Below, one piece after another: positions 1 to 64,000 of a stretch of 64,000 bases of DNA. Position 1 is the first letter of the stretch, and each line of letters begins with the position of its first letter. The position numbers were made by a program, and so were the translations under genes. Location: positions 576,001-640,000 of the forward strand of contig CAWCKY010000007.1 of NCBI GenBank assembly GCA_963796275.1, in the 5' to 3' direction. Source of the DNA: an uncultured Acidobacteriota bacterium. GTDB lineage: Bacteria > Acidobacteriota > Blastocatellia > RBC074. Under the pieces are notes generated by a model. The model made no database searches. It saw only the letters and a list, made by a program, of their open reading frames with translations, and was not told the origin of the DNA.

Positions 1-1179
1 TACTTTATCGGCGTGCCTGTGAAATATGTCGAGCGTCAATCCCGCCAGCAATGCGTCGCGCATCGTGGCCTGCTGGCCCAGCAGATGCGTTTTATGAGCT
101 TCGGTTCCGGGTTTATACCATGCTCCCCATTCGTCTACTGCCAGCTTGATCCTGTGCTGGCGGTCGAATTCGCCCATTATCGCCCAGTGGTCTGTGATCA
201 AGGTTTCCATGCGGCCCGCTTCATTCAAGAGTTCATACCATTCCTCGACTGAATAATTGAGCGCATCCCCCTTGCCCTGGCGCCAATCATTGGTGCGCCC
301 CGAACTGACGTTCCACGAGTAGTGATGCAGCGCCCATGCCCACATTCGCCCGAAGCCGCCGCGCTCCGCGAGCCGGGCGAAAAATCGCCGCGACCAGGAG
401 AGATCGCCCCCGTTCGGCCCTGATCCGATGTAGGATAAAGGCATCCCGTAGCGAGGCACCCATTCAGAAAAACGCCGGTATTCAGCCGCATACTCTTCCG
501 GCGTGAAATTGCCGCCGCATCCCCACGATTCATTGCCCACGCCCCAGTAGCGCACTCGATAGGGCTCGCGTTGCCCGGCGGCGGCGCGCATCTCGGCCAG
601 CGTCGTGCTTCCCGGAGGTGAGTTGCAATATTCGACCCATTCGTAAAAATCCCGCGCCGTCAGGCTGCGTAGATTGGCGGCCAGGTATGACTGAGCGCCG
701 ATCAGCCGGCAGAATCGCAGGAAATCGTCAGTGCCGAATTGGTTGGTATCGTATTTCCATGGGCCGTCAGGCGCCCCCTCCGGCCATTCCCAAGCGTCCA
801 CCCAGAAATTAGTCCGGCGCGGACGCTGTGCGCGCGGCCCAATGCCGTCGCGCCAGTTGTAGCTATCGGCGAAGCAACCGCCCGGCCAGCGTACGACGCC
901 GGGTTTGATCCGCTGCATCGCCTCGACCAGCGCCAGGCGAATACCGTCGATATTGGGAATCTTCGAGTTCTGGCCGACCCATATACCGTCATAAACCACC
1001 CCGCCGAGATGTTCGACGAAATGGCCGTAGATCTCCGGAGCGATCTTTCCTATCGGCTCGTCGAGCAGAATCTCGATCCTGGCATCGGCCAGGCGGGACT
1101 GGCGAGCGGAAGTGGCGGTGCCGGCCAGTAGCGTCACACTACCGGTCATAGCTGCGTTCAAAAAATCGCGTCGTTTCAC
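1..1179 (-). CDS. GH51 alpha-L-arabinofuranosidase with Tat signal (3' end outside window; absent from ORF track)
   Basis: Manual translation from GTG at 1179 (GGAGGAG SD upstream): MKRRDFLNAA...IYGHFVEHLGGVVYDGIWVG...VRWPGGCFADSYNWRDGIGP; near base 1: QQATMRDALLAGLTLDIFHRHADKV. These are typical GH51 motifs. Confidence 0.9.
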   Translation of the reverse strand, partial: MKRRDFLNAAMTGSVTLLAGTATSARQSRLADARIEILLDEPIGKIAPEIYGHFVEHLGGVVYDGIWVGQNSKIPNIDGIRLALVEAMQRIKPGVVRWPGGCFADSYNWRDGIGPRAQRPRRTNFWVDAWEWPEGAPDGPWKYDTNQFGTDDFLRFCRLIGAQSYLAANLRSLTARDFYEWVEYCNSPPGSTTLAEMRAAAGQREPYRVRYWGVGNESWGCGGNFTPEEYAAEYRRFSEWVPRYGMPLSYIGSGPNGGDLSWSRRFFARLAERGGFGRMWAWALHHYSWNVSSGRTNDWRQGKGDALNYSVEEWYELLNEAGRMETLITDHWAIMGEFDRQHRIKLAVDEWGAWYKPGTEAHKTHLLGQQATMRDALLAGLTLDIFHRHADKV

Positions 1180-1301
1180 TTTCTCCTCCAGAAATAGACA
1201 GTATGTACAGTATTTACAGTATTTGTCAGGATTTCAGGTTCGTTCGATTGAACGATTGGCCGCATATAATAGCATTGCAATTTATCAACCGGCTACCTAT
1301 T

Positions 1302-2483
1302 ATGAACCGAATGAAATACCTTAGATTATCCTCGTGTGTGACCATAAAGTCTGTTTGTTTAATCGCATTTCTTTCCTTCTCCTATTCAACATTTGCTCAG
1401 GCTGACGTGCAGCAGCTGATCCGACAGTTGCAGGAGAAGGAGAAGAGTGTCCGTATCGCCGCCCTCAATGAGGTGAAGCGACTGGGGCCGAAAGCTCAAG
1501 ATGCATTGCCCGCATTGATCGACTTACTGAAGGACCCGGATGATGAGATTCGCAAGGGATCATCGGAAGCGATAGGGCTGATGGGCGTCGCGGCCAACCC
1601 TGCCGTTCCAGCGCTTGTGGATGCGCTTAAGGATAAAAACAATTCGGTCCGCAGCAATGCGGCGTTCGCCCTCGGAAAAATCGGACCCGAGGCGAAATCT
1701 GCCCTTCCAGCACTGGGCCAGCTATTGAAAGACCCGAATGGCTCCGTGCGTAGCAGCGCGGCTTTTGCGCTCGGACGGTTCGGAAGCGATGCGCGAGACT
1801 ACATCCCCGGGTTGATAGCATTGTTGGACGATCAGAACGAGTCGGTTCGCAAAGATTCCGCAGATGCGCTCGGTCGTATCGGCCCAGAAGCCAGAGCTGC
1901 CATCCCCAAACTGATCGTTCTTCTGAATGACAAGAGTGTCACTGTTCGCAGATATTCAGCCGAATCCCTGGGGAAAATGGGATCGGATGCCAGATCGGCT
2001 ATCCCGGCATTGAATGAATCATTGAAAGATCCGGAGTTCGTCGTCCGGACTTATGCTCTTCAATCTCTGGAGAATATAGGCGTCGAGAGAGGGGCCCTTA
2101 TCAAGGTCTATATCGATTTACTGAAGGACAAGAGCGAGCACATCCGAACCTATGTCGCGGAAGCATTGGGGAAGCTGGGGCTCGAGGCCAGAGCCGCGAT
2201 ACCTGCTCTTGTCGAATCTCTAAAAGACCCGGATTGGACTGTGCGCTCGAGCGCAGCGAAGGGGCTCGGGAAGATGGGTGTAGAAGCGAGCGCCGCTGTG
2301 CCCGGATTGATGGAATTGTTATCAGACCAAGAGAAGATCGTAAGGGCAAATTCGGCGGCTGCTTTAGGTGAGATGGGGGAAGCGGCGAAAATAGCCATAC
2401 CGGCATTGACTAAACTGACGGAGGACCAGGCGCAGGTGGTAAGGCTGTCGGCCGCTCAATCGATAAAAAAGCTCGGACGCTGA
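1302..2483 (+). CDS. Secreted HEAT-repeat (PBS lyase/alphaRep-like) protein
   Basis: Signal-peptide-like N-terminus (…STFAQA), then ~11 repeats of ~33 aa (AIPALxxLLKDxxxxVRxxAAxALGxIG). Start codon uncertain (1203/1302/1311). Confidence 0.85.
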   Translation: MNRMKYLRLSSCVTIKSVCLIAFLSFSYSTFAQADVQQLIRQLQEKEKSVRIAALNEVKRLGPKAQDALPALIDLLKDPDDEIRKGSSEAIGLMGVAANPAVPALVDALKDKNNSVRSNAAFALGKIGPEAKSALPALGQLLKDPNGSVRSSAAFALGRFGSDARDYIPGLIALLDDQNESVRKDSADALGRIGPEARAAIPKLIVLLNDKSVTVRRYSAESLGKMGSDARSAIPALNESLKDPEFVVRTYALQSLENIGVERGALIKVYIDLLKDKSEHIRTYVAEALGKLGLEARAAIPALVESLKDPDWTVRSSAAKGLGKMGVEASAAVPGLMELLSDQEKIVRANSAAALGEMGEAAKIAIPALTKLTEDQAQVVRLSAAQSIKKLGR

Positions 2484-2571
2484 ACGCTGTGCGGGGGGAG
2501 CATAATCGATTCTGGTTCCGACGTGGGCGAAATCCAGGCCGGTTACGCTCCCGCGACAGCTAACCGCTAAT

Positions 2572-3420
2572 TTAAGCTTTCAGCTTCTTCCAGTTGGCGA
2601 GGCAACGTTCCGCCGTCTCGAGCGAAGAAAATCTGCTGCCTTCCTGCTCGATGAGATAATACTCGACCCCGCCTTTCGATTCGGCTGCCTCGATTATCTT
2701 AGTCCACGGCGCATCGCCCTCTCCCAGCAGAACGTGATATCCCTTATCTTCCCCCGCACCCCAGTCCTTGCAATGGATAGATTTTATGCGGCCCGGATTT
2801 GCCTTGATCCAGGCAACCGGGTCAGCTCCGGCGCTCACACAAGTTCCTACATCGAGTTGCAGTGCCACATCTTTCGGGGTGTTGGCTGCGAGCACATCCA
2901 TCGGACGTTTGCCGTCAACCGCAACGAATTCCGGGCTGTGATTATGGAACCCGGCTCGCATTCCGAGCGGCCTCAGTTTTTCAGCAGCCTTTGTGAGCTG
3001 GTCTGCTACGCCCTTCCAGCCATCGAGTCCGGTGACTTTTCCGGGGCTGGCCATGACGATATATTTGGATCCCAGAATCTTGTTCAATTCGATCGCCTTA
3101 TCCAGCGCATCGGGCGCGAAGACGTTGGAGCCGTTATGAGTGGAGGGACAGCGGATGCCCAGGTCGTCGAGGAGCTTCCGCACCTCTTTGGCGTAGTCGG
3201 GCGTCCACTGGTAGTAGGGCGAGAAGAATTCGACCACTTGGTAGCCCATCTTCGCTACCGCTCGAACGGTACCCGTGAGATCTTTCCCCAGTTCGTCGCG
3301 AACCGAATAGAGTTCGATGCCAACTGGAATAGCTTTGCGCCGTTGCGCACCGTATGCGAGCGGCCCGGCGGCTGCCATTGCCAGGAACGTACGTCGTGAG
3401 ATGGAATCAATGGATGTCAT
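2572..3420 (-). CDS. Tat-exported sugar phosphate isomerase/epimerase (AP_endonuc_2 TIM barrel)
   Basis: SRRTFL Tat motif; GIELYSVR, FHNH, QLDVG, SIHCKD and IEQE metal-binding motifs. Confidence 0.9.
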   Translation of the reverse strand: MTSIDSISRRTFLAMAAAGPLAYGAQRRKAIPVGIELYSVRDELGKDLTGTVRAVAKMGYQVVEFFSPYYQWTPDYAKEVRKLLDDLGIRCPSTHNGSNVFAPDALDKAIELNKILGSKYIVMASPGKVTGLDGWKGVADQLTKAAEKLRPLGMRAGFHNHSPEFVAVDGKRPMDVLAANTPKDVALQLDVGTCVSAGADPVAWIKANPGRIKSIHCKDWGAGEDKGYHVLLGEGDAPWTKIIEAAESKGGVEYYLIEQEGSRFSSLETAERCLANWKKLKA

Positions 3421-3436
3421 AATTTCCTCCGGAAAT

Positions 3437-3517
3437 AGTTTTCAATTTTCAGGTTTCGATTGCGCGATCTCGATCGGCAGCCGAAACCTAAAACTGAAAA
3501 CTGAAAACTGATAACTA
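3437..3517. repeat. Extragenic hairpin with heptamer-repeat arms
   Basis: AGTTTTC-like arm, then core TGCGCGATCTCGATCGGCA, then (GAAAACT)n arm; homologous to part of the 33.9-34.7 kb array unit. Confidence 0.7.
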
Positions 3518-3529
3518 TTTTTCACAGTT

Positions 3530-5041
3530 TCAGGGATTAATCAGCCGATAGCTCACGAATGCCAGATTTCGGCTATCGGGCGACCAGGACGGAACGTTGA
3601 TCGTGCCCTGTCCGCCGAAGAGCTTGGCCAGCACCTGAATCTCGCCTCCGCCGACCGGCATCAATCGCAGCATCACGTCTTTATTGGCTGGATGCCCTTT
3701 CACGTCTTTTTCATAAGAGAGAATTACGAGCCATTTGCCGTCGGGCGAAGGATGCGCAAACCAGTTGTTGTATTCGTCGGATGTTACCTGTTGCTGTTCG
3801 CTCCCATCGGTCTTCATCCGCCAGATCTGCATCGTCCCTGTCCGCTCAGAGTTGAAATATATGTATTTGCCGTCGTGCGAATAATCGGGACCATCATCCA
3901 GCCCGTTTGCACTCGTGAGCCGCTTCTCTTCGCCGCCCGCGACGGGAATGGTATAGATGTCGAAATTGCCGTTTCTCTCGGCGCAATATGCCAGCGTCTT
4001 CCCATCCGTAGACCACCCGTGCCAGTAAGACGGGGCAAGCTCAGTGACGCGGCGCGGCGTCCCGCCGCCGATCGGCAAAACATAAATGCGCGACTTGCGG
4101 TCATCTTGCGCTTGATCGCTGATGACAAGCTGCGTGCCGTCGGGAGAGATGCCATGATCGTTGTTGCAGCGAGTGGCGAATCCGGTGTCGAGCAATTCCG
4201 GCTCTTTCCCGCCCACCGCCAGTTTGTACATGCGCCCGCCCTGGTTGAAGAGAAAGTATTTGCCATCGCGCGACCAGTTGGGTGCTTCGAAGTGCGCACG
4301 CGTGCGATAGACCACGCGCCTGTCCTTAGAGGCAATCGCTATCGTTTCAAGCGTGCTTTCCAGTACCGGCTGGCCGGCGGCCTGCGGCTTGGGCGTTGCT
4401 ATCTCGACATTTGAGAAGATGGCTTTCTCCAGCGCGTTGTTGTCATGTGCGCAGACCCCCAGACCTACGTAGTACGGCTCGCTCAGTTTTAGTCGGAAAG
4501 AACCTCCGGCCGATTGCAGCGCTTCGCCCTCGCGTGCGATCGACATGTACACGTACTCGCCCTGCTTCTCGATCTGAATTCGCCTTGGTCCGGCGACATT
4601 CGATTGAATCTCGCGCGTCGGCCCGCCCTTCGCTTCTCGGTACTGCAGCGAGGTGAGGCCGTCACCATGCAATGCCGCATCGGCGTACGCTGAATCGTGA
4701 TCCAAACTCTGCCTGATGATGAGGCACGCCTTGCGATGCGTGTTGCCGCCGGTGCCGACAAAATTGACGTCAGCCGCAAGTGAGACGTCGCCCGACATCC
4801 GCTTCCAGGCAAAATGAAATGCGTCAGCTGTAGACCACATATTCTCTCCGCCGCCCGCTATGGTGTAGCTTTTTCGCGCGGCATCGTATTCGACCGATCC
4901 GGTTTTACGGACCTCGCCGATATCGCCGTTCTTCTCGAATATTCCCAGCGGCGCATCTGGTGAAGACAGAAAACCGGCTGTGAGGATAATTCCAAATAGC
5001 AGCAAGAATATTTGGGTGAATCGTCTCATTTCAGTATTCAA
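3530..5041 (-). CDS. Secreted TolB-like/PD40 beta-propeller protein with N-terminal beta-sandwich domain
   Basis: Signal peptide; repeated WSxDG/SPDG motifs ([27 protein letters not shown]). Confidence 0.85.
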
Positions 5042-5117
5042 GCAGCCTCCAACTGCGAGTAATTTATGTTTTTGGTCGGGGGCGTGTATTACAAATATAT
5101 AGCGAGGGAAATGTTCT

Positions 5118-6806
5118 TTAGAATTTTATCTGTTCCAGATAACGCAGGCTTCGGGGAATTTGTTGAATTGAATCCGGCGACTCGTCTTCGATGAAATACC
5201 ATCTCACGCCGGCCTTTCGCGCGGCTTTCAAAATAGCCGGCCAATCCATCATGCCGGTGCCGAGCGCCACGTCATTCTTCACATCGGAAACACCCGTGAG
5301 CAATCCCGTCGGGGTACCCTTCCTCATGTCCTTGACGTGCATCAACTCGAAGCGGCTTCCATATTTGTCGAGCAACTTGACCGGGTCCTGTCCGGGATGA
5401 ATAACCCAGAAAACGTCCATCTGATATCGGACAAACTGGGGTTTCGTTTCGGCCATCATAAGATCGAACAAAGTGCCATTCCCGTGCGGCCGAAATTCAT
5501 AGCCGTGGATGTGATAGAAGAATTTCAGGCCGTGTTTGGCGAGCGCATCGCCAGCCCGATTGAAGACAGCGCTCGCTTCACGAGCAGTCTTTTCGTCAAA
5601 TGACTCGGCCTGATGCGGGATCCAGGCGCAACCGACATACTGCAGACCGAGCGCTTTTGCCTCGCGCGCCACCTCCTCGACCTGGTCGCGATAGCGCTCA
5701 TACGGGAAGTGGCCGCTGATCGGCTTCAGTCCTCTGGCATCGAGAAGTTCCTTGAATTTCGCGGGCGCAAGGTTGTAAGTGCCGGCCAGCTCGACATTTT
5801 CGATCCCAAAACTTCGGACCCTGTCGAGAGTTGCCGGGATATCCTTGGCGAATTGTTCGCGCAAGCTATAAAGCTGAAGACCGATCGGCCCTTTGAAACT
5901 CTCTCCTGTGCCGGTCGGATGTTGGTTCAACATGCCGAGGTCCCCTAGCCATTCGTGAAATCTATGATGCCAGGTTCCGAAAGGAATCCCGTTGCGGTTG
6001 CGGATTCCGCCGCCGTGGCCGCCGTGGCCGTAAATGTGCAGTTCGACGGGAACTCCTACGCTAAAAAGAGAATTATAGAAATCAACAGTCTGACGCGCAT
6101 GTGATTGATCATCGATGCCCGCGCTTGTGAGGAAAGCCGGTGCGGCATCGGGTGGAGCTGTGAGGTCCATCGGCCTCCAACCTGCGTATACAAGGCCGGC
6201 GAAATCGGGGCGGCTGCTCTGACGATCTATCGGATCGGACGCGCTCGGATTGCCGCGATCAAACCGGATATCTGCGAGCGCGGCGAGCGCTCCGCCTGCG
6301 GAGAACCCCAGGATACCGACGCGAGTAGGATTGATTTTCCATTCTTCAGCGCGAGCGCGTATGATCCGAAGCGCGCGCTGAGTATCCTGGAGCGCCTCTC
6401 CTTCCACCGTGTATTTATAGTTTGGGGTTTGCGCCAAACGGTATTTCAGTATGAAGACGGCCACACCCATACCGTTGAGCCACTCCGTCAGATCATAGCC
6501 CTCCGTCCCCACGTTCAGTTCGCGATGACCGCCACCCGGCGCGACGATAATTGCCGCTCCGTTCGCCTTGTCGGGCGTGGGCAAAAAGACTTCCATAGAT
6601 GGATTGTGGACGTTGCGTACCTGGCGGACGCGCTGACCGGGCTGCGGATCAGGAGGGTTCGTGATCTCTTTTTCGCTCGACCCCTGCAGAGTGGCTGCGC
6701 CATTTGGCCAGAGAAAGACCACTCGTGAAGCAGGTTCCATCGCCAGGGCAGCTGTATGAGCGAGCAATGGCAATAATAGGGCGAGAAAGAGTATCTTCAA
6801 TGTCAT
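5118..6806 (-). CDS. Fusion: alpha/beta-hydrolase esterase + sugar phosphate isomerase TIM barrel
   Basis: Signal peptide; PGGGH, GFSAGG nucleophile elbow and GGHG in N-half; [23 protein letters not shown] and IEDE in C-half. Confidence 0.85.
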
Positions 6807-6970
6807 GGACAGTCATACCTTTCAGAAGGCCATCGACCGGCTACATCGACCGGCCAGACCAAAAAACCTAATTAAATCCGGATGATCTCGAACACTCACT
6901 CGAAAGTTTTGCTATTTTGGACGGAATTGAACATTTATAGCAATAGCGCTATACAACTTTCACGACATTC

Positions 6971-8215
6971 TTATTTTCTCTTCTGCGTATCGAAATATAA
7001 TCGCGCACTTTGTTTGCCCGTCTCGTTTTCCATTGCGTAAAATGATGCACTTATAGCCCCCAATGGCTTGATCGCAATCCCCAGCGTCTTCCCGTCGATC
7101 ATCCGCTGCAGCACCGGCTTTGAAATCGTTAGATAAGTTTTTTCTCCATCACCCTCGGTGACCGGCCAGTCGATGATCATCTGGCTGCTGAGCACGCGAT
7201 TGAGCGGTTGATAATGGCATAAACTATCGGTAGTAACTGTCAGCTGATTCCAACTGGGGGTTCCTCCCAGTATCTCGACGACGCGAACGATCCCGAAATC
7301 TTTTAGTTCCTTACCTTTTCGCTGGACCGAATGAGTCGTCAGCTCTAACAGGCCATGGCCCGCAACTTTATTTCCCGCATATCCGCTCAGGTCCCAGCGC
7401 AGGATCACATATCGAGTGCCTTCCACTGTCAGTAGACTGATCTTTTTTTCGCCGTACCGAACATACCAGTCGTTCAAGTTCACATCCGTGTTCTCAATGT
7501 CGATCATACTATCCTGAGCCACTTTCACCTCGTGGGCGAAGCTCTTTGGATTTGGCACGGGCGGATGATAGGGAATCGCGTCTCCTTTGTCGGGCCCGGC
7601 AATGGCGACATCGACGATATCGACTTTGATGTAGTCGACATCGACGCGGTATTTTTCCAGGCCCCAATCGATGAGAGCCATATGACCGAAGACCGTATCA
7701 CCCGGCCTGGCATCGAAATCCCGCGTAGTCATACTGATCGTGTGCCAGTTTTCCGCATCGGGAATGTCAAACTCAAGGAGATGGGAATGATGGTCAGTCG
7801 TCCTCTGCGTTTTGACCTGCAGATTCACGCGGCGCGGCGCATGGCTGACCCGGATGCGCGCTTCAATACGAAATTCGCGCCCCGGGATCTCGAGCAATGA
7901 CAGGTCCATCCCATCGGAGACCTTGCGCTGAACGAGCGCCCACCAGATGCCACGTTTATCGGTGGTGGCGTCCACGAAAATGGAGCCAAAATCTTCTCCT
8001 CCTTGACGGAAGTCCATCGTCGCCGTACCGTCTCCCGTCCGAAATGCCCAGTCAGTAATGCCCGTGCGGTCGATCTTGAGGGAAGGTCCATTGAAGTCAT
8101 CGATGAATTGAGCTGGTGTCCGCTCGCAGAGCAAAATCGTCGCAAAAACAATCAAGATACATTGTTTCGAGTATTTGAATTTCATGCCTATAACCAACGC
8201 GGAAAAATTCACCAT
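6971..8215 (-). CDS. Secreted hypothetical protein, possibly carbohydrate-binding beta-sandwich domains
   Basis: 414-aa ORF with signal-like N-terminus, beta-rich; co-oriented with the sugar genes. Confidence 0.65.
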   Translation of the reverse strand: MVNFSALVIGMKFKYSKQCILIVFATILLCERTPAQFIDDFNGPSLKIDRTGITDWAFRTGDGTATMDFRQGGEDFGSIFVDATTDKRGIWWALVQRKVSDGMDLSLLEIPGREFRIEARIRVSHAPRRVNLQVKTQRTTDHHSHLLEFDIPDAENWHTISMTTRDFDARPGDTVFGHMALIDWGLEKYRVDVDYIKVDIVDVAIAGPDKGDAIPYHPPVPNPKSFAHEVKVAQDSMIDIENTDVNLNDWYVRYGEKKISLLTVEGTRYVILRWDLSGYAGNKVAGHGLLELTTHSVQRKGKELKDFGIVRVVEILGGTPSWNQLTVTTDSLCHYQPLNRVLSSQMIIDWPVTEGDGEKTYLTISKPVLQRMIDGKTLGIAIKPLGAISASFYAMENETGKQSARLYFDTQKRK

Positions 8216-8562
8216 ATCTCCCCACGCTGCCGGGATTGTGGTTTTGATCGATTTCGAGGTAATCGAGGTGATCGCGATTACCTCGAGCTATACACTCTCA
8301 GTAGCCATGTGCAGGTATTCTGCCACGTTTGTCAGCACAACAAGAAATGCATACGCGTCAACGTTAGAGGAAAGCTTCAGGAAGAACGGCAGCGCGGAAT
8401 GGAGATTGATCGGAAATCGCGGAAGATGTAGTGCCGGCTGATAGTACAGAAGAAGCGGCACGCGCGCTGAACGATGAATCAAGGAAACAGGGGGAGCCAG
8501 CCTTTTGGCTGATTGATCCATCGTTCAACGGAGCATGCTTCGTGGGACGTAGCTTTATAGTT

Positions 8563-8787
8563 GGGAGTTCCGCGTTTACGCGGTCTTATCTTTTCGCATG
8601 ATTTTCTCACCGCCTGAAGGCGGAACTCCCAACATGTTTGGAGTTCCGCGTTTACGCGGTCTTTTCTTTTTCGCATGATTTTCTCACCGCCTGAAGGCGG
8701 AACTCCCAACATGTTTGGAGTTCCGCGTTTACGCGGTCTTTTCTTTTTCGCATGATTTTCTCACCGCCTGAAGGCGGAACTCCCAAC
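8563..8787. repeat. Three tandem 76-77-bp REP-like palindromic units
   Basis: GGAGTTCCGCGTTTACGCGG...CCGCCTGAAGGCGGAACTCC starting at 8564, 8640 and 8717. Confidence 0.9.
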
Positions 8788-8873
8788 GCGTTTTCAATGC
8801 GAGAAAAATTTATAGGTGCAAACTTGTCAAATAACTGAATACCGCATGTCTAATGCCTATCATCCGGTGGCCG

Positions 8874-11800
8874 TCAAAAGATCAGCTTGAGCGCCAGTTG
8901 AATCTGGCGCGGGCCGTTACCCTGGCCGCCGATGGTCCCGAAGTTGTTGGAGTCGACTTGACCATTCGGCCCGCCCAGACGCACGCGATTGAACGCATTG
9001 AAGAACTCGATGCGGAACTGTGCGTTCCACTTGCCCTCCTTGAAGTAGTTGTTCTTGAACAATGAGAGATCGAAGTTCTTTTCGCCGTCCATCCGCAGAT
9101 TGGGCATGACGCGCGGTGAGTTGCCGAAGGTGAAGGCTGGAGTGATTGCGAATGCCGATGTGTCGAACCATTTCGCCAGCTTGGCATCCTTGGTGCCGTC
9201 GATATTGGCATTATTCCCATTCCAGGTTGGGCGCTGCGTTGGATTGAAAAGACCGACATTGTTCTGTCCCTGCGTAATGAGAATCGGCAGGCCGCTCTGG
9301 AAGGTCACGATGCCGTTAAACTGCCAGCCTCCGACCAGCCAGTTGGCTGCGGAGGGCAAGCTGCCGCCGAACTTTTTGCCACGGCCGAACGGCATGTCAT
9401 AGACGAAGCTGTTCACGAAACGATGAGTTATGTCCTGTGATCCGATGGAGCGTTCGGCCGCGCGGTCATAGACGTTCTGCCGTGAGCTTGCCTGGCCCAG
9501 AAAACCCACCGTGGTCGACACGTCATCGATCAGCTTGTTCCAGGTGTATGCGACCAGGATGCTCAGGCCATTCGAGAATCGCTTGTCGGCCCTCAACGTC
9601 CCACCGTGATAGATCGAGAAGCCATATGGGACGCGGAAGGCATTGATCCCGTCGTATTGCGGGTATGGCCGCAACAGCCGGCCGCGGGCGACGGTCGATG
9701 AGCGCAAATTCGAAGATGGGTTGGTGATTATACCGAAGAACGGGTTCGTGACCTGATCCTGCAGCTCAGTCCCGAACCTCAGGAACGAGGCCGGCAACTG
9801 CGACTGCGTGATTCCGTTCTCACCAGCCAGCAACCGTGTACCTTTGCTGCCGATATAGGCAGCCTCAAAGACGATGTTGCCGGGCAGTTCACGCTGTATA
9901 TTGAAATTCCATTGCTGAATGTAGGGACTATGGTGATCGGGGATTACTCCTTCGCCGATGCCCAGGCCGATGTTGGTTGCCGTTCCAAGCGAGGTGCCCG
10001 GCGGTAGATTGAACCCATTCGGGAAAGGATTGTCGAAGAACCCGATCGGGTCTCGCCCGTTCAGGCTGACGATCATATTCGATGAGGTGCGATATCCGAT
10101 CATCCCCGCCGTTCCGGTGTGCCCGGCTGCCTGCAGAACCGAGGGGGCATAGTAGATGCCGTAGGCGGCGCGCACCACCGTCCTATCATTCAGGCTGTAT
10201 GCGAAACCGATGCGCGGGCCCCAATTGTTCTTATCGGTCGGAAACTGGCGGCGCTCCTCTGCCGTGACGAAATTGATCGCTCCTTTCAGATCAGCTGGAT
10301 TGAAGTACGGGTTGGCCGGAACCATGCTGGCGATCGGGGAGGGAGCATCGAAATCGAAGACGCTCAGCCGATTATAACGTTCGGTGCGCGGCACATCGAG
10401 GTCGTAGCGCAGGCCCAAAGTAATCGTCAGTTTCGGCGTCATTCTCCACGTGTCTTCAAAATACAATGCCCAATACGAACTTGACGATGCCGGGGTCGGA
10501 TCATGGCTGACTGTGCCTGAATTCGGGATGCCGATCAGCATCGAAGCCAAGCCGAATCCGTCCATGTTGCTGCCCTGGTTCGGGTCGCGTTGCGTCCAGG
10601 TCGGAGAGAAGTTGTACTCGCCCGAAGGCTGGCCCAACTGCAGGAAATTGAGCATCAGCTTGCGGTAGTCCATGCCGAATTTGAACGTATGGCGCGGGAG
10701 AGTCTTCGTCACGTTGGCGTTGAAGCTATGGGTGGTCGGCGCGATGACCAGATCGTTGAATGTCTCCTGCCCTAACGAAGAAAGTCCTCCCACATTGATG
10801 CGTGGGAATTCAGCAGCTTGTGCTACCCCTTGGATAGCCGCCGGGAAGCCGAGTTGCGTAATATCGAAACCGGTTGAGAACGGGATGCGCACGACCGTCC
10901 GCCGATTGAGGCCGTAGCGCGCGTTGAGGAAGAGCGTCGGATTGACAGTGTAGACGTTATCCACCGAAATGCTCTTCGAGGTGCTGTCTGTAGGGCCTGC
11001 GTTATTCGGCGTAGCAGGGTTGGCGAAATGGTTGAATGGACGATTAGGATTTTTGAAAAGCGTAGAGAATCGCACGAAAGAGCGCCAGTTCGCCGTGAAG
11101 TTGTGATCCACGCGCGAGTCGATCTGATTGGAGTTACTGATGTTCGTGCCGACCGCCGTGAAGTTGTTCTGCTGCGTATTGGCGTTGATCGGCGTGGTGT
11201 TGGGCAGCGGCCAGTATTGCATCAGGTTGAGCGCGATCGGGTTGAGCAGGGCGGTCGGGATCTTGTTGCACGCTTCGCCGCCTACCTGCCTATTGTTCGG
11301 TTGAAGCGGGAGAGGATTTCCATCCGCGCCACACCTGAATGGATCGCGGGTAAATCGCCCGGGCGTGGTTCGATCTGCCTCGGTCGAGAACGGATTATAT
11401 AATTGAATTCGCTGTCCGCCGGCAGTCATCAGATTGGAGAAATCGCCCCGCCGCCATTCGGCCAGCGGGACAGTGAAGGTGCCGACCGATGCCGCCCCCT
11501 GGCGCAGACCTTCGTAATTAACAAAGAAGAATGTCCGATCCGTTCGGATGGGTCCGCCAACATTCCCGCCAAACTGATGGCGTTTGAAGCTGCCCTTCTC
11601 TATGCCGGCCCGGTTGCTGAAGAAGTTGTTGGCATCGAGCAAACTGTTGCGCGTAAACCCGAAACCCGTCCAGTGATACTGATTCGTACCGCTCTTGGTC
11701 ACCAGATTGATCACTCCGCCACCGAGACGGCCGAATTCGGCGCTGACCGAATTGGTCTGCACGCTGAATTCCTGCACCGCGTCCACCGACGGCGTGTAGT

Positions 11801-12422
11801 TCAGATCGAGGATCGACACGTTATTTTCCGCGTTCACATTTGAGATGCCGTCGATCGTCACTTCGCTGGTCGCATTGCGCCCGCCGCTTATGAACGGCGA
11901 CGACCCGGGGCCCGGGATCACACCCGGAGCAAGCGAAGCCAACGAGAACGGATTGCGCCCGTTGAGCGGGAGATCGATTATGCGTTTGTTTTCAATGGTC
12001 TGGCTGACGGTTGAACTCGTAAGTTCAATGGCTGCTGCCCCGGAGGATGTGACGGTGACGCTCTCCGTCGTATCGCCTATCTCCAGGGTTACATCCATCT
12101 CACGGATCTGCTGGACATCGAGTTTGACTTCATCTAGTGTTGCGGTCTTGAACCCGGATCTTTTAATATTGATTCGGTAGAGACCGGGTTTTAATTGTGG
12201 AACGACATAACTGCCGTTGCCTTCGGTCGTAACAACCCGGGTCTCGTTCGTTCCTTTATTAATGATAGATACTTCCGCTCCGGCGATGACCGCGCCGGCT
12301 GCATCCTGAACGGTTCCGCGTATCGTGCCGGTGAATTGCTGCGCACTGACTGGAAATGAGATTCCGACGAGCAGTATCAAAATAAACATAATAAGACGTA
12401 CCGCTGGTAATTGATTTGACAT
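8874..12422 (-). CDS. TonB-dependent receptor, acidobacterial Oar-like type with carboxypeptidase-regulatory-like N-domain
   Basis: GTIRGTVQDAAGAVIAGA, LPLNGRN, PSVDAVQEFSVQT, C-terminal PRQIQLALKLIF. Confidence 0.95.
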   Translation of the reverse strand: MSNQLPAVRLIMFILILLVGISFPVSAQQFTGTIRGTVQDAAGAVIAGAEVSIINKGTNETRVVTTEGNGSYVVPQLKPGLYRINIKRSGFKTATLDEVKLDVQQIREMDVTLEIGDTTESVTVTSSGAAAIELTSSTVSQTIENKRIIDLPLNGRNPFSLASLAPGVIPGPGSSPFISGGRNATSEVTIDGISNVNAENNVSILDLNYTPSVDAVQEFSVQTNSVSAEFGRLGGGVINLVTKSGTNQYHWTGFGFTRNSLLDANNFFSNRAGIEKGSFKRHQFGGNVGGPIRTDRTFFFVNYEGLRQGAASVGTFTVPLAEWRRGDFSNLMTAGGQRIQLYNPFSTEADRTTPGRFTRDPFRCGADGNPLPLQPNNRQVGGEACNKIPTALLNPIALNLMQYWPLPNTTPINANTQQNNFTAVGTNISNSNQIDSRVDHNFTANWRSFVRFSTLFKNPNRPFNHFANPATPNNAGPTDSTSKSISVDNVYTVNPTLFLNARYGLNRRTVVRIPFSTGFDITQLGFPAAIQGVAQAAEFPRINVGGLSSLGQETFNDLVIAPTTHSFNANVTKTLPRHTFKFGMDYRKLMLNFLQLGQPSGEYNFSPTWTQRDPNQGSNMDGFGLASMLIGIPNSGTVSHDPTPASSSSYWALYFEDTWRMTPKLTITLGLRYDLDVPRTERYNRLSVFDFDAPSPIASMVPANPYFNPADLKGAINFVTAEERRQFPTDKNNWGPRIGFAYSLNDRTVVRAAYGIYYAPSVLQAAGHTGTAGMIGYRTSSNMIVSLNGRDPIGFFDNPFPNGFNLPPGTSLGTATNIGLGIGEGVIPDHHSPYIQQWNFNIQRELPGNIVFEAAYIGSKGTRLLAGENGITQSQLPASFLRFGTELQDQVTNPFFGIITNPSSNLRSSTVARGRLLRPYPQYDGINAFRVPYGFSIYHGGTLRADKRFSNGLSILVAYTWNKLIDDVSTTVGFLGQASSRQNVYDRAAERSIGSQDITHRFVNSFVYDMPFGRGKKFGGSLPSAANWLVGGWQFNGIVTFQSGLPILITQGQNNVGLFNPTQRPTWNGNNANIDGTKDAKLAKWFDTSAFAITPAFTFGNSPRVMPNLRMDGEKNFDLSLFKNNYFKEGKWNAQFRIEFFNAFNRVRLGGPNGQVDSNNFGTIGGQGNGPRQIQLALKLIF

Positions 12423-12936
12423 TAGTCTCCTGTGTGATGGGTGGGATTTACACGATTTTTCAATGATTTGGTAAGCGAAATAAGCTAAATCTTTGCTAAA
12501 CTTGAAAAATCTTGAAGATCCGCTTACCTGATCTATTAAATGAAGTCTAGAGTTATCCCAGCAAGTTCGTGAGTGATTGACTAAGTATTGATTGAATGCT
12601 GAATCGGAGCAGGCCTATTTATATTTTTGTCTAGAGTATTGGTCTAGTGTTTTCCTGGCAAAGCTGTTTGAAGAACAATTAATCGGTCGCGTTTCAGAAG
12701 GAGGATGATCTTTCTAAACCAATGCGTCCGGGATTTAAACCAATTGTAACCTACAGGCAGTTTGGTAGGCTCTCGGGCGGACACATTGGCCTGATTATCA
12801 ACGGCATATAATTAATATTTCCGAAACGCGACCGAAATCGTCAGGTTCGAGATTATGTGTTCTTGGATTCAAAGTCCTTTAGATTAGCTAAATTTTTGGT
12901 AAAGAAAGTTGTAAAGATCAGCTAAATGCTGTTTTT

Positions 12937-15196
12937 ATGATTCACTTGGAATCCAAACTTGGGTTGTATTACGAATTTGGGCCTTTCCGGCTTGACCCGG
13001 GAGAACACCGCTTCTATCGCGACGGTGAGATAATACTTTTGCCTCCCAAGGAATTCGATCTCCTTTTGCTTCTGGTGAAGAGCTCCGGAAAGATAATGGA
13101 TAGGGAGAGTCTAATAAAAGCTCTCTGGCCAAGGACGGTCGTCGAAGAGGCAAATCTCAATGTTCACATTTCGGCTCTGCGGAAGACCCTCGGCGAAAAG
13201 CCGGACGAATATCGATATATCGAGACTATACCTAGATTGGGTTATCGCTTCATCGCGCCGGTCATAGAAGTCAATACTGCCGCTAAGATAGAAGCGCAGG
13301 CGCATCCGTTCAAGAATTCGTCCGAACTTCTGTTTCCACCGACCTGGACAGGGGATGAGAAGGTACTGAGCCTGGACGGCACTTCTCAGCAGAGGATCCG
13401 ATCCCGGTTACTCGCGCCCTCGTATGTCTGCGGCGACATTGCCAATCTGGCTGCTCGCGCTCTCCGCGCTAGGCATTCTCGCCATCCTGATACTCAAGCC
13501 ATACCGCTCGGGGATACCCGGGAACGGAATAGAGAAGTCGTTGGAAGTGGTTCCGCTGACTACCTATCCTGGACATGAGTATCAGCCGGCTTTTTCGCCG
13601 GATGGGAATCAAATAGCATTTGTCTGGACGGGAGAAACCGGCGACAACAGCGACATCTATGTAAGGCTGGTTGATGGCAGCAATTCGGTGAGACTGACTA
13701 CGCATCCTGGTGATGACGTAAATCCTGTCTGGTCGCCTGATGGAAGCATGATCGCCTTCTATCGCAATACAGGGGACCGTGACGGAGTATATATAATGCC
13801 TTCACTGGGCGGAGCAGAGCGCAAGGTGACCGATGCCTGGGCGAATCGCTTCAGTTTCGGAAGTCGTACATGGCTCCACTGGTCTCCCGACGGGAAATGG
13901 CTTGTGTTGAGCGACAAGCTTTCAGATGATGAGCCATTCGGACTTTTTCTTATCTCGCCCGAAACCGGAGAGAGGCGCCGCCTGACATCGCCTCCGGTAA
14001 GCTATATCGGGGATTGCAGTCCGGCCTTTTCGCCCGATGGATCGCAGGTGGGTTTTGTGCGAGTCTTCAGCGCCGTAGTCGGTGAGGTATTCCTCGTCTC
14101 GCTTGATGGAGGCGAACCGGTGCGGCTGACGCACGACGGGGGCGGCGCAAGCAATCTGACCTGGGTACAGGATGGGCGCGAGATCGTTTTCTCCACACGG
14201 TATGGCGGGAGAGCTCAATTGCAGAGGCTTCCGATCGGAGGCACGCCTCAATGGTTGGCGGCGAGCGGCACCGATGCCCATTACCCGGCCTTCTCCGCTC
14301 AGGGGAACCGGTTGGCCTGGACGAAAAATACTGCGAATTCAGATATCTTCAGAGCGTCTCTCGCAAACGAACGGGATGGGAGCAAATCATACTCCAGTTT
14401 TATCGTTTCAACAGCAGTTGAAGGCAGCCCGCAGTACTCGCCGGATGGGAGTAGGATCGTTTTCCAGTCGAATCGGACAGGCGGAGGAGAAATTTGGGTT
14501 TGCGGCAGCGAGGGAGAGAATCCGATACGGCTGACATCATTTCGCGGACCGCTCACCGGCTCGCCGAGATGGTCGCCCGATGGCCGGCATATCGTCCTCG
14601 ACTCACGGCCTGAAGGAAATGCCGATATCTATATCGTCAGCAGCGAAGGCGGCGGCCCGCCGCGGCGGCTGACGACCGATCCCGGTGAAGACATCGTGCC
14701 CAGCTTCTCGCGCGACGGGCGCTGGATCTATTTCTCCTCGAGCCGTAGCGGCAGGCTGCAGGTCTGGAAGATGGCGCCGGATGGAAGCGACGCCGTCCAG
14801 GTGACGAAAAATGGCGGTTTTGAGCCTCGTGAATCGCCTGATGGCCAGTGGCTATATTACGCGCGGGACCGAGGGTCATCATCGATCTGGCGCATCCCGG
14901 CGAGCGGCGGTGAAGAGACTCCGGTCTATGATTTTCAACAGAAGGCCCTCAGCCGGATGTGGTCGGTATTGAATGACGGTATTTATTTCGCTGTCGCCGA
15001 GTCATCTACTCGGTCAGCCATAAAGTTCTATAGCTTCACCAATGGAAGCGTGAAGACGGTCATCGATGGTATAGATGACGGTATCATGCCCAATAGCATT
15101 TCGGGTCTGACGATTTCGCCGGACGGGAGATGGGTGCTGTTTCCTCTAGTGATTCAGCGTGGTAGTGATTTGATGATGATTGAAAACTTTCGCTGA
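12937..15196 (+). CDS. Winged-helix (OmpR/CadC-type) DNA-binding + TM + TolB/PD40 propeller sensor-regulator, split by a +1 frameshift near 13417-13419
   Basis: ORF 12937-13578 has YEFGPFRLD…LPPKEFDLL…IETIPRLGYRF; ORF 13424-15196 has a TM segment and SPDG repeats. Removing one C from CCC joins them (…RLLAPRMSAATLPIWLL). Assembly error or pseudogene. Confidence 0.8.
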
Positions 15197-15419
15197 ATTC
15201 TTACCTCAGAGCAAACTTAGAAATGTACTCGACTATATCCACCGGCTTCCTCCGGCGCTGATCATAGTTGCTGATCATAATTATTGATAACAATCGAATT
15301 TAAAGTGCGCAGTCCTTATTTATCTACTCATCAGAAAGATTGCGACTTTGAAGTAGAAGCGAAATAGGTCACATCGCTCCGTCATATTACTTTTATCTGT
15401 CAACATAGATGTAAAAGCG

Positions 15420-16124
15420 ATGAAAGTTATTGCATCGACTGATGCGTCATATTCGAATAACATGCGAGAAAAAGAGGCTTGGCTTCAGCTGACCGAAGCC
15501 GAACAGCAAATAATTACGGCCAAACTGCCACTCAACCATACTGAAACAGCTCAAAAAGTATTTAACGACCGACTGACGGGAAAAAACGCCGAAGAAACAG
15601 AGGCTCTTGTAACAGCAATTAAGAACCTCATAGACAACGCAGGCGGTCGAGCTAACAGTGAAGTCTGGCAACAAATTCAGAGTATTGATGGCGGATGGGT
15701 GGATAAAAGGGACAGCTCGTCTGGGGCATTACATTTGAGCGTCAATAATTCCAAGGACTTTCTCACCGTCCTTCGGAAGAATGGGTATGATGTTAATCGA
15801 TACTACGAGGTTTTCAGTGATCACAAGCACTCCGCCCGATTCATAACCGAAACCTCATACCAGCCTGGGATGCACTTTGTACAGGAAGAGAATTATCCCG
15901 ATAACAAATTTGACGTCCATTGGGATCGAAGGTCTTCGGCCTTTAAAAAAGCATACCGGAAGTATTTCTTGCTGCCCGCTTTTGCCGAAAAAATCATTGA
16001 GCGGATAGGGGCAGGGAAGACACATACGAACCCTATCTCTTCCGCTCAAGTGAGACAGGATTTGAAGAAAATGGGTATGGTTCCTGATGAGGGTTCACCG
16101 CGGACTTTCAGCGAGTCGTCCTGA
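15420..16124 (+). CDS. Hypothetical protein, AT-rich
   Basis: 234-aa ORF, visibly more AT-rich than neighbours; no recognised family. Confidence 0.65.
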   Translation: MKVIASTDASYSNNMREKEAWLQLTEAEQQIITAKLPLNHTETAQKVFNDRLTGKNAEETEALVTAIKNLIDNAGGRANSEVWQQIQSIDGGWVDKRDSSSGALHLSVNNSKDFLTVLRKNGYDVNRYYEVFSDHKHSARFITETSYQPGMHFVQEENYPDNKFDVHWDRRSSAFKKAYRKYFLLPAFAEKIIERIGAGKTHTNPISSAQVRQDLKKMGMVPDEGSPRTFSESS

Positions 16125-16310
16125 CAAGATAATAGAAATCAAGACAGCTCAGCCCGTCACGGATGCAACGAATAGTCCCCGATAATTCGTGCTGACCCAT
16201 CGCATCCGTGAAAATCCTTGGGGAATTCCCAGCGCTGATTTTCCGTTTCCCTTGTACTTCGACAGCAGTGCGAGTAGGATTTTGCTGTAGAAGCAACAGG
16301 GGAGCTGAAT

Positions 16311-16643
16311 ATGGCAGAACAACGTATAGACTTACCGCAGGGGACACTGGACCTGTTGATCCTCAAGATCATAGCTCTCGGGCCTCAGCACGGATGGGCG
16401 ATCTCGGAGCGCGTTCAGCAGATCTCGAGCGATGCCCTTCAGGTTAAGCAGGGATCATTGTATCCGGCTCTTCACCGGCTGGAACGCCGCGGGTTGATTA
16501 AGGCGCGTTGGAACACTACCGAGAACAATCGGCAAGCGAAATATTATGAGCTGACCCGCCGCGGGCATAGACAATTGGAAGCCCAGGAAGATTCGTGGCG
16601 CAGACTGACCGCCGCGGTCAGCCAGATTCTGGACACTGCTTAA
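16311..16643 (+). CDS. PadR-family transcriptional regulator (acidobacterial type)
   Basis: QGTLDLLILK…QGSLYPALHRLE; directly upstream of an ADOP permease. Confidence 0.95.
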   Translation: MAEQRIDLPQGTLDLLILKIIALGPQHGWAISERVQQISSDALQVKQGSLYPALHRLERRGLIKARWNTTENNRQAKYYELTRRGHRQLEAQEDSWRRLTAAVSQILDTA

Positions 16644-16667
16644 TCCTCAGGTAGCCAGGAGGACACG

Positions 16668-19325
16668 ATGATAAGTGATCTGTTATATCGTCTGCGCGCC
16701 ATTTTCCGGCGGCGCTCGGTTGAACAGGAGCTCGACGAAGAGTTGCGATTCCACCTGGAAAACGAGATCGAAAAACTGATGCGATCGGGCCTCACTCGCG
16801 AGGAAGCGTCGAGAAAGGCCAGGCTGTTGCTAGGCGGAATGGATCAGGTGAAAGAGGAATGCCGGGAGGTGCGCGGCGTCTCGGTGGTTGAGACAGCGAT
16901 TCAGGACCTTCGCTATGGATTACGCGGGCTGCGCCGCAATCCGGGGTTGGCCATTATAGCTATAGTGACGTTGTCGTTGGGGATGGCCGCAAGCATCGTC
17001 GTGTTCAGCATATTCGAGGCGGTTCTGCTCAGGCCGCTGCCTTTTCGTGATGCTGATCGCCTGGTACAGATATGGGAGACGCGGCTCGAACGTGGGATCG
17101 ACCAGATGGGATTCAGCGAAGGCAACTTTTGGGATGTCCGCACGCGGAACCATTCCTTTGAGGCGGTTGCGGCCATTCACTATGACGAAGCCATTCTTAC
17201 CGGCAGCGGTCCGGCGAAGAAAGTCTCGATGAATTATGTTACGCCCAATTTTTTCCGCACCCTCGAGGTATCACCCCTGTTGGGGCGCAGCTTCTCAGAT
17301 GAGGATAAAGAGGACAATCGCGTGGCGATTCTCGGAAACCGGTTTTGGAAGGAGCAGTTCGGCGGGGATCCGGCGATCATCGGCAAATCGCTGCGGCTGA
17401 ACGATATGGTCTCATTCACAGTGGTGGGAGTGCTGCCGGCAGGTGAGCAGTGGATCAACGAGCAGATTTACGTGCAGGGCGGAGTCACCAACAGTGCAGA
17501 TGCCCCTCGCAGCAAAGGGGAAAGCAGAGTGATCGCTCGGCTAGCACCAGAAGTTTCGGCAGAAGCAGCGCAAGCAGACCTACTGCAAATCGCCGGCGTG
17601 CTCGCCCAATCCTACCCAATAGAAAACGAAGGCCTCGGATTCCGCCTGGAGTCTTCAAGCATATGGAAAGCCAGCGACACCACACGCCGGGCTCTCTGGG
17701 TGTTGTTCGGTGCGGTCACCTTCCTTTTGTTAATCGGATGCATGAACATCGCGAATCTCCTGCTGGCACGGGGCACAGCGCGGCAGCGGGAGATCGCCGT
17801 TCGTATCGTGCTCGGCGCAAGCCGCGGCCGGCTGGTTCGCTTTGTGATGATGGAGGTGATTCTGCTCACCGGATTCGGAGTCGCGCTCGGTCTGGCGATG
17901 GCGTACACCGCTCTGCGCGTGATGCATACAATTGAGATTGCCGGAATTCCACGGTTGGCGGACGCCAGCCTGAATCGCTGGGTACTTGTGTTCGCCGTAA
18001 TAATTGCGTCTCTGACCGGCTTGCTATCCGGTCTCGCACCGGCGCTGCAAGCGTGGGCTAGCGGGGTCACAGCCGCATTACGCGACAGCGACCGCCAGGC
18101 GGGAAGCCGCAGGCAAGGTCGCCTGCGTGCAACACTGGTCACTGGCGAGGTGGCGCTCTCGTTTCTATTGCTCGTGGGCGCAGGCCTGCTGATTCGCAGT
18201 TTCGTCCAGTTGATGAACGTGGACCGTGGATTCCAGTCCGAGGATCGACTGATGTTTAGGGTGAATATGCCAGGTCACTACTGGTGGAAAGGCACGGGCA
18301 GGCGGGTTCTTGACCGGCTTTTTGAGCGCCTGTCAGCCGTTCCCGGTGTGATCGCGGTCGGAGCGGTCAACGACCGGCCTCTGGAGCCTATACTGGGCCA
18401 CAGTGGAGCTACGGAAATCGATTCCGGTTCGCGATCGCAAAACTCTGAGCGCCGCACGCCGCTTACGGTCGGAGCGCGCATCGTTACGTCCGGTTACTTT
18501 CGTGCCATCGGGTTGCCCTTTCTTCACGGAAGAGGTTTCGACGAGAACGACGAAATGGTTTGGGAGCAGATATCTCCTAACACGCAACGGTCCGCATCGC
18601 CACGGCGCGTAGTTGTCAGCGGGCGACTGGCGAAGTTGCTCTTCCCCAATGAATATCCAGTCGGCAAACACGTGAGAATGAGAAATCTGGACGCCGAGGT
18701 TATAGGCGTAGTCGAAGATAGCCGCGAGCGCGGCTTGATCTCCGATCCCACACTCACCGTCTATCTTCCGCATGGCCGAAACCACTTGACGCCCGAGTTC
18801 GTCGTCCACACCCGTGCGAATCATCTCGATCTGGCGCAGGAAGTGCAAAAGATCGTCACCTCGCTGGACTCCAATCTTGCAGTTACTGATATTCGCTCAT
18901 TTGAAGAAGTGATATCCCGTTCCGTCACACCACAGCGGTTCAATGCCATTCTACTGGGAGTTTTCAGCGGACTCGCGCTACTGCTGGCGATCACCGGCAT
19001 CTACGGCGTGCTCTCCTATTCGATGAGCCGCCGTACATCCGAAATCGGGCTGCGTATGGCGCTCGGTGCAACAACAGGCAGCATCTTGCGGCTGACGATA
19101 CTACAAGGAATGCGACCCGTATTGCTGGGGATCGGGCTGGGTGGACTGGGAGCGTGGTGGCTGTCGGGCTACCTCGCATCGCTGCTCTTCGGGATCGAGC
19201 CATTCGACATTATCACCTACGCGGCGGTAGCAACGCTGCTTCTGGCGACGGCGCTGGCTGCCTGCTATCTTCCCGGCCGTCGCGCAATGCGGATTGATCC
19301 AGCTATAGCGCTGCGCATCGAGTAG
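16668..19325 (+). CDS. ADOP-type duplicated MacB/FtsX ABC permease
   Basis: LDEELRFHLE, QDLRYGLR, NIANLLLARG…EIAVR, EIGLRMALGA, C-terminal DPAIALRIE. Confidence 0.95.
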   Translation: MISDLLYRLRAIFRRRSVEQELDEELRFHLENEIEKLMRSGLTREEASRKARLLLGGMDQVKEECREVRGVSVVETAIQDLRYGLRGLRRNPGLAIIAIVTLSLGMAASIVVFSIFEAVLLRPLPFRDADRLVQIWETRLERGIDQMGFSEGNFWDVRTRNHSFEAVAAIHYDEAILTGSGPAKKVSMNYVTPNFFRTLEVSPLLGRSFSDEDKEDNRVAILGNRFWKEQFGGDPAIIGKSLRLNDMVSFTVVGVLPAGEQWINEQIYVQGGVTNSADAPRSKGESRVIARLAPEVSAEAAQADLLQIAGVLAQSYPIENEGLGFRLESSSIWKASDTTRRALWVLFGAVTFLLLIGCMNIANLLLARGTARQREIAVRIVLGASRGRLVRFVMMEVILLTGFGVALGLAMAYTALRVMHTIEIAGIPRLADASLNRWVLVFAVIIASLTGLLSGLAPALQAWASGVTAALRDSDRQAGSRRQGRLRATLVTGEVALSFLLLVGAGLLIRSFVQLMNVDRGFQSEDRLMFRVNMPGHYWWKGTGRRVLDRLFERLSAVPGVIAVGAVNDRPLEPILGHSGATEIDSGSRSQNSERRTPLTVGARIVTSGYFRAIGLPFLHGRGFDENDEMVWEQISPNTQRSASPRRVVVSGRLAKLLFPNEYPVGKHVRMRNLDAEVIGVVEDSRERGLISDPTLTVYLPHGRNHLTPEFVVHTRANHLDLAQEVQKIVTSLDSNLAVTDIRSFEEVISRSVTPQRFNAILLGVFSGLALLLAITGIYGVLSYSMSRRTSEIGLRMALGATTGSILRLTILQGMRPVLLGIGLGGLGAWWLSGYLASLLFGIEPFDIITYAAVATLLLATALAACYLPGRRAMRIDPAIALRIE

Positions 19326-19333
19326 CTTTGTAG

Positions 19334-19708
19334 AGCCCGTGAAGCGGGCGATAGAATAAAGCCCAGGGTGTAGGCGAAGCCGGAACCCTGGGTGTAGTCA
19401 TAGTAAATGATTCAAGCCCATGAAATGGGCGGCAGATTTAGATCAACCGCACAACCTCGCGGTCTATCGCCCACTTCGTGGACTTGCGCGACTTGGTGGC
19501 GTGCAACCCAGGGTTCCGCATCGGCTCTACTCTGGGTGTAGTCATAGTAAATGGTTCAAGCCCATGAAATGGGCGGCAGATTTAGATCAACCGCGCAACC
19601 TCGCGGTCTATCGCCCACTTCGTGGGCTCGCGCGACTTGGTGGCGTGCACCCAGGGTTCCGCCTTCGGCTCTACCCTGGGCTTTATTCTATCGCCCGCTT
19701 CGCGGGCT
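19334..19708. repeat. Large palindromic extragenic element with internal 144-bp duplication
   Basis: Terminal IR AGCCCGTGAAGCGGGCGATAGAATAAAGCCCAGGGT / ACCCTGGGCTTTATTCTATCGCCCGCTTCGCGGGCT; duplicated block at 19388 and 19532. Confidence 0.85.
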
Positions 19709-19898
19709 TGAACAATTTCAGAAAACTTCGTTTACGCAATACTTAGGACGAATTGTGAAACCATCTATTAAGCATCTAATCAGCTAAATCATAAATCACT
19801 GCATCCCGCGAACCGACGTCACCCGCACGATTGAAAACTGACCTGTCAGTTTTAGTTTTGAAACGTGAATGACCTGATTCCCGCGTTGGTTTTCCCCC

Positions 19899-21494
19899 TC
19901 AATTCCGATCCGATACGCTTGGGTTCAATCCGCCGTCGAACTCAGCCAACATCGCGCAAACCTGGTCCAACACCACCGTCACATCCCGTCCGCTGCCTAC
20001 ATAGTTATTCCCCATCATACTGAATATCAACACTTGCCCGCGGTGAGTCGTGACGTACCCCGATAGCGAGTTGACATAGCTCAGCGTACCTGTTTTCCCC
20101 CGGAAGTTGTTGAATGCTTCCGTCTCCCGCATACGGCGTTCGAGCGTGCCATCAACGCCGGCAAGAGCCAGCGATTCGCGATACACGCTCGAGTGCTTAT
20201 GAATCAGCATGTATTCCAACAGCCTGGTCGTTGAGCGAGGAGTGACCAGATTCTGGCGCGCAAGACCTGAACCGTCGCGCAGACTCAGAGCACCTACCTC
20301 GATACCGGCCCGTTGCAGGAATCTCCGGCTCATTTCAGTGCCTAACGATGCAGTCTGTTTCGGCCGCTCATATTCGTCGAGCAAACCGTATTCAGGGTGG
20401 CGCGTGCCGAGTTGTCTGAGCAGCAGCTCTGTATGCAGGTTCTGGCTCTGTTTGTTGACGATTTTAAGCATCTCTGACAGGGGCTGAGATTCGTATTTCG
20501 CGACCTCTGTCATTTTCGATACGTCGATTGGCTCCGCGACGCGCGCGATAGCGTCTCGCCGCTCTATCCGCCCGCGCAAACGTATTTTCCGGCGGGCGAG
20601 AGCTTCTCGAAGCAGCGTGGCCGCGAAGACCGCAGGATTGTGAATTGCGATGTTGACTGAAACGCCGGGCGCTCTCCGCGGTATCGCCCCGAAAAACTCG
20701 ATATCATTGCTGTTGACCGGACGATGGACTCCGATGCGCGTTTGGCCGTTTGCGCTGGTGGTTGCGTTATTTATTATGCGAACGAAATTGGTGATCGGTT
20801 GGACTTTGATCACAGGTTTCTCGCCGACTTTGGAAGCGGGGGCGATGGTGAAGGTCAGCGTGTTGTCGTTTGCGGTGAGGGCGCTCACTTCTGCGCCGTA
20901 GTAAAACTGCATATCATCCCATTCCCATCCGGGGCCAACCAGATCGCCAGCAAAGAAGCTGTCGTCCCCGATGATGTTGCCCGCGATGACCCTGATTCCT
21001 CGCGCTTTGATCTGATCGGCCAGTTTCTCAATCGCGCTGATCTTGTTGGCCGGCATGAAGTCGCTGTATCGCTTGGGATCATCGGTCTCGAAGCGCGGAG
21101 AGAGATTGGGATCGCCGCGTCCGTAAAGGATCAGGTCGCCCTGCAGCACCCCTTTTACGATCGGGTTTGCAGCGTAGACGGAAGTCTTGATTTTGAATGT
21201 GGGACCGAAGGCATCCAGCGCCGCTGCCGAGGTATAAAGCTTCATATTCGATGCCGGCATAAATGCCTTGTCGGCGTCGCGCTCGAAAATGACCTGCCCA
21301 TCCGTCGTGATAATGCGCAACCCCCAGCGCGCGGAAGCGAATTTAGACTGGTCGATCAATTCCGTGATGCGCTCCTGCAGATCAGCCAGAGTTGCCGGTT
21401 TTGTACTCGTGGGCGCTGGTTGTTGTGATAGCGCGGGCGAAAGCGACAGCAGAATAATAAGGACTAAAATGGAGATTCTGTTTATGCTTTTCAT
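19899..21494 (-). CDS. dacB: D-alanyl-D-alanine carboxypeptidase/endopeptidase PBP4 (peptidase S13)
   Basis: PASNMK (SxxK), SQN (SxN), DGSGL, GKTGTL; signal peptide. Confidence 0.92.
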
Positions 21495-21637
21495 TTCTTC
21501 AAGTAGGCGCGCCTGAGACTTTACAGCTAAGGCTCGCAAGAATCGCACGTATTTCAACACGACGTTATATATTATTTCTCAAATATACGAACTGTCACAC
21601 GGCAGATGGAAAATCAAGGGAGCGATCTTCGCTCTTC

Positions 21638-23986
21638 TCACATCAGGCGTTCACGCAAAAACGAAAATACCCTCGTATAGGCGCGGCGTGCGATATTTGG
21701 CCAACCATCGCCCGGCAGGATGACAGGGAAGTTCTTGGTGCCGGGTTGATTCCACGAATTGTCCCAGCCGCTGCCATCCCAAAACAGATCCACGTTCATG
21801 GCGCCGATCTCTTTCACCAATCCGCCCGGATCACGGCCATTGCCGTCGAACTTGTTGCCGAAAATTCGATTGCCTTCCGGGACGGAGCCGACGTCGAAAG
21901 TCTTCCCTCCGGGAAAGGCAAGCGCCAATCCGACGACGGCGATTCCCAAGCTGTTGTTGCCCCGAATAACATTCTCGGTAACTTCGGTGCGATCCGCGGC
22001 CATTATCAACATGCCAGTGCCGGGGACCACTCGCCCCACTATCGAATTGGGATCGCCAAAATTCGGATGGTTGTTGTTGACGATGCGGTTGCGCACTACG
22101 CGCGTATCGCTGCCGACTTTTGATGGATTGTTTGGCAAAAGGAAAACAAGGATGCCGCCTGTGTTGTCGTGTACGTAGTTATTCTCGACCAGCGCGTTGA
22201 CGGAGTTTTCGATTTCGATGCCGGTGACATTGTTGTAAGCCTCATTGTTGCGTACAACGATGTCGCTCGATTGACCGACGTATATTCCGGCATCCTTGAT
22301 TCCGGTGACACGACAGTTTTCGATGAGCACGCCCTTGCATTCGACCGGATAAACCCCGTACAGCCCTGCATTATTAACCTCCAGGGCGCGGAACGTCGCG
22401 TTCGTACCCCCGTGAACGGTGATCCCATTATTGACATAGTCTTTGATCGCCAGACCCTCAATCGTGAAATTGTGGCTCGATGTAATGACGGCGTCGGTCA
22501 ACCTGTTCAGCCCGTCCAGCGTGGGTTTCTCTCCATTCACGCGCAGGCCCCGGATAGTGATGTTGTCGACGTCGACCAGCAATGATTCGTGATAGCTGCC
22601 GGGTAGAATTTCGATCGTGTCGCCGGCGATCGTGCGATCGATGACTGACTGAATCGATTCGCCCGGTTTGATGCGCCAGGTTGCCGGCTGACGTTGTTCT
22701 CTCCGATTTCGCGCCAGCTCAGCATTCACCGGACGGGGTTGGACTATCGCAGTAATTTTTATCCGCTCAACTACGGGTAATCCGGAAGGCACGCGCGCGG
22801 GAAATGCGGGCTTTTTCGTTTCATCGGTCAAGGCGTGCAGAAAGGCGATAATCGCTTTCTTCTCCTGGGGGCTGAGTATGAAACGGCGGATCTTATCATC
22901 GAGGTTCGGGAGGGCCATATCGAAACTCAGACCCCCGCCGACCGAATAGAAGGATAGGACCTCTTCGAGCGTCTGGAATCGTCCGTTGTGCATATAAGGC
23001 GCGGTCAGGGCGATGTTCCGCAACGTCGGAACTTTGAAGGCATGTTTGTACGGCTCGCCGCCAACCACCTCAGCGCGCCCAATGTCTCCTGTTTGTCCCG
23101 GTATTCCCGGTTGCCCCGATTGCACCGGCAGAGGTGGCACGCCGATCACTTTAAAATCCGGATTGGCGAAGGTGGGAAAACCGTGACATTCAAAGCAGCG
23201 GGTCTTGAGCGAGCGAAAGAGTGTCAGGCCATGCCGCTGTTCCGCAGTGAGCGCGGTCGCATCGCCAGCCGCGTAACGGTCGAATGGCGAGTTATTGCTG
23301 ATGATCGTTCTTTCAAACGCCGCGACGGCATTGGTCACATTATCAAAATTGACTGCCGAACCGCCGCTGCCGCCGAATGCCTTGTCGAACATCTGCGAAT
23401 ATTCGGGAATTGCCTTCAGTTCGCTGACCAGATCATCAGGGTTCTGGTTCATCTCGTCCGCTGAAGTGATCGGCGAACGCGCCTGGTGCTCCAGGTCATC
23501 GGCGCGGCCGTCCCAAAATAGTTTGTGTGAGAATGCTGCGTTCCAAATGGTAGGTGAGCCGCGTTTGATTTGCTTGCCGCCCATCCTATCGGGGCCGATG
23601 CCCTTGCCGCCTTTGCCCATCGCTAAATTGCGGCCGTCGCTGAAACCCAGGTCGGGATGATGGCAGGTCGCACAGGACTGTGTGTTATCACCCGACAGAA
23701 CAGGGTCGAAGTATAGCAATCGACCGAGCTCGGCTTTCTCCGGCGTATTGGGGTTATGCGCGCGCTGGTTCATCTCCGGGAATGGGCGGCGCAGCCCCCC
23801 GCTGCCCGGATTGCCGTTGGTTGCGCTCCCGGAAGGTATATCCGGGGAAAATGGGATCATTCCTATAACGAGTATTGCGATTACGATTATTCCCAGCGTC
23901 GCAATGAAAAGCATCAGAATGCGGCGCGCCCAGTTGTTTGGTGAAATGGCGGGGTTGGAGTTGAGAACATCGCTGGTATCGTCCAT
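21638..23986 (-). CDS. Membrane-anchored di-heme cytochrome c peroxidase (CCP/MauG family) fused to a parallel beta-helix domain
   Basis: TM segment; [48 protein letters not shown]-half [32 protein letters not shown]. Confidence 0.9.
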
Positions 23987-24262
23987 CGTTGTATTCTCCC
24001 CTGAAGATTGTCTGGATTTTACAGGACTATCCAGAATTTACCGCGATCCTGTAATTCTCGATTATCTCTTAAATCATCTCTCGTGTGTCTAAATATATTC
24101 AAAACGTTAGGATGTATATATTTTCATTACCGGCCGTGTCAATTCGTACTTTGGTGTGTTGACTCGCTTGTGATGTTAGAATTATTCTGATTTTGCCTAA
24201 GGTTCTATAGATAAAATGGATCATCAGAATAGGAGAATCTGATATGAGTATCTGATATTAGT

Positions 24263-24673
24263 TTGAAAACGACATTGATAGCCGTGCTGCTTGCAGCCAC
24301 AGTAGTAGTAGTCGCAGCGCAGAAGAAGGCGGCGAATAATTCGCCCGACAACGGCCAACCCAGGCTGGCTATGGATTCGTTCGAACACTCGTTCGGAACG
24401 GTCAAAGCAGGGACGCCATTGAAACATACATTCAAGGTCAAAAACGATGGCAAAGCCCCTCTCGCAATAACTAACGTCAGCCCCGCGTGCGGCTGCACTA
24501 CGACCAATTATGATAAAGCGATTGAGCCCGGACAAACGGGGGGGATCACTCTGGAGATCGATAAGACGGAAAGCTATAAAGGTGAGGTGGTGAAGACCGC
24601 CGAAGTTACCACCAATGATCCGAATAAGACGAGATTCACACTAGTTCTCCGTGCCAATGTCACTGCCAAGTGA
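24263..24673 (+). CDS. DUF1573 Ig-like secreted protein
   Basis: HSFGTV…HTFKVKNDG…PACGCT motif; start uncertain (ATG at 24244 with SD is out of frame by one base). Confidence 0.85.
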   Translation: MKTTLIAVLLAATVVVVAAQKKAANNSPDNGQPRLAMDSFEHSFGTVKAGTPLKHTFKVKNDGKAPLAITNVSPACGCTTTNYDKAIEPGQTGGITLEIDKTESYKGEVVKTAEVTTNDPNKTRFTLVLRANVTAK

Positions 24674-24714
24674 GCTCATTCATTACTTTTTCTTCGAGGG
24701 ACAAAACGAATTCT

Positions 24715-25185
24715 ATGCTAAGACGATTGATCACCATAACTGTTACAAGTTTAATTTTCCCCGCCGGCCTCTTGATTTCGGCGTGCAGCGGTAACAGCGC
24801 TCATAATCATCAGGGACATGTATCTCCGACACCTGGCAGCGCTTCTGCTCCCGCGATGGCGAAAAGGGTTCCGGCCTACTTTAAAGAACCGCCGGATATA
24901 AAACTGCTGCCAGCTACCTTGTCTCCCGCCATGTTCAGCGGTCAAACCAGGGAAGCATATCAGATAGCGCAAGATATTCCGGAAACTCTGGCTCAACTGC
25001 CGTGTTTCTGTTATTGCGATTATTCAGTCGGTCACAAGAGTCTTCACAGCTGTTTCGAGGATGAACACTCGGTCGGATGCGCACTGTGTCAGGATAGCGC
25101 GATGATGGCTAAAGAGCTCAAGGACGATGGCCTCAACATCGAACAGATCCGTGAAAAGTTGATCGCCAAATACAACAAGCACTAA
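24715..25185 (+). CDS. PCYCGC-motif lipoprotein
   Basis: Lipobox LISAC; His-rich segment; LPCFCYCD…GHKSLHSCF…HSVGCALC. Confidence 0.85.
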   Translation: MLRRLITITVTSLIFPAGLLISACSGNSAHNHQGHVSPTPGSASAPAMAKRVPAYFKEPPDIKLLPATLSPAMFSGQTREAYQIAQDIPETLAQLPCFCYCDYSVGHKSLHSCFEDEHSVGCALCQDSAMMAKELKDDGLNIEQIREKLIAKYNKH

Positions 25186-25673
25186 GGTCGTCTGGTCACC
25201 CAGAGGACAGCCAGTACGGCATAAAGGGCCATTCCAATCCAGCGCAATGGCCCTTCTACGAAAACTACGGTGGCATTGAAGATAATGATGAGCAGGAATA
25301 CGTGCCATGCCACCGTCAGGATATTTGGGCGACGTCGAAAGTTCTCCGGCAACAGCCACCACCAGGCTACATCCACCACCCAGGCGAGCATCACCGCATA
25401 GTTAATGTACATCCCGCCGCCCCAGTAGATTCCGAATACTTTGGCCGTTTGACGGGCGGTTTCGCGATAGACCGAGTACTGGCTCCAACCGTGATAGTGG
25501 TGGAGTGCGAGCGCGACATGGACGAGAAGACTGAGGCAGCCCGCAGTCCAAATCAGTCTTGCTGCAGATTCCCATTTCCATTTTTTGTCGGCGATGAAAT
25601 ATGCCGTCGCGAGGTAATATGCGGCGAGCGTAAACCAGATGGTGATTCGTGTCAGAAATTCGCCCCTGTTCAT
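25182..25673 (-). CDS. Hypothetical membrane protein
   Basis: 4-5 hydrophobic segments; start overlaps the stop of the upstream oxygenase. Confidence 0.75.
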   Translation of the reverse strand: MNRGEFLTRITIWFTLAAYYLATAYFIADKKWKWESAARLIWTAGCLSLLVHVALALHHYHGWSQYSVYRETARQTAKVFGIYWGGGMYINYAVMLAWVVDVAWWWLLPENFRRRPNILTVAWHVFLLIIIFNATVVFVEGPLRWIGMALYAVLAVLWVTRRP

Positions 25674-26677
25674 TATAAAATCTTCTTCTTCAGGTCGGGG
25701 AAAACTTGGGAGACCTTACTAAGCAGATAATCTCCGTATGTTCCCATGGATCCATGCACGCTGGCGTGGTCCCAGCGGTCTTCCTCGTCGTCATGTGATG
25801 ACCGGCACAGATCGATGGGTTTCACTTCAACATTGAAGTTCGGGTCGAAGAAAAATGGGAAGGAGAGGCGATTTCTATGAGAGAGGTTTCTTACGCGATG
25901 AGGGGTTGAGCGATAAAACCCGCCTGTCATGCGATCAAGCATATCTCCTATATTACAGACAAGAGACCCGGGTACTGGCGGGGCATCAATCCAACCCGAT
26001 TTCGCTTTAATCTGCAGCCCGCCCGACTCGTCTTGTTGCAAGATGGTGAGAATGCCATAGTCAGTGTGTTCTCCAACACCCCATGAATACTTATCGTCGG
26101 CCTTTTCGGGAAATGGCGGATAATTGAAGATGCGGAATAGTGTCAACGGGTCTGAAGTGTAACGATCAGCGAAATAACTTTCTTCGAGATCGAGGCTGAG
26201 GGCGATGCCGGCCATCAATCGGTGGCCGAGTGTCGTCATAGCGTCCATATAATTCAACACGGTTTCGCGGAATTCCGGGAGCTTGGCGGGGAAAAGATTC
26301 CGACCGTGCATCGGGGCGCCGGCTTTGACCATGGGGTGATCATCCGGCAACTCCGCCCCGAAATAGATGCCCTCCTTCAGATCGGGGTTACCCGACGTCA
26401 ATTCTCCGCCGACCGGGAAATATCCGCGCCACGCGCGGCCGCCCAGAGACATTTTGATTTCGAGTTTGGTCTCCAGGTCCTGTGAGAAAAACTGCCGGCT
26501 CAGGCTTCCCAATCGTTGCTGCAACTCCTCGCCGATACCATGGCCGGTGATATAGAAAAAACCGTATTCGCGGCAGGCCCGACCGATGTGGTCAGATGCC
26601 TCGCGCACTTCGCCGGATCCGCAGGCGAGAGCAGTGATGTCGATAACAGGTAATTGTGAATGCCTTTCGCTCATCAA
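25673..26677 (-). CDS. 2OG-Fe(II) oxygenase, isopenicillin N synthase-like
   Basis: GFFYITGHGI, HTDYG (HxD), STPHRV, RLSFPFF. Confidence 0.92.
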   Translation of the reverse strand: MMSERHSQLPVIDITALACGSGEVREASDHIGRACREYGFFYITGHGIGEELQQRLGSLSRQFFSQDLETKLEIKMSLGGRAWRGYFPVGGELTSGNPDLKEGIYFGAELPDDHPMVKAGAPMHGRNLFPAKLPEFRETVLNYMDAMTTLGHRLMAGIALSLDLEESYFADRYTSDPLTLFRIFNYPPFPEKADDKYSWGVGEHTDYGILTILQQDESGGLQIKAKSGWIDAPPVPGSLVCNIGDMLDRMTGGFYRSTPHRVRNLSHRNRLSFPFFFDPNFNVEVKPIDLCRSSHDDEEDRWDHASVHGSMGTYGDYLLSKVSQVFPDLKKKIL

Positions 26678-26798
26678 ATCCGTGACGGAATTCTAAACCA
26701 GGTCGATTTGCAGTAAAATCCATTCCAACTGCAATACTCTGACTGAATCAGGTATAACACGAGCGATCATCCAATAAAGGGAATTAAGGAGAGCCTAC

Positions 26799-27650
26799 AT
26801 GAAATTGATCAGCAACTCACTCCTGATCGGATTTGTTTTGTCTTTCATCCCGGGCGATGTTTTCGGGCAGGTTGCGGCGGACCAGTCCGCGGAGTTGCGC
26901 GGCGGCAAGGGGTTCATCGCCACGCGCGTCTACTCGTTTGAAGATGACAAAAAGATTCTCGCGCTCTTCGATGGCCTGCGCGTCGCCGATGTATCGGACG
27001 GGATGGACAAGGCTGGACTGCACAGCACGGGGCTAATGAGCTCCGATATACGACCTCTCTGGAAGGACACGATCAACTATGCGCACCGCTTTATCGGAAT
27101 TGCGGTCACGGCGCGTTACGTGCCGTCGCAAAACCCTCCGGCGGGCAAAATGAGCCCGCCGGAGTTCGATAAGTGGGAAGGCGCGTGGTATTCGCAGAAA
27201 TCGAGCGAGCCGTTCATCCCCTTGCTGCGCGAAGGTTCGGCGCTCGTCATCGAAGAGGCCGGCGAAGCCGATGTCGGTTCGATCGGCTCGAACAATATCC
27301 TGGCGTGGAAAGCGCGCGGGATGGTCGGAGTGGTGACGAGCAACACGGCGCGCGATACGGACGAGATCATTGCGCAGAAAGTCCCGCTCTACTTTCAGAA
27401 GCCGGGGCGGGGCATTCGACCCGGCCGCAACGAGATCGAATCGGTCAACCGGCCGATCGTTTGCGGAGGCGCGCTGGTCAAACCGGGAGACGTGATCGTG
27501 GCTGATGGCGACGGCGTGATCGTGGTGCCGCGCGCACACGCCGAGGATGTCGCGCGCTTCGCCCGGATGGTCATCGATAATGATAAGGCGGCGCGCACGA
27601 AACTTTACGAAAAACTGGGTATGCCGAAGGATAAATCAGTCAACCAGTAA
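26799..27650 (+). CDS. RraA/HMG-aldolase family protein with signal peptide
   Basis: ADVSDGMD, GIAVTARY, ARDTDE, VKPGDVIVADGDGVIVVP. Confidence 0.85.
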   Translation: MKLISNSLLIGFVLSFIPGDVFGQVAADQSAELRGGKGFIATRVYSFEDDKKILALFDGLRVADVSDGMDKAGLHSTGLMSSDIRPLWKDTINYAHRFIGIAVTARYVPSQNPPAGKMSPPEFDKWEGAWYSQKSSEPFIPLLREGSALVIEEAGEADVGSIGSNNILAWKARGMVGVVTSNTARDTDEIIAQKVPLYFQKPGRGIRPGRNEIESVNRPIVCGGALVKPGDVIVADGDGVIVVPRAHAEDVARFARMVIDNDKAARTKLYEKLGMPKDKSVNQ

Positions 27651-27666
27651 TAATGTGGAGGAAGCC

Positions 27667-29250
27667 ATGAACCTGCCAACATCGAGAAGATCGTTTCTCA
27701 AAACCAGTGCGAGCGCCGGTGCGCTGATCGGATTGGGAGATCTTTCATTCTTATCGCAATTGCCCCCGGTTGCGCGCGCGGACGCTCAATTGACTTCCAG
27801 GGCCGTCCGATTGAATCCTGAAATCGAGCCGCTGGTACGCTTGCTCGAAGATACACCGCGCGATCGATTGCTTGAGGTAGTAGCCGAACGAATCATGCGG
27901 GATGCACGGGGCAACCGGGGCAACGGGGGCAACCGGGGCAACGGGAGCAAAAAAACCAACGTGGGCGACGAAGGGCTGGAGTATCGAGAATTGCTGGCGG
28001 CACTGTTGTTAGCCGGAATACGCAACATTCAACCGCGGCCGGTCGGTTTCAAATTTCACGCAGTGCTCGTCGTCAATTCGGCGCATCTGGCCAGTATAGC
28101 CAGCCCCGATTCTGACCGATGGCTGCCGATCTTCTGGGCCCTCGATCATTTCAAGGAATCCCAGGCTCGCGATGTGCGAGAGGGAGATTGGACGATGAGC
28201 CCGGTCAACGAGTCTGCCGTTCCCGGGCCGACCAAAGCCCGTCAAGCATTTATCGAGGCGATGGACAAGTGGGATGTACCGGCGGCCGATGCAGCCGTGG
28301 CGGGGCTGGTTCGCAGCGCAAGCGCGCAGGAATTGTTCGAGATATTTTGCCGCTACGGCGCGCGTGACTTCCGGGATATCGGTCACAAGGCCATCTATGT
28401 GGCGAATGGGTGGCGCACTCTGCAACACATCGGCTGGCAGCACGCGGAGGTGGTTTTTCGTTCGCTCGCTTATGCGCTCCTCTATCACGAAGGCGGGAAT
28501 CCGGCGAGCCGGGATGCTGCGCCCGATCGCCCGTGGCGGCGCAACCAGTCGAAGGCCGCGAATATTCGCGGGCGCTTGCAGCAGGGCAAACCAGACGCAG
28601 CGGCGACCGCGGAATTGTTGGCGACTTTGCGCCAGGCTACCGACGAAGAGGCGTGCGATAAAGTGGTAGACCAGCTCAATCGCGGCGTAGGGACGCAACC
28701 TATCTGGGATGCTTTTTTCCTGGGATCCGGCGAATTGCTCATGCGACAGCCGGGGATCGTATCGCTGCACGCGGTAACCTCGACCAACGCGCTATATTTC
28801 GCATATCGAAACAGCACTGATGACGGGACCAGGAAGATGTTATTGCTGCAGAACGCCGCCTTCCTCACGCTATTCCGCGGAGATCCGGCGGGCGACAATG
28901 CCGTCAAGATAGATATATTCGAACCGGCACCGCTCAAAGCCAGAGATCAGGCGATGAACGAGATTTTTGCGGATGTGAGCAATGACAGGATGGTCGCCGC
29001 CCGCAAAATGCTGTCACATCTCAGCGAAACCTCACATCCGGAGACGCTGATCGACAGTGCCAGGCGTCTGATATTTCTCAAAGGAAATAACGCGCACGAT
29101 TACAAGTACAGCTCGGCTGTTCTGGAAGATTACTATAACGTTTCCGATATCTGGCGTAACCGTTTCCTGGCGTCCAGCGCCTTCAACCTGCGCGGGTCCG
29201 GCAGTCCGGATAATGAACTGGTCAAACGGACGCGTGCGGCATTGCTGTAA
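27667..29250 (+). CDS. Tat-exported hypothetical alpha-helical protein
   Basis: SRRSFLK Tat motif after GAGGA SD; His motifs KFHAVL, IGHKAI, SLHAVT, NAHDYK. Confidence 0.8.
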   Translation: MNLPTSRRSFLKTSASAGALIGLGDLSFLSQLPPVARADAQLTSRAVRLNPEIEPLVRLLEDTPRDRLLEVVAERIMRDARGNRGNGGNRGNGSKKTNVGDEGLEYRELLAALLLAGIRNIQPRPVGFKFHAVLVVNSAHLASIASPDSDRWLPIFWALDHFKESQARDVREGDWTMSPVNESAVPGPTKARQAFIEAMDKWDVPAADAAVAGLVRSASAQELFEIFCRYGARDFRDIGHKAIYVANGWRTLQHIGWQHAEVVFRSLAYALLYHEGGNPASRDAAPDRPWRRNQSKAANIRGRLQQGKPDAAATAELLATLRQATDEEACDKVVDQLNRGVGTQPIWDAFFLGSGELLMRQPGIVSLHAVTSTNALYFAYRNSTDDGTRKMLLLQNAAFLTLFRGDPAGDNAVKIDIFEPAPLKARDQAMNEIFADVSNDRMVAARKMLSHLSETSHPETLIDSARRLIFLKGNNAHDYKYSSAVLEDYYNVSDIWRNRFLASSAFNLRGSGSPDNELVKRTRAALL

Positions 29251-29331
29251 AGAGATTACGAAAGAAGGAGTCAAGGGGCGGAATTCGGGGACGAATAAAC
29301 ACTTGCGAAATTCTCCTGACATTCGCCTTCA

Positions 29332-32190
29332 TTAAATCATTGCTTCTCGCAAGACCTCAGCCGGGTGTTTAGCGCGCCGGCCGGTCAGATGCTCGATCTG
29401 CTGGCGGCACGAGATGCCTGGCGCGACGATCTCGGCGTTCGCCGGTTGCGCTAGAACGGCAGGCGCCAGGCGCCGCTTGCCCAGGTTGACGGAAATGTCG
29501 TAGTGCTCTTTCTCGAAACCGAAAGAACCAGCCATTCCGCAACATCCCGAATCGACTTCGATCACCTCGAAGTTGGCCCATTTCAGCGCCGCGACAGTCG
29601 GAGCTGTGCCTACCATCGCTTTCTGGTGACAATGACCGTGGAGCAGCGCTTGCCGCCGGTCTTCTTTAAATGCCAGAGCTAGTCCATCGGTTTTCTCCCT
29701 CAGGAGGAATTCTTCGAGCAGAAAGCTTGATCGAGCTACTTTCCTGGCATCATCGGTTCGCAGCATTTCCACCGACTCATCGCGTAGCGTGAGCAGGCAG
29801 GATGGTTCGAGCCCGACGACCGCGATGTCGCGTTCGACCCAAGGGATGAGCCGCGCCACGTTCCAGGCGGCATGCTCTTTGGCTTCGCTTAGCATACCTT
29901 TGGAGATGAGCGGTCGGCCGCAGCACTTCTTGTTCACCAACTCAACGCGATATCCAGCTGACTCTAAAAGCTCGACGGCGGCGCGTCCGATCTCGGGCGC
30001 GTTATAGGTAACGAACGTATCGTGAAAGAGAACCACCGCTCCGCGCGGCGCCGCTTTCAAACGCTTCCGGGCATAGAACCATGTTGTGAAAGATTCGTTC
30101 GCGAATGGCGGGAGCGGGCGACGGCAGTCGATGCCGAGAAGTTGATCCATGAGCCAACGATTGAGCCGGGATGAAGCGATTCTGTTCGAAACCGGTGCAA
30201 ACTTCGAACCGATCTGCGAAAGCCTGGCAATGCGCCCGAATATCCGGTTCCGCAGCGGTAGTCCGTGTACACGGTGATAGTGATGGAGGAACTCATATTT
30301 CAGCTTCGCCATATCCACATTGGCAGGGCATTCGGACTTGCACGCCTTGCATTCGAGGCAGAGGTCCATGACTTCGTAGAGCCGGCGGCTGGTGAAGTCG
30401 GAGGCGGGAAGATGGCCGGAGAGCACCGCGCGCAGCGCATTGGCGCGACCGCGGGTGGAATGTTCTTCGTCTTTCGTCGCCATGTATGAAGGGCACATCG
30501 TCCCTTCGAGCGTTTTTCGGCAAACGCCGGCGCCGTTGCACATTTCGACCGATGCGGCGAATCCACCCTGTTTGGAAAAGTCGAGCAAGGTGACGGGCTC
30601 CCACGTCTTGTATTCTGGGCCATACCTCAGGTGTTCCGTGAGAGGCGGACTGTCAACGATATTCCCCGGGTTCATCAAATTTTTCGGGTCGAAGGCCCGC
30701 TTCAATTCGCGAAATGCTTCGAGAATCGTCGATCCATACACACGCTCCAGATAGGGGCTGCGCGCCCGGCCGTCTCCATGCTCGCTCGAGATCGCTCCGC
30801 CGAACTCCATCACCAGGTCGGTAATCTCATCGGCGATCGCTTTCACCTGTGCGAGCGACTTTTGTGTTTTGAGGTTTATCATCGGCCGGATGTGTAGACA
30901 CCCGACCGAGCAATGGCCATAGTAGGCGCCATCGGTTCCATGCTTGGACATGATCTCGCGGAAACGAGGTACGAAGACCGGAAGATGCTTCGGATCGACC
31001 GCCGTATCTTCGACGAACGCGATGGGCTTGGCATCGCCCTTGATGCCCATCAACAGCCCGAGGCCCGCTTTGCGAAGCTTCCAGATAGCTCGTTGTTCAT
31101 CCGGGTCATACGCTATGTGAGCGGCGTAGCCGAACCGGCGTCTGGCACGCAGCGACTCGAGCGCTTCGACTTTGCCCCTGACCTCAGCATCGCTCTCGCC
31201 TGCATATTCGACGCCCAGAATAACGGCCGGGTCTCCCTGAATGAATCCCATGCGCTGTGAAATCTCGAAATTGGCGCGAGCCAGGTCGAGGATCATCTTG
31301 TCGGTCATTTCGACCGAGTACGGCCCGGTCTCTAGAATGTCTTGCGATGATTCGAGAGCCTCCTGAATGTCCTGATAATGCACGACGACCAAGGCTGTCT
31401 TCTTCGGCCGTTCGACCACTCGCACCTTCGCTTCGACGACATTGAGCAGCGTTCCTTCGGAGCCGACGACCAAGCGCGCCATGTTGAGCGGCCGGTCCTT
31501 CACGAGTTCATCGAGATTGTATCCGCATACGCGCCGCCAGTACGTGGGATAACGGGCGAGAATCTCATCGCGGTAGATATTCTTGATGTGCGCCACTCTT
31601 CGGTAGATTTCACCTTCCAGGCCGGAGAGCTTCATCTTCTCCGCCAATGATTGGGGCGTGACCTCGCCAAAGACCGCTTTGCTCCCGTCGGCCAGAATCG
31701 CCGTCAATTCGAGGACGTGGTCTATCGTGAGGCCGTAGGCGATCGAATGAGAACCTCCGGAATTATTGCCGATCATTCCACCGAGCGTCGCGCGACTTGA
31801 CGTCGATGTGTCGGGACCGAAAAGCAGCCCCATCGGGCGCAGATGTTGATTGAGTTCATCCTGGACAAGGCCGGGCTGAACCCTAGCCCATAGCTCTTCC
31901 CGATTGACCTCGATCACCTGGTTGAGATGTGCCGAATAGTCGATGATGACCGCATAATTGACCGTTTGACCGGTCAGCGAGGTTCCGCCGCCGCGCGGCA
32001 ACACGGGAACATCCCATCGATTGGCGACTTCGAGGACTGCCTGTACATCATCGGTATGGCGAGGTATGACGACGCCGATCGGTTCTACCTGATACATAGA
32101 GGCGTCAGTTGAGTAGAGCAGCCGTGAATAGGTGTCGAAGCGGATATCACCTTTAACGACACGCCGTAGTTCTCGTTTGAGGTCTGTCAT
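29332..32190 (-). CDS. FAD-binding/Fe-S D-2-hydroxyacid (lactate/glycolate) dehydrogenase-like oxidoreductase
   Basis: PRGGGTSLTGQ, EHGDG, CNGAGVC, CLECKACKSECP, CCG domains. Confidence 0.92.
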   Translation of the reverse strand: MTDLKRELRRVVKGDIRFDTYSRLLYSTDASMYQVEPIGVVIPRHTDDVQAVLEVANRWDVPVLPRGGGTSLTGQTVNYAVIIDYSAHLNQVIEVNREELWARVQPGLVQDELNQHLRPMGLLFGPDTSTSSRATLGGMIGNNSGGSHSIAYGLTIDHVLELTAILADGSKAVFGEVTPQSLAEKMKLSGLEGEIYRRVAHIKNIYRDEILARYPTYWRRVCGYNLDELVKDRPLNMARLVVGSEGTLLNVVEAKVRVVERPKKTALVVVHYQDIQEALESSQDILETGPYSVEMTDKMILDLARANFEISQRMGFIQGDPAVILGVEYAGESDAEVRGKVEALESLRARRRFGYAAHIAYDPDEQRAIWKLRKAGLGLLMGIKGDAKPIAFVEDTAVDPKHLPVFVPRFREIMSKHGTDGAYYGHCSVGCLHIRPMINLKTQKSLAQVKAIADEITDLVMEFGGAISSEHGDGRARSPYLERVYGSTILEAFRELKRAFDPKNLMNPGNIVDSPPLTEHLRYGPEYKTWEPVTLLDFSKQGGFAASVEMCNGAGVCRKTLEGTMCPSYMATKDEEHSTRGRANALRAVLSGHLPASDFTSRRLYEVMDLCLECKACKSECPANVDMAKLKYEFLHHYHRVHGLPLRNRIFGRIARLSQIGSKFAPVSNRIASSRLNRWLMDQLLGIDCRRPLPPFANESFTTWFYARKRLKAAPRGAVVLFHDTFVTYNAPEIGRAAVELLESAGYRVELVNKKCCGRPLISKGMLSEAKEHAAWNVARLIPWVERDIAVVGLEPSCLLTLRDESVEMLRTDDARKVARSSFLLEEFLLREKTDGLALAFKEDRRQALLHGHCHQKAMVGTAPTVAALKWANFEVIEVDSGCCGMAGSFGFEKEHYDISVNLGKRRLAPAVLAQPANAEIVAPGISCRQQIEHLTGRRAKHPAEVLREAMI

Positions 32191-32404
32191 ATTACGAATC
32201 CTATCCTGAGGCTGGTGTGATGAAAAGTACGGAGATTTGATTTCGCTTGAAATCCGGCGGTAGAGACAGATATATGAGTTCAAAATTACAAATTTAATTT
32301 GAATTCTCAGATATGCATCGCCGGCCGGTTTTAGTATCCATCGATGTGAAATCCGCTATAATCTGGGGCGTCTTAATCAATTTGCGTGGGGAAGAGGAGC
32401 ATGA

Positions 32405-33655
32405 ATGAGTCTCGCGATCATTTCCTTGTTAGCCCTCCTGGTGGCTATCGTTTTGAGCTGCACGACGACGATCAACGTTGGTCTGCTCTCGATGGTCTTC
32501 GCGTGGATCATCGGCGTCTATTTGGGGGGGATGGAGGTCAAGGCGATCCGGGCAGGGTTCCCGACGGACTTATTTCTGACGCTCGTGGGGGTCACGCTGC
32601 TATTCGCCCAGGCCCAGGTAAACGGGACGCTGGAGCGCATTACACATCACGGCGTTAAAAGTTGCCGGGGGAATATCGGCTTGATGCCGCTTCTGTTCTT
32701 TCTCCTGGCCCTCGCTATCGCTACAGTCGGGGCGGGCAATATTGCGGGCGCGGCGCTGGTGGCGCCGATGGCGATGGCGACTGCCGGGCGGGTGAAAATT
32801 CCCGCCATAGTGATGACGATTATGGTCGCGCACGGCGCGCTGGCGGGCGCGTTATCGCCCTTCGCGCCGACCGGGATAATCGTCAATAACATCATGGCGA
32901 ATATCGGGTTGGGCGGTCGAGAGTGGCAGACATTCCTCTTCAACATGCTGGCTAGCGCCGCCATGGCGATTTTCGGCTTCTTGGTCTTCGGCGGTTTGCG
33001 GCTCTTTCGACGCCCCGGTATGGCGGACCAAGAGTCTTCGAGTGAACAGCCGTCGTTTGAGGTGCGCCATTGGATAACGATCGCCGTCATCGCGGTACTG
33101 GTGTTGAGCGTTGTCATATTTCGCGTCGATGTGGGAATGGGAGCATTCGCGGGCGTCGCGGTGCTCGCCATCCTGCGCACGAGCGATGAAATCGCGGCCA
33201 TCCGCGCCATGCCCTGGGGTGTGATTCTCATGGTCTGTGGCGTGACGGTCTTGACGAGCTTGCTCGAAAAGACCGGCGGGATGGACCTTTTCAGCACTCT
33301 CCTCGCGAAGCTCGCGACACAGGGCACGATCAATGGGATTATCGGGTTTGTCACGGGGCTGGTTTCGATCTATAGCAGCACTTCGGGAGTCGTACTGCCC
33401 GCCTTCCTGCCGGCCGTCCCAGGTCTGGTAGAAAAACTGGGAGGAGGCGAACCGCTCGCCATTTCGTGGTCGATGATCATCGGCGGCCATCTGGTCGATG
33501 GATCGCCGCTCTCGACGATCGGCGCGATCTGTGTTGCCAGCGCGCCGGCATCCGAAGATCGCCGCAGCCTCTTCAACAAAACGCTCTACTGGGGCCTGTC
33601 GATGTCGATCGCAGGCGCGCTGATATGCCAGATTTTTTTCGGGTTGTTGTGGTAG
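32405..33655 (+). CDS. SLC13/ion-transporter superfamily (di/tricarboxylate) permease
   Basis: ~12 TM segments; SPFAPTG and SPLSTIGA hairpin motifs; divergent from the dehydrogenase. Confidence 0.8.
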   Translation: MSLAIISLLALLVAIVLSCTTTINVGLLSMVFAWIIGVYLGGMEVKAIRAGFPTDLFLTLVGVTLLFAQAQVNGTLERITHHGVKSCRGNIGLMPLLFFLLALAIATVGAGNIAGAALVAPMAMATAGRVKIPAIVMTIMVAHGALAGALSPFAPTGIIVNNIMANIGLGGREWQTFLFNMLASAAMAIFGFLVFGGLRLFRRPGMADQESSSEQPSFEVRHWITIAVIAVLVLSVVIFRVDVGMGAFAGVAVLAILRTSDEIAAIRAMPWGVILMVCGVTVLTSLLEKTGGMDLFSTLLAKLATQGTINGIIGFVTGLVSIYSSTSGVVLPAFLPAVPGLVEKLGGGEPLAISWSMIIGGHLVDGSPLSTIGAICVASAPASEDRRSLFNKTLYWGLSMSIAGALICQIFFGLLW

Positions 33656-33695
33656 CGGTTGAGAGAGTTTTCAGTTTTCAGTTTAAAGTTTTCCT

Positions 33696-33873
33696 TTCGC
33701 CGCGTAGCGGCGGTTGATTGTAGCCGTGGGTTTTAACCCACGGAAGCTTGAATGATATTCCCGCGTCGCGTTAGCGACGCCTGAATTCAACCGTCGCTGA
33801 CGCGACGTGAAAAAATCTACCGCCACCGTGGGTTAAAACCCACGGCTACAATCAACCGCCGCTACGCGGCGAA
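33696..33873. repeat. Palindromic REP/MITE-like element with ~48-bp terminal inverted repeats
   Basis: TTCGCCGCGTAGCGGCGGTTGATTGTAGCCGTGGGTTTTAACCCACGG … exact reverse complement; inner CGTCGCGT hairpins. Confidence 0.85.
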
Positions 33874-34722
33874 GAGGCTGAGCAGTTACGTTCAGTTTTT
33901 AGTTTTTAGCTGCGCTGTCTCGATCAACAACTGAAAACTAAAAACTAAAAAACTAACAACAAAGCCTTACGTGGGTTAAAACCGGTTAAAACCCACGGCT
34001 ACAATCAACCGCCGCTACGCGGCGAAGAGGCTGAGCAGTTACGTTCAGTTTTTAGTTTTTAGCTGCGCTGTCTCGATCAACAACTGAAAACTAAAAACTA
34101 AAAAACTAACAACAAAGCCTTACGTGGGTTAAAACCGGTTAAAACCCACGGCTACAATCAACCGCCGCTACGCGGCGAAGAGGCTGAGCAGTTACGTTCA
34201 GTTTTTAGTATTTAGCTGCGCTGTCTCGATCAGCAACTGAAAACTAAAAACTAAAAAACTAACAACAAAGCCTTACGTGGGTTAAAACCGGTTAAAACCC
34301 ACGGCTACAATCAACCGCCGCTAACGCGGCGAAGAGGCTGAGCAGTTACGTTCAGTTTTTAGTTTTTAGCTGCGCTGTCTCGATCAACAACTGAAAACTA
34401 AAAACTAAAAAACTAACAACAAAGCCTTACGTGGGTTAAAACTGTTAAAACCCACGGCTACAATCAACCGCCGCTAACGCGGCGAAGAGGCTGAGCAGTT
34501 ACGTTCAGTTTTTAGTTTTTAGCTGCGCTGTCTCGATCAACAACTGAAAACTAAAAACTAAAAAACTAACAACAAAGCCTTACGTGGGTTAAAACCGGTT
34601 AAAACCCACGGCTACAATCAACCGCCGCTACGCGGCGAAGAGGCTGAGCAGTTACGTTCAGTTTTTAGTATTTAGCTGCGCTGTCTCGATCAGCAACTGA
34701 AAACTAAAAACTGAAAACTAGT
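33826..34722. repeat. Tandem array of six 153-154-bp composite units
   Basis: GAAGAGGCTGAGCAGTTACG recurs at 33871, 34024, 34177, 34331, 34484 and 34637; no unique spacers. Confidence 0.95.
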
Positions 34723-35826
34723 ATGGAACCTGTCAGACAGATCATAGAGAGCTACAATCCGAACCAAGATCTGGCTGAGGCATCAACGATCCCGGCGTCC
34801 TGGTATCTCGATCCGCGTATTATGGAGATCGAGCGACGGACAGTTTTCGCGAGATCCTGGCAGTTGATCGGGCGCAGCGAACAGGTTGGCGAACCGGGAC
34901 AGTTTATTACACGGGATATCGGCGGAGAGCCTCTTCTGATAGTCAGAGGGGAAGACGAGGTACTGCGGGGTTTCTTCAATGTCTGTCGCCACCACGCCGC
35001 GGCGGTTATGACCGAGCGCGAGGGAAGGGCGCGCAGCCTGCGCTGCCCCTATCACGGCTGGACTTATTCGCTCGCGGGCGAGCTTCGCGGGACGCCCGAT
35101 TTCGGAGGCGTCTGCCACTTCGATCGCGGGGCAAACAGTCTTGCTACCATCGAGACCGGAATCTGGGATGAGCTGGTATTCGCGAAGATCGAACGCGGAG
35201 GACCATCGCTCCTTGATTATCTCGGCTCCGACCTGATTCGACAGATGCCCGCATTCGCTAATCTCCATTGGATGGAGACCCGCCGCTACGAGCTTGCCTG
35301 CAACTGGAAGGTTTTCGTCGATAACTACCTCGATGGCGGCTATCACATACCTTATATTCATAAGGGTCTCGACAGCGTTCTCGATTACAACAGTTACACG
35401 ATCGAGAACGGAGAACGATACTGTGTGCAATCGAGCGCGGTGGTTGCGAAGGCGAGCGACGCGCAGACGGGTGCTGTGCGCAAGGGCGCTCGCGCTCTCT
35501 ACTGTTGGGTATATCCGAACCTAATGATTAACTGGTATGAAGGAGTGATGGATACCAATCTCGTTATACCGTGCGGAGTCGACCGGTGTGAGGTCGTATT
35601 CGATTTCTATTTTACCGACATCTCCGAGATTGCCAGGTCGCATAATCTTGCGAGCATCGCCGTGAGCGAACGGATACAGAATGAGGACGTCTCTATCTGC
35701 GAGTCGGTTCAGCGGGGCCTGGCATCTCGATCATACAGCGCCGGGCGGCTCTCGGTCAGGCGAGAGGCCGGTGAGCATCTTTTCCATAAACTGCTTTATA
35801 CCGATTTAAGCGGCGATAGTGCATAA
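34723..35826 (+). CDS. Rieske non-heme iron oxygenase alpha subunit (choline monooxygenase-like)
   Basis: NVCRHH…CPYHGW Rieske motif; NWKVFVDNYLDGGYHIPYIH; EDVSICESVQRGL. Confidence 0.92.
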   Translation: MEPVRQIIESYNPNQDLAEASTIPASWYLDPRIMEIERRTVFARSWQLIGRSEQVGEPGQFITRDIGGEPLLIVRGEDEVLRGFFNVCRHHAAAVMTEREGRARSLRCPYHGWTYSLAGELRGTPDFGGVCHFDRGANSLATIETGIWDELVFAKIERGGPSLLDYLGSDLIRQMPAFANLHWMETRRYELACNWKVFVDNYLDGGYHIPYIHKGLDSVLDYNSYTIENGERYCVQSSAVVAKASDAQTGAVRKGARALYCWVYPNLMINWYEGVMDTNLVIPCGVDRCEVVFDFYFTDISEIARSHNLASIAVSERIQNEDVSICESVQRGLASRSYSAGRLSVRREAGEHLFHKLLYTDLSGDSA

Positions 35827-35943
35827 TTATAGGGGAGATTCACCGCAAAATAACAAAACGGACAAAGCCGACTATCTCCAATATTTATACTTTCTGTTTT
35901 GTTTTTTATGCGGGGAAAACATCCATTTCATCAAAGAGGTGCG

Positions 35944-36915
35944 ATGAATACGGAACGAGTGATTACTAACCAGGCCGATGAGCGAAAACCGCGCGCCGCC
36001 ATTCACTGCCGTGGTCTTAGCAAACGATACAGCGATGTCACGGCTGTCGATGGCCTCGATCTTGAAGTCTACGCCGGCGAGTGCTTCGGATTACTGGGGC
36101 CGAATGGAGCGGGAAAGACTACTACCATCGAGATACTCGAGGGGCTCACTAAACCGGATGCGGGCGAGGTTAAGCTGTTCGAATTGTGCTGGGGCAGCGG
36201 CCACGATCAAAGGCTGCGGGGATGGATCGGCGTGCAGTTACAGCAGACCGAGCTGGCTGATAAGTTAACCGTGGAAGAGACCGTCAAACTCTTTCGCAGC
36301 TTTTATGAGCGCGGTCGCGATGTCGATGAGGTCATCCGCACTGTCGCACTCGAAGAAAAAAGTAAATCCCACGTGGGCAAACTATCAGGAGGGCAGAAAC
36401 AACGAATGGCGATCGCCTGCGCGCTGGTGAGCGATCCCTACCTGCTTTTTCTCGATGAGCCGACAACGGGTCTCGATCCGCAAGCTCGTCTGCAGCTCTG
36501 GGAAGTGATTGAAAAGTTTCGTAAACGCGGAGGCACGACGCTTTTGACGACTCATTACATGGAGGAAGCCGCGCGTTTGTGCGATCGGATAGCGATTATG
36601 GACCACGGGCGCGTTATCGCATTGGGTACCCCGGCTGAGCTGATCGCCTCGCTCGGGGCCGATCAGATCATAGAGATCAAGGGCGACTCGGGCCAGTTGC
36701 ACGAGGAGGAGCTCTCGCAATTGACGGGCGTGCTCGGCGTGCGCGCCAAGGAAGGCGGCTTTCTACTCACCGTATCGCAGATCGGTGAGGCATTGCCGTC
36801 GTTGCTCGCCCAACTCGAAAGGCAGAACGTCAAACTCGATCAACTCACGACTCACCAGGCGACGCTCGAGGATGTCTTTGTCAACCTTACCGGAAGGATG
36901 TTGCGCGATGGATGA
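35944..36915 (+). CDS. ABC-2 exporter ATP-binding protein
   Basis: GPNGAGKT, LSGGQ, LDEPTTGLD. Confidence 0.95.
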   Translation: MNTERVITNQADERKPRAAIHCRGLSKRYSDVTAVDGLDLEVYAGECFGLLGPNGAGKTTTIEILEGLTKPDAGEVKLFELCWGSGHDQRLRGWIGVQLQQTELADKLTVEETVKLFRSFYERGRDVDEVIRTVALEEKSKSHVGKLSGGQKQRMAIACALVSDPYLLFLDEPTTGLDPQARLQLWEVIEKFRKRGGTTLLTTHYMEEAARLCDRIAIMDHGRVIALGTPAELIASLGADQIIEIKGDSGQLHEEELSQLTGVLGVRAKEGGFLLTVSQIGEALPSLLAQLERQNVKLDQLTTHQATLEDVFVNLTGRMLRDG

Positions 36916-38050
36916 TATCCAGCAGAGAATTTTAAACAACGATGTGAGGGATGAGGAGTCCGAAAGCGCGGACGTAGCGCCGGCGCCGAAAGGCAATAAA
37001 CATCCCATCCTTGAATTGACTCTGGCGCGGATGCGCGAGTTCTGGCGGCAGCCCACGGCGATCTTCTGGGTATTCGGGTTTCCCGTGCTGCTCGCTTTCG
37101 TGCTCGGCATTGCGTTCCGTGATTCTGGGCCCGAGAAGATGCAAGTCGCGGTGGAAAACAGCGCGGCCAACGCGCCCGACATCGCGGCCACTATCGCCCG
37201 CGCGCCGGAGCTTCAACCCATCGTCCTGTCGCCTGCCGAAGCAACCAACGCGCTGCGCACGGGCCAGGTCGCTCTGGTGGTTCGGTGGGGCGAACTCGAA
37301 GGCCGTGGATCTCAGACGGGCTTCGACTACCGGTTCGATCCGACGCGCCCCGAAAGCCGAGTAGCCCGGCTGGCCGTCGATGACGTGCTCCAGCGGGCCG
37401 CCGGCCGCGTGGATGCTACAGTTGCGCGCGATCAAGTTTTCAATGAACCGGGAGCTCGATACATCGATTTTCTGATACCCGGTTTGGTCGGATTGAACTT
37501 GATGAGCAGCGGTTTGTGGGGGTTGGGGTTCGCCATCGTGCAGGCGCGCACGCAGAGATTGCTCAAGAGATTGGCCGCCACGCCGATGCGGCGCTGGCAT
37601 TATCTCTTATCTTTTGTTCTCTCGCGTTTGATCTTCCTGGTGCTGGAAGTCGCGGCGATTTTCCTGTTCGCATATTTCGTTTTCGATGTGAGAGTGCATG
37701 GCTCCTTGCTTAACGTAACTCTCGTCGCATTGACCGGCTCGTTGGCTTTCTCCGGGATAGGACTGCTCGTGGGCGCGCGCACGAAGACGATTGAAGGCGC
37801 GTCGGGCTTGATGAACCTCGTGATGTTGCCGATGTGGCTGTTGTCGGGCAGTTTCTTTTCCTCTGCGAAATTTCCCGAAGTTCTGCAGCCGTTCATCAAA
37901 GCATTGCCATTGACTGCGCTCAACGACGCATTGCGCGCGGTCATGAACGACGGAGCCGGACTCGCTGCAGTTGGCGTCAACCTCGGCATCCTATTGTTGT
38001 GGGGCGTAGTGAGTTTCATCATCGCCTTGCGTATTTTTCGCTGGCAATAA
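36908..38050 (+). CDS. ABC-2 exporter permease
   Basis: YIDFLIPGL, LKRLAATP, 6-TM ABC-2 pattern; overlaps the ATPase stop. Confidence 0.92.
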   Translation: MDDIQQRILNNDVRDEESESADVAPAPKGNKHPILELTLARMREFWRQPTAIFWVFGFPVLLAFVLGIAFRDSGPEKMQVAVENSAANAPDIAATIARAPELQPIVLSPAEATNALRTGQVALVVRWGELEGRGSQTGFDYRFDPTRPESRVARLAVDDVLQRAAGRVDATVARDQVFNEPGARYIDFLIPGLVGLNLMSSGLWGLGFAIVQARTQRLLKRLAATPMRRWHYLLSFVLSRLIFLVLEVAAIFLFAYFVFDVRVHGSLLNVTLVALTGSLAFSGIGLLVGARTKTIEGASGLMNLVMLPMWLLSGSFFSSAKFPEVLQPFIKALPLTALNDALRAVMNDGAGLAAVGVNLGILLLWGVVSFIIALRIFRWQ

Positions 38051-38330
38051 CTCCTTTCATAAAAAATACGTAGATTTACCTAGCAAAATTACGCATTTTT
38101 CCTGATACACAAGTCAAAACATCTTGCGTATTATCCACTCATCCTAAGAAGAAAAAAATTCGTGTGAGTGAATAGTAGGCCTGGGATGCTATTCATAAAG
38201 GCTCGTGCCAAGTTGAAAAGGCAGGGCTGCGTGCAGTCCTGCCTACTTTATGAGCGTGTGAATAGCGTGTGAATAGAAGGCAGCTTGGGGAAGGAGAGAG
38301 TTACAAGATTGCGGAATACCGCAATCGGAA

Positions 38331-38511
38331 ATTAGCCGGTGATTCAATTGCATGACAGTAGTTTTGTTGGGGAACTCGTCAGAAAAGTACTTTGGGCCAG
38401 GGAGGCCAAAGCCATTTGGGATTTAGAGGAGAAAATGGTTTTGGTGGTCCAGGTGCATGCCGGTAATGTAAAGGAGGAGCATTACCGGTAGCAGTTGATT
38501 CATCGGCTAAT
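38331..38511 (+). ncRNA. Candidate structured RNA domain A (21-bp closing stem + three arms with GGA/GGAGG loops)
   Basis: ATTAGCCGGTGATTCAATTGC pairs with GCAGTTGATTCATCGGCTAAT (2 G-U, 1 U-U); homologous to domain B with covariation. Confidence 0.65.
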
Positions 38512-38612
38512 ACGAAATTCAGAGGTTCAGTACCTTCGTTTTATGCCGCTTGTGCGATGACCTGAGACAAGGACAGCTGCCGGGAGGGCAAAGTCCTCCC
38601 GGCAGTTAAAAG

Positions 38613-38792
38613 ATTAGTCAGTGATTCAACTACCTGATGGTGCTTTTTAGGAAGTCCACCATCATTTAAGCGCGATTGACCAGGGAGGCCAGGCTATTGG
38701 GATTCGAGGGAAAGCGCCTGGTGGTTTGAGCGCTTTGCTGTTAATGAATGGAGGAGCATTTTCAGCGACGGGTAGTTGAATCACCGACTAAT
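38613..38792 (+). ncRNA. Candidate structured RNA domain B (paralog of domain A)
   Basis: ATTAGTCAGTGATTCAACTACC pairs with GGTAGTTGAATCACCGACTAAT; same arm order and same loop motifs as domain A. Confidence 0.65.
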
Positions 38793-38806
38793 GTATCTTT
38801 GATACT

Positions 38807-39473
38807 ATGGTCTTGAGGGCAATCATTGCAGTGTATCTGATCCTAACCGTGTTCGAGGTATTTACCTCAGCTCAGGATAAACGGATCGAAATCTCAGCCA
38901 CGGGTGGTTTCACATTCAGCAATTCAATTCCAGCCGATGAAATCCTGTTTGGAGATGGCAGCCGAATAATCGACGAAGTCGGACCCAAGAGCGGTTATTC
39001 GTGGGGATTTCAGGGAGATTATTCCATCACCAACCGAATAGCGGCGGGCTTCCTCTGGAACCGGCAGCAGAGCAGACTCAGGTTCGGATTCATTTTCTAT
39101 GACAGTATCGATTTCACCGATATGACGATCGACAACTATCACGGAGTTGTCACCTACCACTTCGCTGACAGGGATGCGAATTTTCGCCCTTTCGTCTTCG
39201 GCGGCTTTGGCGCAACCCGGTACGCTCCGAGCACCATTGGGACTATCGAATTTGCCGACGAGTTAGAATACTCAACTACCTGGGGCGGCGGTCTCAAGTT
39301 TTATCCGGCGTCAAAAGTCGGTTTCAAGCTAGGCGTACGTTGGACTCCGACTCATATCAGGATCTGACACATCCGGGATCTGGTGCAACCCACGCTTCGG
39401 CTGCTGGCTCATCAACCCGTCAGTATACTCGAATCAGGTAGAACTCGGCGCAGGCATACTCTTTCGTTTTTAA
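38807..39473 (+). CDS. Outer-membrane beta-barrel protein, frameshifted near 39360
   Basis: Signal peptide and amphipathic strands. Removing one G at 39360-39361 extends the protein to SDTSGIWCNPRFGCWLINPSVYSNQVELGAGILFRF*, a typical barrel C-terminus ending in Phe. Confidence 0.8.
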
Positions 39474-39741
39474 TTTCCCCTTCCGTTCCGCTCTTCAATT
39501 TTTTCAGCAAAATTTGGTAAACTGGCCTCTCCAGAGACACGAAGTAATTACACGTAAATAGGAGAATCTTGGAAGTCCAGCTCGGGTTTGGCCTTTGCGA
39601 ATCAAATCCGGCGTAGGGGCAGACCTGTTTATTACTCGTTTGTCTGCCCGATGCGTTTTTTGTGAAGCTGCGGCAGGCGAACATGTCTGCCCACGCTGGG
39701 GTTTCAAAGACCATCACCGGGCTATCCCGCAACGAGAGGCT

Positions 39742-44268
<4,527 letters not shown>

Positions 44269-44623
44269 ATACCGACCAAAAAAATAAATATACAGATCAA
44301 ATTGGATAAGGACGCAAGAGCGGAAGACGAAAAAACGATTATTTACGTCTTCACTTTTGCGTCTTTTTCCCTTTTCTGTCGCATCTGTATCGATGCATCA
44401 TTGACATGAACATTCGTCAGATGCTTTAATAGCCACTCCAACAAAACAAAATCACCTAGTCGAACATGAAGTATTCCTCTGAGGCAAAATCCTGAAATCT
44501 AGCTTCAGGAGAGAGGTTTGCGTATACGTTTTAATAAGTTCTACTGCTACTCCCAATCGGAAGAACTACCAGCGATTTTATCCTCAGTCTAATCATAATT
44601 TCATTACAGGGAAGGAGTATAAA

Positions 44624-45271
44624 ATGATACGAGTATTGCTTGCTGATGATCATGATGTAGTCCGTCAGGGCCTTCATAAAATACTGGAAGACCATCTCGA
44701 CTGGGAGGTGTGCGGTGAAGCATCGAACGGGAGGGAAGCCGTAGATATGGCGCGGAAGCTGAAACCCGATGTCGCGGTCATCGACCTTTCGATGCCCGAA
44801 TTGAATGGGCTAGAGGCGACCCGAGAGATCCGCAAAGAATTGCCGGAAACGGAAGTACTTGTACTTACGATGCATGAAAACGACGAATTGATACGAGAAT
44901 CCCTCATCGCAGGAGCCCGTGGTTATGTGTTGAAGACCGATGCCGGGCGCCGTCTGGTTGATGCCATCGAGGCGCTCTCACGACATCAACCGTTTTTTAC
45001 CGCCAAAGTTTCGGCCACGTTGCTCGATGCATTCCGCGAATATGGAGCTAAGCGCGAGAAGACGTCGGTCTTCAGCGTGCTCACTGACCGCGAGCGGAGG
45101 GTCATTCAATTATTGGCCGAGGGCAATCGGAGCAAACAGATCGCCACGCTGCTCGGAATAAGCGTCAAGACCGTGGAATCTCACCGGGCTACAATAATGC
45201 GCAAACTCGGCCTCCATTCCGTTACTGAACTCGTTCATTATGCGATCCGCAATATGCTGGTCGAGGCTTGA
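44624..45271 (+). CDS. NarL/FixJ-family response regulator (REC + LuxR HTH), no adjacent kinase
   Basis: LADDH, DLSMP, GYVLK, LTDRE…ISVKTVESHR. Confidence 0.95.
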   Translation: MIRVLLADDHDVVRQGLHKILEDHLDWEVCGEASNGREAVDMARKLKPDVAVIDLSMPELNGLEATREIRKELPETEVLVLTMHENDELIRESLIAGARGYVLKTDAGRRLVDAIEALSRHQPFFTAKVSATLLDAFREYGAKREKTSVFSVLTDRERRVIQLLAEGNRSKQIATLLGISVKTVESHRATIMRKLGLHSVTELVHYAIRNMLVEA

Positions 45272-45351
45272 TTAAATGGCAGGAGATGGCAGGAGCGGGA
45301 GGATGTGTGTAATGGTTTAATGCCGATTCACCGCCGAAACGGGAACGCTGG

Positions 45352-45398
45352 GGAGATGCAGAGGTTTACCCTCAGTCCGGTAAACTCTGCATCTCCTC
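45352..45398. terminator. Long hairpin between convergent genes
   Basis: GGAGATGCAGAG-GTTTACC … GGTAAAC-TCTGCATCTCC. Confidence 0.55.
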
Positions 45399-45457
45399 AA
45401 CACTTTCTTCGACATAACGGGGGAACCGTTTAATCTCAACTTATAGATTGGTGAGTT

Positions 45458-46039
45458 TCATCGATTGCCAACGGTCAATTCATTCCGGACCGAAAAAACG
45501 CCGGAGACCCCGTTCGTTCTGATATTGGCTAGATGGGAATCACTCTGGTTATCGACTATACCCTTCAGCGTGACGTTGCCGTTCTTGACGATTATATGGA
45601 TTGACGGCACAGCACCCAGACCATAACGGAAGAGCGGTGAGTTATTGTTGAACAAGGTTCGATATACCGCTCGCCGAATCCGATCGTCATTGGGTGAGAG
45701 AGGCAAGACCTCAATCTGATTCACCACGTTCGCTACGCCCTCGATTTTTTTGGTGACATTCGCAGCATCCGATTTCAATGTCGGTCTGGTTACCTGCCCT
45801 CTCAACAGAACATTTCCATCTCCTCTGACTTCGAACTGTAGCCAATCGAACACGCCGTAATATGGCAACATCAAAAGCTCGTGCCGTACCTCCTTGACTA
45901 AATATGCCCTCGTACGATCCCTGCTCGACTGCTTGTTCGAGAGCTTTGGCCTTTGTGCCGATGCATCTCTCACGATGACACCAGTTATAAAAGTGGCAGC
46001 CAAGATTGTCGCTAGTGAAATAGTCAGACACTGTTTCAT
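45458..46039 (-). CDS. Dual BON-domain protein
   Basis: Signal peptide; VLLRGQV…IEGVANVVNQIEV; NGNVTLKG…GVFSVRNEL. Confidence 0.9.
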   Translation of the reverse strand: MKQCLTISLATILAATFITGVIVRDASAQRPKLSNKQSSRDRTRAYLVKEVRHELLMLPYYGVFDWLQFEVRGDGNVLLRGQVTRPTLKSDAANVTKKIEGVANVVNQIEVLPLSPNDDRIRRAVYRTLFNNNSPLFRYGLGAVPSIHIIVKNGNVTLKGIVDNQSDSHLANIRTNGVSGVFSVRNELTVGNR

Positions 46040-46272
46040 TTTAGCTCCTTAATTTTGTAGGGTAACCGCACATGTAATAGTTAATGAACACATGCATAAA
46101 TCTATACATGGGTGTACCAAATTTATCACTGCTTTAGAATTTTATCAGCAAAGCAAGGTTCCCGATACGTGGCTTGATGATTGCGTCATGTCGAATATAG
46201 CACAAAAACCTGTACTGATGAACGTATGGGCAATTGGCAAAAAGTCTAACTATAAATTGGAGGGATTAAACA

Positions 46273-46566
46273 ATGTTGGACGTAATTGCTTGGATAATTT
46301 TTGGTTTGATTGCGGGCGCGATTGCCAAGGCTATTCTGCCGGGCAGCGACCCGGGAGGAGCGATCGTCACAATACTCATCGGTATCGCTGGAGCCCTGCT
46401 AGGCGGATTTCTTGGTCGAGCCATACTCGGTTATGGAACGGTCAGTGAGACGGGAGCAGGTATAACCCGGCCAGGATTTCTCATGAACCTGGTGCTGGCT
46501 GTGATTGGAGCCATCATATTGCTGGCATGCTACAGATTGATAAGAGGTCGAAGTATGACTTCCTGA
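46273..46566 (+). CDS. GlsB/YeaQ/YmgE stress-response membrane protein
   Basis: WIIFGLIAGAIAK…GIAGALLGG…AVIGAIILL. Confidence 0.9.
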   Translation: MLDVIAWIIFGLIAGAIAKAILPGSDPGGAIVTILIGIAGALLGGFLGRAILGYGTVSETGAGITRPGFLMNLVLAVIGAIILLACYRLIRGRSMTS

Positions 46567-46612
46567 GGAGATACGGTGCTGGGGAAGCGAAAGGGAAGGC
46601 GAAAGGAGAGCT

Positions 46613-47773
46613 CTAACCCCCGACGTCATCCAGCTGTTTGACATCGATAATGAAGCCTGCTGCGGTCAGCGACTCACGCAGTCTATGTTCAACCTGCAAT
46701 CGATCCCGTTGCGCCTCGGCAAGCCGCCCGGAAGGGTTTGACTCTTCCAGACGACGAACACTATCGGGTTGAGGTGATGGCGGGCGGGGAGTTGTTTGAC
46801 CGGTGAATAATCGCTCGAGTTCCAGGCCCATGGCTTCCAGCGCATTATATGTGCCAATCGAGAACCGCTCGAACAGGTTGCCGCGCGATTTGGCCAGTTC
46901 GGATAAAATATCGATCGCCTCTCGTTCGACGCCGATCAGCCTCAAACGTTCGGCGTTCAGATTGACGATCTCTTCCGGCAATGGCCTGCCATCGCGAAGC
47001 CGGTAAAGAGCACAGGCTTCGTCGAGCAGATCGATCGATTTATCCGGTTGTTTGCGTCCGGCATATATGGTGCGGCTCTCGGAAATAGTGTGAGAAGCCT
47101 CGATAGCCGCGTCAGTGATGACGACGCAGTGATGCAACTCGAGGCGGGGGCGGCGAGCGCGTAAGACCTGCAACGTTTGATCGCGACCCATCTCGATTAT
47201 CTCTACCGGGTGAAACCTGCGTTCCAGCGCGGCGTCAGGTTGAATAAAGCGGAAGTACTCATCGCGCGTCGTGGCGCCGATGACCCGGATTTCGCCGCGC
47301 GACAAAGCAGGTTTGATCAGGTTGGCCGCATCGAGCGGCTGGCCGATTGCAACTCCCGCTCCGATCAAATTATGCATTTCATCGATAAAGAGAATGACAC
47401 GAGGATCGCGACTGGCTTCATCGATGACTCCCTGAAGGCGTTTCTCGTATTGTCCGCGGAATGTGGTGCCGGCGATGAGATCGAGATGTGAAAGCATCAC
47501 GACTCTCGATTCTTTGAGCGCAGACGGCACCCGGCCCTCTGCGATCCTCCGGGCAAACCCTTCAACGATCGCCGTTTTACCAACCCCAGCTTCTCCAACA
47601 AGCACAGGATTATTCTTCGATTGACGCAGCAGGATAGCAATAATTCGATCCGTCTCGGCATTGCGGCAGGTCACGGGTTCGAGCTCATCGCGTAGTGCGG
47701 CGTCTGTCAGGTCGCGCGTATATGACTCCAGCGCGCGCTTGTTTCCAGGTAAGAATTCTTCCAATTCGCTCAT
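46613..47773 (-). CDS. Single-NBD Clp/Hsp100-like AAA+ ATPase
   Basis: KNNPVLVGEAGVGKTAIVEG, ILFIDEMH, IGATT, DAALERRF, PDKSIDLLDEA; no N-domain and no NBD2. Confidence 0.85.
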   Translation of the reverse strand: MSELEEFLPGNKRALESYTRDLTDAALRDELEPVTCRNAETDRIIAILLRQSKNNPVLVGEAGVGKTAIVEGFARRIAEGRVPSALKESRVVMLSHLDLIAGTTFRGQYEKRLQGVIDEASRDPRVILFIDEMHNLIGAGVAIGQPLDAANLIKPALSRGEIRVIGATTRDEYFRFIQPDAALERRFHPVEIIEMGRDQTLQVLRARRPRLELHHCVVITDAAIEASHTISESRTIYAGRKQPDKSIDLLDEACALYRLRDGRPLPEEIVNLNAERLRLIGVEREAIDILSELAKSRGNLFERFSIGTYNALEAMGLELERLFTGQTTPRPPSPQPDSVRRLEESNPSGRLAEAQRDRLQVEHRLRESLTAAGFIIDVKQLDDVGG

Positions 47774-47986
47774 ATTATCCAGCAATCAGTTTCCGTCATT
47801 TATATTGGGGAACTGATAGTCAGATACAAACCGAGTCATTAATATGTCAATTATGTTAGTACGGACGACACCCGGAAACAATCCACGCGGATTCAAGTCT
47901 AAGATAATTGAATCTGACAATATCCGGTGCGGGTTGGGATCTCGTCTATCGCTGGTAGAAACAACTCATCGAGCAGGAGGTCAAAA

Positions 47987-48616
47987 ATGAATATGCATAG
48001 ACAATTGTGTTCGCTATCTCGCTTATTTGCGGCAATCTGTTGCGTCGCCGTAATGGCTTGGTTGTCGCATCCATCAGATGCGCAAACCTTATCGAAGGGT
48101 GGAAAGGACAAAGAAGTCTTTACCGGTACCATCTTCTACATGCCCGGGCCGACGGTAGGCGGCCCCGGCAGAACGAGGACTACTACTCAGACGTTTACGA
48201 TCACGCTCAATTGCACGACGCCGAGTGCAGATGTCAGCCGCCTGGCCGGCATCTTGAAATCGGATGGACAGGATGGGTTGTTGTCAGCCATCACTAAGGA
48301 AAAATGTGGAGTTATCCAGTTTGGGCCCAATGTCGGTCGCGACATCAATACGGTCAGCGTCACCACCACGGAGGAGGGAGAACGCAAGATCACCATGCTC
48401 TTCGAGCGCTGGCTGGAATTCTTCGAATTGCGCTATGGCACGAGGTCTCGTGACTACCCGTTCACTTATATCGAACTATTCGTCAATGATAAGGGGAAGG
48501 TCGAAGGGGCGATGATCCCAGCAGCCAGAATTCGATTTATAGGTGATAATTCGGTGGAGATTGAAAACTTTGCCGCGTTTCCCGCCCGCATAACGGGAGA
48601 GCAACGGAACAGATGA
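47987..48616 (+). CDS. Secreted hypothetical protein
   Basis: AGGAGG SD, signal peptide, beta-rich body (RSRDYPFTYIEL). Confidence 0.75.
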   Translation: MNMHRQLCSLSRLFAAICCVAVMAWLSHPSDAQTLSKGGKDKEVFTGTIFYMPGPTVGGPGRTRTTTQTFTITLNCTTPSADVSRLAGILKSDGQDGLLSAITKEKCGVIQFGPNVGRDINTVSVTTTEEGERKITMLFERWLEFFELRYGTRSRDYPFTYIELFVNDKGKVEGAMIPAARIRFIGDNSVEIENFAAFPARITGEQRNR

Positions 48617-48621
48617 AAGAG

Positions 48622-48698
48622 GAATTGATAGTGGATAATTGATAATTCGTAAATACCGTGGCAACAGTCTATATCAACTATCAACTATCAACTATCCA
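48622..48698. repeat. Heptamer-arm hairpin between convergent genes
   Basis: GAATTGA-TAGTGGA-TAATTGA … (TATCAAC)3-TATCCA. Confidence 0.6.
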
Positions 48699-51085
48699 GT
48701 GACCAGCATCAACTGCAATTGCGACTGCAGCTTCTGCATCTCTTTGGCAATCTCGGCGAAGCCTTCTACGTTGCGGACGGGTGCGAACATCGGATCGGAT
48801 ATCAGGAAGGGATGATTGGCGTAGCCTGTTTTGATCGCTCCGCGAAGCATCTCCAGGCAGCTCGCGGTATCGCCCAGCTGGGCAAAAATCTGGGCGAACA
48901 GGTAATAGTGATAACTGGCGAATTGAATGCGCGACGCCAGTATCTCGTCGAGAATTTGCTTGCCTTTTACTTTTTCGCCTTTGAGCGCGCACAACAAAGC
49001 GTCGATCATCGAATGGAAAAGCCCGCTGCCCGTTTTGCCTGATAACGCCTCGAGCCGTCTGATCGCATCTTCACTTTTGCCTTCGACGAAATCTATAACA
49101 GAGAGCCAGTATGGGACTTCATTCTCAGCGCTGGGTCGACCTTCGAGTTCACGGCGCGCCTCGGCTAGCTTACCTTTCTGATAATAGATGAACCCGATCA
49201 TATATGTGTATGTCACCGGATTGATCTCGGCAGCTTTCTGGAAGAGAGTCAGGGCTATATCCGGCAACCCCGCGTAATCGTAGGCATGTCCCATCGCCTG
49301 GTATGCATACTCGCTGTTCGGCGCAACCTGTATCAGCTGTTTGCATATTCCCAGGGCATTTTTCAGATCGCCCCTTTCTCCATAATAGACGGCGAGCCAG
49401 AACAATGCGGATGGTAATTGCTGGTTGAGTTCGAGCGCTTTGCGGGCGGCCGCTTCCGCCTTGGCCAGCATCGATTCATCGCGCAAATAACCGCGAGCGT
49501 TGATGTATCGGCCGGCGAGGGCTGCCCATGCGGGAGCGTATGAAGGATCGATCCCGACGGAAGCCTCGAACATCTCCACACCCTGCCGGTGTTCTTCCGT
49601 AGTATTCCCGAAAGCAAGGCCGCGAAGATAGAACTCATATGCCATCGGATTGCGGGCCTCGTCGCGCTTGATAGCTTCCTGTTCCCCGGTGGTAATGTTG
49701 AGGCGCAAGCCGCGGATAAGCTCTTCGCATATCCGGTCCTGAAGCGAGATGACGTTGTCGTATTTCAGGTCGATGCGTTCCTGCCACAGGATTTCATTCT
49801 GCGACACATCGATCAATTGGACGTTGACGCGAAAATTATCGAGTGATTTCAGGTAACTGCCCGAAAGTATGGTATCCACCTGCAACTCGCGCCCGACATT
49901 CCGCGGGTCTATCGGTTGATTGCGGTATTTTTCAACAGCCGTTGACGGACGAACAATAAGCGATTTAATGGGAGCCAGGTTGGTGATAACGCTATCGGCC
50001 AGCGCGAAACCCAGAAACTCAATTTCGCCATCGCCCGTCAAATTGCGAAGAGGCAGGATCGCCAGCCGGCGGCGGAGAGATTTTGATACCCGGGCGGGGT
50101 GTGTCGCGGCCGCGGCGGTAGTGTTTGACTCGGTCGTTCCGCCCGTCTTTTCATCGTCCAATTGTGTGTCATATGCGCTCGGGTCCTCAAAGGCCGTCCG
50201 CAGCGCAAGCGCAAATTCGTGAGCCGAAGAGAAGCGCAGATCGCGATCTTTCGCCAGCGATTTCATGACGACGAACTCGATGGCCGGCGTTATTTCGCCG
50301 CGAAATTCGCTCATCAACGGTGGATTCGAATTTATCTGGTGCACCAGCATCGCGGGCGAAGAGGCTTTCCCGAACGGCGTCGCACCCGTGAGCATCTCGT
50401 AGAGAACGATGCCCAGGGAATAGATATCGGAGCGCGCATCCAGTTCGAGCCCCATGCTCTGCTCGGGCGACATATAAGCGGGAGATCCAATGATGTTCGC
50501 CCCCGTCAGGTTGATATCACTCTCCTCGGTCTGCGCCTCGCGGATTTTGGCCACCCCGAAGTCCAGGACTTTGGCCGTGCATTCGCCATTATGTTGTTCT
50601 TCTATAATGATATTATCCGGTTTTAGGTCGCGATGGATGATTCCGGCGATGTGCGCGGCCGAGACCGCAGAGCATACCTGTTCGATTAATTCGACCGCGC
50701 GTTCGATAGCCATCGGACCCCGCCGCAGTACCTGGCGCAGTCCCTGTCCGCGCAAATACTCCATGACTATGTACGGGCCGTAATCGCTGATGCCGTAATC
50801 ATAAACCTGAATAATATTAGGATGTTGAAGGGAAGCTACGGAACGCGCCTCGCGACGGAAACGCTCTTGAACCTTGTCGTCGCGGCTGAGCGTGGGTAGC
50901 AGCATCTTAATGGCTACCGCGCGATCGAGCCCGAGTTGTGTTGCTTCAAAGACAGCTCCCATGCCCCCGCGACTGATCAACCGTTCGATACGGTAGCGAT
51001 CGGCAAGTACTGTGCCGGCATTCAAACCGTACCATGACGTCTCGCGCGGGTGCCCTTCGGGGTTTGTAGATAAGGATTCTGTCAT
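48692..51085 (-). CDS. Hanks-type Ser/Thr kinase with TolB-N-like and TPR domains
   Basis: GGMGAVF, VAIK, HRDLKPDN, DFG, YMSPEQ; LAILPLRN; TPR repeats. Confidence 0.95.
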   Translation of the reverse strand: MTESLSTNPEGHPRETSWYGLNAGTVLADRYRIERLISRGGMGAVFEATQLGLDRAVAIKMLLPTLSRDDKVQERFRREARSVASLQHPNIIQVYDYGISDYGPYIVMEYLRGQGLRQVLRRGPMAIERAVELIEQVCSAVSAAHIAGIIHRDLKPDNIIIEEQHNGECTAKVLDFGVAKIREAQTEESDINLTGANIIGSPAYMSPEQSMGLELDARSDIYSLGIVLYEMLTGATPFGKASSPAMLVHQINSNPPLMSEFRGEITPAIEFVVMKSLAKDRDLRFSSAHEFALALRTAFEDPSAYDTQLDDEKTGGTTESNTTAAAATHPARVSKSLRRRLAILPLRNLTGDGEIEFLGFALADSVITNLAPIKSLIVRPSTAVEKYRNQPIDPRNVGRELQVDTILSGSYLKSLDNFRVNVQLIDVSQNEILWQERIDLKYDNVISLQDRICEELIRGLRLNITTGEQEAIKRDEARNPMAYEFYLRGLAFGNTTEEHRQGVEMFEASVGIDPSYAPAWAALAGRYINARGYLRDESMLAKAEAAARKALELNQQLPSALFWLAVYYGERGDLKNALGICKQLIQVAPNSEYAYQAMGHAYDYAGLPDIALTLFQKAAEINPVTYTYMIGFIYYQKGKLAEARRELEGRPSAENEVPYWLSVIDFVEGKSEDAIRRLEALSGKTGSGLFHSMIDALLCALKGEKVKGKQILDEILASRIQFASYHYYLFAQIFAQLGDTASCLEMLRGAIKTGYANHPFLISDPMFAPVRNVEGFAEIAKEMQKLQSQLQLMLVTG

Positions 51086-51166
51086 GGTTAACTCTCGGGG
51101 TATATATCAACTACAGGTACGGATGTTGCGCCTAAATGGTTTCCTGTGAAATTAATTTCGATCGGC

Positions 51167-52318
51167 TTAGTTATTCTTTTTCCGAAATCTCATGGCGCTG
51201 ACTGTGATCATGAAACCACTCATTAATGTCAAAATCAATCCTTGCTTCCAGAGATCGCCCAGATTCGCCCCGCGCAGGATGATCCCACGGAAAATTTCGA
51301 TCAGATAGGTGGTCGGGATTATGCTGCTGATCCATTGAAAAACCTGAGGCATCGTCTCTATGGGAAAAATATAACCTGAAAGAAAGATCGACGGCATCAT
51401 GGTCCCGAAGGCAGCCTGCGTGGCTTCCTGATAAGACTGCGCGCGCGTAGAGATGAGGAGTCCGAACCCGAGCATAGTCAGAATGAAAGGGGTGACCAGC
51501 AGCATCAGCAGTAAAATATTGCCCTTTATCGGGACACCGAAAGCCCATCGCATGAGCACCAGCAGGATGCAAATTTCAGTATAAGCTACCACCGCATAGG
51601 GGACGATCTTGCCTAGCATCAAGCCGAGCGGTTTGATCGGTGTCATATAAAGTTGTTCGAGAGTCCCCCGTTCGCGCTCACGCACGATCGCGATAGCAGT
51701 CAGCAGCACAGTCATCATCTGCATAAGGACGGCGATCATTCCGGGAATTAGAAAATTGGCCGACCTCGAATCGGGGTTGAAGAGAATCTTGGGCCGGGCT
51801 TCGACCGGAAGTTGCTGCCCGGTCACCGAGACGCTCAGGGCGCGCTCCAGCGATTCCCGGAGTACGATGGCGTTCGCCACGTTCAATGCCTCGCCCGCGA
51901 CGGAAGATTCCGACCCGTCGACCAGAACCAGCACCTCTGCCGTTTCGCCTGCCAGCAGCTGGCGCGAATAGTCGGGCGGGATCTTTATGCCCACGCGCGC
52001 GCGGCCGGCGATGATCTCACGGTTGAGCTCTTCATCGGAATAAACGCTCTTGACGATCTTGAAATCGTCCGAGTTTACGAATCGGTCGAGTAATCGGCGG
52101 CTCTCCTGCGTCTTCGCTCCATCGTAGATCACCGTCCGTATATCGCGGACGTTCGTGTTGATCGCGTATCCGATCATGAATAGCTGCACCATCGGTATTA
52201 AAACGGTGAAGAAGAGCGCCATCGGGTCGCGGCGAATATGGATCGCTTCCTTGCGCAGGATGGGGATCAAGCCGGTAAACGGATTCGATCGCTGACTGGG
52301 AGATGCGGAATTGAGCAT
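51167..52318 (-). CDS. ABC-2 permease (YbhR/YbhS-like)
   Basis: [34 protein letters not shown]. Confidence 0.92.
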
Positions 52319-52413
52319 GAATAAAAATGATTCACCGCAAACAATATAAAAATACAAAATACACGAAGCGCGCATCATTTTTGTGCCTTTTGTACTTAGG
52401 TGTCATTTGTGAA

Positions 52414-53352
52414 TCAGGCCTCATTTAATGAATTTGTCAATGTCACGAATACGTCTTCGAGCGAAGGTGTAATCGGCCTCAATTCGACTTCGGTATATCC
52501 TTCATGCGCCAGGTCGGCTCGGATCTGATCGAGGCCGATACTTTCGTCCATCAATAAATGGATACCCTGACCGAAGATCGTCGAGCTGAAGACATACGGA
52601 AATCGCTTGACTACAGCCAGCGCGCTCGACGTGTGTTTTGTATCGATCTCGATGCGTTTGGTGCCTGGCGGAGAGACTTGAGGAATCTCCTTCAAGTCGT
52701 CAGGTGTACCATACGCGATGAGCTTTGACATATAAATATAACCGACTCGCCCGCACCGTTCGGCTTCGTCCATATAATGGGTCGTGACGAAGAAAGTGAC
52801 GCCCTGACCCGAGAGCTCGAACAGCAGGTCCCACAGATCGCGCCGCGCAACCGGATCGATGCCTGCGGTCGGCTCGTCGAGAAACATCAGGCGCGGTTCG
52901 TGTATGAAAGCGCAGGCGAGCGCCAGGCGTTGTTTCCATCCGCCTGAAAGTTTCCCCGCGCGGCGATTGAGATACGGCTCGAGGCGCGTCAACTCGATGA
53001 CCTCGTTCTTCCGGCGCCTCAAGTAGTCCCCGGCCAGCCCATAAACGCCGGCGTAAAATTCGATGTTCTCTATGACGGTCAGGTCCTCATAGAGACTGAA
53101 TTTCTGCGACATGTAGCCGACGCGCCGGCGAATCTCTTCGGATTGCGTGACACAATCATAGCCCAGGACTCGGCCTTTTCCTTCCGCGGGAGTGATCAGG
53201 CCGCAGAGGGCTTTGATGAGGGTCGTTTTCCCCGATCCGTTGGGGCCGAGGAATCCGAAAATTTCGCCGCTCTCCACCGAAAGTGTCACGTGATCGACCG
53301 CTGTGAAGGTTCCGAATCGTATCGTTATGTCTTCCGTTGTTATTGCCGCCAT
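52414..53352 (-). CDS. ABC exporter ATP-binding protein
   Basis: [25 protein letters not shown]. Confidence 0.95.
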
Positions 53353-54506
53353 CAGTCCTGTCTCAATATCGTGACATCCGCAGCCATCCCCGGCTTCAAC
53401 TTGCCCTCACGGTTATCGATACGAACCTTTACGCCGAAGACCTGATGAGCGCGCTCATCACGGCTTTGTATATTGCGGGGAGTGAATTCGCCCTCGGAGT
53501 TTATCTGCTCGATAGTTCCGTCGACCGGATCTTTGGGAAATGTATCGACCACTATTTTCGCGCGCTGCCCGACCTTGACCAGACCCAGTTGCGGCTCGGG
53601 TATGTATATCCGGACCCATATCTGGTCGCGCTCGAGCAGCTTGGCCACGGGTTGGTTGGGCGTCAGCAGGTCTCCCGGACGGACCGAGACCACTTCCACG
53701 ATTGAATTAACCGGAGCATCTACCACGCCCTCGGCCAATTGGACTTTGATCTGTTCGACTCGCGCCGCCGCTTCGTTTAGTTGAGCGCGCGCATCGGCGA
53801 TCTCTTCCGAGCGCGGGCCGGCAAGCACCAGGTTTTCAGCCTCCTGAGCCTGCTTGAATCGTTCTTCGGCTGCGCGGATATCCTCTTTACGGCTCCCGCT
53901 GAGCAGCAGACGCAGGCGCTCTTTCTCGGATTCTTGGCGCGCGCGCAGGTTTTCATAACGGAATTTAGCGGCGTCGAATTCCTGTTTCGAGATGTCGCCG
54001 GTCTCACGCAATCTCTCCATGCGTTTAAATTCGGCCTCCGCGCTGTTTACGTCAGCTCGGGCCGCCTCGACCGATGCGCGGGCCTGTGCGATCTCTTCCG
54101 GCCGGGGACCGTTGCGCACAGCCTCGAGGGTAGCGCGGGCCGTCTCAGTCGCCGCACGCGCCTGTGCCTTCTCTTCCGGACGCGCGCCCCGTTCGAGCCT
54201 TAGTAGCCGCGCGCGCTGCTGATCGACGCGAGCCTGCGCCTGCGAGAGCTGAGTCTGTAACTCCGCCATATCAAACTTCACCAGCGGTTGCCCGGCTTTC
54301 ACCTCTTGACCTTCAAGAACCAGGACTTCGAGCACTCGCCCTCCCACCTTTGAGCCCACCCGAATCTCGCGCGTCTCGATCGTACCCGAAAAGATCAGGT
54401 CGTCCTTCTTTTTGAAGATGAGGCCCGTATTGCCGCAGCCGAGATGGAAAAATGTTACGAAAATTATAGCTAGGGCGAGGGTATGTTTGATCTCCTGCTT
54501 TCTCAT
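53352..54506 (-). CDS. HlyD/YbhG-like membrane fusion protein
   Basis: SKVGGRV lipoyl half-motifs, long coiled coil, [17 protein letters not shown]. Confidence 0.92.
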
Positions 54507-54560
54507 TCATCTCTCCCGTCACTCCATCCGAAACAATTCATGTATCACTTCCGATGGATG

Positions 54561-54578
54561 TAAGTAAGTGCTTACTTA
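54561..54578. promoter_or_regulatory. Palindromic operator candidate (TetR-like) upstream of the efflux operon
   Basis: TAAGTAAG-TG-CTTACTTA, a perfect 8-bp inverted repeat 55 bp upstream of the HlyD start. Confidence 0.6.
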
Positions 54579-54619
54579 TATAGCACGTGAATCTGCGAGG
54601 CGCAAGAAGCGTGGCAGGG

Positions 54620-54963
54620 CATTTATCATTTATCATTTTCGATTTTCGATTTTAGATTGGTTGTCATCGGCACACTGCAATTCTTCAAATGACAAATGAT
54701 AAATGAACAATGAATCGTTCATTTATCATTTCCGATTTTAGATTTTAGATTTGTTGTCATCGGCACACCGCACACTTCTTCAAATGACAAATGACAAATG
54801 ACAAATGACAAATGACAAATGACAAATGACAAATGACAAATGACAAATGAACAATGAATCGTTCATTTATCATTTTAGATTTTCGATTTTAGATTGGTAG
54901 TCATCGGCACACTGCACACTTCTTCAAATGACAAATGAACTGAACAATGAACAATGAACAATG
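54620..54963. repeat. Three heptamer-arm units including (CAAATGA)10
   Basis: Core GTCATCGGCACAC x3, flanked by CATTTAT/GATTTTM and CAAATGA/ACAATGA heptamers; 10 perfect CAAATGA at 54781-54850. Confidence 0.9.
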
Positions 54964-55342
54964 TTATGGACCATCCGTGATCGTGACGACCCGTTTAGCC
55001 GGTAAGGCGGTCGCAACAGCTGCGAAAGGAAGGCGCAGGTGCGCGAAGGTCACAGGCAGGTTAATGGCACAGAATTTCTCGAGGCATCGCCCGACTAACA
55101 GGTTGGGCCAGAAGACCGAACTCGCCATCCGCTCCATATCCCGCCAATCCAGCCCAGCCACCAATGCCGCGCCGATCAGGCTTGCCGGCGCTCGTGCCTG
55201 CGATGACGGATGGCTGAATTCCCAGTTCGTTCAATGTTTTGATGACCCCGATATGCGCTAAACCGCGGACGGAGCCACCGCTCAGAGCCAATCCGATTCT
55301 GGGATTCCGCATTCCCAGAATCGGACGATCGGACGCTGACAT
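54964..55342 (-). pseudogene. Patatin-like phospholipase remnant
   Basis: [16 protein letters not shown] and GTSAG, frameshift at 55182-55183 continuing [10 protein letters not shown]…, then stop at the repeat array; catalytic Asp half missing. Confidence 0.85.
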
Positions 55343-55479
55343 AATTTCCTCCATCTCACTACGTCTAAATCTTTCATACACTTAGCATAAAGTATGATGT
55401 GGCACGCCGATTGGTTATTGAATTAATTGACCCCCCTGGCGAACCGCTATCGGGTGTTTTTCAGAATATGAGGTATACG

Positions 55480-56712
55480 ATGATCAGTACTGGAATAGTA
55501 AGGCCCGATCTTAAGCGCTTTCCGCAACAACCGCACGCATCTGCCTCATCTGTGACTAAGGGGCGAACTTTGATCGCCGATGATCAGCCGGACGTGCTCG
55601 CAGCTCTACATCTTTTGCTGAAGGGCGAGGGATATCAAACCGAAACCGTAACCTCGCCGGCAGCGGCTATCGAGGCGATCGAACAGCGCAACTTCGATCT
55701 TGTGCTGATGGATTTGAATTACGCGCGCGACACGACATCGGGACACGAGGGGTTAGATCTGCTGGCGAGGATTCACGAAATCGACTGCACATTGCCGGTT
55801 GTTGTGATGACCGCATGGGGAAGCATCGAGCTGGCCGTCGAGGCGATCCGGGGTGGCAGCGCTGATTTCATTCAGAAACCCTGGGACAATTCGCATCTCC
55901 TCGACGTCGTCCGGAGGCAACTCGAGCGAGGGCGGGAACTGCGGCAAAAAAGAGATCTCGAGTTTGCGCGCGAGCTGGCGCGGACCAGAGAGATGGAGGA
56001 AGCGCGCAACATTCAGCAGCGGCTGTTACCTCGAGAAATTTCGCAAATCAAAGGATGCGATGTCTCCGCGCTCTGGTTGCCGGCGTGCGAGGTAAGCGGC
56101 GACTATTTCGATGTCCTCAAATTCAGCGACCGCACCGCCGCGCTCTGCATCGCCGATGTCATGGGGAAGGGCATGCCGGCCGCTCTGCTGATGTCGAACA
56201 TACAGGCGGCGGTCAAATCACTCGCCTCAACCGGCAGCGCGGTCAACAGCCTTACCGATCAGGTCAATCGTCTGGTTTGTGACAACGTGGATGAGGGCAA
56301 GTTCATCACGTTCTTCTACTGCGTTGTCGATATGTCAGCTGGCAGGCTCTTCTATACAAACGCCGGGCACCATGCGCCGATATTGGTGCGGCGCGATGGA
56401 GAGATCGTCCGGCTGACGGAGGGGGGACCGGTCTTGGGGCTGATTTCCGATTATGTTTATGAGGTGGATCAGGTCGAATTGAGGCCGGGAGATCGTCTGG
56501 CTCTCTTCACCGACGGACTGACGGAAGCGCGGGATGTCGATGATGAGGAGTTCGGCGAAGAGCGCTTGATGTCGATCCTGCGTTCCAGCCGGGAACTTAG
56601 TTCGGGGAACATCCAGGGGATTATTGTGAAGGCCGTGGATGATTTCAGTCAGGGCGAGATGAGCGATGATACGACACTGATCGTCCTCGCAATTGACGGG
56701 TTGGAGCCATGA
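55480..56712 (+). CDS. Response regulator receiver + PP2C/SpoIIE phosphatase (RsbU/RsbP-like)
   Basis: IADDQ…MDLNY…QKPW; VSGDYFD, ADVMGKG, NAGH, FTDG, DDTT; start uncertain. Confidence 0.92.
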   Translation: MISTGIVRPDLKRFPQQPHASASSVTKGRTLIADDQPDVLAALHLLLKGEGYQTETVTSPAAAIEAIEQRNFDLVLMDLNYARDTTSGHEGLDLLARIHEIDCTLPVVVMTAWGSIELAVEAIRGGSADFIQKPWDNSHLLDVVRRQLERGRELRQKRDLEFARELARTREMEEARNIQQRLLPREISQIKGCDVSALWLPACEVSGDYFDVLKFSDRTAALCIADVMGKGMPAALLMSNIQAAVKSLASTGSAVNSLTDQVNRLVCDNVDEGKFITFFYCVVDMSAGRLFYTNAGHHAPILVRRDGEIVRLTEGGPVLGLISDYVYEVDQVELRPGDRLALFTDGLTEARDVDDEEFGEERLMSILRSSRELSSGNIQGIIVKAVDDFSQGEMSDDTTLIVLAIDGLEP

Positions 56713-56724
56713 ACAGGGGAGATT

Positions 56725-57468
56725 ATGCAAACGATATTTCAGGATTTGCGCTATGGAATGCGGATGCTGCTGAAGAACCCGGGATTCGCGATTGTCGCCG
56801 TCATCACAACCCCGAGCAATCGAGCGAATGGCGCGAGATAGTGGGAGTGGCCGGGCGATGTTCGTTACAATGGCATGGACGACAGCGGTGCGGTGACCGT
56901 CTATACGCCATTCGCACAAAACCCATTTCTCTGGACCTATCTCTTGATCCGCACCGAAGGCTTATCTGAAACATAGACGCAGAGCGTGCGTTAGGCCGTC
57001 AGCTCGGTCGATGCGACAGTCGAAACGGGGAGCTTTCAAACGATGGACCAGCTGATCTCGCGTTCGGTCGCACAGCCGAGATTTTATACGATACTTCTCG
57101 GCGCATTCGCATTCCTGGCGCTGATCTTGGCGGCTGTTGGCATCTATGGCGTGATGGCATACGCAGTGGCGCAGCGAACGCACGAAATAGGTGTGCGGAT
57201 GGCGTTGGGAGCGAGCCGCGGCGATGTGCTCAGAATGGTGATCAAGCGAGGAATGATATTGGCTTTAGCCGGCGTCGCGCTCGGTTTACTGGTGGCATTC
57301 GGATTGACCCGTCTCATGGGCAATCTGCTTTTTGGCGTCGGAGCGACAGACCCGATGACGTTTGCCGTTATATCGATGATGCTGATCGGGGTTGCGCTGC
57401 TGGCTTGTTTCATTCCGGCGTGCCGGGCGACTAATGTAGATCCGATAGTTTCTCTGCGTTACGAATAA
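56725..57468 (+). pseudogene. Internally deleted ADOP permease remnant
   Basis: [28 protein letters not shown] jumps to WREIVGVAG; frameshifts and in-frame TAG stops; intact C-terminal FtsX domain (EIGVRMALGA…DPIVSLRYE). Confidence 0.85.
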
Positions 57469-57486
57469 TTGAGCGAAAACGCGCTC

Positions 57487-57586
57487 GGAGTTCCGCCTTC
57501 AGGCGGTCAGAAATCATGCGAAAAGAAAAGACCGCGTAAACGCGGAACTCCAAACGCGATAGTTCGGAGTTTCGCCTTCAAGCGGT
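57487..57586. repeat. REP-like unit (reverse complement of the 8563-8787 unit) plus a partial copy
   Basis: GGAGTTCCGCCTTCAGGCGG…AAATCATGCGAAAAGAAAAGACCGCGTAAACGCGGAACTCC. Confidence 0.9.
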
Positions 57587-57627
57587 AATGGTACTCCCGA
57601 CCATTTCCAGGGAGAGAGCAATATAGA

Positions 57628-59718
57628 ATGGGGCTCCGCGACGTTTATGACGGCCGTCAATCCTGGGCTGATTACCTCGGCTCTCACGCGCAATTCGACA
57701 ATTTTTCGCAAGCCCTGGTAAGACGTGACAAGATTCCTGGTTCGGTCGGACAGCAAGGCGGCCCCAGTTCGGTGAAAGTCAGGCTCAGTCCGAATGACTA
57801 TCAGCTCGCGCTGGAATCGGGATTGGGAGCTGTCGGTTACGACGTCGGTCAGGCTAACACCGGGGAATACAGTCTCGAGCTGGGCATCGAGAAACTTGTC
57901 GGCGGACTAGGCCAGCTCAATGCCGATTTCAACTTTCTGATGGGCGATCTCGTCTGGAAGTTCGAAATGTCTCAGGAGACGCTCAACAATATTTTGCATG
58001 AGATTCGCCTGGCTGAATTCGAACGCGAGGCACGGGCATACCGCAGCCGCGCTGAGAGAGCCTATATCCATGGCTGGTATGAGGAGGCGCTCGGCGATTT
58101 CCTGGAGGCCGAGAAACGCAACTACCCCGATTACTCCGTTCACCGATCGATCGCCACCATCTATCTATATCATCTGATCGACCTCTCTCAAGCTCTGGCT
58201 TATTTCCTGAAGGCGGCCAAATATGCGCGGCCCGGCGATCCACGCCAGTCGGCCGAGGCGCAGTATTTTGCGGGGATGGTTTGTGTGATCCAGCAACAAA
58301 CGGAGGCAGCTTCCGTCCATTTGCAGGAGGCTGTGAAACTCGATCCGGAATTGTTCGAGGCCCATTACCAGCAAGCCTGTCTCGCCGTCAGGCTGGGAAA
58401 GACAGAGTCGGCGATCGCCTGTTTGGAATCGGCGATCAAAGGAGATCCCAGATATTACGAGCGCGCCAGAGGCGACCGAAGTTTTGATGTTGTGCGTCCA
58501 CAGGTCCAGATTCTGCTGGATCGCCTGATGCAGCCGGTGAGAGAGATGATAGTCGACGTCAAGCAGGATGCCGAGTCGCTCCAAGGCTATGTCATCGCAG
58601 AACCGGAAGAAGAGAAGCTGATCGCAATTTTTCAGGAAATCGATCGTGAATTGGCTACCGGGTTAACCTATCGTACAGGATTGCACATTCTCCATAATCT
58701 CTCGGGGATCCAGGAAGAATTGCATGGAATACGTGACCGCTTCTATAAAAAATATGAGATCGATCCGCACGATTATGTGCGCTCGGTCGCCTTCAGCAAC
58801 GATGGCAGGCTTCTCGCATCGGGTTTTTTGAATGGTGGGATTCAGGTATGGGAGGTGGATTCGGGATTGCAGGCGTATTCACTCGCTGCTCATCTGGCGA
58901 GCGTTAATTCGGTTGCGTTCAGTCCGGATAACTTGTGGCTGGTTTCTGGCAGCCGCGATCGAAAGATAAAACTATGGGACGCCGGCACCGGTGGTGAGGT
59001 CCAGACATTGAACGGGCACGAAGCCGAGGTCAGGTCTGTCGCTTTCAGTCCGGACGGCCAGTGGCTGGTATCGGGAAGCCACGACAGGACCGTCAGGATC
59101 TGGCGAGTCGCCACCGGTCACGAAGTACAGTCATTACAAGGACACACGCGGCAGGTCACGTCAGCCGCCTTCAGTCCTGATGGCTCCCTGATAGCTTCGG
59201 GGAGCTGGGATAGGACAATCAGGCTTTGGGATGTTGTCAGCGGGAGAATTTTGCGCACCCTGCCCGGGCATGCGAGGGGCGTGGCCTCGGTGGTATTCAG
59301 CCCTGATGGTAAATGGCTCGCTTCAGGCGGCGAAGACGCACTGGTAAAACTTTGGGAAGTTGCGACCGGCCGGGAGCTACAGTTTTTCAAAGGACATAAC
59401 AACAGCGTTTCATCCATTGCATTCAGCCCTGACGGAGGAATGCTTGCAGCCGGCAGCCTGGGTCAAAACATATTGATCTGGAAGGTATCGACCGGGGCAG
59501 TAATCAAACACCTGAGGTACGATAATATCAGTTATAACTCGGTGGCCTTCAGCCCGAAGGGACAGTGGTTGGCACTGGGCAGCCGTGACCTGCAATTGTG
59601 GCTTAAGGTGATTCTGACGAAAGAGGAATATGCCGCGGTAAGAGAAGGCGAGGAGCGCGCCTGGCATGCCCGCAAGTTCGCGGCGGAAAAGCCGTCACAC
59701 ATCTATTTCACAAACTAA
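57628..59718 (+). CDS. TPR + WD40 repeat protein
   Basis: TPR helices followed by 7 WD40 repeats (GH…VRSVAFSPDG…SGSxDRT…W). Confidence 0.92.
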   Translation: MGLRDVYDGRQSWADYLGSHAQFDNFSQALVRRDKIPGSVGQQGGPSSVKVRLSPNDYQLALESGLGAVGYDVGQANTGEYSLELGIEKLVGGLGQLNADFNFLMGDLVWKFEMSQETLNNILHEIRLAEFEREARAYRSRAERAYIHGWYEEALGDFLEAEKRNYPDYSVHRSIATIYLYHLIDLSQALAYFLKAAKYARPGDPRQSAEAQYFAGMVCVIQQQTEAASVHLQEAVKLDPELFEAHYQQACLAVRLGKTESAIACLESAIKGDPRYYERARGDRSFDVVRPQVQILLDRLMQPVREMIVDVKQDAESLQGYVIAEPEEEKLIAIFQEIDRELATGLTYRTGLHILHNLSGIQEELHGIRDRFYKKYEIDPHDYVRSVAFSNDGRLLASGFLNGGIQVWEVDSGLQAYSLAAHLASVNSVAFSPDNLWLVSGSRDRKIKLWDAGTGGEVQTLNGHEAEVRSVAFSPDGQWLVSGSHDRTVRIWRVATGHEVQSLQGHTRQVTSAAFSPDGSLIASGSWDRTIRLWDVVSGRILRTLPGHARGVASVVFSPDGKWLASGGEDALVKLWEVATGRELQFFKGHNNSVSSIAFSPDGGMLAAGSLGQNILIWKVSTGAVIKHLRYDNISYNSVAFSPKGQWLALGSRDLQLWLKVILTKEEYAAVREGEERAWHARKFAAEKPSHIYFTN

Positions 59719-60084
59719 GAAAGCGAATGGGCAACAAAAAAGCAAAATACCCGTAGCGTCCCTGCGCGTCTGCCCCCGGTCAGAAAACGCGGATATTCCC
59801 GCTACGCGAAGATCACAAAAGTATCCCCAATAGCCGTTAACGCAGGCAGAAATGTTTCGGTCGAATTACAAATCGATAATTTACGGATGCGCACCGACCA
59901 CGGTTAAACCAAGGGCAGCCAGCTAGAAAAATATTTATTAATGTTCCGTCTTTTTTGCCCTTTTTGTTTGCCCATGGTAATGGCAAAATAAGCCCCGATC
60001 TGCAGACGAGCAAGCCAATCTGATGAAAACTCCCACGAACCGGGAATCTTGATTTTGTGGCACTACCGACTCGGAGGAATCAAT

Positions 60085-63345
<3,261 letters not shown>

Positions 63346-63359
63346 TAAAGAGGAGGCAT

Positions 63360-63911
63360 ATGACGGAAACTCAAAAAGCAAAAGATCGATCACAAACCTA
63401 TTGGATCATTGAACCGAAATACACAACTTTCGAGTTCAGCGTTAAAAGTTTATTCTTCTTCACGGTAACGGGAAAGTTCTCTGATTTCATAGGTAACCTT
63501 TTAATCGATGATGGCGACATTCGAAATTCCTCGGTCGATGTCACCATCAAAGCTCCCAGCATCAGCACGGGCATAAATCGTCGTGATAATCATTTGCGCT
63601 CGCCGGACTTCCTCGATGTTGGCAAACATCCGCTCATCAGCTTTCAAAGCACGGGAGTGGAAAAAGGTAGAGATCGCAACACGCTGCGAATTATCGGAAA
63701 TCTGTCGGTCAAGGGTAGCAAGAAGGAGCTGGTGCTCGATGTCGAGGAGACCGATCACAGCCGTTCACCCCAGGGAGATGAAGTGGCTTATTTCATAGCT
63801 CAGGCCAGGATCGATCGGTTCGATTTGGGCGTCCGCTATGGCCGCGGATTGATTGGCCGGACTTTGAAAGTCACGGTTCAGGCGCAGGCAACCAAAAAAT
63901 CAGCGTCTTGA
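63360..63911 (+). CDS. YceI-family protein
   Basis: FSVK…VTGKF, SISTG…RDNHLRSPDFLDV, IDRFDLG. Confidence 0.9.
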   Translation: MTETQKAKDRSQTYWIIEPKYTTFEFSVKSLFFFTVTGKFSDFIGNLLIDDGDIRNSSVDVTIKAPSISTGINRRDNHLRSPDFLDVGKHPLISFQSTGVEKGRDRNTLRIIGNLSVKGSKKELVLDVEETDHSRSPQGDEVAYFIAQARIDRFDLGVRYGRGLIGRTLKVTVQAQATKKSAS

Positions 63912-64000
63912 AACAGACGAGCGCGACCCCGCAGCGGATTCGATGGTTTGCTTTGCGATACGAATAGTTGGTTTCTGTGCCCCCTGTCATTAAGAAGGTG

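What the first reader, a model, noticed from the sequence alone, without database searches (positions are those of the whole stretch)
38331..38792. Twin ~180-nt cloverleaf RNA domains displaying conserved GGA/GGAGG motifs: candidate novel ncRNA system
Seen: two homologous units (A 38331-38511, B 38613-38792) in an ORF-free region share one architecture. (1) A 21-22-bp closing stem with compensatory changes (C-G to U-A at pair 6, G-C to A-U at pair 20, G-U to G-C, U-G to C-G). (2) Arm 1 has a different stem sequence in each copy but GGAA next to the loop. (3) Arm 2 carries an invariant unpaired CA-GGGAGG-CCA bulge and a GGGAUU..GAGG(G)A loop on stems of different sequence (CCAAAGCCAUUU/AAAUGGUUUUGG vs CCAGGC/GCCUGG). 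(4) Arm 3 has an AAUG…GGAGGAG-CAUU loop. Stems vary while loops are conserved, and most wobble pairs fit the + strand. Established: loop-displayed GGA is what CsrA/RsmA binds in CsrB/RsmY/RsmZ, and GGAGG is the Shine-Dalgarno core. Inference: a multivalent protein sponge (Csr-like, which I do not know from Acidobacteria), an anti-SD/ribosome decoy, or a tandem cis-regulator of the barrel gene that starts 14 nt downstream without an obvious SD. I do not recognise it as a known Rfam family.
Basis: partly seen in the sequence, partly recalled or inferred. Interest (0 to 1): 0.85.

Follow-up and report, generated by a model that had tools for sequence, protein, structure and literature searches.

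The report
Conserved cloverleaf RNA repeat with REP-like ends
Two neighbouring 180-base elements fold into the same four-armed shape, belong to a small repeat family that is kept far better than the genes around it and turns up in soil RNA libraries, and carry the end sequence of the genome's transposase-linked palindromic repeats, so they look like a new structured RNA built on a selfish-repeat stem, with no sign of the proposed CsrA partner.

Summary
A (38331-38511) and B (38613-38792) are homologous four-way junctions with very low folding energies (z -9.3 and -6.6) and real compensatory changes. No Rfam family matches.

They belong to a small, lineage-restricted family:
- four good copies, one divergent and one decayed copy in this 9.46-Mb genome;
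- one copy in a same-genus genome;
- three metagenome copies, all at the locus orthologous to the copy on contig 3.

On eight sequences, 24 of 60 pairs change on both sides. At the orthologous locus the element is 75-97% identical, against 39-59% for flanking spacers and 52-77% for the adjacent coding sequence. Contigs from three metatranscriptome studies cover A or B.

New point: the 10-14 terminal bases (TTAGCCGGTG) match the REP units that flank an IS200-type Y1 transposase gene in this genome. The same ends bound a much larger REPIN-like class in Planctomycetota, Verrucomicrobiota and Acidobacteriota, whose interiors are different and symmetric.

No csrA or Ro/TROVE gene was found, so the CsrA-sponge reading is not supported.

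Best reading: a REP-derived, strand-specific structured RNA module in mRNA leaders that displays Shine-Dalgarno-like GGAGG loops. Its function is unproven.

The parts
38331..38511 (+). Unit A, whole four-way-junction element (181 nt)
   Evidence: R1 180.2 bits on +, 24.5 on -
38331..38351 (+). A, closing stem P1, 5' strand (pairs with 38491-38511). It starts with ATTAGCCGGTG, which is the REP tag plus stem base.
38353..38381 (+). A, Arm 1 hairpin with loop UUGGGGAA
38387..38456 (+). A, Arm 2: outer stem, 6-nt purine bulge AGGGAG (38399-38404), inner 13-bp stem, 15-nt loop GGGAUUUAGAGGAGA (38418-38432)
38458..38490 (+). A, Arm 3 hairpin with GGAGGAG at 38474-38480 in the loop
38491..38511 (+). 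A, P1 3' strand, ending in CGGCTAAT
38576..38607 (+). G+C-rich hairpin in the 101-nt spacer between A and B. It has no U tract and was not called a terminator.
38613..38792 (+). Unit B, whole element (180 nt): P1 38613-38635 / 38770-38792, Arm 1 38636-38663, Arm 2 38669-38734, Arm 3 38735-38768
   Evidence: R1 151.8 bits on +, 37.3 on -
38066..38330 (+). Leader upstream of A. The part 38066-38177 lies on the same metatranscriptome contig as the first 83 nt of A. It holds a promoter-like site at 38106-38134.
38807..39367 (+). Downstream gene: 186-aa signal-peptide protein with a weak outer-membrane beta-barrel match. It starts 14 nt after B, and no GGAGG-type Shine-Dalgarno sequence lies in those 14 nt.
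   Evidence: an RNA-library contig joins B to a homologous gene start
36785..38050 (+). Upstream gene: ABC-2 type transporter permease, same strand

Best explanation
A and B are two tandem copies of a small, lineage-restricted family of ~180-nt structured RNA elements.

Each copy has three parts:
- a 19-23-bp closing stem whose outer 10-14 nt (GAAA-TTAG-CCGGTG) are the tag and stem base of the genome's REP units, which flank an IS200-type Y1 transposase;
- an interior that, unlike the symmetric interior of a REPIN, is an asymmetric three-arm domain whose stems are kept by compensatory change;
- purine-rich loops that look like Shine-Dalgarno sequences (GGGAGG, GGGAUU..GAGG, GGAGGAG).

I read it as a REP-hairpin derivative taken over for an RNA-level role. 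It is transcribed on the + strand within mRNA leaders or intercistronic regions, where it forms a stable module.

Inferred, not shown: the long P1 duplex is a processing or protection site, and the exposed GGAGG loops dock the CCUCC end of 16S rRNA, or an unknown protein, near the start of the next gene. Here that gene is the barrel gene, which has no Shine-Dalgarno sequence.
For: Shown:
- Fold strength.
- Covariation on 8 sequences: 91.3% of cells paired against 27-41% when the partner is slid; 24 of 60 pairs change on both sides; 0 of 500 shuffles reach any measure.
- Strand asymmetry: 117-192 bits on +, 24-42 bits on -; 57 G to 27 C; GGAG 4 times, CTCC 0 times in A.
- Purifying selection at the orthologous locus in four organisms: element 74.5-96.8% identical, spacers 38.8-59.3%, adjacent CDS 52-77%.
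- RNA-library contigs from three studies cover A (160-nt contig at 38340-38498; 337-nt contig from 38066 into A) or B (265-nt contig from 38627 into a homologous gene start).
- Five of 6 loci lie between genes on the same strand as the element. At the sixth (L017) the right-hand neighbour is divergent.
- REP link: ATTAGCCGGTG occurs 7 times in 9.46 Mb, 3 times at cloverleaf copies and 4 times at REP units. TTAGCCGGTGGT..ACCACCGG units flank the Y1 transposase at contig 1, 1056796-1057131, in inverted orientation.
- P1 is constrained in sequence: 8 of 19 pairs never vary and 3 covary, against 5-8 covarying pairs in each of Arms 2 and 3.
- The 16S rRNA ends in CCTCC.
Against: - The family is tiny and narrow: 3 of 87 family genomes (G000 included) matched model R1, and the G057 matches are the general class. 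Only G000 of 151 sampled class genomes matched R2. The covariation therefore rests on 8 related sequences, three of them close to each other.
- Neighbouring genes share no function, which is unlike a typical cis-regulator.
- In two loci the next start codon is 319 and 631 nt away.
- The same-genus copy L017 lacks the GGGAGG bulge and the GGAGGAG loop.
- RNA-library contigs cannot show strand or RNA ends, and cannot exclude DNA carry-over.
- No terminator or SD-sequestering alternative fold was found.
- Nothing tested shows ribosome, protein or RNase binding.
- The REP link rests on 10-14 shared bases. No cloverleaf copy lies beside a Y1 transposase: the nearest is 23.7 kb away and BLAST found no other shared sequence.
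Confidence: 0.5

Rival explanations
1. A purely selfish DNA repeat: a diverged REPIN/MITE-like subfamily moved or maintained by the Y1 (RAYT-like) transposase as folded single-stranded DNA. It would have no RNA function, and the structure would be kept only because the transposase needs a hairpin.
For: - The ends are identical to the REP tag and stem base.
- The genome has 9 Y1_Tnp matches.
- The copies are dispersed and the distribution is patchy.
- The units sit in tandem, as REPs do in clusters.
- P1 is nearly invariant.
- A very large related class with the same ends occurs across several phyla.
- Very high identity of the element between organisms whose coding DNA has diverged (96.8% against 62-68%) could also come from recent spread.
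Against: - The interior is not palindromic and scores about 100 bits better on one strand.
- The interior arms covary while their loops stay fixed. A transposase that reads the tag and stem base does not explain this.
- There are only 4-6 copies per genome.
- I saw no target duplication in the flanks.
- The element sits at the same syntenic site in four organisms.
- No cloverleaf copy lies beside a transposase gene.
- None of 121 general-class elements has this P1, and 119 of 121 have local end hairpins that A and B lack.
Confidence: 0.2
2. A trans-acting small RNA cut out of the transcript. It would bind and titrate a protein or the 30S subunit through its 3-4 exposed GGA/GGAGG loops per unit, so it would work like CsrB/RsmZ but with another partner.
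For: - Six GGA per unit, mostly unpaired.
- The loops are conserved in 7 of 8 sequences.
- A 160-nt RNA-library contig lies wholly inside A.
- Two RNA-library contigs begin 9 and 14 nt inside P1 of A and B, while a DNA contig runs on. This is a weak hint of processing.
Against: - No CsrA and no Ro/TROVE in the genome.
- No promoter or terminator frames a unit.
- One RNA-library contig joins B to the downstream gene start and another joins A to 265 nt of leader.
- The partner is unknown.
Confidence: 0.13
3. A tandem riboswitch-like, ligand-sensing leader that controls the barrel gene.
For: - A complex four-way junction with conserved unpaired bases.
- Tandem arrangement.
- The element lies 14-98 nt upstream of a start codon at the window locus, the contig-3 locus and its three orthologues, and the decayed contig-1 copy. 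At the same-genus copy L017 the nearest ORF starts 43 nt downstream but has no family support.
Against: - The downstream genes are unrelated: a weak beta-barrel match, Ysc84, amidohydrolase, DUF308, SBF.
- No expression platform.
- The long, sequence-conserved P1 shared with REPs is not a riboswitch trait.
- No Rfam match.
Confidence: 0.05

Closest known systems
REP / REPIN elements with their RAYT (IS200-type Y1 transposase); GTAG-tagged palindromic repeats (Di Nocera et al. 2013, PMC3733652, passages read)
   Same: - A four-base tag (TTAG here, against GTAG) sits directly before a G+C-rich stem. The tag and stem base are identical to the REPs that flank a Y1 transposase in the same genome.
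- The elements are intergenic, dispersed, sometimes tandem, and the ends form a long inverted repeat.
   Different: - There is no short local palindrome at either end.
- The interior is a strand-specific three-arm domain with conserved loops rather than a symmetric hairpin.
- Copy number is very low.
- The position is conserved across species.
- No copy lies beside the transposase.
CsrB / RsmY / RsmZ sponges of CsrA
   Same: Several GGA motifs are displayed in loops of a multi-hairpin RNA. The units are repeated.
   Different: - No csrA gene was found and there is no Rfam match.
- The motifs are GGAGG-type in large loops or a bulge, not A(N)GGA in small hairpins.
- A long closing stem encloses the hairpins.
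- The element is embedded in mRNA leaders.
ERIC / Correia-type transcribed palindromic repeats (recalled, not tested here)
   Same: These are 100-200-nt inverted-repeat elements that are co-transcribed with neighbouring genes. Their long duplex can be a substrate for RNase III and can alter mRNA stability.
   Different: Those elements are essentially simple imperfect palindromes in high copy number with TA duplications. This family has a branched, asymmetric interior and shows no duplication.
Acido-Lenti-1 RNA motif (RF01687)
   Same: It occurs in the same window (33698-33743 on -, 33826-33871 on +). It also has a GTAG-tagged hairpin, and near-threshold copies also flank a Y1 transposase in this genome.
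   Different: It is 46 nt long, with two simple hairpins and a different sequence. It does not match A or B.

Membership tests
CsrB/Rsm-type CsrA sponge | Cognate CsrA/RsmA protein encoded in the genome | tested here: not met
   PF02599: 0 matches in G000 (94.7% complete). Control genomes matched in 3 of 14.
CsrB/Rsm-type CsrA sponge | Many GGA motifs exposed in hairpin loops | tested here: met
   6-8 GGA per unit, mostly in predicted loops or the bulge.
CsrB/Rsm-type CsrA sponge | Match to an Rfam Csr/Rsm model | tested here: not met
   No such match at gathering score or at E<=10.
REP/REPIN (RAYT-associated) | GTAG-like tag followed by the stem, shared with repeats that flank a Y1 transposase gene | tested here: met
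   TTAGCCGGTG lies at both ends of A, C3 and C4. The same 10-mer starts the REPs on both sides of the Y1 transposase at contig 1, 1056796-1057131; the gene scores 64.5 bits for NF033573.
REP/REPIN (RAYT-associated) | Unit is a short (20-40 nt) palindrome; a REPIN is two such units inverted, alike on both strands | tested here: not met
   A and B have no local end hairpin, whereas 119 of 121 general-class elements do. CM scores are 117-192 bits on + against 24-42 on - for the cloverleaf copies, but about equal on both strands for the general class.
REP/REPIN (RAYT-associated) | High copy number within a genome | tested here: not met
   Four good copies, one divergent and one decayed copy in 9.46 Mb.
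REP/REPIN (RAYT-associated) | Bound or cleaved by the cognate Y1 transposase as single-stranded DNA | not testable with these tools
   Needs a biochemical assay.
MITE | Terminal inverted repeats | tested here: met
   17-22-nt ends, 94-95% complementary.
MITE | Target-site duplication and presence/absence between relatives | tested here: not met
   No direct repeat was seen in the flanks of A, B, C3, C4, L014, L017 or L147-149 on reading them. The element is present at the same syntenic site in 4 of 4 orthologous loci found. Empty sites were not searched for systematically.
Riboswitch / cis-regulatory leader | Consistent class of downstream genes and an expression platform | tested here: not met
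   Downstream genes are unrelated. There are 0 terminator-like sites in 37900-39000.
Bacterial Y RNA (Rsr/Ro partner) | Ro/TROVE protein encoded in the genome | tested here: not met
   PF05731: 0 matches. Controls matched in 2 of 14.
Any Rfam 15 family | Covariance-model match at the curated threshold | tested here: not met

The most novel reading that the evidence does not exclude
A selfish REP hairpin has been turned into a working RNA. The stem that a Y1 transposase reads as DNA now closes a three-arm RNA domain that shows three or four Shine-Dalgarno copies to the ribosome. Single or tandem modules would then act as a 30S docking (standby) platform or decoy that sets translation of the next gene. 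This would be a new class of ribosome-binding leader and a clear case of an ncRNA born from a REP.
Probability: 0.12. Interest if true: 0.8.

Novelty: new variant of a known kind. Interest (0 to 1): 0.55.

Why it matters
Few non-coding RNA families are known from soil Acidobacteria-like genomes, and how new structured RNAs arise is poorly documented.

This family has good covariation, conservation above that of the neighbouring genes, and traces in RNA libraries. Its closing stem carries the recognition end of a transposase-linked repeat. It may therefore catch the step from selfish palindrome to functional RNA.

The exposed GGAGG loops give a direct, testable hypothesis: binding of 30S or of a protein.

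If it turns out to be only a repeat variant, it still shows that REP-type ends can carry large, strand-specific structured cargo.

Tried and rejected
**CsrA sponge.** Rejected as a membership claim: no PF02599 match.

**Y RNA.** Rejected: no TROVE match.

**Coding.** Rejected: the short ORFs inside A and B are not shared between the two units.

**Intrinsic terminator or attenuator.** None found.

**Rfam.** No family matched. The mir-8186 and FinP rows are chance hits on the spacer hairpin.

**Orthologue of the window locus.** The barrel protein found nothing in G059, G060 or G057, so I could not look for an empty site there.

**Wasted search.** The order-level search returned the same 87 genomes as the family-level search and added nothing.

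**Metagenome scans.** The first scan, using three conserved loop motifs, found 0. The pattern was too strict: the later hits have CTGGGATT or GTGGGATT where the pattern required TTGGGAYT.

**Genome-collection scan.** Its counts are lower bounds, and records of the window's own genome may have been left out.

**BLAST against the Y1 transposase loci.** BLAST of the cloverleaf copies against 4 kb around each of the 9 Y1 transposase matches gave only 12-nt chance hits.

**RNA-library depths.** In one search the contig depths were about 38-48 over the leader and A, and 2 over coding flanks. These are one figure per contig, and the tool says they cannot rank regions, so I do not use them as evidence. 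Stretches without RNA cover prove nothing.

**Sequencing-run shares.** The shares were all small (0.05-0.14), so I name no habitat from them.

**Literature.** A search for the end motif found 27 papers, and none of the 10 listed was relevant. I saw no paper that links Acido-Lenti-1 to REPs, but only the listings and passages were seen. The supplementary text of PMC2864571 that discusses that motif is closed.

**Taxonomy.** The phylum of the window's genome was not checked.

Full report
**1. The observation**

The sequence at 38331-38792 is as described. Units A (38331-38511) and B (38613-38792) align with 79% mean column identity.

On the + strand each folds into a closing stem plus three arms:
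- A: -82.1 kcal/mol, z -9.33.
- B: -74.7 kcal/mol, z -6.58.
- None of 200 dinucleotide shuffles does as well in either case.

The reverse strand of A folds far worse (-51.2). That of B folds slightly worse (-70.4).

So are the identical CCAGGGAGGCCA bulge and the conserved GGGAUU..GAGG and GGAGGAGCAUU loops.

The spacer between the ABC-2 permease gene (36785-38050) and the 186-aa barrel-like gene (38807-39367) holds no ORF shared by both units. Rfam 15 has no family for it.

**2. A small repeat family**

BLAST and a covariance model built from four copies (R1) find the following in the window's own 9.46-Mb genome:
- A and B;
- a copy on contig 3 (783398-783584, +);
- a copy on contig 4 (635339-635516, -);
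- a divergent copy on contig 6 (1464755-1464925, -; 37-45 bits);
- a decayed copy on contig 1 (about 139319-139470).

All full copies fold the same way: -88.8 kcal/mol with z -11.0, and -84.6 with z -7.7.

Outside this genome the family is rare.
- 3 of 87 genomes of the taxonomic family (G000 included) matched R1. One of them, same-genus G060, has a true cloverleaf copy (L017, 123.7 bits with model R2).
- Only G000 among 151 sampled genomes of the class matched R2.
- A metagenome scan keyed only on the two ends of the A/B-type closing stem, with the interior left free, returned three contigs (L147, L148, L149). All three have the same interior.

**3. Structure is under selection**

On the eight-sequence alignment fitted to the model (A6):
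- 91.3% of cells form standard pairs, against 27-41% when the 3' partners are slid by 1-3 columns.
- 24 of 60 pairs show changes on both sides.
- 0 of 500 shuffles reach the observed value on any of five measures.

Arms 2 and 3 carry most of the double changes (5, 8 and 5 pairs in helices 3, 4 and 5). In P1, 8 of 19 pairs never vary. Three of the eight sequences are close relatives, and the alignment is fitted to the model, so this is good but not final evidence.

The three metagenome copies sit at the locus orthologous to the contig-3 copy: DUF937-OmpA gene, then the element, then a Ysc84 gene. Between these four organisms:

| Region | Identity |
|---|---|
| Element | 74.5-96.8% |
| 100 nt upstream of the element | 41.9-47.5% |
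| Spacer down to the start codon | 38.8-59.3% |
| First 600 nt of the downstream gene | 52-77% |

The element is thus the best-conserved stretch of the locus. That speaks for function, or less likely for recent replacement.

**4. Strand and transcription**

The models score the + strand 117-192 bits and the reverse strand 24-42 bits. The units are G-rich (57 G, 27 C in A), with GGAG four times and CTCC never.

Five of six independent loci lie between genes on the same strand as the element. At the sixth (L017) the right-hand neighbour, a YidB-like gene, is divergent.

Distance from the element to the next start codon:
- 14 nt for B;
- 57 nt for the contig-3 copy, and 62-98 nt in its orthologues;
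- about 40 nt for the contig-1 copy;
- 43 nt for L017, to an ORF with no family support;
- 319 nt for the contig-6 copy and 631 nt for the contig-4 copy.

Seven metatranscriptome runs of three studies hold small parts of the stretch. One RNA run from each of those three studies was laid, plus one DNA run, and they gave:
- a 160-nt contig lying wholly inside A (38340-38498, 4 differences);
- a 337-nt contig joining 38066-38177 to 38306-38413;
- a 265-nt contig running from 38627 through B into a homologous gene start;
- a DNA contig of a relative covering the whole region, with both units present.

Contigs cannot show strand or RNA ends and cannot exclude DNA carry-over. This shows presence in RNA libraries, not proof of transcription.

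**5. The ends are REP ends**

A scan of one genome per species for the two 11-nt ends at the right spacing, with the interior free, returned at least 119 stretches. They come from Planctomycetota, Verrucomicrobiota, Acidobacteriota, Binatia and Victivallales.

Their 121 elements share another design:
- ATTAG followed by a local hairpin CCGGTGGT-loop-ACCACCGG at each end (119 of 121);
- two inner G+C-rich hairpins of the GCCCCGGAGGGGC type, in mirror order.

None of the 121 has the A/B-type stem. With R2 the best of the first 100 loci (L019-L118; L119-L137 were not scored) reaches 56 bits, with similar scores on both strands where both matched.

The window's genome also holds this general class. 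ATTAGCCGGTG occurs seven times in the genome: three at cloverleaf copies and four at REP units.

Nine Y1_Tnp matches are present. The 148-aa gene at contig 1, 1056796-1057131, scores 64.5 bits for NF033573, the IS200/IS605 family transposase. Mirror-image modules, each containing a TTAGCCGGTGGT..ACCACCGG unit, lie on both sides of it. This is the arrangement described for REPs and their RAYTs (PMC3733652, passages read).

A's left flank plus end (GAAATTAGCCGGTG) equals the consensus start of these REPs over 14 nt. The cloverleaf family therefore shares the tag and stem base of the genome's REP.

It lacks every other REPIN trait tested: local palindromes, symmetry, high copy number and a neighbouring transposase.

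**6. What it is not**

- No CsrA and no Ro/TROVE in a 94.7%-complete genome.
- No terminator-like site.
- Downstream genes of unrelated function.
- No target duplications on reading the flanks.

**7. Most likely mechanism**

*Shown:* a conserved, strand-specific, branched fold with fixed purine-rich loops. It sits in leaders or intercistronic spacers, appears in RNA libraries and has REP-type ends.

*Inferred:* the family arose from a REP hairpin whose loop grew into a three-arm domain, and it now works as RNA. The near-invariant 19-23-bp P1 would be read by a sequence-specific factor. That factor could be the Y1 transposase on DNA, or a double-strand RNase or binding protein on RNA.

The three or four exposed GGAGG-type loops are complementary to the CCUCC end of the 16S rRNA found in this genome. 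They could dock 30S subunits, or an unknown protein, next to the downstream start. Here that start has no Shine-Dalgarno sequence of its own.

I put 0.5 on "REP-derived structured RNA module acting within mRNAs" and about 0.12 on the specific ribosome-docking or decoy version. The main rival, a purely selfish repeat variant, gets 0.2.

**8. Novelty**

There is no Rfam family. The one literature search on the end motif returned nothing relevant among the 10 listed of 27, and no search was made for the cloverleaf itself.

It is a new variant of known kinds (REP-type repeats and structured leader RNAs), restricted to one soil lineage, with unknown function. Interest is moderate.

Noticed in passing
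window 33698-33743 (-), 33826-33871 (+), and a further similar unit near 33975-34020; own genome contig 4, 611156-612561 (locus L138): The two Acido-Lenti-1 (RF01687) hits form an inverted pair. The same 46-nt units (GTAG tag plus hairpin CCGTGGGTT..AACCCACGG) lie in mirror orientation on both sides of a Y1 transposase gene at contig 4, 611677-612021: 3 units on one side and 4 on the other. They score 31.2 and 28.5 bits against a gathering score of 37. [quoted passage not shown] Here it looks like a REP with its RAYT.
   Followed up: partly
loci L019-L137 (public genome contigs); own genome e.g. contig 7, 649484-649677, and contig 6, 1259002-1259209: A very widespread 140-200-nt REPIN-like element bounded by ATTAGCCGGTGG...CCACCGGCTAAT, with nested GCCCCGGAGGGGC-type hairpins. 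It occurs in Planctomycetota, Verrucomicrobiota, Acidobacteriota, Binatia and Victivallales.
   Followed up: partly
window 38162-38275: The word GTGTGAATAG, or a near copy, occurs three times in the leader upstream of unit A, around a G+C-rich hairpin at about 38219-38250. In a relative's RNA-library contig this middle part (38178-38305) is replaced by 117 other letters, while the flanks are kept.
   Followed up: no
L002:151-1416 (own contig 3) and L017:1668-2819 (G060): A DUF937 / YidB-like domain protein lies next to the element at two different loci, once fused to OmpA on the same strand and once divergent. This may be coincidence.
   Followed up: no
L014, just downstream of the contig-6 copy on its own strand: A run GGAGGAGGAGGAGAGGGG directly follows the divergent contig-6 copy, which adds to the purine-rich theme.
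   Followed up: no
window 33880-34100: Repeated AACTGAAAACTAAAAACTAAAAA-type A/T-rich words flank the Acido-Lenti-1 units, and a ~110-nt block is duplicated (33860-33920 and 34030-34090).
   Followed up: no
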